NCBI GenBank assembly: GCA_965153455.1
Contig: OZ234493.1
Coordinates: forward strand, 23,612,213-23,676,212
Length of the DNA stretch: 64,000 nt
From: Sphagnum compactum
Taxonomy: Eukaryota
Direction: 5' to 3'
Shown in pieces: positions 1 through 64,000 of this stretch (the stretch's first letter is position 1; every line of letters starts with the position of its first letter). A program made the translations under genes and the position numbers. The notes beneath the pieces are model-generated. The model was not told the DNA's origin, searched no databases, and saw nothing but the letters and a program-made list of their open reading frames with translations.

Positions 1-744
1 GTGCCAGTGTAGGTGCTGGTTCACCCACAGTGAACCTACAAAACTTAGTTGTGGATTATCCACAATCGAGACAAAACAGTCACAGTGTCCCATTTTAATG
101 AGCAAGCTTATATCATTGTTGAAAACTACAATGAGGATGCTTCTCTAATCCAGTGACAAAACGCATCCAGCATTGGATCACATATTTTGGAATGTAAGTG
201 TAAGGTCCAAAACAGTTGTTCCCTAGGTGGCAGCAGATGCCCAGTGTTTCTTTGTTTTGGGGTTTTCACACTGGCAAGGGCTCCCTTGTTGTTTCGCCAA
301 ATTAATAGTGAACGTAAAATCTTATTTCGGATGTAGTAGGTCTGAGCATGATCTGGAACACTGGATGTTCATCTTCAGGATTCGTTTGGAGGCTTAGAAT
401 TATTGGAGGGACAAAAGCTTGTGGCCTCAAGCTAAAGATAACAGATGCATGATACCGAGAGCTTACGTATTTATCATTGTTTTAAGATGAGGGGGCTTTC
501 CCTTCCAGATGAAAACACATGGGTATGTGTGCACTGACTGGGTCAGATTCTATGACGATTTTCTTTTGTTATTAAGTGAACCTTGAAGTCTTTGGTACTC
601 AACTGCTTGAGTGAATGAAGCTTATGGGACCTTTATTGTATTTGGGTTCACCTAGAATAATGTATATATCTTTCAGCTTTCAAACTCTCATCTACAAAAT
701 AATTAGTTAGTGTAACAAACCCTAGACACCTATAGTGTTATAGT

Positions 745-1240
745 GTGGGTCGTATTAATTAGGTGGGGCTGAGTTCCAAGTTCAGAGTCTCTTTCATTGG
801 CCCATCACAATAAAAATCTGAAAACTTTGGAGACTCTCAATATTGGAGTATTTACTCCAAACACCTAAACATAAACGTCCCAGTATTTGCCCATGTATGT
901 AAGTTCCAAGAGGACAACATTGGGCAAAGAATTTGGGACAAGTGAGGTGCAATTGGGAACATGTTGGGCAACACCTTGTGAAATTATGAAACATGTTGAG
1001 AACCCATTGGGACGATAGGAACGACAAAAAAACAAACGCTCTCCACTCTCCTCAAAAGAAAAAGGATCTGGGCCCCTTGCGTACATGCTGGCTTGTCTCA
1101 TTGGCTGCCAAGAATTTCTATGCTCTGAGTTCTTTATCTTTTTTCAATTGTTATTTTTTACCATTTTTTTAACCAGTTTGATGATGTTCTTTCCCATTTT
1201 TGGCATAGGCTAATGGCAGGGGCAGAATTGTGGGGACATG
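745..1240 (+). repeat. Dispersed non-coding repeat family, copy 1 (others at about 60300-60785 +, about 58610-58930 -, partial at about 16265-16335)
   Basis: Colinear shared blocks with the 60.3 kb copy: attaattag..., ttggcccatcacaa, tactccaaaca, gggacaa(a)gtgaggtgc, catgttgg, ctcattggct, gaattgtggggac. Confidence 0.8.
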
Positions 1241-1594
1241 TTGTAACCAGTTTGGCCAAGACATTTCTGTGCTTGGTTACTCTGTTTTCAACACTAAATA
1301 TTCCATTGTCCCCAGTGGATGTGCTTACACACTCACTTGCAAAATGGTGTACCATGTGTGATTGTCTGCACATCACTAGTTGTAATTTCATATTGTCTTG
1401 CCAAAGAAACTTGACTTCAGAAATATTTTTCAATTCCGTGACAGGACTAGATTTCTGTGGATGTATTATCTCTTTTCATGTATAAATGGTTTATGTGATT
1501 TTCACAGTACCTGACAAAGATTTCAAAATTGTGAAATGTTATTCAATTGAATAATTGCAAAAGGCATATTTATATTTACTATGTAGGTCAAGAG

Positions 1595-2103
1595 TAGTGT
1601 TGTGCATGTAAATGCTTTTAGATTTACACTGTGTGTAAGTGTATAAAATTTGCTTAGAAAAGTGTATGTGTAAAACATTTACACTTGCATTGTTTTACAC
1701 TTTTTCTTACACTTAATTTTTTTTTTTAAATATTGTTTTACATTGCCATTTTTTCTATATATATATATATATAATTTGAATTATTTTATAAGTCTTAGAC
1801 TTTAATTTATCTTAACATTTATGTTGTTTTATGCTATCTAAGTGTAAAACAAGAATGTAAATAGAAAATTAAAGATTCATAACAAGCAAGCTCCTAAGCT
1901 TGCAGGTCAAACAACAGTTATGATGAGCAACGCACTACACACAACCTCAAGAAAAACTTGTTAAAAGTTATATCCTAGAGTTATCCCTTTTTACATTTAC
2001 ACACATATAAGTGTAACACTAACCTTTTACACAACATGTAAATATTAATGATGTACACTTACATGGTTTTACATGCCCATCTACATTTACATGCACAACA
2101 CTA
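1595..2103. mobile_element. Non-autonomous hAT-type MITE (509 bp)
   Basis: Perfect 20-bp TIR TAGTGTTGTGCATGTAAATG (1595-1614 / 2084-2103); 8-bp TSD GTCAAGAG (1587-1594) / GTCGAGAG (2104-2111); internal TTTACAC/GTGTAAA repeats. Confidence 0.9.
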
Positions 2104-3561
2104 GTCGAGAGTTGCCATTTTGAAATTTGAGTTTCAATCTTTTATAGGTTCCAAAATTCAAAACTGTCATAAAGCTCTCACAAACAAAAATTAGTGCACT
2201 TGGAGGGGCACCTTATCTCTATGAATATCCCTCCTAGGAAAGAGGATGGATCTTACACCTACATAATCAAAAGTATCTTACACTTATTCATAATGTGATA
2301 TACTTCTCACTCTTAAGGAGTAGGTTTAAGAACCGTCCCCCTCTTTTGCCTTGTGGTCTACATGTGTTTATCCTACGCCAAAGTTCATGATTGCATTCTT
2401 TAATTCATTTTTTGGTTAAGTATATGAAAACAACCAAACATCAATTTTTTGTTTTGTTCCCCCTAAACATGGTTTCTATTGTGAGCATTTAGAACATCTC
2501 CACCCAACATTTCTATTTTGTGCGAATTTTTGCCAAAAGGCGAATAAAAAAAGGTGCCTATGAATAAGAATGGGGAAGAAAAACTAAATTTAAAATTGTG
2601 TTGCTAAATGCGTCAAAGTCATTGGATTTTGTTTCCATCTATGGCTCCCACCTCCGCCACTTGAATGCCACCTCCACCATAGATGGTTTGTGATGGAAAG
2701 GCTAGATCCTACCCTTGAAAGTTAGGGTATTGCGTTCACACAACCTCCCTTTTCCTACATTGAAAGATTGAGCTTCTTCATTCTATAATGTTGAGTTCAC
2801 CACCTCCGCCTCCCAATGTTCCATTCCTTTTCATGACTTGCCATAACATTGGGATTTTGCAAGATGTTGCAAATGACTATTGAAAATGCACAACATCTAG
2901 AGTTTGGGCTAGTTGCTAAAGGCTAGAGCTATGAGGTTTTGTTGCTTCTAAACTATGGATGGACTATGTATTGTGGAGTCAAACTCCATCAACCTTGGAA
3001 GTTGTTGAATGTTGTTGACATTAATTTGAAGTCTGGACAATTGATCACCATGGTTGGTTGCATACCACACCACTAGGGACTCCTCGTCATCACCCATGAT
3101 TCATTTTTCATGAAACTTTTTTTCATGATCACTTATAAAAATGCAAGTCTTTGACTCCTCAGTGCCCATTTTCGATTGTTTTTTTTTCTATATTGTGGTC
3201 TAGTTTTTTCATGTTGTGCAACTACTATAATCAATTTCAATTTTTCTGGTTTGTATTGATCCTACAAGTGGTAGTCCATTGTCATATTTTTTTTATCATG
3301 TTTGTGGCAAGTCTTGATTTTCATTTTGTGTACACACTTAGCAACATTGGTTCAACATCGTGGTGTGGGAATCACACACTAACAAGTCCCCAAAAATTTT
3401 CTTGATCATGTTCATGTTCATGGTTTAATTTCTATAGGCATTGGTGACTAGGCAGCATCAATCATGATCATGGTGCAATGGCAGCAATTGCCCATAATTT
3501 TTTTCCTTCATGTTCATGCTTTCATTTTGTGTAGGCATTAATAGAATTGAACATGTGTTGT

Positions 3562-4453
3562 TGACGCGCTCCTTGGTCCCGAGGTGAACCCACTTGAGGG
3601 TTCACTAATGTGAAGTTGCGGAAAGTGGGGACCGAAGGGCACGCTCCCGACTTCCAACTCTAGAAAGGGGTAGAGGGTCGAGTTGGAAGCCCCGGGATTA
3701 GACTAGGAAGATGGACTAGTAGATCAAGCACGAATCTGCATCCAAAACCAACCACAAATGGGTTAGTTCACATTCGGGAACACCCTTGGGTGTTGGGACA
3801 AGCCACGGGCACTTTGGACTACTTGACTCACCACGGCCCGGACTTGGGGGAAGCCACCACCTTCCCCCTTATAGTTATCTCTGCAGCTCACCACGGCCCG
3901 GACTTGGGGGAAGCCACCACCTTCCCCCTTACAGTTATCTCTGCAGCTCACCACGGAGGCTACATCCAAATGGCACATTTTGTTGGGACTCCCGAAATGG
4001 AGTCCCGAAATGGAGTCCCGAAACTGTCCCGGCGGGACTCCCGGGACTTTGAACGGTCATAACTCCCGATTCCGAAGTCCGATCGTGACGAGGTCTGAAC
4101 CAAAGTTGTAGCCCTCGTCGAGACCTTTTCAACGCCATGTCGCACTCCCTGAGGCGACGTCGGGAAAGGGTCGATTCTTGACTTTTAGTGGTCGAGAGTC
4201 AAATTGCCAATTTGACTCCCGGCCCTTCTTTTGCCCATAACTTGGGCTTCAGATGTCCAAATGGCCAATGCGAGGCCATTTTCGATATCTACGTTTGAAG
4301 ACCTTTCTAATGACACCAAGAACACCCCAATGCGAGGTGTTTTGGGCCTTGCTGTTGAGCTCTGAACATTCGGGAGTCCTGGAGGACTCCAAACCTCCAA
4401 CTTTTCCAAGTGTTGGGCTTCACCCCCACACTTGGACAAAGTGGGGTGCGACA
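3562..4453 (+). mobile_element. Solo LTR of an LTR retrotransposon (probably Ty3/Gypsy), 892 bp
   Basis: Starts TGACGC, ends GCGACA (TG..CA, imperfect inverted ends); exact 5-bp TSD GTTGT at 3557-3561 and 4454-4458; GC/CpG-rich island in AT-rich flanks; no PBS or internal ORF next to it. Confidence 0.88.
3827..3956 (+). repeat. 60-bp tandem duplication inside the solo LTR
   Basis: Period exactly 60 nt, one mismatch (3872 t vs 3932 c); a 13-bp CCCGAAATGGAGT duplication follows at about 3991-4023. Confidence 0.95.
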
Positions 4454-5033
4454 GTTGTGGTGTAACAATCATGCAGTGGTAGGTGCCCATGATTTTTTCC
4501 CCTCTTGTTCATGGTCTTATTTGTGTAAGCAAAATCAATCATAATTGTGGTGTGGTAGTCGCATTGTGACAAATGCCCATAGCTTTTTTTCCTTCTATTC
4601 ATGGTCTTGTTTTGTGTAGGTAGAATGGTGGTGCAATGGTGGTAGGTGCACATTTTTTTCCTTCCTATTCATGGTTTCATTTTTGTGTAAATATTGTTGA
4701 TCATCATTGTGGTGCAACAATTGTAGGTGGTCGTAATTTTTTTATCATGTTTGTCATTTCGTTTTGTGTACGCATCGCTACAAGAGTTTATGATCGATCA
4801 TCAAGCAATAAATGTCCATTGTGATCACTAAAACAACCTAGTGATTGTGTAAATATCCATCACCATTAGTGATTAGTGATCACCCATGCAATGTCATAGC
4901 AGCCCAATAATAACCCATTGATCATTGTGGTTGTCTTTGAAGCTGGAGGTTTCAGACCAGTTTTGTGATCATTGTGTTCATGTGTTACATGCATTTTGCA
5001 GTGCATCCATCACCATCATAGTGGTCCCACAAA

Positions 5034-6713
5034 CACTAGTATAAATCTTCAAATATATGTCTAAATTTATAACTAGTATTCTTGTCATTTAAGACATGAT
5101 GTGGCACAATGATGTGACAAATATCACCCATTAGTCATAAAAGACATATGTGAAGTCACTAGTCAAAGTTAAATTATTATTTAATTATTATTTTTTAATA
5201 CAAATTAGACCCAAAAACTGGGGGAACATTATTTTTTAAACTTATAATATTTATTATTATAAATTTTTTATATAATATAAGTAATAAGATTTTTTTTCAA
5301 CTATTTTTAATTTCATTATTTTTCATCCTATCATTTGTTGACACATGTCACCACCTAAGTTAAGTAATTTAAGTAGGTATAAAATATTCGGTCAATATTC
5401 CAATGTTGACCATAATGAATGTCATTCATGACGTTTGATCCTCGAACCCCAAGAATGGAGTTTAATTTGTTTAAACACCACCAAACACCCACCTTGTTGT
5501 GTAAATAATTTAATTTTTATTCTATTTAGACCGTACTTCATTTAAACATTACACAAAACCTCAAATTTGGTAATTCACATCTTATTGATAATTTGCCCAA
5601 ATGAAAAACTTAAAACTTATTCATAAAAGTCCTCCAATAATGTACACAATTATATAATTTATTTTTGAAAAATGTAAATTCAATTCAAAACAAACTATAT
5701 TTTGAATTTTTTAATTGAATAACATTTCAATGGCCATTCTTCGGAAATTTTTAATTCAAACACATAATTTATAAATGGCAAAACCTTATGGCTAATACAT
5801 GAATAAATAAAATATATCTTTCATATCTTAAATCTTCATTTGATGTAGGAATTTATGATATACAATTTAGCTTCCAATATATCATAATTTTTTTAATAAC
5901 TTTTAATTTAGATGTATGAGTCCATATAATTTATCCACATAAAATATTTATAAATAATCAATTATGTCTATAAATATTAGTTTTTTATATTAATCATATT
6001 TATTATGATTTATAAATTTAATTTAAATTTTTTATTTTAAAATAATAAAATAAAAATATTAACTAATTTTCTGAAATGATAAATTCAATAATTTAACAAT
6101 TTTTTGTAACAATTTTTTTTACACATGGAAAATAAATGTATTTATTTATATACATATATAATATAAATCCTTACTTAAATTTGTGATAAAATTTTAATGT
6201 GCGAATAAATTATATATTTTCCACCTCTTACATTTTTTTATTTTTAAATTAAAATATAAACATTTATTTATAATATATCATAATTTACCATTAAATTTTA
6301 TTTCAATGTATGATATTTAATTTATTCACATTGAATACTTAAAATGGATTATATGTTAAGTATATTTTTTAAAATTTTGATAAAGGTTCTTATATTACTT
6401 ATATGTATAATATTAATCAGAATCAGTTCCTTACATGTTGTAGTTCATTATGTTTATTTATATTCATATTAAACTATTAATAGTCATTTTTGAATCATTA
6501 TAAAATAATTGTATGATCACATTGTCTATGTAATGACACATCATTTTGTCCACATCATTTGCATAATTATTTTTTACTCATATTTTAAATGACTTTACCT
6601 TTTCAAATGATATTTTGGACTATGTGGAAAAAATGACTATAATCAATTATGTAGTCATTTAGGACAAATAATTATTGATTTTTTGATTGCAAAGGATAGA
6701 ATTCCTTCTAGTG
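5034..6713. mobile_element. Non-autonomous CACTA-like element
   Basis: Ends CACTAG...CTAGTG flanked by AAA/AAA (3-bp TSD); inverted subterminal motifs tgatgtggcacaatgatgtgac (about 5097) vs acacatcattttgtccacatca (about 6536); very AT-rich interior. Confidence 0.6.
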
Positions 6714-7189
6714 AAATCAACATCATCATTCCAATTTTGGTTTAGTTTTCTAAAAACCAAACTTAATCATTGTGGTGTTGTGCACACTATAGACCACTAC
6801 AGTTGCCATTTATGATTTAATCTCTTTTTTTAAGTTCATTGTCATGCTATTAAAATTCATGATCATTTCATGATTATCTTGTTGGTTCCAATCCTTTATT
6901 AGTTTGAGTCCTTGTGAAATACTCTAGGTATCAACGATTCATGATACATCACCATTTTCTTTTGTGATCTTGTTTTTGGTCATCTTTTTGTTCATTGACA
7001 TGTCAAAAATACAACCCCTTAAAAACTTTAAATGTAAATACCTTTTTGGCGTAGAATTCTTGCCATTATTGTTTCTTCTTTTAGTAATTATCCACTTAAT
7101 GATATTCCTACAATTGATATTACAAATTCTGAATGCAAGCTTGTGGATCCAACAATGGCAGCTAGAAACATTGAGATTACAAAAAAAAA

Positions 7190-8470
7190 AGAAGGCCTAT
7201 GAGTTGAATAAGCATTTCCAAGATAATTGGGCAATGAAGTTTCCATGGGCTAAATCTATGTTAGGTTCTAACGGGAAAGTTATTCAAGTGTGATGCAAAA
7301 TTTGCACGTGAATTGAGGGTAAAAATAAGCTTTTCATTCCAAAGTTGGATTCTCCATGGATACATGTTGGTCGTTGTAAGGCTTTGGTAGCCATGATAAG
7401 GGTAAAAATGGGGGATCATTATTTCTTGAAAACAAATTTTCATGTGACCAATGAAAAGTTGTATTTTTTCCTAAGGGTTTTGAAACAATGTTATAATAAA
7501 TAGTTCATGGTGCAATTTAAGATGATAAAAAGAAAAAAGTGTGCAATTTGCTTTGATTTTCCACTTATTTAATCATGGTTATCCCATGACAGATTACACA
7601 GCAATGTAGAAATTGTTTGTTCAGTTGAGTGTTCCTAACAATCCAATGAAACATTGGTCTAATGGGGCAAGTTGGGAGATGGCAAATTTTACGTGTTAAC
7701 AAGTTCTAAAAAAACTAAAAAATTTGTGGCTATTGGGAGGTTTCTTTCTTTAAGTGTAAATGAGATCACTACTATTATTAATTAGTCTTGGATCTCAATC
7801 CATGTGTGTGTGATGCAAGCATGGAGAAGGGTGCCTATCCTCCTCGCACTTTAACGTATTGTTGAAAGGGGTACTAGAAACAATCTATCCTTTGTCATTA
7901 CACAATCCCTAATGTGGCAAGGAAGGTTAACTAGCAAGGAGGTTGGTGAAAGGTTCATTTGCTTCGGTGCAAATGGAGCTTCTTTTTTTCAAGGATGTCA
8001 CACTAGAGTGACATTTCAATTGAAGGAGAAGCATTCTCCTTACATGATGGGGTAGCATTGTATGGCCCACAAAACAAATCCTGTAGTGCAAGCTTTGTCA
8101 AAATTGCCAATGGTGTCCAAGTTTGAGGATTTGCTCCAATTTGTGTATGCTCACTTTTTGGGTTCCCCTGAATGCCATTTGGAAATCGTGGAAATAGGAG
8201 GATTTAAAATTTTGAAAAATGTTAAAACTCAATGGATTTCAATGCTAAAACTTTTGAAGTGCGTTTGGGCATAATACAAAACATTGACTATGAAGATGTC
8301 ACAAGACAACATTAGTGTTGCTAAAGTAAAATTGAATCTCAACCTCCTTTGTGTTCTTCACATAATTACTAGCCTTGTCTTGTTTGCTACCATTATTGGA
8401 AACAATTAGTGCTTTAATCACGTTTGTTTAAGGAAAGGTTGTTTTCATTTGTGATTTTGTAGTCATAATG
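7190..8470 (+). pseudogene. Decayed hAT-superfamily transposase (ZNF862-like type)
   Basis: Fragments 'FQDNWAMKFPWAKS', 'CKIC', 'ICFGANGASFFQG', CxxH motif 'HCMAHKTNPVVQALS', 'KNVKTQWISM'; many stops and frameshifts. Confidence 0.75.
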
Positions 8471-11400
8471 AATTTTTTCACACCTGTACATTTATAATAT
8501 CATTGTTCAATTTAATTAATTTCTAGATTGAAATTTGTAATGATTTTAAATTTCAAAATGTAAAATTTATTACACTAATTTTAAATATTTTTAATGAGAA
8601 TTTATGTATTTAAGTTTTCATTTAATTGAATTTTTAAATTTTAATTTCTCAAATGGTATTTAAACATTAAAATTTTATTTATGGAAAAACATGAAGTATT
8701 AAAATTTTATTAAAAGTTTATTCTAAAAATGAAAGTAATTTTACTTTGAAAATTACATAATTAAAATTCTTAAGTTTTGTTAAAGAAGTTACAATTTCAA
8801 TGTTTTAAATTTCAAATTAAAAAAATTAAATTAGTTCAAGTTCACATATATATTAGTTATGTTTTTAAAAGTAAGTTTAAATAAAAAGTTTCAAGTTGAT
8901 CTTTCATGTTCTTACATGTGATTTTGTTATATTTCAAATTTTGTCTCCTTTTTAAAAACATTGTTTGAATAACTGAAAACAACAAATGAAAACATTAAAT
9001 TTTTAATTTACTTTCATTTGTTTTGGCAATTCAATCCATAATACATTTTAAATTAGTTTTTGAGTGAAAGGATGGTAAAGTATACAATTCAATTACCTTG
9101 GCAACCTATTTGTCAAGTTAACATGAAGTAGGCCTAAAACCCATCATAAAATCATTATACTTATAGTATATATACTTAAATGATGAAAAACAAAATACTT
9201 CTTCACTATTATGAAATGATTTTTGAATTTTTACATTGTAAAAGTAGGTTTCAAGTAGACTTTTCTAATTGTAAGTAGCTTTTGAAGCCTTCTTTTTGCA
9301 ATGTAACATTTGTTTCAAGTATGTGTCAAGTATACTCTATCAAAGAAAAAGTAAAATTTATTTATTTTCCTTCCTTTGAATATACAATAATCTTTATGTT
9401 ATAACTTCACACAAATCTATTTCATTAAACTTTCTAATGAAAAAGTACTTTTGAACACCATATTGGCTAGTCAAATTCAAAAGTACTTGTTCCATACTTT
9501 TATTATTCCAATTTTTTTCAAATTTTGTATTCAACCTAATATAAACCCAATGGAAAACACCATGGTTTCAAAATGAAATTTAAATAAAAATTGAATCTAC
9601 TTTCTTTTGTTTTCGTGAAAAACTAACTCTTTTTAAACTTGATTTTTTTCATCAACTTTTTTTTATAAAATACCATGCTTTCACCCTTTTACTGTTTATA
9701 TTACCACGTAATCAAAAAATAACATTACAATCATAACTAATCATATGTAAATGATTGATTTTAAGCAAATCAATCACATTAATCAAGTTGAACAATGTCA
9801 TGTAAATGTCACATAGATCATGTGTTTAGCATAATGTTCGTTTTGATTAAATAACTTGGTTTTTTAATCAAAACATACATACCTAGTTTTGATTTTAGTG
9901 AAATTTTACGTAATTAATCATTTCAAACAAATGGACTTGATTTTGTAGTCATTTTAATTGTGATGCTACTAGTGAAATAACCATGTTTTTGTAATAGTGT
10001 AGAGTAAACACAAAAATGAGTGTCTTCACTTTTATCATGTACCATGCACATATACAAATAAAAGAGTACCATTAAAATGCACGATTTTTTTTTATAAATT
10101 GCAACAAATTTAACTTATGAATATCTACTTGAAAAAACTAAAAGCAAAATTTGAACTTTAAAAATAAACCAAAAAGGGATTCAAAAAACAAACAGTAAAT
10201 TTGTGTTCACGAATATTTTACAATGGAATTTTTAATTGAATGCATTATGTATACTACATTAAGATATAAAAATCATTGTACTTTTGGTAAAGACACAGTC
10301 AAAGGAACCACCCGAGTGGACACTCCTTAAAATTGCATTTTTGTGTGTTTGAAAAATCTCAAGGAAAACATATTAGTTTGGATTGTCATAAATGTTTCTG
10401 GAATTTTTTCATTAATTGCAAAATTTATATGCTCAAAGTTTGACAATTTTTTTTTAAAAAATTGCTTGTTCAAAACATTCAAACTTCGAGAATGGACAGT
10501 CTTTTTTTTTCTAACGTCCTTTTTTTTTCTACCAAATGTGCACCATTCCTTTTGAAAATTGGAGAGGATTTAACATTCATGATTAGAACATCAAAAGGAT
10601 TTGAATTAATGTGAATTGTTTTTATAACCAATTTGAACACATTTGGTTCAAATGTGCTTTTGACCCTGAAAATTATGGATTTTGAAAATGTGGCATCAAA
10701 AAACGTTGTTCATATTTATGTGATAGAAGGCATGAATGCATAATATATATTATATAAACTCAATTTGTAATCAAAATATAATTATATCTAACATGCATGT
10801 TAAATCAAATATTCAAAATAAAAAAATTTAAGTTATAAACTAATGCAAAAATGACACATGTCATGTGCAATCCTTGGAAAAGGACTTTTACCTTATGCCC
10901 TTGGTTCCTTTGACTGGGTTTTCACCCGTTTGAGAGTTGCCTCAAAAATGTATTTTACTTTTTATTTGTTAAAACCCATTTCACACATACATTACAAACA
11001 TTCACATTGCAAAATGTAGATTTTAAATTTACTTGCATTTTAAACAACTATACAAGAAGATTATTAAAATAATTTGAAATTCGAAATTTAATGCACAATG
11101 TTGAAAAATTATCTTGTTTTTAGTCATTCAAGAAAAATCATTCAATGTATTTGCTACATTCAATTTACTTACAACCAAGCTTGACAAAATAATTTCTATG
11201 CGTATTTTATTGTACTTACACCCTTGTGGAATCTAATTTTTTTTTTACTTTCTAGTGATTGTTTGATCCTCTTATAATCAAGTCTAGAAAAGTTTGTCAT
11301 AGAGAATACATGTGTCTATTTTTTCATCCATGCAATGTGCAAATTGGGTGTTGAACAACATTCAAATTCGAGGTTGAATTTCACTATTCTTAACACTCTA

Positions 11401-14400
11401 AACATGTGATTGCTTACAAAAATTCCAAATATCCACCACATACATAGTTAAGTAAATGCGCAAGGATTTCTTATTTTATATTTTACATTTCAAGTCTACA
11501 ACTTCAATATGCTAATTTTAATTTAACAATTGCCCCCTTGAGATATTCTTCAAAATTTTGATACTTGAGAAGGGTAATGAAGGATATTTAGGTTTGATTA
11601 TCAAGCCTAGGGGTTATGGTAGATAATAGGTAGGGTTTAGGGTCCAAGGTGGTTGGTAAGGTCTAAGTTTAAGTTTTTAGGCTAGTTTTTTAGGTTTTAC
11701 GGTAACATCTCCAAGGTTTCAAGATATGATATCCACTAAAACATTAGGGTTCAAAGTGGTGCTACCATGAAACTTGTTTTCCATGTTTTTTTTGTTTTTC
11801 TACTCCTACTCTCATGTTGTTATTGTGGTTCTTTCTCTCATGTGCTATTTCAATCCTATTTTCATTTTGTTTCTTTAACTCTTGCTCTTGCGCATTGATC
11901 TTTGGTTCTTGTTTTTGCTCATGGATGCCATAGTTCTTGCATATTTGTTTTTAAGTACTCCATTATAATTTTCCATTATTGCTCTTGGTTTTTGAGTTGT
12001 TTCGTCATGCCCTCACATTGTTGTTCATGTTCTTGTGCTTGGTTCTTTCCATGTATAGTGGTGATGATGAAATTGTTTATTTTATTTGGAAAAGTGATGA
12101 ACCCCCACCCTTCTCGCCTTATGCAAACCTTCAAAGCACAATTTTTAGTTGTCAAGTATATCAATTTGAAACAAAGTTTCTTAACTTTGTCCTTTTTTTC
12201 ATTTTTTATTTTGTCGATTGTCTTATTTGTGTAACTTCTGTGTTTTTTTAATTTCTTATTGGTTTATTTCTTTCTATGGTTTTTTGGTTTGTGTGGTTGA
12301 ATTTTTTTGTTTTTATATTTCTTTCTAAGCTTGCTTTGTTTCTTTACTTGTTTGTATGTGTTGTATTTCTTTTGTTTGCATTAATAGAAAATGTGAATAT
12401 TGTTCATTAGCCTAGTTCACTAAGGGACCTTAAAAGTGAACCTCATTCATTAAAGGGTTTATTTCATTAAATGTTTTCACGAAGGCATATTTCACTAGAC
12501 ACATTCACTAAAGGGCCTTAAAAGGGAACTTAATTCACTTAATGGTGAAATAAGTTGAACCCACCTCAATTACCATTCCACCATGTAAATGGATTTATTT
12601 TATAATGTCCATGTTTTGTAAATATTTTTAATTTCTTTGCATGAATACTTTTATTAACATAGATTCATGTGAACATATTACTGTAATGACATGTTAAACC
12701 TTGCACTTTCTTTTAAATAAAATAAAATATTTTTCATATAACTTTCCTACAATAGTGGGAATTATTTGGCTCTCACACAACCCTTCACAAATTAATTAGT
12801 GATCCCATAACTTGATTATCCCACCAAAAAAGCAATCAATGGAAACTTTGAAATATAATCCATGGTAATTGTTCTATTGGGAATTTTTTTACATCGCAAT
12901 GATATAATTTTTTTAATTTCCCAAAAAAAAATTCTTATGGAAGGTCCAAAAAATTAAAATTTATTCACAACCCTAAAGTTATTATTATTAAAAAATATGA
13001 CCTATATTTATGTTTAGGTCATATTCCCATTGAAAGAAGAATAGAAAATTTCATAAATAAATTATCTAAGAATTAAAATTGAGTAATTGAATTTAAAATA
13101 TATGATTATAAATGTTACATCACCAATAATTATTGTAAAATGTTCAAATTTTATGTATTATGTAAAAAAATTGATATTGTCCTTGTTTATGGTTTGGGTT
13201 GAGTGTTTAGTTATTATTTTTAAAATTCGTAATTAAAAAATAATAATATATAACCAAGATAACGTTGTCAAAGCATTAATGAAGGTGTTGACATCACATT
13301 GAGATTATATGTTAATTAAAAACACAATTCATGTATAAATTTGATTTGTTCAAAATATGGTAATATGTTCAAAGTTTGGATTTCCAATATGTTTTCTTAT
13401 TGATCATGTTAAATTCAAAAAATTCCCCTTTTTTGCTTAAAAGAGCTTATGTGATTTGACGATTAAGGTGTTGGCACCTCTTCCACATGCTCATGGGTTT
13501 GAATTTGGACAAGTGTGTATGCAAACATGTACATGTATGCATAAATATACACATATGTATGAATTTAAAAATACAAATGACATGTGGCTACAATTGTTAG
13601 ATGCCACATGGTCAAATTTTTAGGAAAAGAATTTGATTTTTAGGAAAAGAATAGTCATATACATGTGACTATCCATAACTAGTCCTCATTCACTAGGGGA
13701 CTAGTTAAATTTACTAGGATGAGTTTTTTTAAGTTCACTACAAATCTAATGGAACATATATATGGTGAATTCAGCCACATTTCCTACTAGTTTGGATGAT
13801 ATAATTACACCTTAGGATTTGTGCCCTGTGATTTCAATTTCCACATTGAAATTTTTTGTTTTTAGTACTAACAAAACTCATTTTGTTTCATGTGGTGTGC
13901 AAGATTTGTAATTCCATTACGTATTACTAAATTTGTTACACATTGCACATTTCTATAATTTTAGATATGAATTCTAAATTGTTGAAAATGTATAAATCAA
14001 ATTTGAAATTTGCCATTGAAATGCCTAGTTTGCTTAGGGGTCTTTGTTGAATTTACAAAATGCGTGACTAAAAAGTATAAAATCCCATATATTGGTTGCT
14101 GGGTAAAATTTATAATTTAAGTAGCTTTATAATAGGTTTATGTTCATTTGAAAAACCAAAATATAATTAATATAGGATATGTGTTAATTCATGGTATTAG
14201 AAAAAATAGAAAAAATATATCATATGTACTAAACATTTTAGGTATTAGTTGTTAGTAGCTTTAAACTGAATTGCTATCTGGTTAGGTTTTTTGTTCTAAT
14301 TCTATTGTTCTATTTGTGTATCGAAAATTAGTCAAGGATTGAACTTACATTGGCTGACATTAGTATCACAAATTATAAGTTTTATTGGCAATTGTTATTA

Positions 14401-15299
14401 TTTAATCTCAAAATCTCATTTTTAAAGTTGTAATGAAAATTGCATTGACCACAGAATTTGTTGCCCTTACCTATAACAAAGTGAATTGTTGAACTTGGCA
14501 TTCATCCAAATACTCTTGTATGTCCTAGTTCATCATGAAAGTGATCCACCTCTTAAAGAGTAATCTTGATTTCCTTTCCAACTCTAGGCTTGTTAAAAAT
14601 AAAAGTTTAAATATATATAAAATATTAAAATTGAATGCAATATATATATATAGGGCAATTAAAATATATGCATGTTAAAAAATTAGGTAATAGTAGGGCG
14701 AGGAAAAACAAATTTCCATCCCATAATCCCCCCCCCCCCCCAATCCTTGTTTGACACAAGTAGTCTAGAATTTTAACACTTAATGTCTCTCCAAGCTAGT
14801 TTGGGCATTGAATAGAAAGAAGATTGGTCAAAACCATTCATGTATAAAATTTCACAATAAGGCATAGTTGATTACATCATGGTATTTTAATTTACAACAA
14901 TGTCAACTACACATTTTCTAAAAACTATCGTAATCAACTCTGGAAATTGTTGTATTGTTGAAGAACAAGCAGAACACTATATTTTGGTAGTAAAGAAGAC
15001 AAGAAAAGTAGTCTACTAAAACTTCAGACTCCTATTTTTGACAAAAATTTGAAAATTTATATTTATGACCACATTATGAAAACATTAAGACATTTATTAA
15101 GTTTATGATAAGTTGAATTAAAAGTTTGAAGAACTTTTCCACAATAAAAGTAACTGAGAAGTATCTTTGAACATGACCCGTTAACAATTGGCAACTTTGT
15201 TCTTCAAATATTTTTTGATCGAACTTTCATAGATTATGGCTACAATATGCAAAAGTTCAAATTGCATTAGTAATGCAAATTGAAAGCAGAAAAAATTGA

Positions 15300-16010
15300 A
15301 GTCCTACTTTCATTTTCTTGAAAAGTCATTCAAAACTTACTAACACAAATCCATACATCTATTTGCATGTAAGAAAATTTACTTGAAACATATCAAATGT
15401 GTTGCCCTTCAATGTCATTATGATGAATTGAAAGAACATTATATTCCTCATTGGGATAAATGATATTTACAAGTTTAATATATGAAGGCCTACCTTACAA
15501 TTTTACTCAAATTATCCTTACTAGGTAATATAATTATCTACTTTATCATGCTTGCACCCATTGATGACAAAACAATAATATTTTACACACATTAGAAGGA
15601 TGTCCATTATTCTAACATTCTAATTCTTTAAAGTATTTCTTCCTAAAGATCAAATTTTTGCACTTCAATTGGAAACAAATGCAAGGAATGTTGAATGCAT
15701 TGAATCTTGGGTCAACAATAATAGATTCAACTAGATGCAACATGTTGTAATCGGGCATTGTATTCTTTAAAAAAATATTGATTTGAAAGTTGGTGTTGCA
15801 AATGGAACTACTAGACTTGTAACAAAATTCGAATTTGATTTTGAAAATAATATTTGTAATATTTTTGTTGTCATCAATCAATTAAGATATGTATTACAAA
15901 TATTTGAAAGAAAACATTACAAAAAAAAAGATTTTCAGGACATTTATATAAGGCATCGTTCCTCTTTATACTATATGATCCAAAGTGGTTGTACACATTC
16001 ATGAAGCTTT
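15300..16010 (+). pseudogene. Possible PIF1-like helicase (Helitron) remnant
   Basis: 'NIDLKVGVANGTTRLVTK' at about 15775-15830 resembles the PIF1 'N.....GL.NGT' motif; the rest is heavily degraded and boundaries are approximate. Confidence 0.4.
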
Positions 16011-17347
16011 TGCATGATGATTGGTGTATGTAATGTTTTCAAGACTAACAAATTAAAAAGCGTTTGAAGATTGATAACAATATGCTACTATAAAACATAT
16101 AATCTATGATAAATCTTTTCTTCCAAAGTCCGCGCTTGACAACAAATTATGTTTTTTTAAAACAAAATAATGTGAATATTCAAAATGTTTTATTGAAGTT
16201 GTTAAGGTATGATATGTTGCAAAATTTCTAATCAATCAATTACAAACATAATTGCATGCACCCTCTCCCCATTGGCTGAGCAGAATTTGCACTCCTAAAC
16301 ATGTTCATTCCTCACCATTTTCAACCTGGGCTACTGAATATAAACAGGTCTATGGGTTAATATTGATCACCATTCAAGTTCTATATTCACTTCTAAAAGT
16401 ACTGATATGCAGTGAGAGTAGTGCCACATGATAAGCTGGTTTCAAAGTCTCTTGAGGTAGAGATGCTCCATTCAGCTTTCTAGCTAAACTCTGTGAAGGA
16501 ATTTATCCTTTCAGGAGACCTGGCAAAAATTGAAGGAACAATAGAGTCGTTCTATGCGGCTTTGTTTCACCCAACTCACCTCCAACTAGAGCGTACAATC
16601 ACATTAATGTCTAAAGAAATGGGATTACTCTGGATGCACAAAATTGGCAACCAGATTCTGCAGTGCTTTCAGCTCTTTTGAAATACCCTGGGATCATTGC
16701 AGCAATGCATGTGGGTACAGTACCCTCTGACTCTTGCAAAATGCATATATTATTAACACTTCCACAACACTCTCATACAAAGAAACTCAGCTGTGGAAAG
16801 ATCCCCCTTACTCTGACAAGACCTCCCAAAAAAAAAAAAAAAAAAACCAAATAATTTGTGCACCTCTGACTCTGAAAAACTGTCCATGAATTAGTTTCAA
16901 AGAGTTGGTAAAAGTTCTAGAAAGCTGGAGAGGATCAATCATCAGTGCCAACCAAAAAAAAAAAATCCTATGACATATATCACAACCTTGGTAGTATCCT
17001 AGAAACAGGGAGAGAGAGAGATGATGCCTACCAGACAATGCAGGCAAAAGTAAGAGCCACTTCTCTGAAGTGGGCTGGGGAGGCTCTGGATCCACCAGAT
17101 CATGTCCCACTTCAGGCACTACCATCTTCATGAGTGTGGGCTCTACAGACATACACACCCATTAATCCTGTGGTCGTACCATCTCTCAACTATTCTAGAA
17201 ACTCTGCCAAGAGCAGCCATGGATTCCACTTCATCAGATCCTGCCCTAAACTTTCCAGTATCCAGGTGCAACAAGTAAAAAAGACAACACTTAGATACAA
17301 CCCACATGCTACACAACCCATTATGATTATGTGATAACATTTCATCA

Positions 17348-20300
17348 TCAACACCAAGCAGAGACACCCATCAATCCCACGTTGTACCATCCAGCCACCA
17401 GGTAGCCATGCTCAGAGTTGAGAGTGAAACCACTATGGAAATAGAGGCTGAGAAGCAGGTGAGCTTGACTGAAAGCACAAGTGCTGATCTGAACACCCCT
17501 GAATCCTGCAGCTTCCATCCGCCGGGACCAGTTCAACATGCTCTCATGCCGCTCTACACGAGCAGATCCCTCACAAGCAATGATGTTGCGGATCTTTTGG
17601 CCCGAGAAGATCTGCTCAATCTTGAGGAGAGCCAGTGAATTGTGTTGCAGTGATGTGTCAAAGGCATCAAAGATGGCAGAGTAGTAGCGCAGGCACTCGA
17701 CAAAGCGGTGGAGGAATACAGGACTGTTGTGGTCACCATCATTCTCAGCTAGAGCAACCACACGTGGGTTCAGTGATCGGAGATCGCATAGGAATTGCTG
17801 GAACTTCTCATCACCCTTGATCAGGAGTCGATGCAGCTGAATGAATGTGTTGATGACCAACACCTCGCCCTCATGGAGCTGCACCATCCCAACATGGAAA
17901 TTCACGAGCCTCTCCACAATGGGGCAGAATTCAAATGGCACTTGGAGCTTGGTGGCATACTCTTGAAGCTTTTCCCTTGCCACTTCCAAGTCATTGAAGC
18001 TTGCACCTATGGCTGTCATACGCACCCTAGGTGGCCCCCCTGGCCTAAGTGCCAAAGCCTGAACAACACACGTCTTCCATGTGAGCTCAAGCCAATAGCT
18101 AATAGGTCCATGAACCTTGGCTATCTTGGAAGTACTCATGGATACAAACACCACTTGCTGCATGTCACAAAATCTGTTACCTTACACAAAATCTGAATCT
18201 CCCAGCACCCACATGCTTCCAATATAGCCAAATCCAATACCAGGCAAGATATGAGACACGTTCTGTGTCATCTGCAAGAATCCTACTAAGGTTGAATGTG
18301 GGCACACAACACTTCTGGAGCTGAAAAGTTTGCTATCTGCATGGATCCACAATCCTCCTCACCTTAAGTGGAAAGAGTTTCAGTGTTCTCTCCAACATTT
18401 ACAAACTTCACTATGAATGAAAAGCCACCATCAAGACACAACCTACAGTCCATGACACTGGGGTAATTCCTAGGTCAACCAATCATCCCAAGTGCACAAA
18501 ACAATTCAGCTACTGAGTTGTTTTGATGAACATTTGCATGAATACGCTTCAATCCCAGTGAGAAGGAAGCTAGGGATACCACTTTCCTTTCTGGATTTGC
18601 AGGCCCAATGCTTTCTGATCAGCCTTTGCAAATGAGGGCAAAAACCCTACATATGGTACAGAGACATTTAAGCTCTCATGTCTGCCTGCAGGTCTTCTTT
18701 TCCTACTTAGAATGCAGTATATACTCCAAAAAATATGTCTGATGCAGTCAAGAAGTTCAGCAATCCTTGAATTTCTGGCTGCCAAAAATTAGCTATGGTA
18801 ACAGCCTGCTTGATTCGAATGCAGTTCATCATCTCATGTCTTGTCTTGTGACCATTTGAGAAACCCTTTTGTTGCAGACAAGAATTTTCATGCTGAAGGC
18901 CTTGTTTACAGATGAACCAAATGGGAAAAAAAGCAAGAACAAAACTTGAAGAGTAAGGGCAAGAGTTAAGTCCTGGATTCATGAAGAGGAAGCTCATGTT
19001 AAGCGCTGGAAGAGGAAGATCATCAACAATCAGAGCAAGAATGGTGCAAGATGTGGGAAGAGAGAGAGACAGAGAGAGATGCACCAACTGGTTGAATCCA
19101 TGAGTAATCGGAGGTTTACTTAATGTGTAAATTTCTTTTACCTGAAGAAAAGCAGGCCATTGCATTCCATGCCAGATATCGAGATCCAGAACATGAATGC
19201 AGTTTTCTCGCTCCACAGCGTCCAGCAAGATCTGGTTGCACGTCAAGTGCGCGAATTTGCCCAGGGGAGTGCTCTCGTACAGGACGCTGTAAGCTTCCAA
19301 CATGTCGGAGACGGGTACTGAAATGTCGCCTGCCAGGCCTCGGTAGGGACCGGAATCGGTGGCCTTCATGACTCGTGCCGCCAAAGCGTCCATGAAAACG
19401 GCGGCCAGGCGTTGCATTGTGTTTCCTCGCTGAACTACCAAGGAACTGAGACGCACCAATATCACGTGGGCAAGACTGACTTGTTCGTTCGCCACAGCTT
19501 CCGCACAAGCCAGCAGCAAATGCACCAGTTGCAGACCTGTTGCACCCATTGAAGAAGGACTTTGTTCTGGGATCATCCCCCTGCCGGAATCTGCATTTCC
19601 GTCCTCTTCTTCAAGCCCACAGTTCTGCTGCTGCTGCTGCTGCTGCTGTTGGAGGATCGTCATACTATTATGATTCTGTGCACCACCACCACCACTGCTG
19701 CTTGCGTTCCAGTTTGCACAAAGCCATCCATTGCTCCCGTCCGGCACCATCCACGACCCATTTTGCTGAAGCGCCGTCGGCTCCTGATGCACAACAGTCC
19801 CCGGATGGTACAAATCTGATTCTCGCCCCTGAAATCCAACACCACCCATGTGATCGTTCGTCCAAGAGGAGTGAGGAGGAGGAGGAGGAGGAGTGTCATG
19901 GTCGAAGTGTTGAGATGGAGTGTCAAAACCGACGGTCAAATGCTCCAAGCCGCTTGCTTGCTGCTGCTGCATGGTCCTCAACAGTCCGTCAAGGCCGTCA
20001 GGTGAACTCGCTTGCTGGATCGAATCTCCGAAAATGGGTTCGCGATCGCTTCTGATTAGTGCGGCGGGTGTAAAAGGTGAAATCGCCCGGAGAAGCTCGA
20101 AAGGAGAGCCGGAGCCTTGTGTCAAAGCTCCAGGAGACGGAGAGCCGCCGCCCCCTTGGGACGAGGAGTAAGCATAATGATGCAGGGGATGAGGATCCTG
20201 GACCGCCACCACCTTAGTACTCTTGTTGCCGAGAAGCATCATGGCATTCTCGCTAGTACTGCCGCAGTTGTTGTCAAAGGATGACTGGGAAGACAGAGTG

Positions 20301-20491
20301 AAAGGATAACGGGACTCCCTGTAGAAAGACTCTTCTCGCATGCTGCTCATGCAGTTGTTCTGCACCAAACAGTCTGCTGCTGTGCCTGTGGCATGATGAG
20401 CACTAGTAGTGTGTATATTATGATGCTGCAATCCGAAAATGGAGGCCAGTTCTCCATCGGCAGCTGTGCTGCTTCTTGCTAAAGTCGCCAT
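17348..20491 (-). CDS. GRAS-family transcription factor, two exons: join(complement(19142..20491),complement(17348..18058)), about 686 aa; RAM1/SCR-like or bryophyte-specific clade
   Basis: ATG in ACCATGG context at 20491. Low-complexity N-terminus (poly-Q, poly-P, G-rich). LHRI 'GLQLVHLLLACAEAVA', 'MQRLAAVF', VHIID-like 'IHVLDLDIWHGMQWPAFLQ'; splicing restores 'QWPAFLQ|ALALRPGGPPRVRMTAIG'. PFYRE-region 'FLHRFVECLRYYSAIFD', SAW-region 'IRNIIACEG..RVERHE..W..RM..AGF' and terminal 'SAWC'. Stop TGA followed by two more TGA. Confidence 0.95.
18059..19141 (-). other. Phase-0 GT-AG intron (1083 bp) of the GRAS gene
   Basis: Minus-strand donor CAG|GTAAAA at 19141 and acceptor TGTTGTTCAG|GCT at 18059; joining keeps the frame and rebuilds a conserved GRAS motif. 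Confidence 0.9.
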
Positions 20492-21260
20492 GGTCGCTCA
20501 CCAGATTACTATTTACAAAACAAAACCGCACTTCACAACACTTCTTTACACAATTTCATAGCAGCAAAGTTCTCTCTCTGATCTCCACCAAACTTTTGAA
20601 CGATTGCGGATTTGCAGCTACCACCCACCAAGCAAAAGAAAAAGAAAAAAACAAACAACAGCAGCAGCAGCAGCAGCGCTCTAACATCTACGTAACATGT
20701 ATCAATGGTCGCTTTCTCCCAATTCCATCGTGCATCTGAAGACTGAGTCTTGCAACCCCTCACTCTTCTTTCAAGCAACCACCGCTGCTCCCCCCCGATT
20801 GATTTTCTGACTACTACAAACAGCAACAAGAAGGCTTCCTATCAAGACCTCGCTGTCGACAAAACGCTTGCAAACAATCTAGTGTCAAAATCCTCGAGCC
20901 ACAGTTTTCAAGTGCAATATTCGACTAGTAGACTTCCTCTGCAGCAACCCACAAAAGCTTCTACTAATTGGACTACACAACTGAGAGCTTGAAGAACCGA
21001 ACACCACGACCATAATCATAACTTCTTTTCCTTCTTCTGCTTCTGTTGCACAAACCCAAATCCACCAACAATCAAACAAAAGAGACACGGTACACTTGCA
21101 AACAGAAAAAAACTACTCTAGACTTGCATCTTCTTCTTCAAACTCTATTCGCCCGCCCCCAAAAAAAATCAGAACTAAAAACATACTCTGACATCTCCGA
21201 CACATCTCTCTCCCTCTCTCTCTCTCCACTCTTGTACGCGAAGGTGAAAACTTCCTTTCA
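20492..21260 (-). promoter_or_regulatory. Probable 5' leader / proximal promoter of the GRAS gene with GA-rich tract and (CTG)n run
   Basis: Non-TE-like sequence directly upstream of the ATG; (GA)n tract on the minus strand at about 21205-21227; CAG/CTG run at about 20659-20677. TSS cannot be determined. Confidence 0.45.
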
Positions 21261-21403
21261 GTACTTTGAGGGTGCAAAACATGGTCCCTTAAATCGAGGA
21301 AGTGTACTAGAGAGCGGGCAGGGTTTGAGACACTTCCAAGCTCCCAGCTAGTTAGCGTTAAGCCCTGTTTACACAGAGGCCATTTGAGATCATTACGGCC
21401 ATA

Positions 21404-21546
21404 GCTTGTTAGGGGCTGTTTAGCGTCTCTGGCTTGGTAATCTAGAAGCTGGAGTCGGCCAAATCCTGCCTGAAGCTGGTTAGGGGGTTGTTTAGCATCT
21501 CACTTGGTGATTTAGGAGCCGGAATTCGCCAAACGCTGCCTGAAGC
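21404..21546. repeat. Diverged 71-bp tandem duplication about 0.9 kb upstream of the GRAS ATG
   Basis: Two units gct(t/g)gttagggg..tttagc.tct..cttggt.at.tag.agc.gga.t..gccaaa..ctgcctgaagc starting at 21404 and 21475. Confidence 0.85.
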
Positions 21547-23714
21547 CACAGCTCGGGTGTGAGCTAGGAGTCAGAATCGGCCCAGGCCAATTGGCTCCTT
21601 GGTGTTTAACAATTCCAATTCTACTGAAGCGACACCCCTGCTGAACAGTTGATTCAACATGAGAATTAGACAAGCAGTGGTTGATTCCAGTGTTGGTCGG
21701 GTATAGGTTTTCTGTTCAGGTCCAAGTACCTGGCCCGCTGAGTCTAGGTGGGTGAGGACCCACTACAAGACCCGCCCAGTAGGCGGAAAAATCTGACCCA
21801 GCCCCAACCTAGGAAAACTTATTAGACCTGGCAGAAGACCCAGCCTGGTGGATCTTAGTGTGTTTTTGCTTGGGGTTGGGTTTTAGATGTAGGGTGTAGG
21901 CTATGGTATAGGTTTGGGGGTTAAGGTTTTGGGGACCTGACTGCACTTTGTTTGTTTTGATCTTTATTTTATTTTCCTAGGACTACCATTAGTGGGTAGT
22001 TTGTGGAAGATATCAATTGTAACAAGTCACTCTGCCCCTTAGAATGGCAAGTTCAAACTCAAATTTGAAACATGAAAAGGTTTCTTGAAGCTCTCCAAAA
22101 ATGAACTCCAACACTTATGGTAGGAAGTGTGTTGTGAAGTTCCCAAAACATGAACTCACAATTGGTAAAATTGGAAATGTTTGTTGCAGCTCCCTGAAAA
22201 TGAACTTACAATGGCCTCCATGGCTCACAATGTGGGGCCAAATGTTCTCAGAATTCACACAGTTCACAGAAACACCCAGTGAACATACTTAAAAGGTGGG
22301 ACCGGATAAAAACTAAGTTCCAAAATTTGAACACATGGTTAACGAGAGCACCCTTGACCATTCCTCAAAACGTCGGACCAAAGAAAAACATCATTCTCTA
22401 GTCTTCTCTTTTATAAGGGGAGCCAATAAAGACCCTTTTTTTGCAATGAAAGAAACTTACACAAAGATGAGCTAAATATAAGTAATCAGGGTCGAAACTG
22501 TGAACCCAAAATCGACAACCTGATATTGCTTAGAACCACTAACCTTAGAATTGGTAGTCCAAAATATTGAACTTAACCTCAAAAATAAAAGGTTTTTTAA
22601 AACATTCCCTAAACTTGGAACTGCTGAATCGTCCATTTTATAGAATACATGAGATCTGGACCCCACAATTCTTTTTAAAAACCTCAACCCAACCCACACT
22701 GATGATTCTAACAATTGTCAATGTCATGGGTATTGGGTCTTTACCCTCTTCATGAATGAACATTTTGTGGACTTGGGATCCTTGTTCATTCTTTTTTTTT
22801 AAAATCTCTTCCCTTGACCCTCCTCCTGGTTGCAAAATCCCTGGGCGAGTATCAATACACATTCCAAGGGAAAACACCTGCAAGAAAATATCCATTCTTG
22901 TGCAGTTCATCCCCTTACTTGGCCGAGTTGTCCAAAGGAAAAAAAAAAGTCGAACCAAATTCCCCATGTAGGAGAAAAATTGGAACCATGTTTTGCCAAA
23001 GGGAGCTTGGTTACACTTTTTAAGGAAGTTACAATGCTTTAGAATTTTGGAAAGTTTTCACAATGAATAAATGTTTTATTCCCTTTTTCAAATTTTCATC
23101 CATTGTACCATTATTTTCAAAAAGTTCTTTCTTCAATTTTTAGTGCATTGAGAGTGCTGGTTACCTCAAGTTGTCCCAGCCACTTGAGTTGATCTCAAGA
23201 TCATACAGTTACTTAGGAAAGCAATTTTTTTACTCCAGACCTTCTACTTTCAGCAAGGCATTAATCTTTTCCAAACCAAGGAAAGGTTTAGCCCAAGTTA
23301 CCATAGATACCATGGATATCAAAAGGGTCATACTTTTATGGCACCCCTTGCCTGGGGGAATATTCCAGTTTCCGATGGTTCTTTGAAATCTTAAAGAACC
23401 TCCAGTGCCAGTTCTTTAAGTATTTCAAAATATTTAAATGTAATCAGCCATTTAACATACCAGAATAGAATGTTTAGTACCACTGTATGTCCTTGCAAAA
23501 AGAGCCCCACACATAAAGAGAGAGTTAAATCATACCACATGCTTGTGAGTCTGGGTTGGAGCCACAAACAGAGTGTTTTTCAAAGAAAACAAGCAGCTTA
23601 TGCCATAATGGTTTCGCCCCTTATGGTAACTTCAAAGTTCAAACTAGCAACACTTCAAATAGGAAATGTTTCATGAGTTTGCAAAAAAAAAAAAGAAGGA
23701 GCTCATAATCACAA

Positions 23715-23971
23715 TACCTTACCCTAAGGTCAGTTTCATCATTAAATAATACTCAAAATAGTGAGATGGATTTTTATGAAAATATGAGGTGACATGTTGA
23801 AAATCATCATAATTATCATAGGCTACACTTTGAATAGTTTCGTTACTCATGTGAAAATATCATAGTAGATCATGGAAAATTCAATAATTTCAAAATTTAC
23901 AACCAAATTAAATTTTTGAAAAACATAATTATTCGTTTTGTCAATGTGGAAACTGACCTTAGGCTATGGTA
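23715..23971. mobile_element. MITE with about 29-bp TIR
   Basis: taccttaccctaaggtcagtttcatcatt vs reverse complement of right end taccatagcctaaggtcagtttccacatt; outer TA on both sides (Tc1/mariner-like TA TSD, or Harbinger-like if the TIR starts at GGTCAG). Confidence 0.75.
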
Positions 23972-26329
23972 ACATTTCTCCAAATGTGGGACTAAATAAG
24001 CTCTTCGTTGTTCTCTAGTCTTTTCCTGATGGGCAGATGTAAGTGACCATGAAACGAATTCCTTTGCGGATGCACACATTGCATACCTGTAAGTTTTGTA
24101 ACAGGACATTTTGGATGCTACATCCTAAAGAAAGCACAAAGGGGGGCTGCTCTTTGGAGGTATATTAAAGGGAGGGACACCCATGTGGGACAACAACCTC
24201 TCCTCATATCTAGCATTACTCAGAGGAGGGCAGACTAAAAATATATCTTAGTTTTATAAGACAAAATGGGCAGCCCATGTGAAGAGCTTAAATTGCAAAG
24301 TAGAAGAATCTATGCATTGAACTATGGGTGGGGATTTTAGTGCCACAAAAAATTAAGGCCACTTGAAAGGCTTGGCAACAAATTTATGCATAGAAGAGTA
24401 GGAGTGGCACCAGATCATCTACTTTTCAACAAGGTTTGGATAATCTGTTTTGGCTCTTGAATAGCTTTTGAAAAATGTTTCAAAAGGAATGCACCTTTGA
24501 TAATGAAAGATCCAATATGCAATTTGCCCAATCCAAAATTCATAAATTTTTATGTTTCAACATAGTTGGATGCAAAAGGAACAAGGATTGTGAAGGGGGA
24601 AAATTCTTTTTCTACCCGTGGAATTCATTAAATCAAAATATGGTGTTTTTAATTTCATCCATGATTACAAACCTTCAAAACCTTACCAACAAAAGGACTA
24701 TGTAATCGATTTAGACTTTGCTTATGTCATTTAGTCATAGTCATGATTGTAATCATTTATACCATTTCAGACCTTTTTTATGACTATAGTCATTGATGAA
24801 TGGTCATGATTTTGAAAGGTCATGCTATCATCATCATAAACATACCAGGTTTCATAGGTTTATACAATTTCATGTGAAATCCAATTTTCATAGGTTTGTA
24901 CAAAAATTGCACATGAATTCCATGCTATGGTTAATATGAACAATATTTGTGTAGATGTTCAATATTTTGAATATTCAAACACATGAAATATTGTTTTTGA
25001 ATGACATACGTGAATGTTTATGTTTAATACACAAAAATTGCATAGTTCAATGAAAAATTAATTACATCATGATAATTGCACAAATTTAATTAAATTATAA
25101 ATCATATATACTTCACATCTAGAAATCATCATAAGTAGAAAAGACACATCATTTATAAAAAAGTAATATATACATTTTTCGTGCCATTTTTACCCTTTGA
25201 AACCCATGAATTTTTCATAAACATATTGTTTTATGATTTTTGCACATATTTTATTGAAATTTCACGACATTGGAAGTCTATGATGATGGTCATCAAATTT
25301 TGTAATACTAAATTCAACATTAATCATGGAAGATGCATCAAAGGGTTGAGATTTAATTTTTTAAATACAAAATATAAGTTTCTTAATTAAATTTTTATTG
25401 CCATGTGACAACCCAAGCAAAATTAAAAATTTATCATCCATTTATGAATTGCCAAATGACAACCTATTTCAAATTTAAAATTTTATTGACCACTTATGGG
25501 CTACCATATCACAACCAATCCTAGGTTACTTAAACTGAAAACAAACCTAGATTAAACTAAATAAGCTATATAAACAAAAAGTTTGAATAATCCATCGGTT
25601 GCAAGTGCGAAAACTTGAACCTTTTATTTTTATTTTGAAGGTTCAAGTCCTTAAACCTTTACACCACAACTTGTTATTTGTAATAGAATTAATTACTCAT
25701 CACAAAGATATAAACATTAACATATTTTAGCTAAGATTAACTTAAGCCACCTTAGGTTGACTTAAGTTGACTTAGGTTAACCTAAGTCACCCACCAGGTT
25801 TAACGAAGGCCTCCTTAGGCTATTGTAGATTAACCTAATATAACCTAAAACTATTTACATTAAACTAGGTTAAACTTAACTAAACCTAAAGACTAGACTT
25901 AAATTAAATTTAAAGGTCAAACCTAGGTTAATCTTGAAGGCTAAACCTAGGTTAAACTTAATTAGGCCCAATGTAAAAGTTATACCTAGATTAAACTTAA
26001 GCTAAATTTAAATTAAATATAACATCTTTGAAAAAAATTAATTACATAATTTTTTTTACTAATGATAAATCATAATGATGAACATATTGTTCTTAAATGC
26101 ATGCACCTTAGCAAAAAATTCTTTTCATATAAAATTTTCCTAGCCATTTGACATGTTCAAACTTCAATATGTTTTGTTATTTAATCAAACATTGATTTGA
26201 AGTCAAACTATGTGCTTTAATCACATAATTGTGAACCCCATGACATGACCTAGTCATGTAATCATAAGCATGATTAAGGATGTGAGTGCATGACTAAAGC
26301 TTAATTATATTCACAAAAATGTCCAAGTC

Positions 26330-27380
26330 TTGGATGTTGTCTTTTAGGACAATGATTATTTGGTTGCATCTCTTCCTTTTATGAAAGGTTTTACATGATA
26401 GGATTGGTGGACGAAGGGGTAATTAATGCCCAATTAGAATATTGGGAAAATATTCCTTGTTAGGTAACTAAATTGAATATTATGTTCATGTTTCAAATTT
26501 CCCTTGAAGAAGTTTAAATTGCCATTCTTGCCTGGTCTTGTGGCAAAACTCTTAGCCATGTGATGGGGTTGGCCATGGTTTTCCTAGAGAACTTAGAAGT
26601 TATTTGCCCTACCTTTCTAAATGCATTTTCCACCATGCGTGAGGAGGGCATAACCTTAAAATTGATCAACAAATGACTAATTACCCTAATGCCAAAATTG
26701 AGGGATTGAAAATTTGAAATTGGGAATTAGAGGTCCATTATTCTCTTGGGAAACATCTACAAGGTATTTTGAAAAATTGTTGGCCACAAGAATACAACTA
26801 TATATTATTTGCTTGAAAATTAATCCCAACCAAATATCATTTGTGATTGGGCGGTGCATTTTGGATAACAATTTATTAGCTAGCTTCCTCCACAATTAAA
26901 ATTAAAGGTGAGCATGGTCCTTCTTTCTCATGCAGTAAAACAAGGATGCCCCCTTGTTTCTTATCTTTTCATTCTTGCCATTAATGTCCTTGGTTATGTC
27001 CTAGAAAATCCTAGATAGAATATTTAAAGTTTAATTTTTCTAAATGGTGGGATTTTATGGGACCAATCATGTGTGGATGACATGGCTCTATACCTCTAGG
27101 GATTTGTAATTAACTTGGACTAAGTCAAAACTGCCTTATATTATTTTGCAAAGCTTTTGGGGGTAAAATAAATTGGGGTAAGTCAATAATAGTCTAAACT
27201 ACCAATCACCAAAAAGTTTGGGATTGGGGTCTAAGTGATGGGTTGCTTTGGCTCCTTGAAGGTAGAGTGGTCAAATATTTGGGTATCCAATTAAAGTTCC
27301 GCCTCCTTCATGAAGCTAATTCCGATTAGCTAATTGATATTTTCTTTGAAAGCCAAACTAATAGTTTGGGCTAGATGAAT
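26330..27380 (+). mobile_element. L1-type LINE reverse transcriptase remnant
   Basis: 'PNQISFVIGRCILDNNL', 'KQGCPLVSYLF' (about 26938), 'DQSCVDDMALYL' (27061, FADD-like), 'KINWGKS'; disrupted. Confidence 0.8.
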
Positions 27381-27924
27381 GAAAGCAGAATCAAGTATAC
27401 ATTTCGGGATTCTTATTAGCATAATGGATTTGGTAGTCATCACATAAGCCTTGAAGTATTAAATTTTAAAATGTTATTTATTTCAATGATTAATATGAAC
27501 ATATTTTGATTTATGATAATGATATTGAAGAACCATATGTTAAATATGCATTTCAATAGATTCTAAATAATACATGTCTCTGTGCAAATAGATGAAAAAA
27601 TGTTTCTATTTTCTTGATTAATGGAAGCCTAATAAATATTTATGTATTCTCAATTTTTTGAATTGAAAATACATAATATGTCAAACTTATACTGTAAAAA
27701 TAATTTTGAGCACCATATTCATTAGTAGTTTCAAAAATACTTCTTACATTTATTATGATATTAAAAAAATTCAAACTTTGGATACAACTTACTAAAACAT
27801 TCAACAAACAAACAAAGTTAATACATTCAACTAATCTTTTCACTTTCATTGAAAAGTTCAACCTTGGAGTGGATCGTTCCAAATAGGTTATTGAACATCT
27901 TTAATTTGGCATAATTCTAGGTCA

Positions 27925-28020
27925 CAAAAGGTGGTCACCTTCATCTGGCTCACCTTCAACAACAACCTCTTAGTGGGCACTTGGCTTGGTGCATGAGTAT
28001 TGATCCTTTACTTGCAACAC
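27925..28020 (+). mobile_element. LINE ORF2 C-terminal fragment related to the LINE at 62-64 kb
   Basis: 'KVVTFIWLTFNNNLLVGTWL' matches 'KVGTLIWLTLNRGLPVGTWL' in ORF 62505-63641. Confidence 0.7.
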
Positions 28021-31000
28021 TCAAATTTTGGAATCCCCTTAACATGGGGTATTTTAATGCAAAAGAAAAATGATGAAAATTGAAATATTTCACCATGCAA
28101 AAATATAATCTAAAAAACCTCCTCCAAAAGAAACCAAAATCCTTCAAGATATCATAATTCTATAACTAATCTCAAGTTTCAACACAAGCCAAAATATCAT
28201 CTTTCAAAAATCTTGATATAAAAATAGACCTATTACCTAAGGGCCAAAATCCCTTAAGCTATTATACTCTACAATGAATCTAAACATAATATCCTTGCCT
28301 TCGTAGGCAAGGCCAACAAAACTTAATGTCAAACCATGGCTTGTGTTCCTTGGTGTGCTTTGGAAACTTAAGAAACAATTTGTGTACAATGTTTTTATGT
28401 GTTTGATTTTGTTAGTTTTGATAGTGAATTGGATGTTGATTTAATAATGCACAAAAACATTATCACTAATTTGGTTTTTTCCACATCATGATTAATATAA
28501 AAAACAAGATCAAATGTCTTGATAAACATACCAAATAATTAAAAATATATTTTTGAAATAGATCCAAATGGTTTGACAATGAACACTTTTGAGCACAAAC
28601 CTAGTTTACATGTTGATAATAACTAAATGAAATTTTTAATTCAAGTTCAAATAAACTATGAACCAAATATCCAATTTAATTCTACAAATGCGGAAGATGT
28701 TGTTGAACACATGTTATAACTTATTGTTATCAAAATTTGAATGATTGTGCACCATAGGTCTAAAAATTTCCAAACCACCTTAGTGCATTTGTATTCATGA
28801 AAATTTTCTAATCAAGCATTTTTGGCAAAAAATTACAACTTGGCAAAATGTTTTCCAAAAAATGAAAAAATGGATTTTGTGATTTTTAGGACATTTTGCC
28901 ATTTTTTGAAATTAAAAAATAAAAATAACCACATTTAAACCTAGGCACTTCCTAGGTCACCACTTGTAATATTTCTGTAAAACTTCTACATTTCACCTTG
29001 GATAGTTGCCATTTAATGTTAATTAATGCTAGAGATCCTTTCTAGTGGACTTGAAAATTTGAAAAAATTTACCTTGTTTCCAATGTTACAAAAATTGCAC
29101 ACCCAATTTTTTTTAGAAATCTAACTCTTGATTTTTAAGTGATGAAAACATTAAAAAATCAATAACTTCTACATTATAGGTTTAAATGTTAAAAAATTTC
29201 CTAAGAGTACCCTAGTCATCAATAGTTTCCAAAAGGTACTAGGAACAAAGCTAAGGACCCATGGTTTGGGAAATTTCAATGTGAAAAAATAAAATACAAA
29301 CAAACTACCTTTGTTCACAATAAGATTGATTCAAACTACTAATATGATGATATAATATTTTCCATATGAACAATAATTACATCTTGTAGGGGGAGAAAAA
29401 AAATTCAACGTTTTTAAAAATTAAATTGTGAATATTGATTATGAATTTTTTTTAAATGACATGCTTGATATATATATGACTAGTTTTACAACTTTTCATG
29501 CCATATTTGCCAAAACAAAGTTATTTACTATCTATTTTGCAACCTTTAAATTTTCCTTTTATATATTTATGAAATTTTATACATTTTGGATATAACATTT
29601 GTCCCTTTTTTGTGTTAGAAAATGAAACCCACACTTTGACACCTGAGGTTCCATAAGAAAAATATGTTTATGTTTTTGCATAATCAATTTCATTAGAAAA
29701 TACATGTAGAGATGTTTCATTGTACTTTTGGCATTCAATTTTAGTTATTTTTGCACCATTTAACCAACTTGAACAACAAATATTAATCCCTTTTTTTCAA
29801 TTTGTCGAACTATAGATCTACAAAGTTGTCAAAATGATTTTTTAAATTCTAGTTTCCAAGTTATTTTGATTTGAGTAATCAGAAAAACATTTTGATAAAC
29901 AAAATTTGTTATTTTGATCGACTTAATTGAGATATTAGTCTTTGTTTGATTTGATAAGGAAGTTTGTATATATTTTTAATAATAATGATTGAATGAATAA
30001 TGAACTTTCTTCCATTCAACATCACCTAAAATCAAGGGAACACCAAAATCCAATATAGATATAGCAAAAAATATATATACAAAACAAAGAAAGACTGTGA
30101 TGTGCTTCATTTGTATAGAAACAAAATGGAATTACAAATATTGAAAAATTTGATTAAAAAAAAAGTAATTTGAATGATGCCAAAATCTTTTAGTGTTTCT
30201 AATCATGTAACATTTAAGTTAATCAAAAGGTAGGTGGTGATGGACTAGATCTCTCCTTGGAATTCTATTTTTGAACATCTTGGAATCATCAGGCTTGACA
30301 GATACAACATCCCATACACCCAATTTTTAAATAATCCTTTGCCACATAAAAATTAAACACAACTTTCACAAATTTATCTAGATTCCCTTTCCTTGAAACA
30401 TTCCCAAAATGTGTCATTCCCTAGAATGTTTCTCATTTCAATTCCTAAAATTTGGACCTTCCCAAACTACAACAAAAAATTGATCACCCCATTTTTTATT
30501 TTTTTAAATGGCAAAACATACCCTCACACATTTTCAACACCCTGAACCATAAACAAGTCAGTGATAGGACCTTGTAAGATCTCCAAAAAATATGACTTGT
30601 TAAAGCCCTATTCCATTCAACATTCCTTACTTTCCATTCATCATTTCTTCATTACCACACCCATGATTTTATATAAAAATTTGTCTAAATATTTTTAGGC
30701 TTTATAGATGTAATGCAAATGTTTTTAAAAACCTAATTACTTCTAAACAAAAACACAATTTGTTTCAAAGACACCTCCTTTGCTTGCAACAAAACCACAT
30801 AAAAAAATAAAAATAGAACATTTAACTTTTCTTTCTTGGTGAACTCCATTGTTCTTGAAGATCCAAAACCACCTCCTTAAATATTCTTTTTGATCATATC
30901 TCCTAGAGGAACAACACGCACCACACAACACCAAAAATTAACAGCAAACCTAGTGCCCACATTCCTTTCCTACATGCATTAATTAGATGTCCATAACTTA

Positions 31001-34000
31001 CAAAACATAAAAAGAAAACAAAAACACTTCTATTTTGAAAAACAAAATGCACTCCCTTGCTAACCTCTTTTGTTAACCATGTTTATAATGACTTAAACCA
31101 ACAATAACCTATCACAAACTAGGGCACTTTATGTTTCCCCTTTTTTATTTTCCTTTCAAGTCTCCTTTAGGTCACACATGGTTGACAAATCAACTCCTTA
31201 TTTTTTATTATGCAATTACTAAGTAATATCATGCCTTGCTTTTTATGAGTTTGAAAATGAAACTATAATGATATCAATAATATTTTGAGTTTTGATGTTC
31301 CTTATCACTGTATTTAGAAAAAGTTTCAGCAACACTTTTGAAACGAGTAAAAGTTTTTGTTTTTATTTATAAAAAATTTATAAGTACTTTAGATGGTATT
31401 TTACTTGTTTTTTTTAATTTGATAATTAATTGTGTAGTTGTAATTTATGACTTTTCAAAGTTCAAGAGCATGATTCCTAAAGGGGCCACAACAATTAGGA
31501 ATACAAAATCATAATGATTTTCACCTATTTTTATTTCAGTAAAAACTTAAGGCCATATACTTTGAAATGCAATGGATAAACATGAAATAATAATAATCTA
31601 TGGTTGTGAAAATATTTAAAGGAAAGGGCCTAGGAATATTATTTGGCCAATTTTTGTTCCTTACCATTCCTTGAGGTTGTTCCTAGTGGTACCACCCAAT
31701 CATACTTTCACCCGACTACTAATAGCAACCTACCTAGACCAATCAAACTATCTAGTTAATAAGAAATTGAAAGCATGCAACATATACAATTTTACTATAT
31801 ATACTAGATTGATCCAAGGCTCCTATAGAGCTTTAAAAGTTGTGCATTTGTTCAGGGTCGTAGGTGTAGTTTTGAAGTGGATTCCTTGGATTTGGTTGTT
31901 GTACCTAATCCAAAGTTTTCAGGTGAAGGCCACATCCAGAACACATTAGTGAAGATGCTCTTACAAAAAAATAAAATTTATTGGTGTGGTCATGGTGGTG
32001 GGCACACACATAGACAACACATTGTCGCAAGAGAGCATCCAAGAAGTTTCTTCACGTCCTATATATTCCAGATAAAATAGGGTGTTCCACCTAGTGCACA
32101 CCCTATATACTAGGAGCAATACCTAAGGAACAAATTTTGGAAAGTAAATTGTAATAGAAAAACACTCCAATTGGTAATTGAAAAACCCTAGAAATTGGGT
32201 TTTATTTGTGCTTAAAATGGATTCTAAAGTAGCCACCACCACCATTGAACGTCAAAACTTATGCCTTTTGTCATTTTTTGGTCACATAATGCATTATATG
32301 TGTATAATATTATTGTTGTTATATTGTTTTTTGATCACAAAAAATCATACGTTATTCTCGCCACCTATTTTGAACTTGTTTAACATCACCACCAACCTTA
32401 GTTCTTTTGCATAACAGAATACATAACACACCAAATATGTGCCTTCTCCTTGAGGTTTTCTTCTATTGATTACAATAGCTAGTACCTACTGCTTTTTATT
32501 TACAACTTTTAGTTCTTATGTGGAGTCCCAATTTCACTTTTGTGAAAAACTCACAACAACAACAAAAACAATAATTTATAATGAGTCTTTTTGGTTACTA
32601 CCAAAATCCACCACTTTCCCAAAAATTCAATGTTTTCCTTGTTCTTTTTGGCCATGACTTATGGAGACTTTATGGCAAACTAGCTATAATGCATGTTTTA
32701 GTAAGCCCTAGCTAGGTTGCAAGTGAGGTGGGAAATCTCCCAACATCACCCCTTTTTGCAAACCCTCCTCTCATTCTTGCTTCTAAACTACAATTTTGCC
32801 TAAAAAACACCACCGACCCCATAACCACAAGAAAATTGTATTGTACTTTAAAAGTTTGATCAATTGTTGTACCAAATTAGTCTACATGGTTGTTTACTTG
32901 CCTTTGTAAAAAGACCTTTGATCAAAAGCTAGTCAAGTAAAAAGGAAGGGCCTCTACTTGTTTTCACTCAATCATTTTTTTTGCCACCATGACCAAGCTT
33001 TTAAAACTAGATCACAATGGATTGTTTTGCAAAAACCCAACAATCATTAACTCATTGATTGGAATAATCTCCCACAAACACAAATTTTAAAATTTCCTTA
33101 CTTTTTGATATTCATGAAAATATATATATATGTATACACATATATGCTACACCCTTAGCCAAAATGTTTTCAAAGTTTGAGTTTCCAAGTGGATGGACTC
33201 CTTCGAATTCAAGCTCTTTAAAATGCCTTTGGGTTGGGAAGACAATAACACCTTAGTTATTAACCTTTTGGTTGACCACTAATGACCGACCATTGTGCTC
33301 AATGATCTCCTAGTAGTAAAACAACTTATGGAGATTTGTCAACATCTTTAGGTGTAAAAAAACAACAAAAGTAGCAGCTTTTCCCAGCCCACGTACCCAC
33401 CAATTCAAAACATTGAGTCAACGTTCCAATCCAAACTTGTTATACTATTATTCTATTTATTTTTTTCCAATTTGGAGTTCATTCCTAGAGATGAAACAAA
33501 AGCTCCACAAAAAAATGCAAGGGCAACTTACAATTCTGGACACATGACATATTTGACACATTTTGGACTTTGACTAATCACAATTGAATTTTTATAAATT
33601 TGGCTCCAATTGCTCACTGTTAGAATATAATTCTAATTTTTAGATTGTAAGTTATTCCCAAGGAAATATTAGGGACAAAGAAAAATATTAAAAATGTTAA
33701 ATTTGTTAGAAGTCCGACCTCTGATTTAAATTCATCAAACTGTTAGTATTTATAACATTACTATTTGGTAACTAACTTCATCAAATGTCGTAGATACAAA
33801 TTGAACTTGGTGGCCACTAGGTTGTTAAAACATTGATACTGATTTCTCCAAGAGTCTTAAGAATAAAAATTCAACTATTAAAAAAAAAATTAAAACCTTA
33901 AAGGACAACTTTAATTTGAAGGATAATTTGAAACTAATTGAACCTACTGGCCATTAGGTTGTCAAAACACATGTACTAATTTCTCTAAGAGTTTTGAAAC

Positions 34001-34399
34001 AAAATGTCCAATATTAAATTTTTTTTTTAATACAAACCTTAAAGGGCAATCTAAATTTGTCAAGTCCTCCTAATATTAGAAGTTTTATGATTGTTCTAGT
34101 GTAATATGCAACAATATCAGCACCATTACGAAATAAAAAATTGAGTGGCCAACATCATTTTCTCCTTTTTAGAGTTACAAACGTCACGTATTCTGCAAAA
34201 ATGATCCAAACCAAATGCACACAAAAGTCAATACCAAAAAATGAGGGCATATCAAAACATAAAACAATATATAAAAGTAATAAAAAATGGAAAAAAAAAA
34301 GAAAAAAAGGAAATGGAATTATTCAGATTGCATACCTAAAGGGGGCTGGTTATTGCAAACATCGCCATTATCATTATCCATATACTAGAAAAACCAAAA

Positions 34400-35350
34400 A
34401 TAATTTTTCAAAGAAGAACTTGAATGAGGTTTAGAATATTTGACCATAAAGTCATAATGAACTTGAACTGTTTTGGCCAATGGGAATCCAACCAAGGGTG
34501 GCCATAAATGCAATGCCAGGTCCAACCATTGCACCTTATTCTTTGACAACATTTATCTCCTGAATTATTCAATAAAAAAACTAGTGGGTGCAAATTCTTT
34601 AAGGTGTACCAAAATCTTGTCACAGTATCACCCTTTTCTATCTTTTTTACCTAGTCCTTTTTTTATCATGTAAAGACACATTTATGGATGATTATGATGG
34701 AATTTAAAATTATAATAGTGTAAAATATAGTCATTCTGAAATTTTTGACAACTTTTGATTTAGTATTTTTTATGGGGATCCAAATATAGGGTAACAAAGG
34801 ATTGTAGTAAGGACTAAGCCCTTTTCATCTTGTGTGGTACACCTTAAAGGATTTTCACCCTAGTCCATTTTGGATTCCAAAGTGCCTTGTAGGGTTCATT
34901 GTCAATCAACAATGTTTGATCCTCCTTCCCATAAGGTTACCCATAGCAAACACAATACACACATTTCAAATCCATTAAATAATAATGGGATTCCGATGAA
35001 ATTTCACCAGACGTTTTGGAGTAGTGTTCACATCCCCAAATGAAAACAAATAGATCCAAGAAATTTTCAAGCATGATCATGGGAAGAACTTCCAGCACAT
35101 CTTCAAGTTTCATTCAAGACCAAATTGCAATGTGAAACTTTTGAAATGCTTTAGTAAGAAAAATCTCCACTCTAGCTATGACTTCCACTTTGGTCTTGTC
35201 AACATTTCTTCCAATCATTCTAGCATTCCCTTGAAGAACAACCAAAGGTGGGAAATAACACAACACGCCATTGATGTTCAGAATGAATAATTTTTTAGGT
35301 TCAAGAGGCAACGAACGTAGGTGCGAACACATTGAACTGCCTTTGACCAT
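34400..35350 (-). pseudogene. FCP1/NIF-like (HAD superfamily) phosphatase-domain pseudogene, interrupted by a MITE
   Basis: 'KKLFILNINGVL' (decayed DxDxT-type motif), 'FLTKAFQKFHIAIWS', 'QTLLIDNEPYKALWNPKW'; after removing 34586-34864 the frame continues 'TSFFIE*FRR*MLSKNKVQWLDLALHLWPPL'. Several in-frame stops. Confidence 0.7.
34586..34860. mobile_element. 275-bp MITE with GGGTG termini and 4-bp TSD
   Basis: 26-bp TIR gggtg(c/a)aaat(t/c)ctttaaggtgtacca; TAGT on both sides (34582-34585, 34861-34864); excision restores the host reading frame. Confidence 0.85.
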
Positions 35351-38207
35351 TGCAACTAGCTTGGAAGAAACATTTAACTAAAATAACAACAAAGTCTATT
35401 AGGAAAATGAACTACACATGTGTGAAAGGATAACGTGCTTCAAGAATTACAACAATAAATTGATGGCAAAATGTCCATGTGCTAACAATAAATATGTTTT
35501 TGTGTTAAATATAAAAGACAAAAACCCATAACCATTTTGATGCAATAAAAAAAATAAGGAAATCCAGAATGAAAAAATGAAAAGACATTCCAAAGGACAC
35601 GTCGATTTTTTGTATTGCCTCAAAAAAGACAATTAATTACTAAGAATAACTTATGATCATTATTAAAATACAGTCACACTAGGTTTTGTTTAGGTTTAGA
35701 CGATAGTGATTGCATAAAGCTCAAGAATGACATGCACAAAATAAAAAAGTTTTTTTTGTGTGTTGCCTAACCAAATAAGTTGTTTGGATGTTTAAAAGAA
35801 AGTTAGGTTTATTTTTTCTAGCAAAGCTTCATATGCTTGACTACTTCATTTGCTTAGCAAATAAAATGAGAAGAACCTTGTGTAAGGCTTTGACATAAAA
35901 GCCTTGCCCATTCTTGACCAGATAAGTTCAACATTTTCTTCTTAAACAAATGCTCTTATTCAAATGAACACATTTTTTCCTTGAAGTTATTTCCATCTCC
36001 CTTTGCTTTCGCCATGGTATAACTTTTAGCTACTCCTTATGCTAGTAAATTAGAAACCATGTTAACATGCAATGAAATTGAATTTGATTATTTAAATGAA
36101 AAAAATATTGCATAAGTAGGTAATTCAAAGGGACACACATAGATGTAAAGATGCTTTATGAAAATACCTTGCTGATTTGATAGAAAGGCTTGAAATGATA
36201 AAATGCATAGCTTTTTTTCAATTTTTTAATTTTTCAAAATGTCTTTCAAACATAAGCTTGAAAAAGTAAAATGTTTGGAAGCCATTCAACAACCAATTTG
36301 AAGTAATTAATCAATTTTATGCATTAATAGTAACCGATCATGATATTAATAACCTTTTTCATGCCAAATCTTGACTTCTTTTTATTATATTTCTTTAATG
36401 TCATCAATATACTTAATCAAATTGACAACTTGTATTGCCCCAAGGTCTGTATCGGTGTTGCGCTAGTATCGACTTGTAAACATATTAGATTGGTCTTGAT
36501 AGGGGGGCAAGGGGGGGGGGGGGGGGTGGTTTTATCCCTAGTAGTAGGTATTGGGTTTTTTTTTAAAAATTAATATTAATTTGATATTAGTATTAGGTTC
36601 AAGGTTGATTTTTTGTTGGTATATGGTAGGTATAAACCGGATATTAGTATTGGATTAAAACAAATATATATATATATATACATGATATTATCTCAAGTCC
36701 TATACCAAATTGGTCCTAATACAAGGTTAATATTGTTTTAGGTCATAGTCGATTGGTAGGTTTTTCATATCAATATTGATCCCAATATCATATACCTAGG
36801 TTGCACCCTATATACCAATACAACATTGATTTGTACATTTTAATTGGCTAAATCGATCTTAAGAAATATGTGAGTAAATGTCCTTTTAAAAAAATGATGA
36901 GTAATAAACTTGTTCACCCATGAACTGGTTGAAGAAGCCACCATGAATTCATGAAATGCCCAACAAAACAACCCAAACACCCCATGATAAAGAAACAAAA
37001 CTCCCTCCCACCTTATAAATCCCACTCCTCCTAGTGTTAGAAAAATGGCCGAGAGCTTTCCTTGTGAAATAATTTAGTTGTGTATATTTCTATCTTGTGA
37101 TCAAGGAAACATTGCGACATAATGGTTTATTCATTAAATGTGTGAGTTCCATATATGTTGACTATTGCTGTGGTTTTAAACTTTGCAATTTTCAACAAAA
37201 CAAATTAGGCCGAACTCGCCATTTGGAATATGTGGTAAAAATTGAGGGGGATTTTTAAATTACAATATTCCCCATGCACTTAACCTTTGGGATATGTCGA
37301 TGGGGATGGTTGGATTCCAAAAGTCTAGGCCCCTTCTAAATGCAATGATTCTTAAATTCTAACCACATTTCAGATTCCTAAGGTGTTGCTCCTACGATAA
37401 CACAAATTTGGGGGGGGGAAGATCCAAAGTGTGTAGTTAAGCTTTCATTTCCTATTCATGGGAAACCCTATACTTTCCCAACCTTCTAACATTTAAAGAT
37501 GTTTGAATGATTGGTTTTTTTTCAATCATTTGATCCATTTTCAAAGGAAGCCCCTAACCTTATCGAAATCTTTTGTATAACATTCATCTAATATATCCTA
37601 GGTTAACCTGATTAACTAACCATGTGAATAGGTTGCAAATATGAAAAGTTGAACACCACCTTCACAAAAATAAACCAAGTCATTAACTAATGGATTACAA
37701 CCTCAAAACATAGTCTTTTGTCAATTTATTCATTTGAAATGTTTATTCTAAATCTTCGTACATAAATAGCTATGGGTAGGTAATAGGTAGGTAGGAAGGA
37801 TGTAAATGGGTAGATAGTAACCTTAGGCTAGGTAGTAGGTGGGTAGCAAGGTGACATGCCTTTCTAGGCAAGACCCATGCCTTAGATCATTTGCCTAGTT
37901 GGGCTCATGTTAAGACCACCAAGGGGTGGTCCCCATGGTGGCATGGGTTACATGACACCAAGTGTCAAGTTAGGTGTGACTCTCAACGAAGTAAATTGGC
38001 ACAAAACACATAGGTGTGCCAAAGTGGGTGGAGGGTTGCAAGTGACCAAAAATGCCAACTATGAAGGAACCTAAGTTTAAGTGGGTGGAAGGTTGTGAAT
38101 GAGCGAAGTCACCACTTGAAGGAACCCAAATCTAAGTTTGTGATTCAGCTACAAAACAAGGCTTAGGGGCTCAAGCCAAAAAAACTTTAGACCAGTTCAA
38201 AAATTTA

Positions 38208-38985
38208 TGAGGGTGTATTTATGATTATGGTACCAAAAAGGAATGACCTATATTTAAAAACTACAAAGGACAACTTTGGATTTTTGTTTATCATACATTG
38301 TTATAGTTGTAGTGGATTGTTGTATGCCAATAGATAAGGTGATGTCTTGTTTAATTAATAAAAATATGTTAAAATAATTTGGTTACTATGTAAATGCCAT
38401 TTTGAGTCCTTTAAACTAACTATATCAAAAATAGTCTAAACTACATTTTTTTAAAAATAAACAAAAGGAATGCATAAAGTCATACAATTGATTTCAAACT
38501 TCTAATATAACAAAAACATGTCCCCTTCTATGACATGTTCATTGAGTGAACTTGATGAAAAACCAACTCACACAAAAATTTCAAAGTCTTGAAATTTTGA
38601 AAGAAAAGGCTTCAAGGCAAATGACTCATTTCTAAAACCATTTGGCAAAAAATTATGTTCAATATCTTTTTGAAACGTCTAGCTTTAGGTGCAAATCACA
38701 TGTGCAAGAAATAATCTTGTCAAAAAAATGTTTGGTTGTCCATTGAAACTCATTGTGGGATTTTTTGGGATTTTTTATGTTTCTAGCTATAAATCTAAAT
38801 ATTGATACATAATATGTATGCATGTGAAAAATCACCACAGTCACATGAATTACTTTAAATTGAACTATTCAATTTTTTTCCCTTAAATTTGTTTCAATTA
38901 AATTTTGTTTGCAAAAAGTAACCCTATTAAAATCATAAGGAGTCCTTTTTCCATTTTTTGGAACCTTAACCATGAATAAGCCTGC
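38208..38985. mobile_element. Possible TIR element (MULE-like) inserted in the Gypsy LTR
   Basis: Degenerate inverted ends of about 30 bp (gagggtgtatttatgattatggtaccaaaaa vs rc gcaggcttattcatggttaaggttccaaaaa); AT-rich interior; TSD not resolved. Confidence 0.4.
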
Positions 38986-39562
38986 AACAAGTCAAAACTT
39001 GCCTTGGGGTTGGAGGGAATAGCCTTAGATAATGAGTTAATATGAAATCAAGGTTTTAGGCGAAGATCAAACAATGCGTGGTTTGGCCATGTGCATGTAG
39101 TTTAGGTGTGTGCTAGGAGGTTATGGGCATAGAAACATGCTAAGGTGGAATATGGGTGTGACATAGGTGGTATCAAAACAAGACTCCAACTAGACTTGGA
39201 AGAAAATGGGGCAAGATGGATCCCAAATTAACACAAGTGGCAATGAACAAGTGCAAAAAGGAAAAGGAAAAGGAAGTTCAAGAAGCGGTAATGTTGAAGC
39301 TTCAGAAGCTTGGAGCAAAGCTTATGAACTTCAATGATGAAAGGAATATCAAAGAGTTGGTGGAGGGAGAAGAATCTACCTTCAAGGCAAGTTGGAAAAT
39401 TGTCACAAAGGCAAAAACAAAAGGTTCCCCGTCCAAAGGAAGAAAGTCTCCTTAACATGTAAAGGACAAAGGAAACAACAAGTCCAAGAGGAATAGGTTC
39501 AATTGGACTTGGGGTTATCAAGCAAGAGGGTAGATGCAAGCTACGATGGCTCACTTTTTATA

Positions 39563-40684
39563 ACCTTATGCACTTTCTACAAAATGCACTTTGTTCAAAT
39601 GTCACAAACACATTGTAAAATCATCAATTTGACAAAAATATTTATGGATTAAGATTGTTAACTTGAATAAGAATATTTATTAAGGGGAAAATTTCAATAA
39701 ACATACACCAATCGTATAGTAATGGACTTTTAAAATGGACATATGGGCTATATTCTATGTTCTGCATTACCATTCAAATGGATTTTTTGTTATGATTTCA
39801 TCTCAATATTTTTTATAGGGTCTCAATATATGATACATGATGGAAAAAAAATATGAATTGAAAAGAATTACAACAAAAACTTTAACAAACAAATAACTAT
39901 GGACTTTTGAATGACCAAATTTGGGCCATATTTTCAAAAGTCCCAATCTTGGTCATTTTTTGTTGAATTGATTTTTTTTCCACTTAACATGTATAATAAA
40001 AAAAATTTAAATGGGCAGCCTTTCATATGGACTTTATTAATTGATTAATCACCACATAGGGTCCACTAAACATTGGTTTTCATTTTTTTTCCCATTCCAG
40101 TCTTAATTTTTCCATTTATACGAACTTTTGGGATTGGGATGTTTGCCTCTTTTGAGCCACCATAGCTTGCATCTACCCGAAAATGACAACTTGATCCTCC
40201 CATTAGCTTCTCTAAAAAAGGATAAGGGTGGAAAACCACCCAAGGAATTCAAATTGAAGTTGAAAAAAGTTGGGTGTAGTCATACTAATATGTACCAATA
40301 ACAGTCATAAACATTGCTTAATTTTTTGAATTTTGGATTATTAAAAAAATTAAAATTTTATAAATATAAATTTTTTGAATAAAATGTTATTGTGAGTACA
40401 TTATGTACATATCATAAAATTTTGGAATTGACGTAATGAATAAAAAATACATAATTTACATTTTTAAGGACTTGTAACCACTATTTTAAAATAGTTTTGG
40501 CACTAAAAGCACAATTTGAAAAGCACAACATATTTTTGGATATTTTTTAATACACACATTAACATAATAATACCAAGAAAAAATTTAATGTTTTTAATGT
40601 TTTTTTGAAAGACACATTTAAACGATTCTAAAAATATTTTTTTAAAAAAAATGAAAAAACAATGTTTTAAAGGGGCACGTCTGG
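39563..40684. mobile_element. Possible Mutator-like insertion in the Gypsy gag region
   Basis: AT-rich block flanked by a 9-bp direct repeat CTTTTTATA (39554-39562, 40685-40693); TIRs only weakly visible. Confidence 0.4.
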
Positions 40685-41933
40685 CTTTTTATAGCTCTAA
40701 CTTTGTAACTTGTTTGGGGGATGAAATGTCCTAGGGGTGGGAAAATACCAATGAGGCATTAGTTCAAAAGTCAACTCCCATGCGACTACTTCTAGGAGCA
40801 TTGAACCTTCAACTTGTTAGGGATGTGGTGGAGTTGGTTAAGACCCTCCAAACCATTGCATCAAGGGTAGGGCCTTGGGGCTCTTGCCCAATATGTGCAA
40901 AATTTTAATGCAAAACTAACTCTTATTCCCATGATCAAGGAAGAGTTCATGAAGAAACTATCTTTCTTTTGGGACCACAAGTGCCTTGAGAGATGTCTCA
41001 AATTTGTTGAAGGTTAAATGTAAGATAAATAACAAGTGGGTGTGTTGTTTCTTAATTTAGGAATGACAAACTTGTTCATGACTTTGCAAACAATGAAGTG
41101 GCTAGGAATCAAGACCAAATTGGTGCATTTGGCACAAGGAGTGGTGGAATTTACATTTAAAGTAGCATTATAAGTAGAGTTGTTTAGTGGGGGAATTATA
41201 TTTTTGAAGAACTTCACCTTGTGTGACTTAAATAGTTTTGATGTAATTATAAGTAATTTTTTTGGATGCCTATAAAGTAGACATCCTCTGCAATGGGAAT
41301 GAAGTAAAGGCTTGTGCCAAAGTTGGTTTTAAATTAGTGAATTCAGACATGGACTATAAGTGGGCATAGTAGATGTCACATTAAACTTGGTAGCTTTTTT
41401 GAACTTAAAACTAACTAGGTTTTTTGTTTTATTGATGCAAAGTCAATATTGGAAGGAAACCGAGCTAAAAGTGGTTAGGTAGCTCCCCAAATCTATTTTT
41501 GATTCACTTAATAAACTTTTGAACATTTTGACAAACGAATCACTTAATTCCCTTCCTCCTTATAAAGAGTTCAATCACAAGATGAAAGTGCTGCCTGAGT
41601 CGACTCCATCATCCAAGGTACCCTATAGGTTGAATTCAAAGGAAATTAAAAAATTAAAAACATAAAAAATTTACCTTTTCAATTCAGGGTATATAATACC
41701 AAACAAATTGCCTTATGGGGCACTAATCTTGTTTGTGGAAAAAGGACAACAAGTCAATAATGTGTATTGATTATTGTGCTTTGAACAAAATCACAATAAA
41801 TAACAATTACCTTATGCTTTGCATTGATGATCTTTCAGATCAATTGAATGGAATTATTTATTTGTCAAATTGTTCTGAAATTGGGGTATTATTTAATTAA
41901 GATAACAAAAAAGAATGTTGAAAAGATGATAAT

Positions 41934-42852
41934 CAGGGTTGTCAAAATTGACCTGACATGGCCATTTTGCATCAAGCATCACATTGATATTTGTCCTAAC
42001 ATGTCGGTCATGTCCGTCAAGACTAATGCATGAAAAAATATCATTACATTTGAGTTACCTTCGTTATGTTTGGCAACCAAAAACAAATTTGGTTGCCACA
42101 AGATTGGTGATCGAATTTTCAATTTTCCTATCATACATTAGGTGACCAAAAAAATTTAGTCACCACAATCAACGACTGAATTTTGGACACCATAGTTAAT
42201 GACTAATTTTTTTTCAATCTACCCAAAAAAAGTTTTGGAGCTACCTAAAAACATTTAGTCGTTTGATCAACAATTGCCGTTGATCCAAGGATTAAAAAAA
42301 TTGTCGTTGCCCAAAAATTTCGGTCATTGACCTGGGTGATCGAAGTTTTTTGGTCACTAAACTGGGCAACTAAAAAAATTTAATTGCCAACTATGGCAAT
42401 TGAAAATTGGCAACCAAATTTTTTTGAAAGTTGCATGAAAAATTTTAGTTGTTCAATCAACAGTGTCCATTCATCCAATGATTCAATTTTTTCTGTCATC
42501 GCCCAAAAAAATTCAATCGTTGCCCAAAAAGGTTTCGAGCTATGCCTGAAAATTTGGTCACCAATGTGGGGGACTAAAAACTTTTGATTGCCAAACTAGA
42601 TGACTAAAAAAATTTAATTGTTGACTGTGGCAATCAAAAGTTGGCAACCAATTTTTTTAAAAGTCGCCACAGGGTTTATAACAACCGAATGACATTATTT
42701 TCAATCGCTTACAACTGTTTTTTAGGCAGCCCGATTTCATTTTGACTTCGGTTGACCTAGATTGGCCCTATACTAACGTGATGCAAAGGTGCATCTACAT
42801 CCAAATGCATTTGTCGTGGTGTGATAGACGCATGGACATAGTGACAATCTTA
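41934..42852. mobile_element. Non-autonomous hAT element inserted in the Gypsy RT
   Basis: Ends CAGGGTTGTCA / TGACAATCTTA; 8-bp TSD ATGATAAT (41926-41933) / ACAATAAT (42853-42860); removal rejoins RT 'VEK(T)IMQTKYGSYEF'; internal GGCGACCGAA-like repeats. Confidence 0.85.
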
Positions 42853-44493
42853 ACAATAATGCAAACTAAGTATGGGTCTTATGAATTCCTTGTGATGCCC
42901 TTTGGGTTAAGTAGCATTCCTTCAATGTTCACAACTTTGATGAACTCATTCTTCATGAGAAGTTAGACAAGTTTGTCATCATATACATTGATGACATACT
43001 TGTGAACTCTAGGACCATAAAAAAGTATGTGGAACATTTAGAACATGTTTTAAATAAGTTGGAATTAATGTATTTTGGAAATAGGGTGAAAAACAAGTTT
43101 GCCCAAGAAGAGATGGACCCTCTTTGGGAATGTGTTGATTTGGGAAGGGGTTAGATTTTATTTGAAAAACATTAAAGCTTAAGGCATCCAAGAAAAAATT
43201 AGTCACAGCCAAAAATGTTAGATCATTTTTAAGTCTAACTTCTATAGAAATTTTATCATGGGGTTTTTGCATATGGCAAAGCCCCCTTTGAGATCCCCTT
43301 AAAAAGGAATTGTCTTTTGATTAAAGGAAGACCAACAAAAGGTTCTTGAGGACTTGAAAAATAAACTTTCTTTCTTGCTTGTGTTGAAGTTCTTGAACTT
43401 TGTAAATTGTTTGAAATCCACACCAATGCAAATGTTTGCAATCAACGGTGTCTTCATGCAATATGGCACCCAATTGCCTTCAAAAGCAAAAAGATTTAGT
43501 GAGCCCAACTAAGGTGGCCACCAATGAAAATGAGTTGTACACTAGTGTTAATTAGTTGTTAAAAAAATTACAACACTATTTTGAAACTTATAAAACAAAA
43601 GTTTTCACAAACAATGTGTCCTTGAAATATTTTGAAACATAGTTAAGGGCGGACATAATAATTACAGTGGCACAAGACCTTGGCACTTATGGATGTGGAT
43701 TTGATTCACAAACCAAATTGAGACAATGTGGTCCTAAATGCCTTGAGTTATAAGGAGGAGTACAATGAGAATCCTTCAAATAAGATTCAAAGTTTGCAAG
43801 TGATCTTTATACTTGCAAAAGTAGCCTTGAGAGGATAATAAGGGAGGCTTATGTGTAGGATTCCCTTGCACAATGTATTATTTTTGCAAAGTTTTGTGTG
43901 AAAAAAGAGTTAAAGGCATAAACCTCAAGGAGGGACTAATAAAGTGGAAACAATCTTGAACTTATGTGCCAATTGGAAAGTTGCACACCCAAAAAGCAAG
44001 TTGTAATCCTAGAAAATAAAAGAGTGTTTTGAGATAACATTAGACAATGGCCCATGTGCAATGGACAAAAAACTATATGTTTCCATCGTTAATTGTTTGC
44101 AACAAACATTCTTTATTTCTTGGGATTGCAACAAATTCTCCTTGGCGATGTAAAATGGATGGCAAACCAACCCACATGAAACCACTTCACAATAAAAGAC
44201 CAGCCACATGACATAATTTCCCACTTAATAAAATACATTATTCGAAACGTAAATATTTATATGTTTTTTCATAATGAAAATGAACAAAACCGCAAATATT
44301 TTGGACTCAAACATTATAATTCATTAATGCTAATTTGACTTGATATGTAAAAAGACATTGTTCTATTTTTTAGGAATATCTATTATCATGGACCTAATCA
44401 TCCATCAACATTATTTGCACATTTCAATGACATAAGACTTGTGTTCTATGACGATAAAAGACCAAGTCAATGTTGTTTTGAATATGAAAGGAT

Positions 44494-44702
44494 GCTCTTT
44501 TGTCATCATGGTACCACTACAAATCATGTGCCAGCCTATGGATGAAAGTGAGTTTAAGTTGGATGGTTAGATTCATGAAAGAGATGTTCCACAAAGTCAG
44601 CATTGGCTCGCTCTTTTGTCGTCATAGTATTGCTACAAGTCACTTGTCAATGTATGGATGAAAGTGAGTTTAAGTTGGATGGTTGGATTCATGAAATAGA
44701 TG
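44494..44702 (+). repeat. Tandem duplication, period about 116 bp
   Basis: tatggatgaaagtgagtttaagttggatggtt(a/g)gattcatgaaa occurs twice, with similar upstream flanks at 44494 and 44610. Confidence 0.85.
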
Positions 44703-44739
44703 AAATTCATAAACATGTTCTTTCATAGGTTTGGGAATA

Positions 44740-47700
44740 CATTTGAGAATGGACTTAGCCATCCATCTACATTATTCACATTATTGTTTTAATCATTCAG
44801 TCACTAGCCATTACAACCATTCGATCGCCAGCCCTTCCAACCATTTGGTTGCCAACCTCTACAACAATTCGATTGTCAACCCTTGTCCGACCTATAACCC
44901 GATAGCCCTAGGTGTCCGCACCCGGGACATGGCATGACCAAAATTGTCCATATTGCTCTATGAATGGCTAGGGTCCTATTTGCATGGATCCAACTAGGGT
45001 TTAGGCTTTTGTAGCAAGAATCAAATTTTGCATAATTCTCAAAATGTTTTTTAAAAATGTTTCAATATGGTTAGAAAATTTTGTTGCAAAATTATTGTTT
45101 GCTGATAGACATAGACACCCATATGTCGTGGGATATTGGGGTTAATTTTTAAGCCATACTCCTACTCTTCTTCAATTGGCATTGAAAGGACAAGAAGTTT
45201 GATGTTTAAACCCACATATCACAAAAATGAAAGCACACAAATGAAAGAATAAGTCTATTATGGAAGCAAAATATAGGAAATTTGAACCCATGTATCACAT
45301 AAATGAAAGAAAGTTGCAAAAGTCTATTCTAGAAACAAAACTATAAAGCATCAAGAAATAATGTTTGTTCTTAGAAAATGTCATGTTATAACTTATGTTT
45401 GACAACTTGTGGCCTAACTTAAACCATGCTTTAATGGTTAATGCTAGTTATATGTGTTGTCAGAGGACCATTAGGCCCAACATCTTTGGGCTTCTATTTG
45501 GTTCATGGTAATCATTATCCCTTTGTACCTCACCACCATCATCTGATGCATTCGTGTTATCATTATCATTGCTATGTGGATCACCTAAACCGAATGTATT
45601 AATGGTGTGCACTTCCACTGTCTTAGCCTTCCTGACATGTCTAGTCACCAAATGTTTAGTATGCCACCAACCATCGATGTTTGTAATCTCGTCCTTGGTC
45701 ATCAAGTTCATCCCCAACAAATGCCTTGGCTGCCTTGTCCCGATGTTTTTGCCTTTGTGTGGTCCTTTTGCTTTGAGATTGTGTTGTTGTGGCCTCCCTT
45801 GGTCTTGAAGGTGGTGGAGGTCCCATTGGTGCCCCTCTTTGCCCACTTGATATATTAATAGATGATACTACAACAACCATTTGTGGGTTGATCTAAATGT
45901 TACCCCTCGAACCCGATCTAAATATGTGCTGAGAGGTTTAATGTCCAAATCAAATTTGTGGGCATGATTCTCAATGGGTATGATCCTAAACAAACCCGCA
46001 TCTCCATCATTTGTGGGTGTTATTGATGCTGTGGGTCATGCAATTCATCACTTGATACTTAAAGGTTCTTTGGGGCATGCATTAATGGTACATTGCTGGG
46101 TGTTCCAAGGTAAGAAATTGGTCCACTTTTTCTATGGCTTTTGGTTCAATGGTGACCTCTCCCAATGTTGATGGTGTTCGTGTGGCCAATATTTCCAACA
46201 TTGCTAAAATCATTCAATCCACTAATCACAACATCAACAATTAATAGGCAAATTTTCATTTTATGCCTCTTAAGATGGTTCAAAATTTAGACCTTCCCAA
46301 TACCCTTCACATGTCAAAAGTTGAGCAAAAGGAATTTTGCTTCTGGGTCCAGGCCTAATATTGAACTCCTCTTCATCAACAAATGTATATGGATCATTAA
46401 GTTATTGACCTCCTTGGCCTAGTCCATGTTCATTGATGTTGGCGTCCCCAAATTTGTCATTAATTGTGTTTCCAAGCATTCCACCAATTTCATGTTTGTC
46501 CAAGCCATTCATAATGTCGCTTTCAAAAGCATCTTCATCTTTGCCGCTCACGTTGGAATCGATGTTAAACATTGAATCCTCTAACAACCTGTTCTTTTCA
46601 TACCATGCTATAGGAATGGCACCAGGTCGTTCCTTCAAAAGTTTGCTATTGGTGTAAATATAGACTAGATCTATTGCTTGGTCAGATTTGAGGTGATTTC
46701 GCACCTTGTTATGCACAAAGGAATATGAACTCCAATTTCATTCACATGATGATGTTGAATAGACTTGGGCAAGAATACATTTAGTAATGGGTGCAAATGT
46801 GTGAACGCCTACTCCAATAAAGTCCAGCCACCATTCATGGGGAGCCATATTTAGTAAGGTTGCAATAGGAATGTCTACAAATGGTCCTCGACCTTCAACA
46901 AGGTCTGCAAAGTTTGTCAAAGCTTGAACATATGATGTTGCATCGACCGACATCTTCCATAGTACCTGCTTGATTCCCTCCTTTGCATCAACATCATCAT
47001 GGATCATATTGTTTCCAACAAGATAGGGCTTGAAGAGTGCTTCAACTAATGGAGGTTGGTCTTCATCATTCTCCATCAACGTTGGATTTGACTTTTAGCA
47101 CTAGTGGGTCAGCCAATAATTGCACATGTTTCTCCAATGTCTTCACAGCAAGCCATGCCTTTCCCATACATGGGCCTTTTCCATCAAACTCCCTTAATGC
47201 CACCAAGACCAACTCGACCATGTGAATAAAATTTGCATAAGAGTCCCAAGAAACATCGTTTTGCACACTTTGACAAACCTCAACCACCTTTGATATGGTG
47301 CCCCTTCGATGCAAGGTCTATAGAGAGTTAATTAATACTAACCAATTTAGGTCTACGATTATCTTTTCAATAGCCTCTCACACATTAACCAAACTGTCAA
47401 CCATGAAAAAATTTGTGGGAAATCGTGTTTTTATAAGGTGTGACAAGCTGAAGGTTGGTTCAAACCGACGGTAAATTGCAAGAGGCATGTGGTGTCTCTA
47501 AATGAATGAGACAATTGTCTTTGCATGGATCACAAGACATTTCACCCATGGTTTTTCCCCCCAATCCTCCAAAAGGAGGTCAAGACAATGTGCCGCACAA
47601 CTTTGAAAGTATAAGGTTGGGTAACGAACCCTCAAGATGTTTGATGCACTTCACATGTTGGAGCATTATCTGTGCAGATTTGGACAACATTGTCCACACC

Positions 47701-49570
47701 CACGTTTTGAATGTATTTTGCCAAGGCATTGCATGTATGTATTATGAATCCTTCCAATCCCCTATTGTGTCAGATGGGTCGGGTCTTAAGAACAAATCTC
47801 CATTTGGGCAAACTAACATGATGTTTAACAAAGGGTGACTATTAATGTCGTCCCACCCATTTGAACGAATAGTGGCCCCATACTTGTGGATTGAGTTTTT
47901 AGTCTTCTCGGCCACACATCTTGACAAATCTTCTTTATAACTCTTCAATAGTTATGTCCAAATTGAATGATATGACAACAATTTAGAAAGTATTTGCCCT
48001 TAGAGGTAGATTTCACTACATAAATGAAGGTCGAATGGCAGGCTACATTGAATGGGATATTGGCTCCATAAAAGAAAATCGCCCATTTCTTATCAAGATT
48101 TTGTTTCGTGGTTGAATTCATTCGCTCTTGTAAGGTCATTTGCCTCATTTGATGAGGTGGAAGGTTTAGCATAGGAATGGGATCATCCAAGGTAGGCCCA
48201 GACAGTGGAGGACAATCTGCACCATCTGCTTGGGGGCCTACAACAGAAGAGTCATCAAAAGAACCCAATGACCTATCATTAACAAGGTTGGGAAGGGAGT
48301 TGGACGCTTGGCCATCATCCAGCAGGGACATTCCCACCACACCTTGCAAACAAGGCCTTCACTTGAGGCCTAACCTTTGCACATAGGCCAACTCCTCCTT
48401 TGCCACCCCCCTAGGATAGTAGCCCAAATGACTCAGCATCATGTCCTTACGATAAATGAATTAGAGGCTGCAAAACTTGCATTGTACATTACTGGGTCCT
48501 ATGGTTGCCATCATCACATCAAGGTACCATGGCTCCCACATGCTACGCTTACCATCCATCTCTAGTGCCTTAAAAAGAACACAAGTGAAGGAGACTCTGC
48601 AACAATTGTGGATATAATTGAGGGACACAATATCATAGCCTTTGGACAGGCCCCATTTCATTAGTTGCCAATTTGGTATGTGACAAGGATTGTGTTCAAC
48701 ACAACTAGAGTCCACACACTTGAAATGTTTATGAAATAGCAACAACTAAGAGGAAATTGGGAAGCTTTATAATTCAAAATATGGTAAGCCACCAAACATT
48801 TTATATGCAAATTGAACGATCGTAATTTATTAATCCATGATTTGGTGATAGAAATCCGGTCATCAGTGTGCAAAAGTGGGTATATCATACATTTTGAAAT
48901 TCAAAAGCAACCAAAATTCACGATAATCCAATCTATGTGCAAATTAAATGACATAATTTATTTATTCTAGTGTGAATATGGGATATCGTATAATTTATAT
49001 TGAAAAGCAATTGAAATTGATTATTAAATTTGGTCACCCCTATCCATGCTTGGGTTTCGAGTTTCCATTTACCACTGTGACAGGAAGAAGGTGACCAAAA
49101 TTAGCTCCCCCCATCGAGTTGAGGCAACCAAAATTGGGTCCTCCCATCCAGCCAAGGCGACCGAAATTGGGTCGCCCCATCTAACCGGGGTGATTGAATT
49201 TCGATTGCCCCATCCAAGTGTGTCACCTTATGGAGGTGATCGAGGCGTCCTAAATGGGGTTGCCCCATCTAGTTGCATTGATAGGCAGAAGGCAACCAAG
49301 CCAATGACAATCCAAAATAATAAAATAATATAGAGGCATGATTAAATTAGTAACCCAACCGTCATGTTTTGAAAAGAAACTTTTTCAGTCTCAATTTACC
49401 TTGTCTAGATGGCGACCTTTCTAGTCTCGATTTACCCTATCCAGATGGCGACCTTTTCCGGTCTAGATTTACCCTGTCCAGATGGCGACCTATTTCGTTA
49501 GAGTTTTTTATGGTTTGGGTTAAGCTTAATCGACACCAACCTCATCCGAGTCTAGCTCTCGAACACTTAC
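44740..49570 (-). mobile_element. hAT element containing the above transposase (approximate ends)
   Basis: Subterminal repeat arrays at about 44800-44880 and 49080-49490 (GGCGACC motif; three 36-37 bp units at about 49387-49491); TIR and TSD not cleanly resolved. Confidence 0.55.
46400..48570 (-). pseudogene. Decayed hAT transposase (BED-like zinc finger, DUF659, hAT dimerisation domain)
   Basis: 'MWEPW..VQCKFC'; 'FFYGANIPFNVA'; 'GATIRSNGWDD..HPLLNIMLV'; 'CAAHCLDLLLED'; 'TRFPTNF'; 'PHEWW..ILAQVYSTSSCE*NWSSYSFVHNKVRNHL..DLVYIYTN'; stops and frameshifts. Confidence 0.9.
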
Positions 49571-50139
49571 TTGTGGTGATTAAAGATATGACAATGTAGA
49601 AATATTAGCCATTGTGCCATGGAATATTAAATTAAATGCACTAGGGCCATTGATGATGGACAATTTTTTTTATATTTTAAGCAACACACTAAGAATGAAA
49701 CATAATAATTTGACAATTCTTAGCATTTTTTCCAACTTTTGGCAATTGAAAATGAGGTTCATTTTCAAAATTTTCCTTTTGAAATTGTCTTGGATGTGGA
49801 AAACTTTTCCATTGAGAAATCAAGTTAGGTGACTTGGGTCCCCTATCCACGCGGGGACCCAACAAGAATATTGAAATTCAAATTACAAAAATGAGATCAA
49901 GAAAGAAAATTACAAACCTAAACACAATAATGAATATTATAAAAATAAGAGGTAACAATGAATGTTACAAAAATAATCCAAAATTGAGACAAAAAACCAA
50001 GACCAATAAAATTGAAAAAAGTAATGTGAACTCCAAACTTGAATTAAGTTGAAATTTGTATGCACTTTATTATAAATGGGAATGTACATCCAATCCACTC
50101 TTTCCTATGCTACAATTATTTACAAATGTCATTAAACCC

Positions 50140-51700
50140 TAACCACTATAAAGCTTAAACATTATGTTATCGTCGATAGCTTCTGGTGGAGTCCAATTGT
50201 AAGGAGGTCCCATCATAACATTCATAGCTAATTGTGGATTTCTTCGCACGTGGGGATCCGGGTTTGAGATTTCTCTAAGCTAAATCGTAAAACGTGACAT
50301 GGTTGAAGAATCCACAAAATATTCAATGTCAATGTTTTCTTGCCATATGAGCTCCACAAGCTTAACCACTAGATATGTCTCCGACTTTGAAGTGTTAGTC
50401 CCATTGGTTGAGGAAATTTGATGGAACTTCATTCTTCATATGTAAAAAAGCTCCAGTGCCACCCACCATTGAAAAGCCATGTTGTTGAGTTGGGGTTTCT
50501 TCTTTTGTCGCAAATCCATATGGAGATGGGTTATCCTCCCCTAGACTCCTAGCCTCCCCCCAATCACACACACCAATGTATACAACCGAAAGACTGTTTG
50601 GTGGAAAATGCAATAGGATGTTGTTTTGTGATAAATTATTATGCAATGTCTTAAACTATTGGACTGCATTCATGATGCACAAAAATGCCCAAGCCAATTT
50701 CACTTGTGCTTGTCTAAATGTCACAAGACATTGTGAGACTCAAGATCTGGCCAAAGCCCTTGCATAAGCTCCCGATTGTCGAGAGGTTGATTTTGGCTAT
50801 CGTGTTACCTAAACATCTTTTGAAGCGTGCCTCTATTCCACCACAATCGGTATGCCTCCATGGTTTCTACATGGATGGCATAAAAGTTTATGACACCTAG
50901 ATGATCAGTGGAACAAGCCAATGCCTCCATAGAAAGTCAACACCAAGCCTCGTAATTATCCTTAGTTTTTAACTTTTTGCTAGCAAACTCAATGTACAAA
51001 GGCAACCAATCAAAGTTTTCAATCCGCACTTTGTGAATTTTGCCATGTCCACCTTGCCAACTTGGACCATTCAAAGCAAGCACAATGGTGGTAGATCATG
51101 GCACCCAAATGACCCCTTGTCCTTGTGCTTGGTTCAAGTTTGCCTTCTACCCCTTTTCCACCCATGAAGGCAATCGTGTTTTACTTTTGGTAAAAATTTT
51201 GGACCAACCCATCCACCATTTCACCTTCTCATGCAACAAACAAATTTTGATGGAGGAATCCTCCTTCAATGGGTAAATTATTGACACCCATTGGACCAAG
51301 TTGAAAGTAGCATCCTTTAGCTTCAAATCCTCCAATCTTGAATAGTCCTTGCAATTACGATCCTTTTCAAACTTAGGGGCTTCCAAAGCTTCTCGAATTT
51401 TTTTTGCATGGTCATCCTATATCAATCAATCCTCTCCAATTGAAGATTAACATATAACATCATCAAGGTAGTTATGTCCTCTAAGAATAAGTACATCACA
51501 ACTTTTTGCACTGCCATAGTGGCCGTTGGATTGGGCCAGTTTTTCCTTTGCGACCTTCTACTTTTAATGAGAAGATCCTTTAGAAGTCAACCCAATTCCA
51601 AACTCTTTCTCCCTTGAGGATTCTTCTTGAAGGCGCTTGGATGAATGGTCTAAGAAAAAAATCGTGTGTAAGGTGTTTAGACATTAATCAGACATGTTGC
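50140..51700 (-). pseudogene. Protein kinase pseudogene, no intron visible within the kinase domain, with N-terminal extension
   Basis: Subdomains in order: Gly-loop 'WQGGHGKIHKVRI', 'EFASKK', alphaC 'SMEALAC', 'HLGVIKL', catalytic loop 'LHNNLSQNNILLHFP', 'IGVCDWG' (DFG-like), 'WWVALELF' (APE-like), 'SETYLVVKL' (IX), 'DPHVRR' (XI); several stops and frameshifts. Confidence 0.85.
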
Positions 51701-52039
51701 CCACTCACCTTAACTCCTTTCACCCTCAAACCCCACCTCCCAAGCAACAATTGCCAAAAGCAATTATAGTCTTGCAAGGTTGAGGCAATTAACCAAAGGA
51801 ACCCTGTAGTATGTAGTGTCCTCACCCTTCTTTTTCACCTCTCATGTTGCACCGAAGTTCCTCGCATTGATTGCAAAGAACAACCATAAATTAAGAACCC
51901 ACTATGGCAAACAAAGCGAGGTGGAAGAGATGATACAATAGGATGGTAGTGGCCAATTTATACTCAGGTTCGACTTTATCAAGGAACTGGAGTTTGAACT
52001 GATTATGACTGTACTTTCCCATCATTTTAGTGCGATTGA

Positions 52040-52620
52040 ATTTTGGTCACAACTTGTCCACAAAACGACCAAAATTTGGCCGACATCATTTGCACATGCA
52101 TGATCACTCAAGGGGCTAACCAAAATTTGGTCGCATTCCTTGGACAAGAGCGATCATTACCTAGACAAGGGTGGACAAATTTGGTTGCATTTTTGGATAG
52201 GGGCGATTGTTCGTTGGGTGATCAAAATTCAATCACATTCCTTGGATAAGGCCGATCATTACCTAGACATAGGTGGACAATTTCAATTGCACTCTTGGAT
52301 AGGGGTGATTGCTTATGAGGGCGATCAAAATACAATCACATTCTTGGACAAGGCCAATCGCTTGTAGGGGCAATCGAAATTTAGTCGCATTCCTGGATAA
52401 GAACGATTGTTTTTTGGACAAAGGTGGACAAATTCAGTTGCATTCATGGACATGGGCGATTGTTTCTTGGACAAAGGTGGACAAATTCCATCGCATTCCT
52501 AAACAAGGGCGATTGCTACTTGGACAAGGGTGGACAAATTCAATTGCATTCCTAGATAGGGGATATCACTATTTAAATAAAGGTCAACAAATTTGGTCCA
52601 TCCATGGACAAGGTTAAATA
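52040..52620. repeat. Degenerate tandem array of 40-52 bp units (aaattcggtcgcattcctggacaagggcgat[..ggacaagggtggac])
   Basis: About 10 recognisable units with recurring ggacaa(a/g)ggtggacaaatt and (c/t)gcattc(c/t)tgga. Confidence 0.85.
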
Positions 52621-54053
52621 TATTATGATTGAATTTAGTTGCGATCTGGACGGTTGAGATTAATTACATGATGCAACAAATTGTTGAGATCAATGTAATT
52701 GATTAGATGGATAGTTAAAATCTCCCTAGTTATAAAAAATTCAACAGAGTTTTCTTACTGTGACATTTAGTGGTTTCATCATGTAATGTTCTTTCAATTC
52801 TTCAACCAAAAGTGCATGTGTTGGTTTCGCACGGTAACTTTTTTACATAGTCTACATATGTTACGTCTGCAAGGGTAACTATTTTACCCTTGATACAAAA
52901 ATTATTCTATTCAGTATAGCTTGACCCTAAGTTGACTTTAAACTGACGTGACATAGGGTTGCGTTGGTGCTTAAATTGACATGATTGACATGACATGAAA
53001 AGGTTGACACTAATAACCTTAGTGCACATTTTAAATCCATGGTAAAAAATATGGGGAATTGTTTTTAAATAATAGTGCAACTAATGTAGTTGTAGCCTAC
53101 ATGCAAATACTACATGCTATTTATGCCATACTAACCTAGTTACTTACTAACCATAATTATAATATTATAATTAATAATATAGTTATAATTATATGGTAAC
53201 TATGTAGCTTGTTAGCTAATGTAACCTACTAACGATAGGTATAATAATGTAGTTAATAAAAATATAATAAAATATAATAAAAATAATTGAAGAATAAAAA
53301 TTACATTATTATTTTAAAATAATTACATTGATATTAAAATATTAATTATTCAATAATAATACTCTTCATTAATAAGTAAAATATTACTATTTATAATTGT
53401 AATTATAATATTTTTAAATAACTATATATAATTAGTTATAATGAATATTAATATTATGATATAATTATTTTGGCTACATTAACCATAGCTAAATTCATTT
53501 TGGTTAAATTAATGATGAATAACTAATTTTGGCTAAAATAAATATGAGATTAAATTTAAAATGGGTAAATTAATTAGTTAATTTAACCAAGGTCTGGTGT
53601 AGATTTAACTTTGATTGATGTGAGTTTAACCTAAGTTTAGTCAATGTTTTGCTTTGGGTAGCATTAGTTAACATGGTTTAACTTTTGTATTAAAGGTATA
53701 AGACTACTACAAATAACTTAGGTAGATGTATTGAGTGTATTAACATATGGATGTATTAGCTTCGGCCTTGATTTTTATGACACGTGTCCATTTTATACAC
53801 TACTAGTTGCATGTTAATTGCACACACAATTGTATGGCCCAAAATTATACATGACCAATTTTGTAGTTGCAAGTGCAACCAATCTAGTTACAAAGGACAC
53901 CTAGTTGCATGCAATTGCATAATAACTAGTTTCAAATGGTAAGATTTCCATTAGTGCAAGTTCAAATTTGAGTAAGCACAATTTCAACACAATGTCAAGT
54001 GCAATCTATGGTCATTGCATGAATTTCCTTGTTATTTTGAAATTTTCAGCATA

Positions 54054-55958
54054 TAGTAACTTCCCGCCTAAGTACGCAACTTGAACCTGGGAGGATTGTG
54101 CGTACTTAGCCAATAGGCGCACACTTTAGATGAATCACTTCCTAATCGCTTGATTCGGCTGTAATGTCGAAGAAACCGAACGAAAAACACCTCAATGAGT
54201 CCCAGCGATGCGAGATCATAGCGAAGCTGAACAAGACGGATGCTCCCAGTAAAAGGGCTATAGCGCGCGAGTATGATGTTAGTGAAGGAGCTATCAGAAA
54301 AGTGTGGGACAAGCGGGAGCAAATCCTAGAGCGATATGCCTTGATGTCTGATGAAGCTAAAGAGAAGACTTTTCGATCCTCTGTTGGTCGTTTCACTGAG
54401 CTTGAAGGCATGCTTTACATCTAGATTGACAACATGTGTCGTGTCAATCTTCTTGTCCCGCCATCTCTCGCCATCCCCAAGCTTAAAGTATTGCATCGAG
54501 TTTATCGATTCCGAAAACGGACTTCAAGGCATCCTAGCAATGGCTAAGTCGATTCAGAGTGCGCCGAGGGTTGCAAAAGATGCTGCTTCACGGAGAGGGA
54601 GCTGAAGTCAACAAATCCTATCCTAGATTGCTGGTAGCTTTAGACGACCTCTACGCGATTATTACCCAATATGATGCTGAAAACGTTTACAATATGGACG
54701 AGACCGGCCTGTTGTTTCGTCTATTACCGAGATACAACCTTCTAATGCCAAATGAGGACATATCAACCATTAGAAGGAAGAAAAAATCCAAAGATCGGGT
54801 TTCTCTTATCGTGTGCGCCAACACTGTGGGAACTCATAAAATTCCTTGCGCATTGATCGGCAAACCAAAAGCACCTGCCTGTATCAAGGACCACTAATGG
54901 CCTGTTCCATATTTCAATCAAGCTAAAGCTTAGATGGACGTGGAAACGTGCTGGAAGTGGTTCAACGAAGTGTTTCTTCCAGAAGTGAAAAAACGAACCA
55001 GACGTCGGGTTCTTTTACTGTTGGATAATGCCCCAGGATGCTTTGAAGCTTTTGAATGCGACAATGTTAGGATCATTTTTTTTCCCCCAAATTGCACAAG
55101 TTGGAAATAGGCCTGCGATATGGGCATAATCGTAGCTCTGAAGAAGAGGTTCAAATATCTCTATTTCAAGGATGTTCTTGACTTCTATGATTTAGATGAG
55201 GAGGCGAAGCTTCGAAAGAAAATGCAGGGGCGGAGATTACGACGCGGTGCTGCTAGAGTTGCATACGGAAATCTAGCTCACCTGCTCGATGCCGCGAGTT
55301 ATGTCAAAGAAGCTTGGCAATCCATGTCACCAAGCTCTATCAAAAATGCATTTATCAAGGCGGAAATAATGACATTAAAAGCCGATCAAGAAGCAGTGAA
55401 CGAGATCGAGGATTTAGGGACCGAAGTTGCACAAGCTATCGCAGCTTTAAATCTTTCTGTTGGGCAAGACGAGCTTGAAGAATTTGTTCATGTCGACGAT
55501 GAAAACAGTGAAGAATTCGCAGCTGCACTTTTGGAAGACGTTGAAGAGCTTTTGGAGACGATGAAGATTGCTGAAGAGAATTTGGACGATGACAATAATG
55601 ATGACATTCTTACCTCTCAAGCGTTAGATTCGGGGTTTAGGAAACACCGTTGTATTTAAAGGATTTGAGTCACTTTATAAGCAAGTTGTTGATATAGAGG
55701 ATCAGTTGTTCTGCTCCGAAGTTCGAGAAGAGGCTAAGGAAACATTCGATGATCTTAGAAAGTTGTTTGAATCGTTTCAAAGTAAGGTCTGGGCTGTCAC
55801 CTTGAAAGCCAAACATAAGAATCTTCAAAACTTGCGCCAAATGACAATCCATGACATGTTGAACTAAATAAATCTGAACCCTATTTTTTTGGGAAAGTAA
55901 TGCGTACTTTACCGGGATGCGTACTTAAACGGGTGTGTACTTAGGCGGGAGGCTACTG
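54054..55958 (+). mobile_element. Full-length pogo/Tigger-like Tc1/mariner-superfamily transposon (1905 bp)
   Basis: 24-bp TIR tagtaacttcccgcctaagtacgc vs rc cagtagcctcccgcctaagtacac (4 transitions); TA TSD at 54052-54053 and 55959-55960; subterminal GCGTACTT repeats. Confidence 0.93.
54164..55867 (+). pseudogene. pogo-type DD30D transposase pseudogene (CENP-B-like HTH plus DDE_1)
   Basis: HTH 'KRAIAREYDVSEGAIRKVW', 'FKAS*QWLSRF', 'LHGEGAEV', 'YNMDETGLLFRLLP', 'LLLLDNAPG' then 30 residues then 'DMGII'; acidic tail; C-terminal 'RQMTIHDML'; five premature stops plus frameshifts. Confidence 0.92.
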
Positions 55959-58900
55959 TAATGTAAGGTTAATAATTTTCCAAAATTATGGCATTTTTGA
56001 AAATAATATAATTTGTGCCAAAGTTTTTCATGTACTATGATAAACACAACATACAATAACATAGGCTTTTTCTTTTTTTTCTTTTTTAAAAACAACATTA
56101 TGGAAGTGGATTGGTTCAATCAAAGAAAAAAAGAAAAAAGGGAAAAGGGCAAATGATAAGCATGAGGAAAGAAAGAGGGAAAATGTAGGTACGCAGGGAA
56201 GAAGAAAAGGTTATAGGAATGATCTTGCAAAGCTTCTTTCATTGTGGTCTTGTGATATGTCCCATGTTGCTCCACTTTGTATAAAGCTTGTCTACAAATG
56301 TAATTGGTGATTTTGTCATCTTACAAATCTTTGCATTGTTGAAAGCCCCAAGAACAACATGTTTCATGTGAGTTTCACACTAGTTACTCCTTACCCTCTT
56401 CATCTTGTTGCATTCCCCTTTCTTGTGAACATTTTGCAACTTTTATTTTGGTCTTGCAAAGTAGGGTTTAAGGTTTAGAGCAAATTCCTCCATGTTATTT
56501 TTCATCTATAATTTTGCAAGTCTAAATGGAAGTGTTGTGATCATCTCGCAACTTTTTATCATTCTTACAATCTTCATCAACAAGTTGTTTCAAATACACT
56601 TCCTCTTGTCACCTTGTTGTGATCTCACCTTGTTGTTTGAAAACCCATAGCCACTAATGAAAAGTTGAAGATGTGCAATATCCTTATTTTTTTTACAAAC
56701 CATAATCTCCAAGGATAGTGGGCAATGCAATACCCTTATAAAGGTATATTGCACTATGATTTATGTTTACGTGGTGTTTTACACAACAATATGTAATTGC
56801 AAAAACTTTGGCATGTGTGCAAGTGTAAATCGTCTTACACACTTTTACATGACATGTAAAACAACTATTTACAATTACACACAAAACAAATTGGTACTAA
56901 CCTAATTAATTTAGGTCCAAATGAATGTGGAAGGGCAACACATAATGACATGTTGCCCAAAGCTCATTCTACCCCCTTCCCTTTTACAATCACAACTTAC
57001 CAGTAGTATTATTTTACATTAGATAATTTGCCCCAACATTACAAATGTGTAAAATATTGATTCATTGCATCTATTTGTCCTTTGAACTAGAAACTTAAAG
57101 TTACCTTATGACTCACTACAAAAATGAAAACTAAATCAATCCGTAAATAATCAAAATTGTTTCATTGTAGTTCCTTGCTAGATTTTAGAACTTTTGGGTT
57201 CATACAATATAAACATATAATGTTATTTGAGGCATATTAAGTTTTAAGATGAAAATATCAAGACATTGAACATATTATTAAATGTTCAAGGATGCCCTTT
57301 ATATGCATTAAACACATGGATGAATAAAATACATGGACACATTTTTTCCCTTGAATGAATACATGCACCTATATTATATCTTATGTAGGTGAGATATTGA
57401 AGAATATTTTGATTGCACACCCTTAGTACTTAGTACAATGCCAATATTTTAAATTTTCTAAAAGGTACCTACAATTTAATAGTACACAAAATATTATGCC
57501 TACATGACATTAATGCACACACAAAATAAAAACAAATATAGGAACATAAATTGCATTGAGAAAACTTCAAAACATTTTTGCTTTGATGAATTTATCCAAA
57601 TCTATTTTATAATGCTTAAATTTCGTCAACACACTCCCATCAACATTGTTAGGTTGGCAGTTGGCACCTTAATATAAACATTATGAACTTGTTATCAACA
57701 AAAAATCTCTTGAACACTCATTCAACTTGCCCTATGTATTTGAAAGGAAATGGATGGAATTTCCTTCATTAAATATTCAACATAAGTTTATGATGTTTTC
57801 ATAGATTTTTCATTTTGAGCCAAATGGACACACCATGGCATGTTTAGATCAATGTTGGGCACATATGATCCATTTCAACATATTAATTACCTAGGTACTA
57901 GTATATATTAAGATTTTTTCAATTTGGACATTGGGTATGAACATGAGTATTCAAATCCTCTTGAAATGAACATATCAAGTGGGTTTATATAAGAATCTAC
58001 ATGTACCCATGTTATTGTGAAAATGGTTGATTGTCACCATGGATCCAAGGCAATCACTTAGTTTTCAATTCTGTGATGGAGCCAAAGTGATGAGAATTCC
58101 AAAAAAAAATTGCATTAAATGGTGACACATTTGTAGAGACCATTAAAACGAAAGCCATTTGACACAAGACAAGGTATGATTAGAAAATAAGCAAAAATCA
58201 GTCATCCAGTTTATTAACACAAACCGGTAATTTTGAAAAGTTTGACTAAACTTGACATGTGCATCCTCAAAAGCACAAAAAAAAATTCACACATGATATA
58301 AGCATATAGGAGTATTTCATATGAGGAAGCTCTGGATATCCAAAAGTGCAATGGTAGTGTCAATGGAGGCAAACAACAAGAATGTCTTGGATTTTTCATA
58401 AAATTATACCAGTCAGTTCTGGTTCTACATACTAAGGTGTATATCTAGGTACATACCTGCCAAAACCCCATATAGCAAATTACACTACTTCAGATCCCCC
58501 TATATGTCTTCATACCCATGCTCTTAAGAAGGCATAATAGCCCATGGTGAAAATGGTGACAAAATTTTAGGCAACTAATTAGAAGGCTTCACACATGCAT
58601 GAGGAAGGGACGGATGGGATTTTGTATTTTTTGTTTGTTCCCAATGTGTAGGAATCAAGCTCCCCAAGATGTTCCCATTAACACCCCAATTTTCTCCCAT
58701 ATTGTTTGGATATAGTTCAACTTTCATGTACATAACGTGTAAAGGAAGGGCCAAAGCAAAGCATGACTATACTTGTATTTTCGGGAATGGGGGTTAAAGG
58801 GTGCTTCTTTGGAGATTGCCCAACGTACCCCAAAAAATTGGTGATGGACCAATCAATGTGGCTCCTTCGAAAAAAGAAAAAAAGAAAAAAAACAACATTG

Positions 58901-59957
58901 TGGGGGCACCCATGAACTAATTAATAGAAGGAACAATTTACACCTATCTGTCATGCAGCAATGAAAACAATTTTCAGTCATGCTAGCTCTAGTTGACATG
59001 TATTCAATATTGCATGTATAAGGGGATAATCGTAATTGATACCTATGGTTTTTAATTATAAAAAATCTCATTTTAAGCCCCTGATATATTAATTTTATGG
59101 ATGTGAACTATTACATTCTTGGCTTACAATTGTGAATCATAGAATGAATCCACATTTACGGAAAAATCATTTATATTCATGAATTCAGAGATTATCTCGT
59201 GACAATAAGCATGAAAATTTTCAATTTCACATATTTGAAGTATGGAGGACTAAACAATTTCATTGTTGTTTCATTTTATGGTAAGCCAAGAAAGGTAGAT
59301 GTTGAACAACCACATCATTTTGAAATTTTGTATTCATAACATAGGTGCATAATATATATTACCCCAGATTCATGCTAGCCATTGTTGTTCATCCATCATG
59401 CCATCATTCATCTACACCCGTGTGACATAAGCATGTCACCCCCACATTCGTTGTCACCTTGATATTAACTATTGATAGGTTTCATTGAAACATTTAAGAT
59501 AAAACTCAAAACTTATAGTAGTACCGTCATACATGAAATTCTTGAACAATATAGTAGTACAATTCTTGAACCCTAAAGTTCAATGATTCATTATTATATG
59601 GGTTACTAATATTAAATTCTCATAATCTACCAAAGGTGTTGGATCCAACGTCTAGTAAGTAATCACGACTCGACTCCTTAAAATGGCAGAAAAACTCAAA
59701 ATCTCTCGAGATGACACTAGTTTTGAGCCCCCAATTCCAATATTGCTACCGCCATGGTGCCTATGTCCAAGAACCTCAGGAGACTTGAGCAAAGGTGCTT
59801 TCCCCTAAAACATACAATAGCTCCATTGCTCATGCTCAAACAGACTTGACTCAATTTGTCACAAGTAATTGTTCCCCAAACTCATTTGTTCCCCACATGC
59901 AACCAAGCATCCTCCCTGACATAAGCTCTTCATGTGTTTTAATTTTCCTTTTAAAAC

Positions 59958-60234
59958 CAGTGTTGAGTGGTTAGTTTATTTTAAAATAGTACTATACAGT
60001 TTTTTTTTTATAACATCAAAATCAATGAACCTCCAGTTTTGGTTTCTTTAAAAAAAATCTCAAAGAACTGGTGGTTTCACAAAATAACAGCAAGAACTTC
60101 CAGTTGTGTAGAAGGTTATTTGACCAGTTCTTAGATTTCCAAGAACTGCAGTTGTATATCAGAACCAGTGGTTTGAGGACTGCCCTAAGAACCTCTGGTC
60201 ATCAAGTTCCTTGTATGATAATCGCCCAACACTG
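59958..60234. mobile_element. hAT-type MITE with GAACC/GGTTC repeats
   Basis: TIR cagtgttgagtggtta / rc cagtgttgggcgatta; 8-bp TSD TTTAAAAC (59950-59957) / TTTTAAAC (60235-60242), one mismatch. Confidence 0.75.
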
Positions 60235-60299
60235 TTTTAAACATTCAGCTCTCTACCGAAAAATTGACACTTACGTTAGGTGCCCATAGTTATGATCCA

Positions 60300-60785
60300 T
60301 ATTAATTAGTTGAGGGTGCCTTCCTTAATTTAGTTCAGAAGGATTTTTTTGCAATGAGGATTTTTGATTGGCCCATCACAAAAAGGTTCTTAAAATTTGG
60401 AGGCTCCCCAACCATAGAAGTATTCACTCCAAACATATATACATACGAGTCCCAATATTCAGCCTACTATATCCAAGAAGACAAGTTGTTGGGCATATGG
60501 GACAAAGTGAGGTGCTATTGTAACCATGTTGGAGAACACATTGAGAGCTTGGAGAACATGTTGATAACCCACTGGGAACCTGGTTTGGGGGACAAAATGA
60601 GAATTTGGTGAGAATAAATTGGGAACAACAAAATCCAAAAAACTTCGCCCCAACCCCCACCCACCAAGAGGTCATTGGGTGCATGCTGTAAATCCTCATT
60701 GGCTCAGCAGAATTTCTAGTCTTAACTGAATTCATCACCTATTTTAGCCTATGCTATTGGCAAGGGCATGAATTGTGGGGACTTA
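60300..60785 (+). repeat. Dispersed repeat, copy related to 745-1240
   Basis: Colinear similarity to 745-1240 across the whole length. Confidence 0.8.
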
Positions 60786-60928
60786 GTTAGTAAGTAGGTG
60801 TCTCAAGTTTCAGCACCAGGGTCCACATTACTCTACACCAGTCCACCTATTCAGCCAGCAACCACGGTAGCAAGGAACAGTTATAGCCTATAGGAGCAGA
60901 GAACCTATGATTCAGCAAAGATGATATC

Positions 60929-61670
60929 TGATTTTGCACGTAGTGAAGTGGGCCCAAACAAATATCAACTCATGAGATGTTTTAATGAAAGATTCAAGTT
61001 TCTTATCAGTTATCGGATGACAAAACATCAAGACACATTATATGGTTTCATGTTTCCACCCTTGAATTCACTGGGGGCACCTACACTGGCACCATGGTAA
61101 AAATCTCAAAACAAGTGGCCCATGGCATAAATGGCTCAGCCCTTTAAATGACATCCTTAAGGATCACACAACTATTTGACATATTAAATTGGAAACACAT
61201 TGTGCTTAGCATGGTGAACCCCAAGCCTATCCTTGGTTATGCTGAAAATGTTTTGAAGGGCATTCTAAATGACCCTAGAATGTAAGGATACCAAACTTTA
61301 GCCCATTTCTGGGCGAATCCCAATGTCCCTACCCTGAAGAGCAAAGTGAATAAAATTGCAAATCATTTTCATTTGGTGTGTTAGTTTCACCTTCTTTAAA
61401 CCTTGAGTTCTTTTACCCGAAAAGTTAGACTTTTATAAGGAGCTCACCCATGCACACTAGCTGTGTCAACACCTCGGTCCACATGATTTTGCACGTTGTG
61501 AAGTGGGCCCAAGAAACATCAAGTCATGCAACAAATTAACACTAAGTTTCAACTTCCTTTATCAGTTATCGGATGACAAAACATCGTCACATGATTTGGT
61601 CTCAACTTTCGGCCTTGGGGTGCACATGCACCCTACACTGGAATCATGGTTAAAAAGAAATCCCAAACTA
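60929..61670 (+). repeat. Pair of diverged direct repeats of about 180 bp (60929-61110 and 61484-61670)
   Basis: Shared tgattttgcacgt.gtgaagtgggcccaa, exact 27-mer ttatcagttatcggatgacaaaacatc and cctacactgg..catggt; offset about 555 bp. Confidence 0.85.
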
Positions 61671-61999
61671 TTTTTGGGTTGCTTCTAAACACTATATACG
61701 TATATCTCATTGAAAGACTAAAATTGAGTCCAAATTAAACATTTCTGGGTTAAATATAGGCACTAAGGAGACCTCACTCACTCAAGAAGGGGGAGGAACC
61801 AGTGTAAGTGCTTTGGCCCAACTTTCCCTATCAATTTTCAAATGACCAAAACTTTCTTTTTTCCATCATGGTTGTTTGCGGGTTGAACAACAGATGCTAT
61901 TTTTACCCAATTTGAACAGCTACATAATGCAAACAAAAATAGAGATCTGACAGGTATGACCCGAAATTCGTGCACACGGAGCACTTTTCTAGCTGCCCC

Positions 62000-64000
62000 C
62001 GGCACATGGGATTATTAATGCATTCTTTCTCCTAAAGGGGAGCTTATCTGTTGGCAGGCTAATCTTAAGACCGACTTTTACAAGTAAACAAGGACGCCAA
62101 GCTCTTCAAATTAGGATTCTCAACTTAAAACCCTTAAGAAACCCACGTTCTGGAAAATTGTAGGCCACACTAACTTAGAGAGGAAAACTGGAGAGAGAGA
62201 GAGAGAGAGAGCAGACAATTGGACGGATGCAGCAATTGTATAGAAGACTCTATTGAACCGGGACCTTATTGCCTCCCTGACACGGGTGGACCAGAGTGAA
62301 GCAGCACCTACTACACTAGTACCTTCACCTTCTTCAGAAGAAACCCCGAGAAGGGGAGGGAGGCAGCAGCCCCATCAAACATTAAAGAAATCCAAGAATT
62401 ACAAGGGGGGCAAGAAGCACCACACGATGGTGACGCAATCAACCCCAAAGATGCCTAAGTGGCACCATTCCGCCTTAAAGGCTTGCTCAATCCTATCTTG
62501 AATACTAGGGTCCCGGGAGGATCGAAGGAATTAATGGCCTTCCAAGTGGCCATTCCAACCTCAACGATAGCAACCCAGGCTTGTTGAAGGATTTTCCTAG
62601 AGGAATACTGGTTATCAAAATGCTTCCGGCATCTCTCTGTCCAAAAAGCCAAAGTGATGCGTTTGAGTAAAATTGAAAAGCACATAATGAAAGTCGAAGA
62701 CCACAACTGCGAAGGATGTCAAGCGGTTGTCTGATGTAGGAGAAGCCTCCTACATGATACCCTTGGACTCCAGGGGGGTCATCTTCTCTCTCGAAGACAG
62801 CTTCACCAAGCATGACGAAAGGCCAGGAAAGAATGATGTCATTGGGCGCTCCCCATTTTTGCCATATGTGATAGAAGGCCTCCCAAGCCCGTTTGGCGCG
62901 GGGACACTCGAGGAGACAGTGTTGAGGGGATTCAGGGGCCTCCTCAGTGCAAACCTTGCACGTGGGGAGGATCCCCATGCATTGTAGCCATGTGCCAACC
63001 GGGAGACCCCGGTTTAAAGTGAGCCATATGAGAGTGCCGACCTTCCGGGGTCGGGCGTTATGCCAGATTCTGGCAATAACTTGCGTAACGATGGAGTTTT
63101 GCAGGTTTAACCTTTGAATGAAGGAGCAGATGTTGGCGCTATGGGTGGGTTTCCTTGCATTTCGGTAGCCCCGCTTTACGGAATAGCCGAAAAAAGGAGA
63201 GTCGCCCATTTGTGAGGAGGCTTGCCAGTGCCACTCTCCCGGGTCCGAGGGAAGCCCATCAATGAAACCGGATTCGAAAATCCAAAGTATGGGAAGCTTG
63301 GTGAGTGATGGGAACTCTCTGGCAACTTTATATGGGGCTCCGTGTCTTTCTCGAAAGAGGACCCTGATTGGGTGATAACCTTCAGGGGAAAGGGTTATCA
63401 CTTGGGAGTTCGTAGCTCTAATGAGACCAGTGGGGGTAACCCTCTGGAATTCATTGGCTTGCACCGTGTTGGGGGTGACCCCGGTTACATGGTATATCCA
63501 TTCTAGAGTGGTGTTGTTTCCGGAGTTTCTTTTGCTGATCCAGTCCCCTACCTGAAAGCGGTTAGTGTAAGTTGCAGGATTCCATGGGATGCTCGCTATG
63601 ATGATTTCTCTGTTGTTTCTGTTGGTGGCGTGGTAGGTCAACCGAAGGGCTTGGAGGCTTTTCCATGCCCTGCCCTCCTGGTCCCAAAGATCTTTGATTC
63701 AAGTGCAGCCAGAATTGGCAATGGCTCGTCCTTCATTGCGACCACTCACTCCCAGAGGGTGACCAGTCATGTTGAGGATGAGAGGGTTGTTGAAAATAGG
63801 TTGTCTGAGAACCTCCGCATAGGATGCGGGTTCGGACTTTGCTAGACCAACTCTTACGTTGAGCCAAGAGCCAAGGATGCTCTTCCAAAATGAGCATTTC
63901 AATTTTTTGAGCTTGGGGGCGGCAAAAAGCCAATTTATATCCGGGATGCTTGGCCCTTTGCCGTGCACCGGGAGATGGACTTGATCTGCTCGATGCCTTA
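62000..64000 (-). mobile_element. 3' part of an L1-clade LINE (ORF2 C-terminus with zf-RVT), running off the window
   Basis: ORF 62505-63641 with 'KVGTLIWL..GLPVGTWL..CKVC..ESPQHCLLECPRAKRAW' (CCHC); GC-rich and little decayed; frameshifts near 63640-63700 and 62710; (CT)n in the putative 3' UTR at about 62191-62211. Confidence 0.88.

What the first reader, a model, noticed from the sequence alone, without database searches (positions are those of the whole stretch)
49826..52750. Protein kinase apparently packaged as cargo of a Helitron-like mobile unit
Seen: all main kinase subdomains in order on the minus strand with no intron-sized gaps, using unusual signatures (HNxLSxxNILLHFP, CDWG in place of DFG). 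A GC-rich 10-bp hairpin followed by CTAA lies about 300 bp downstream of the kinase end, and a 0.6-kb repeat array lies upstream. Established: Helitron 3' ends are a hairpin plus CTRR, and Helitrons capture genes. Inference: this is one decayed copy of a multicopy, transposon-borne kinase family rather than a host gene, and intact copies could be a mobile signalling or effector module. It is the best candidate for an undescribed system here.
Basis: partly seen in the sequence, partly recalled or inferred. Interest (0 to 1): 0.7.

Follow-up and report, generated by a model that had tools for sequence, protein, structure and literature searches.

The report
Dead hAT transposon carrying a kinase
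This is a long-dead copy of a cut-and-paste (hAT) jumping gene, not a Helitron, and it carries its own unusual protein-kinase gene from an unnamed family that has intact members in other organisms and may help the element act on its host.

Summary
The kinase, hairpin and array are real; the Helitron reading fails. All 7 other copies holding the hairpin run 48-333 bases past CTAA, and C, not T, follows it. A decayed DUF659 hAT transposase lies downstream (48568-46561). Ten of 12 paired ends show 8-bp target duplications, against 1 of 132 shuffled pairs. Complete sister elements hold transposase, RING gene and kinase in about 12 kb. All 81 matches to an intact relative contain stops. Between the two families, third-position transversions are 2-2.5-fold enriched, so the kinase was under selection. 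Intact, intronless relatives of about 500-650 aa with all catalytic residues exist elsewhere. I did not find the window copy's right end, and did not show intact relatives inside hAT ends. Function is inferred only. The scan reported this family before at other loci of this genome.

The parts
53011..53021 (-). Left terminal inverted repeat of the hAT element (decayed form of CAGGGTTGTCA)
   Evidence: Sharp shared boundary with unrelated flanks; end model E 5e-22 here and present in 14 of 16 family-A kinase loci fetched
52690..53010 (-). Left subterminal region with short TGTCA/TGACA motifs
   Evidence: 30 matches in the genome including itself
52050..52613 (-). Short-motif array (GTCC/GGAC core; about 50- and 100-base units) upstream of the kinase promoter
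51957..51962 (-). TATA-like box between array and kinase
   Evidence: TATAAA or a close variant at this place in the 16 aligned rows printed
50140..51638 (-). Decayed intronless protein-kinase gene (helical N-terminal domain plus kinase domain); start and stop approximate
   Evidence: Pfam Pkinase above cut-off for 3 of 3 intact relatives
49834..49862 (-). 10-bp hairpin, internal to the element; its right arm resembles the element's own array motif
49825..49828 (-). CTAA: not an element end (followed by C; homology continues)
49492..49824 (-). Sequence beyond the supposed Helitron end that is shared with other copies; gene 2 and the RING gene of longer copies are absent here
49040..49500 (-). 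Second short-motif array, upstream of the transposase, followed by TATAAA at 48999
46561..48568 (-). Decayed hAT transposase (DUF659), same orientation as the kinase
   Evidence: PF04937 in three frames, best E 7e-9 and above cut-off; limits
43989..46560 (-). Further element sequence shared with other copies, cut off at 43989; the right end was not found
42853..43988 (+). Reverse-transcriptase/RNase H-like fragment where the element breaks off (separate sequence)
   Evidence: weak Pfam RVT_1 E 0.012-0.023 and RT_RNaseH E 0.043, below cut-off
41934..42852 (-). Separate 919-bp non-autonomous hAT derivative with family-B ends and its own 8-bp duplication (attattgt/attatcat); not the mate of 53021

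Best explanation
The stretch is the left part of an old, dead, multi-gene hAT (DUF659-type) cut-and-paste transposon. SHOWN: the family has CAGGGTTGTCA terminal repeats, makes 8-bp target duplications and carries a transposase, a RING-finger gene and this kinase as intronless cassettes. Two sister families in this genome hold them in different orders (A, this copy: left end, kinase, gene 2, RING, transposase; B: left end, transposase, gene 2, RING, kinase, right end). The kinase was kept under purifying selection while A and B diverged, to about the same depth as transposase and RING, and each copy then decayed neutrally, mostly by transitions. INFERRED: it moved by excision and reinsertion through the hAT transposase, and the kinase is a long-standing accessory gene of the element, not a recent host capture. 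The confidence score applies to this identity. MECHANISM OF THE CARGO (my commitment, about 0.35, no step tested): short-motif arrays before each TATA box are binding sites for an element-encoded factor (most simply the transposase) that switches the cassettes on, and the kinase and RING ligase act in the nucleus on host silencing proteins or on the transposase to keep the element active, in the manner of VANDAL/VANC or Plavaka accessory genes.
For: Shared sharp left end in 14 of 16 family-A kinase loci, 13 with independent flanks. Both ends found in 5 of 10 family-B kinase loci; all 5 have 8-bp duplications differing only by transitions (8/8, 7/8, 7/8, 7/8, 5/8) and 4 of 5 hold the transposase. 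Over 12 end pairs, 10 differ only by transitions versus 1 of 132 shuffled pairs; mean identity 6.3 versus 2.6 of 8. Two small elements with the window's type of left end have 8/8 and 7/8 duplications. Right-end pattern: 43 matches versus 2 for the control. Kinase then transposase in the same order behind the same left end at C7:15.05 Mb; this left end joined to transposase remains at 4 more loci. Transversions per codon position: kinase A-A 0.069/0.055/0.074, B-B 0.055/0.046/0.054, A-B 0.153/0.135/0.331; transposase A-B 0.127/0.087/0.282, RING A-B 0.188/0.192/0.262. A and B kinases are sisters (support 97, quick tree). Intact relatives keep Lys, Glu, HND, N and DW, fold as a protein kinase and show dN/dS 0.14-0.15 at depth (saturated). 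Array, TATA, gene layout also in intact relatives L060 and L057. Basic NLS-like stretches stand before the helical domain in many intact relatives (read).
Against: The window copy has no identified right end or target duplication; pairing 53021 with 41934 gives 4/8. Only one family-A kinase copy has both ends, with a 7-base match shifted by one; none with both kinase and transposase has both ends. Family-A copies are heavily rearranged and the gene order is pieced together from several loci. None of the 10 contigs with intact kinases (1.6-7.7 kb) showed these terminal repeats in a pattern scan or an ORF that I recognised as a transposase (only 3 side ORFs were scanned against Pfam). dN/dS among close intact copies is 0.37-0.92, so constraint is weak at the tips. 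The RING codon signal is weak and A-A is not uniform (0.194/0.152/0.245). No substrate, activity or location is shown.
Confidence: 0.88

Rival explanations
1. The unit is a Helitron ending at the hairpin/CTAA, or an ancient Helitron delivered the kinase into the founder of family A and its 3' end survives inside the hAT element.
For: Real 10-bp stem ending 9 bases before the last base of the CTRR; CTAG, the canonical end, in 4 of 6 other aligned copies, two of them one duplicated locus. An earlier, unchecked note reports Helitrons in this genome.
Against: 0 of 7 other copies end there; identity after the motif is like that before it (for example 99/114 versus 104/115); the next base is C in 7 of 7, where Helitrons insert into AT (PMC4588551, passages); the shared 5' end is YAGGG, not TC; family-B kinase copies gave no match to the hairpin region; terminal repeats and duplications are present.
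Confidence: 0.05
2. The kinase is a host gene family captured passively (Pack-type transduplication), perhaps twice from diverged paralogues; the selection signal comes from its life as a host gene and it did nothing for the element.
For: A DUF659 hAT captured and amplified a host histone H3 in fungi (PMC6710886, passages). Intact relatives are not shown inside hAT ends. A and B differ in gene order.
Against: No intact or intron-bearing donor among 81 matches (a lower bound, 82 of 173 candidates scored); kinase, transposase and RING diverge to similar depth between A and B; intact relatives are intronless, sit behind arrays and TATA boxes and give 3500 variant contigs in one single-organism run; no named protein among the 10 clusters looked up or the 10 beyond automatic labels.
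Confidence: 0.2
3. In this window the kinase-bearing piece and the transposase-bearing piece are two neighbouring defective elements of related families, not one insertion.
For: No right end or duplication for the window copy; the junction at 49492-49299 is not covered by any other copy aligned.
Against: Same order and orientation at C7:15.05 Mb; the same left end joined to RING and/or transposase at four more loci; kinase to RING and RING to transposase links in other copies.
Confidence: 0.12
4. The element is as described, but the kinase is a selfish toxin or drive factor (kinase as poison, RING or gene 2 as antidote) that penalises loss of the element, or it benefits the host by stress signalling, instead of countering silencing.
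For: Kinase and RING travel together in both families; a hAT-flanked enzyme in fish acts on both chromatin and immune proteins and is removed by ubiquitylation (PMC12957317, abstract and passages).
Against: Many copies carry the kinase without the RING gene or the reverse; all matches here are dead; no secretion or membrane segment is evident in the intact proteins read (by eye, no predictor run).
Confidence: 0.2
5. The kinase came from a virus or prokaryote and the region is an endogenous viral fragment.
For: Intronless; one of seven look-alike sets in the protein atlas is from giant viruses.
Against: No relative confirmed in viral contigs (0 of 2 and 0 of 27 pattern matches) or prokaryote genomes (0 of 20); viral fold matches are generic, 10-18% identity; hAT ends and transposase surround it.
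Confidence: 0.04

Closest known systems
DUF659-type hAT elements carrying histone H3 copies in Pseudocercospora fijiensis and related fungi (PMC6710886; passages seen)
   Same: DUF659 transposase, short terminal repeats, 8-bp duplication, about 10-kb elements with whole-gene cargo, copies decayed by transitions.
   Different: There the cargo is a recognisable host gene with a surviving donor; here it is an unnamed kinase family plus a RING gene with no donor found and a selection signal spanning two element families.
VANDAL (Mutator-like) elements with VANA, VANB, VANC in Arabidopsis (PMC5735166; passages seen)
   Same: [quoted passage not shown]
   Different: Other superfamily; VANC is a DNA-binding anti-silencing factor with tested function. 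No VANC-like gene was looked for or found here, and binding to the arrays is untested.
Giant Plavaka (EnSpm/CACTA) elements of red algae with three accessory genes (bioRxiv 10.1101/2025.02.11.637652; passages seen)
   Same: Transposase plus a cassette of accessory genes with adjacent repeat arrays, mostly degenerate copies.
   Different: Cargo is SET, methylase and oxygenase domains in CACTA elements; here kinase and RING in hAT.
AACRNL, a hAT- or mariner-flanked ADP-ribosyltransferase of fish (PMC12957317; abstract and passages seen)
   Same: A protein-modifying enzyme moved by hAT ends and reported to relieve silencing of its own locus.
   Different: Crinkler-derived transferase in animals, flanked by non-autonomous hAT ends; not a kinase and not part of a transposase cassette.
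Gene-capturing plant Helitrons (hallmarks from PMC4588551; passages seen)
   Same: A hairpin followed by CTRR is present.
   Different: The motif is internal; no TC start, no AT insertion site; terminal repeats and duplications are present, which Helitrons lack.
Eukaryotic protein kinase fold (Pfam Pkinase PF00069)
   Same: Intact relatives pass the Pfam cut-off and align to many kinases at Z 17-20 (best 3fbv, Z 19.8, rmsd 3.6, 245 aligned).
   Different: No closest subfamily (15-23% identity, tied scores); HND loop and CDWG for DFG; a 150-residue helical N-terminal domain without a clear match.

Membership tests
hAT superfamily | Short terminal inverted repeats | tested here: met
   CAGGGTTGTCA-type ends at both sides of 12 elements; 43 versus 2 control matches. 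In the window copy only the left one was found.
hAT superfamily | 8-bp target site duplication | tested here: met
   10 of 12 pairs without transversion versus 1 of 132 shuffled; one boundary (C20) was set one base inward of the model's position by me.
hAT superfamily | 8-bp duplication around this very copy | tested here: inconclusive
   Right end not found; element breaks off at 43989.
hAT superfamily | hAT transposase (DUF659) inside the ends | tested here: met
   PF04937 E 7e-9 in the window, E 9e-22 in the complete C8 element. The hAT dimerisation model was not hit in either scan.
hAT superfamily | Excision and reinsertion activity | not testable with these tools
   All copies seen are decayed (for the kinase; for two transposases).
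Helitron | 3' hairpin followed by CTRR | tested here: met
   49862-49834 and 49828-49825.
Helitron | Copies end at the CTRR | tested here: not met
   0 of 7; identity unchanged across it.
Helitron | 5'-TC start and insertion between A and T | tested here: not met
   Shared start YAGGG; C after CTRR in 7 of 7.
Helitron | No terminal repeats or target duplication | tested here: not met
   Both present in the family.
Helitron | Rep/PIF1 helicase gene in autonomous copies | tested here: inconclusive
   None in the stretches scanned; no genome-wide search for Rep/PIF1-linked copies was run.
Protein kinase (ePK fold) | Catalytic Lys, Glu, Asp, Asn and metal-binding Asp; kinase fold | tested here: met
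   K249, E266, D363, D387 invariant and N368 at 90% or more in 20 relatives; fold. The window copy itself has lost the catalytic Asp.
Protein kinase (ePK fold) | Phosphotransfer activity | not testable with these tools
   Needs an assay.
VANDAL/VANC-type anti-silencing system | Short-motif tandem arrays in non-coding regions of a multi-gene DNA transposon | tested here: met
VANDAL/VANC-type anti-silencing system | Element protein binds the motifs and removes methylation | not testable with these tools
   Needs binding and methylome experiments.
Fungal-type (FunK1) or Crinkler-associated kinases | Match to Pkinase_fungal PF17667; Crinkler N-terminal domain | tested here: inconclusive
   E 0.047 and 0.18 over about 20 residues in decayed copies, not listed for 3 intact proteins; the reference paper was not held and the family is recalled.

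The most novel reading that the evidence does not exclude
A widespread, old lineage of plant (probably moss) hAT transposons encodes its own post-translational signalling module, a dedicated kinase family with an unmatched helical N-terminal domain plus a RING ubiquitin ligase, switched on through GTCC-core arrays and used to disarm host silencing; members are still intact, high in copy number and transcribed in other organisms.
Probability: 0.3. Interest if true: 0.82.

Novelty: new variant of a known kind. Interest (0 to 1): 0.57.

Why it matters
Known accessory genes of DNA transposons, in the papers read, bind DNA or modify chromatin and DNA. A kinase family held under selection inside hAT elements, with a RING gene beside it, would add phosphorylation and ubiquitylation to the ways a transposon can act on its host, and intact natural copies make this testable. 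It also means that such kinases in bryophyte gene counts and environmental annotations may be transposon genes. This copy itself is dead and has no shown effect.

Tried and rejected
Pairing the left end 53021 with the inverted repeat at 41934: 4 of 8 flank bases match, and 41934 belongs to a separate 919-bp element. An apparent CACTA...TAGTG pair at 53025/49640: CACTA is not conserved in other copies. A 7-bp (P-like) or 9-bp (Mutator-like) duplication, suggested by the C15 copy: the other pairs give 8 bp. Search for the right end of transposase-bearing family-A copies in 12 regions: none found. Viral contigs and prokaryote genomes: no relative confirmed; these pattern scans find close relatives only. 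PDB sequence search: nothing for the decayed copy (0 hits; 1 unrelated weak hit), only the catalytic loop region for an intact one (best E 9e-4). N-terminal helical domain: no atlas hit, best Z 5.0 among 48,161 chains, no Foldseek match at E 0.001; this does not show a new fold. Expression: contigs of two soil RNA runs from two studies cover 26 and 25 of 30 bins of intact relative L053 and lack the first 216 bases that two other runs cover; a weak hint only, no silent control was laid, and the window copy was not tested. The careful tree did not finish; the quick tree has 14 rows under half filled. Eight paper searches returned no description of a kinase-carrying hAT in mosses; the library lacks most subscription journals and repeat databases, a 2026 review of plant gene capture has no occurrence of 'kinase' or 'hAT' (PMC13317346), and no supplements were read, so a repeat-library entry or genome-paper supplement could already hold the family. 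The host was not identified by any search of mine.
Full report
Observation. The window lies in a 382-Mb genome of 702 contigs. On the minus strand the kinase subdomains stand in order between about 51638 and 50140 without intron-sized gaps. The copy is dead: 9 stops in 289 codons and 3 in 122, at least two frameshifts, HNN for HND and ALE for APE. The 10-bp hairpin (49862-49834, z = -3.22), the CTAA five bases later and the array are real.

Copy number. Three protein queries gave 54, 78 and 81 matches in this genome (lower bounds and not copy numbers). All 81 matches to the intact relative P0178 contain stops (82 of 173 candidates scored), so no intact donor was seen. The copies fall into family A (this one; about 70-85% DNA identity) and family B (about 60% to A), which are sisters in a quick tree (support 97).

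The Helitron reading fails. All 7 other copies that hold the hairpin continue 48-333 bases beyond the CTRR position. In the 6 that I aligned, identity after the motif is like that before it (for example 99/114 versus 104/115) and the next base is C in all, the window included. Helitron hallmarks are 5'-TC, CTAG-3', insertion into AT, and no terminal repeats or duplication (PMC4588551, passages). In its favour, 4 of the 6 copies read CTAG and the hairpin ends 9 bases before the last base, so an ancient Helitron end nested inside family A is not wholly excluded (0.05). The right arm of the hairpin resembles the element's own array motif.

What the ends are. The close copies share a sharp left boundary at 53021 with unrelated flanks, reading YAGGGTTRTCA. 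An end model finds it in 14 of 16 family-A kinase loci fetched, two of which are one duplicated locus. The complementary right-end pattern occurs 43 times against 2 for the control. In family B, 5 of 10 kinase loci have both ends (5.5-18 kb), and 4 of these hold a transposase. I tested 12 end pairs, 6 with a kinase and 6 small derivatives: 10 have 8-bp flanks that differ only by transitions, against 1 of 132 shuffled pairs (I set one boundary a base inward of the model's position). The two failures are the only family-A kinase copy with both ends, which has a 7-base match shifted by one, and one nested small element. Two small elements with the window's type of left end have 8/8 and 7/8 duplications.

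The transposase and other cargo. Downstream of the kinase, in the same orientation, the window holds a decayed DUF659 protein (48568-46561; PF04937 E 7e-9); that DUF659 marks hAT transposases is stated in PMC6710886 (passages). The same left end, kinase and transposase order recurs at C7:15.05 Mb, and the left end is joined to RING and/or transposase remains at four more loci. Longer copies carry an unknown gene 2 and a RING-finger gene (zf-RING_2 E 1e-4 and 2e-3, below cut-off). Family B runs left end, transposase, gene 2, RING, kinase, right end; family A runs left end, kinase, gene 2, RING, transposase, an order pieced together from several rearranged loci. Internal blocks are inverted in some copies of both families. 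In the window the gene 2/RING part is missing and the element breaks off at 43989. The inverted repeat at 41934 belongs to a separate 919-bp derivative, and I did not find a right end for this copy or for any transposase-bearing family-A copy in 12 regions.

Selection. Within each family, transversions are spread evenly over codon positions (A 0.069/0.055/0.074; B 0.055/0.046/0.054), as expected for decay after insertion; between families they are 0.153/0.135/0.331. The transposase gives 0.127/0.087/0.282 and the RING gene 0.188/0.192/0.262, a weaker signal. The three genes diverged to similar depth, which fits inheritance as a unit. Transitions outnumber transversions about 2.5-3 to 1 between A copies, and many stops come from TGG, CGA, CAA and CAG, which fits methylation-driven decay (established knowledge, not tested).

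Intact relatives. A profile search found 487 cluster representatives at E 0.001 or better, among them about 20 long proteins of some 370-650 aa that I read. In 20 aligned proteins K249, E266, H361-N362-D363 and C386-D387-W388 are invariant. The model of P0178 has mean pLDDT 81 and a kinase fold with no closest subfamily; residues 51-203 form a helical domain without a clear match. None of 20 clusters looked up carries an accession or more than an automatic name. Ten metagenome contigs hold uninterrupted or nearly uninterrupted ORFs; dN/dS for the 9 of 28 pairs below saturation cut-off is 0.14-0.15 (deep, near saturation), 0.41 and 0.37-0.92. In L060 and L057 a short-motif array with a GTCC core precedes a TATA box and the gene, as in the window. 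One single-organism run gave 3500 variant contigs on L053, which fits a multicopy family but is no copy number. These contigs are short, and none showed the terminal repeat or a recognised transposase, so hAT linkage of the intact relatives is not shown. No relative was confirmed in viral contigs or prokaryote genomes.

How it most likely works. Shown: anatomy, ends, duplications, selection, decay. Inferred: cut-and-paste movement by the hAT transposase, with the kinase as a standing accessory gene (identity 0.88; passive capture of host paralogues 0.2; two neighbouring elements in this window 0.12). For the cargo's role I commit, at about 0.35 and with no step tested, to a nuclear module that keeps the element active: arrays bound by an element protein drive the cassettes, and kinase and RING ligase modify host silencing factors or the transposase. 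The analogies are VANC binding motif arrays in VANDAL elements (PMC5735166, passages), transposases as activators of cognate copies (bioRxiv 10.64898/2026.08.24.746577, abstract and passages), Plavaka accessory cassettes with arrays (bioRxiv 10.1101/2025.02.11.637652, passages) and a hAT-flanked modifying enzyme in fish (PMC12957317, abstract and passages). A toxin-antidote or host-benefit role is the main alternative (0.2).

Novelty. Gene-carrying DUF659 hAT elements and multi-gene DNA transposons are known, so this is a new variant of a known kind. Eight searches of the held library found no account of kinase cargo in moss hAT elements; repeat databases, subscription journals and supplements were not seen. 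I recorded a terminal-repeat, hAT-like reading, before seeing earlier notes; four notes on other loci of this genome reach the same view and are not independent evidence. That the host is a peat moss comes from an unchecked note; the GRAS-like ORFs at 17348-20497 (family recalled from motifs) fit a land plant. Interest 0.57: the copy is dead, but the family is unnamed, selected, alive elsewhere and testable.

Noticed in passing
window 54054-55958 (+): Decayed pogo/Tigger-like element: CENP-B_N (E 2e-5) and weak DDE_1 hits, 27-base inverted ends flanked by TA.
   Followed up: partly
window 41934-42852: 919-bp non-autonomous hAT derivative with family-B ends; its 8-bp duplication differs as if one CpG decayed on opposite strands.
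   Followed up: yes
L055 and L056: The same 3.17-kb unit with an intact kinase is circularly permuted between two contigs (128-base terminal overlap in L056): a tandem array or a circle.
   Followed up: no
L051 2507-3007 (-): A SAD/SRA-like fragment (E 5e-4, below cut-off) lies convergent with a nearly intact kinase; SRA domains read methylated DNA (recalled).
   Followed up: partly
L060 683-1774 (+): A 364-aa ORF with no Pfam or PHROGs hit has the same array and TATA layout as the kinase 4 kb downstream.
   Followed up: partly
L066 and L096-L097, L068; L043 and L083: The gene 2/RING block is inverted in two family-B copies, and a block beside the transposase is inverted between family-A copies, with arrays near the breakpoints: possibly invertible cassettes.
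   Followed up: partly
L076, L077, L079: Three family-A left ends share the same outer flank, so they were spread inside another repeat.
   Followed up: no
L040 2300-5800 (+): A second, different RING-like reading frame follows a family-A copy; no Pfam hit at E 0.05.
   Followed up: partly
L073 (G000:C3:23618840-23620920): A family-B small element is nested inside one with a family-A left end.
   Followed up: partly
window 17348-20497 (-): Intact-looking GRAS-type transcription factor ORFs (family recalled from motifs).
   Followed up: no
window 62505-63698 (-): 397-aa open frame resembling the C-terminal zinc-knuckle region of a LINE (recalled).
   Followed up: no
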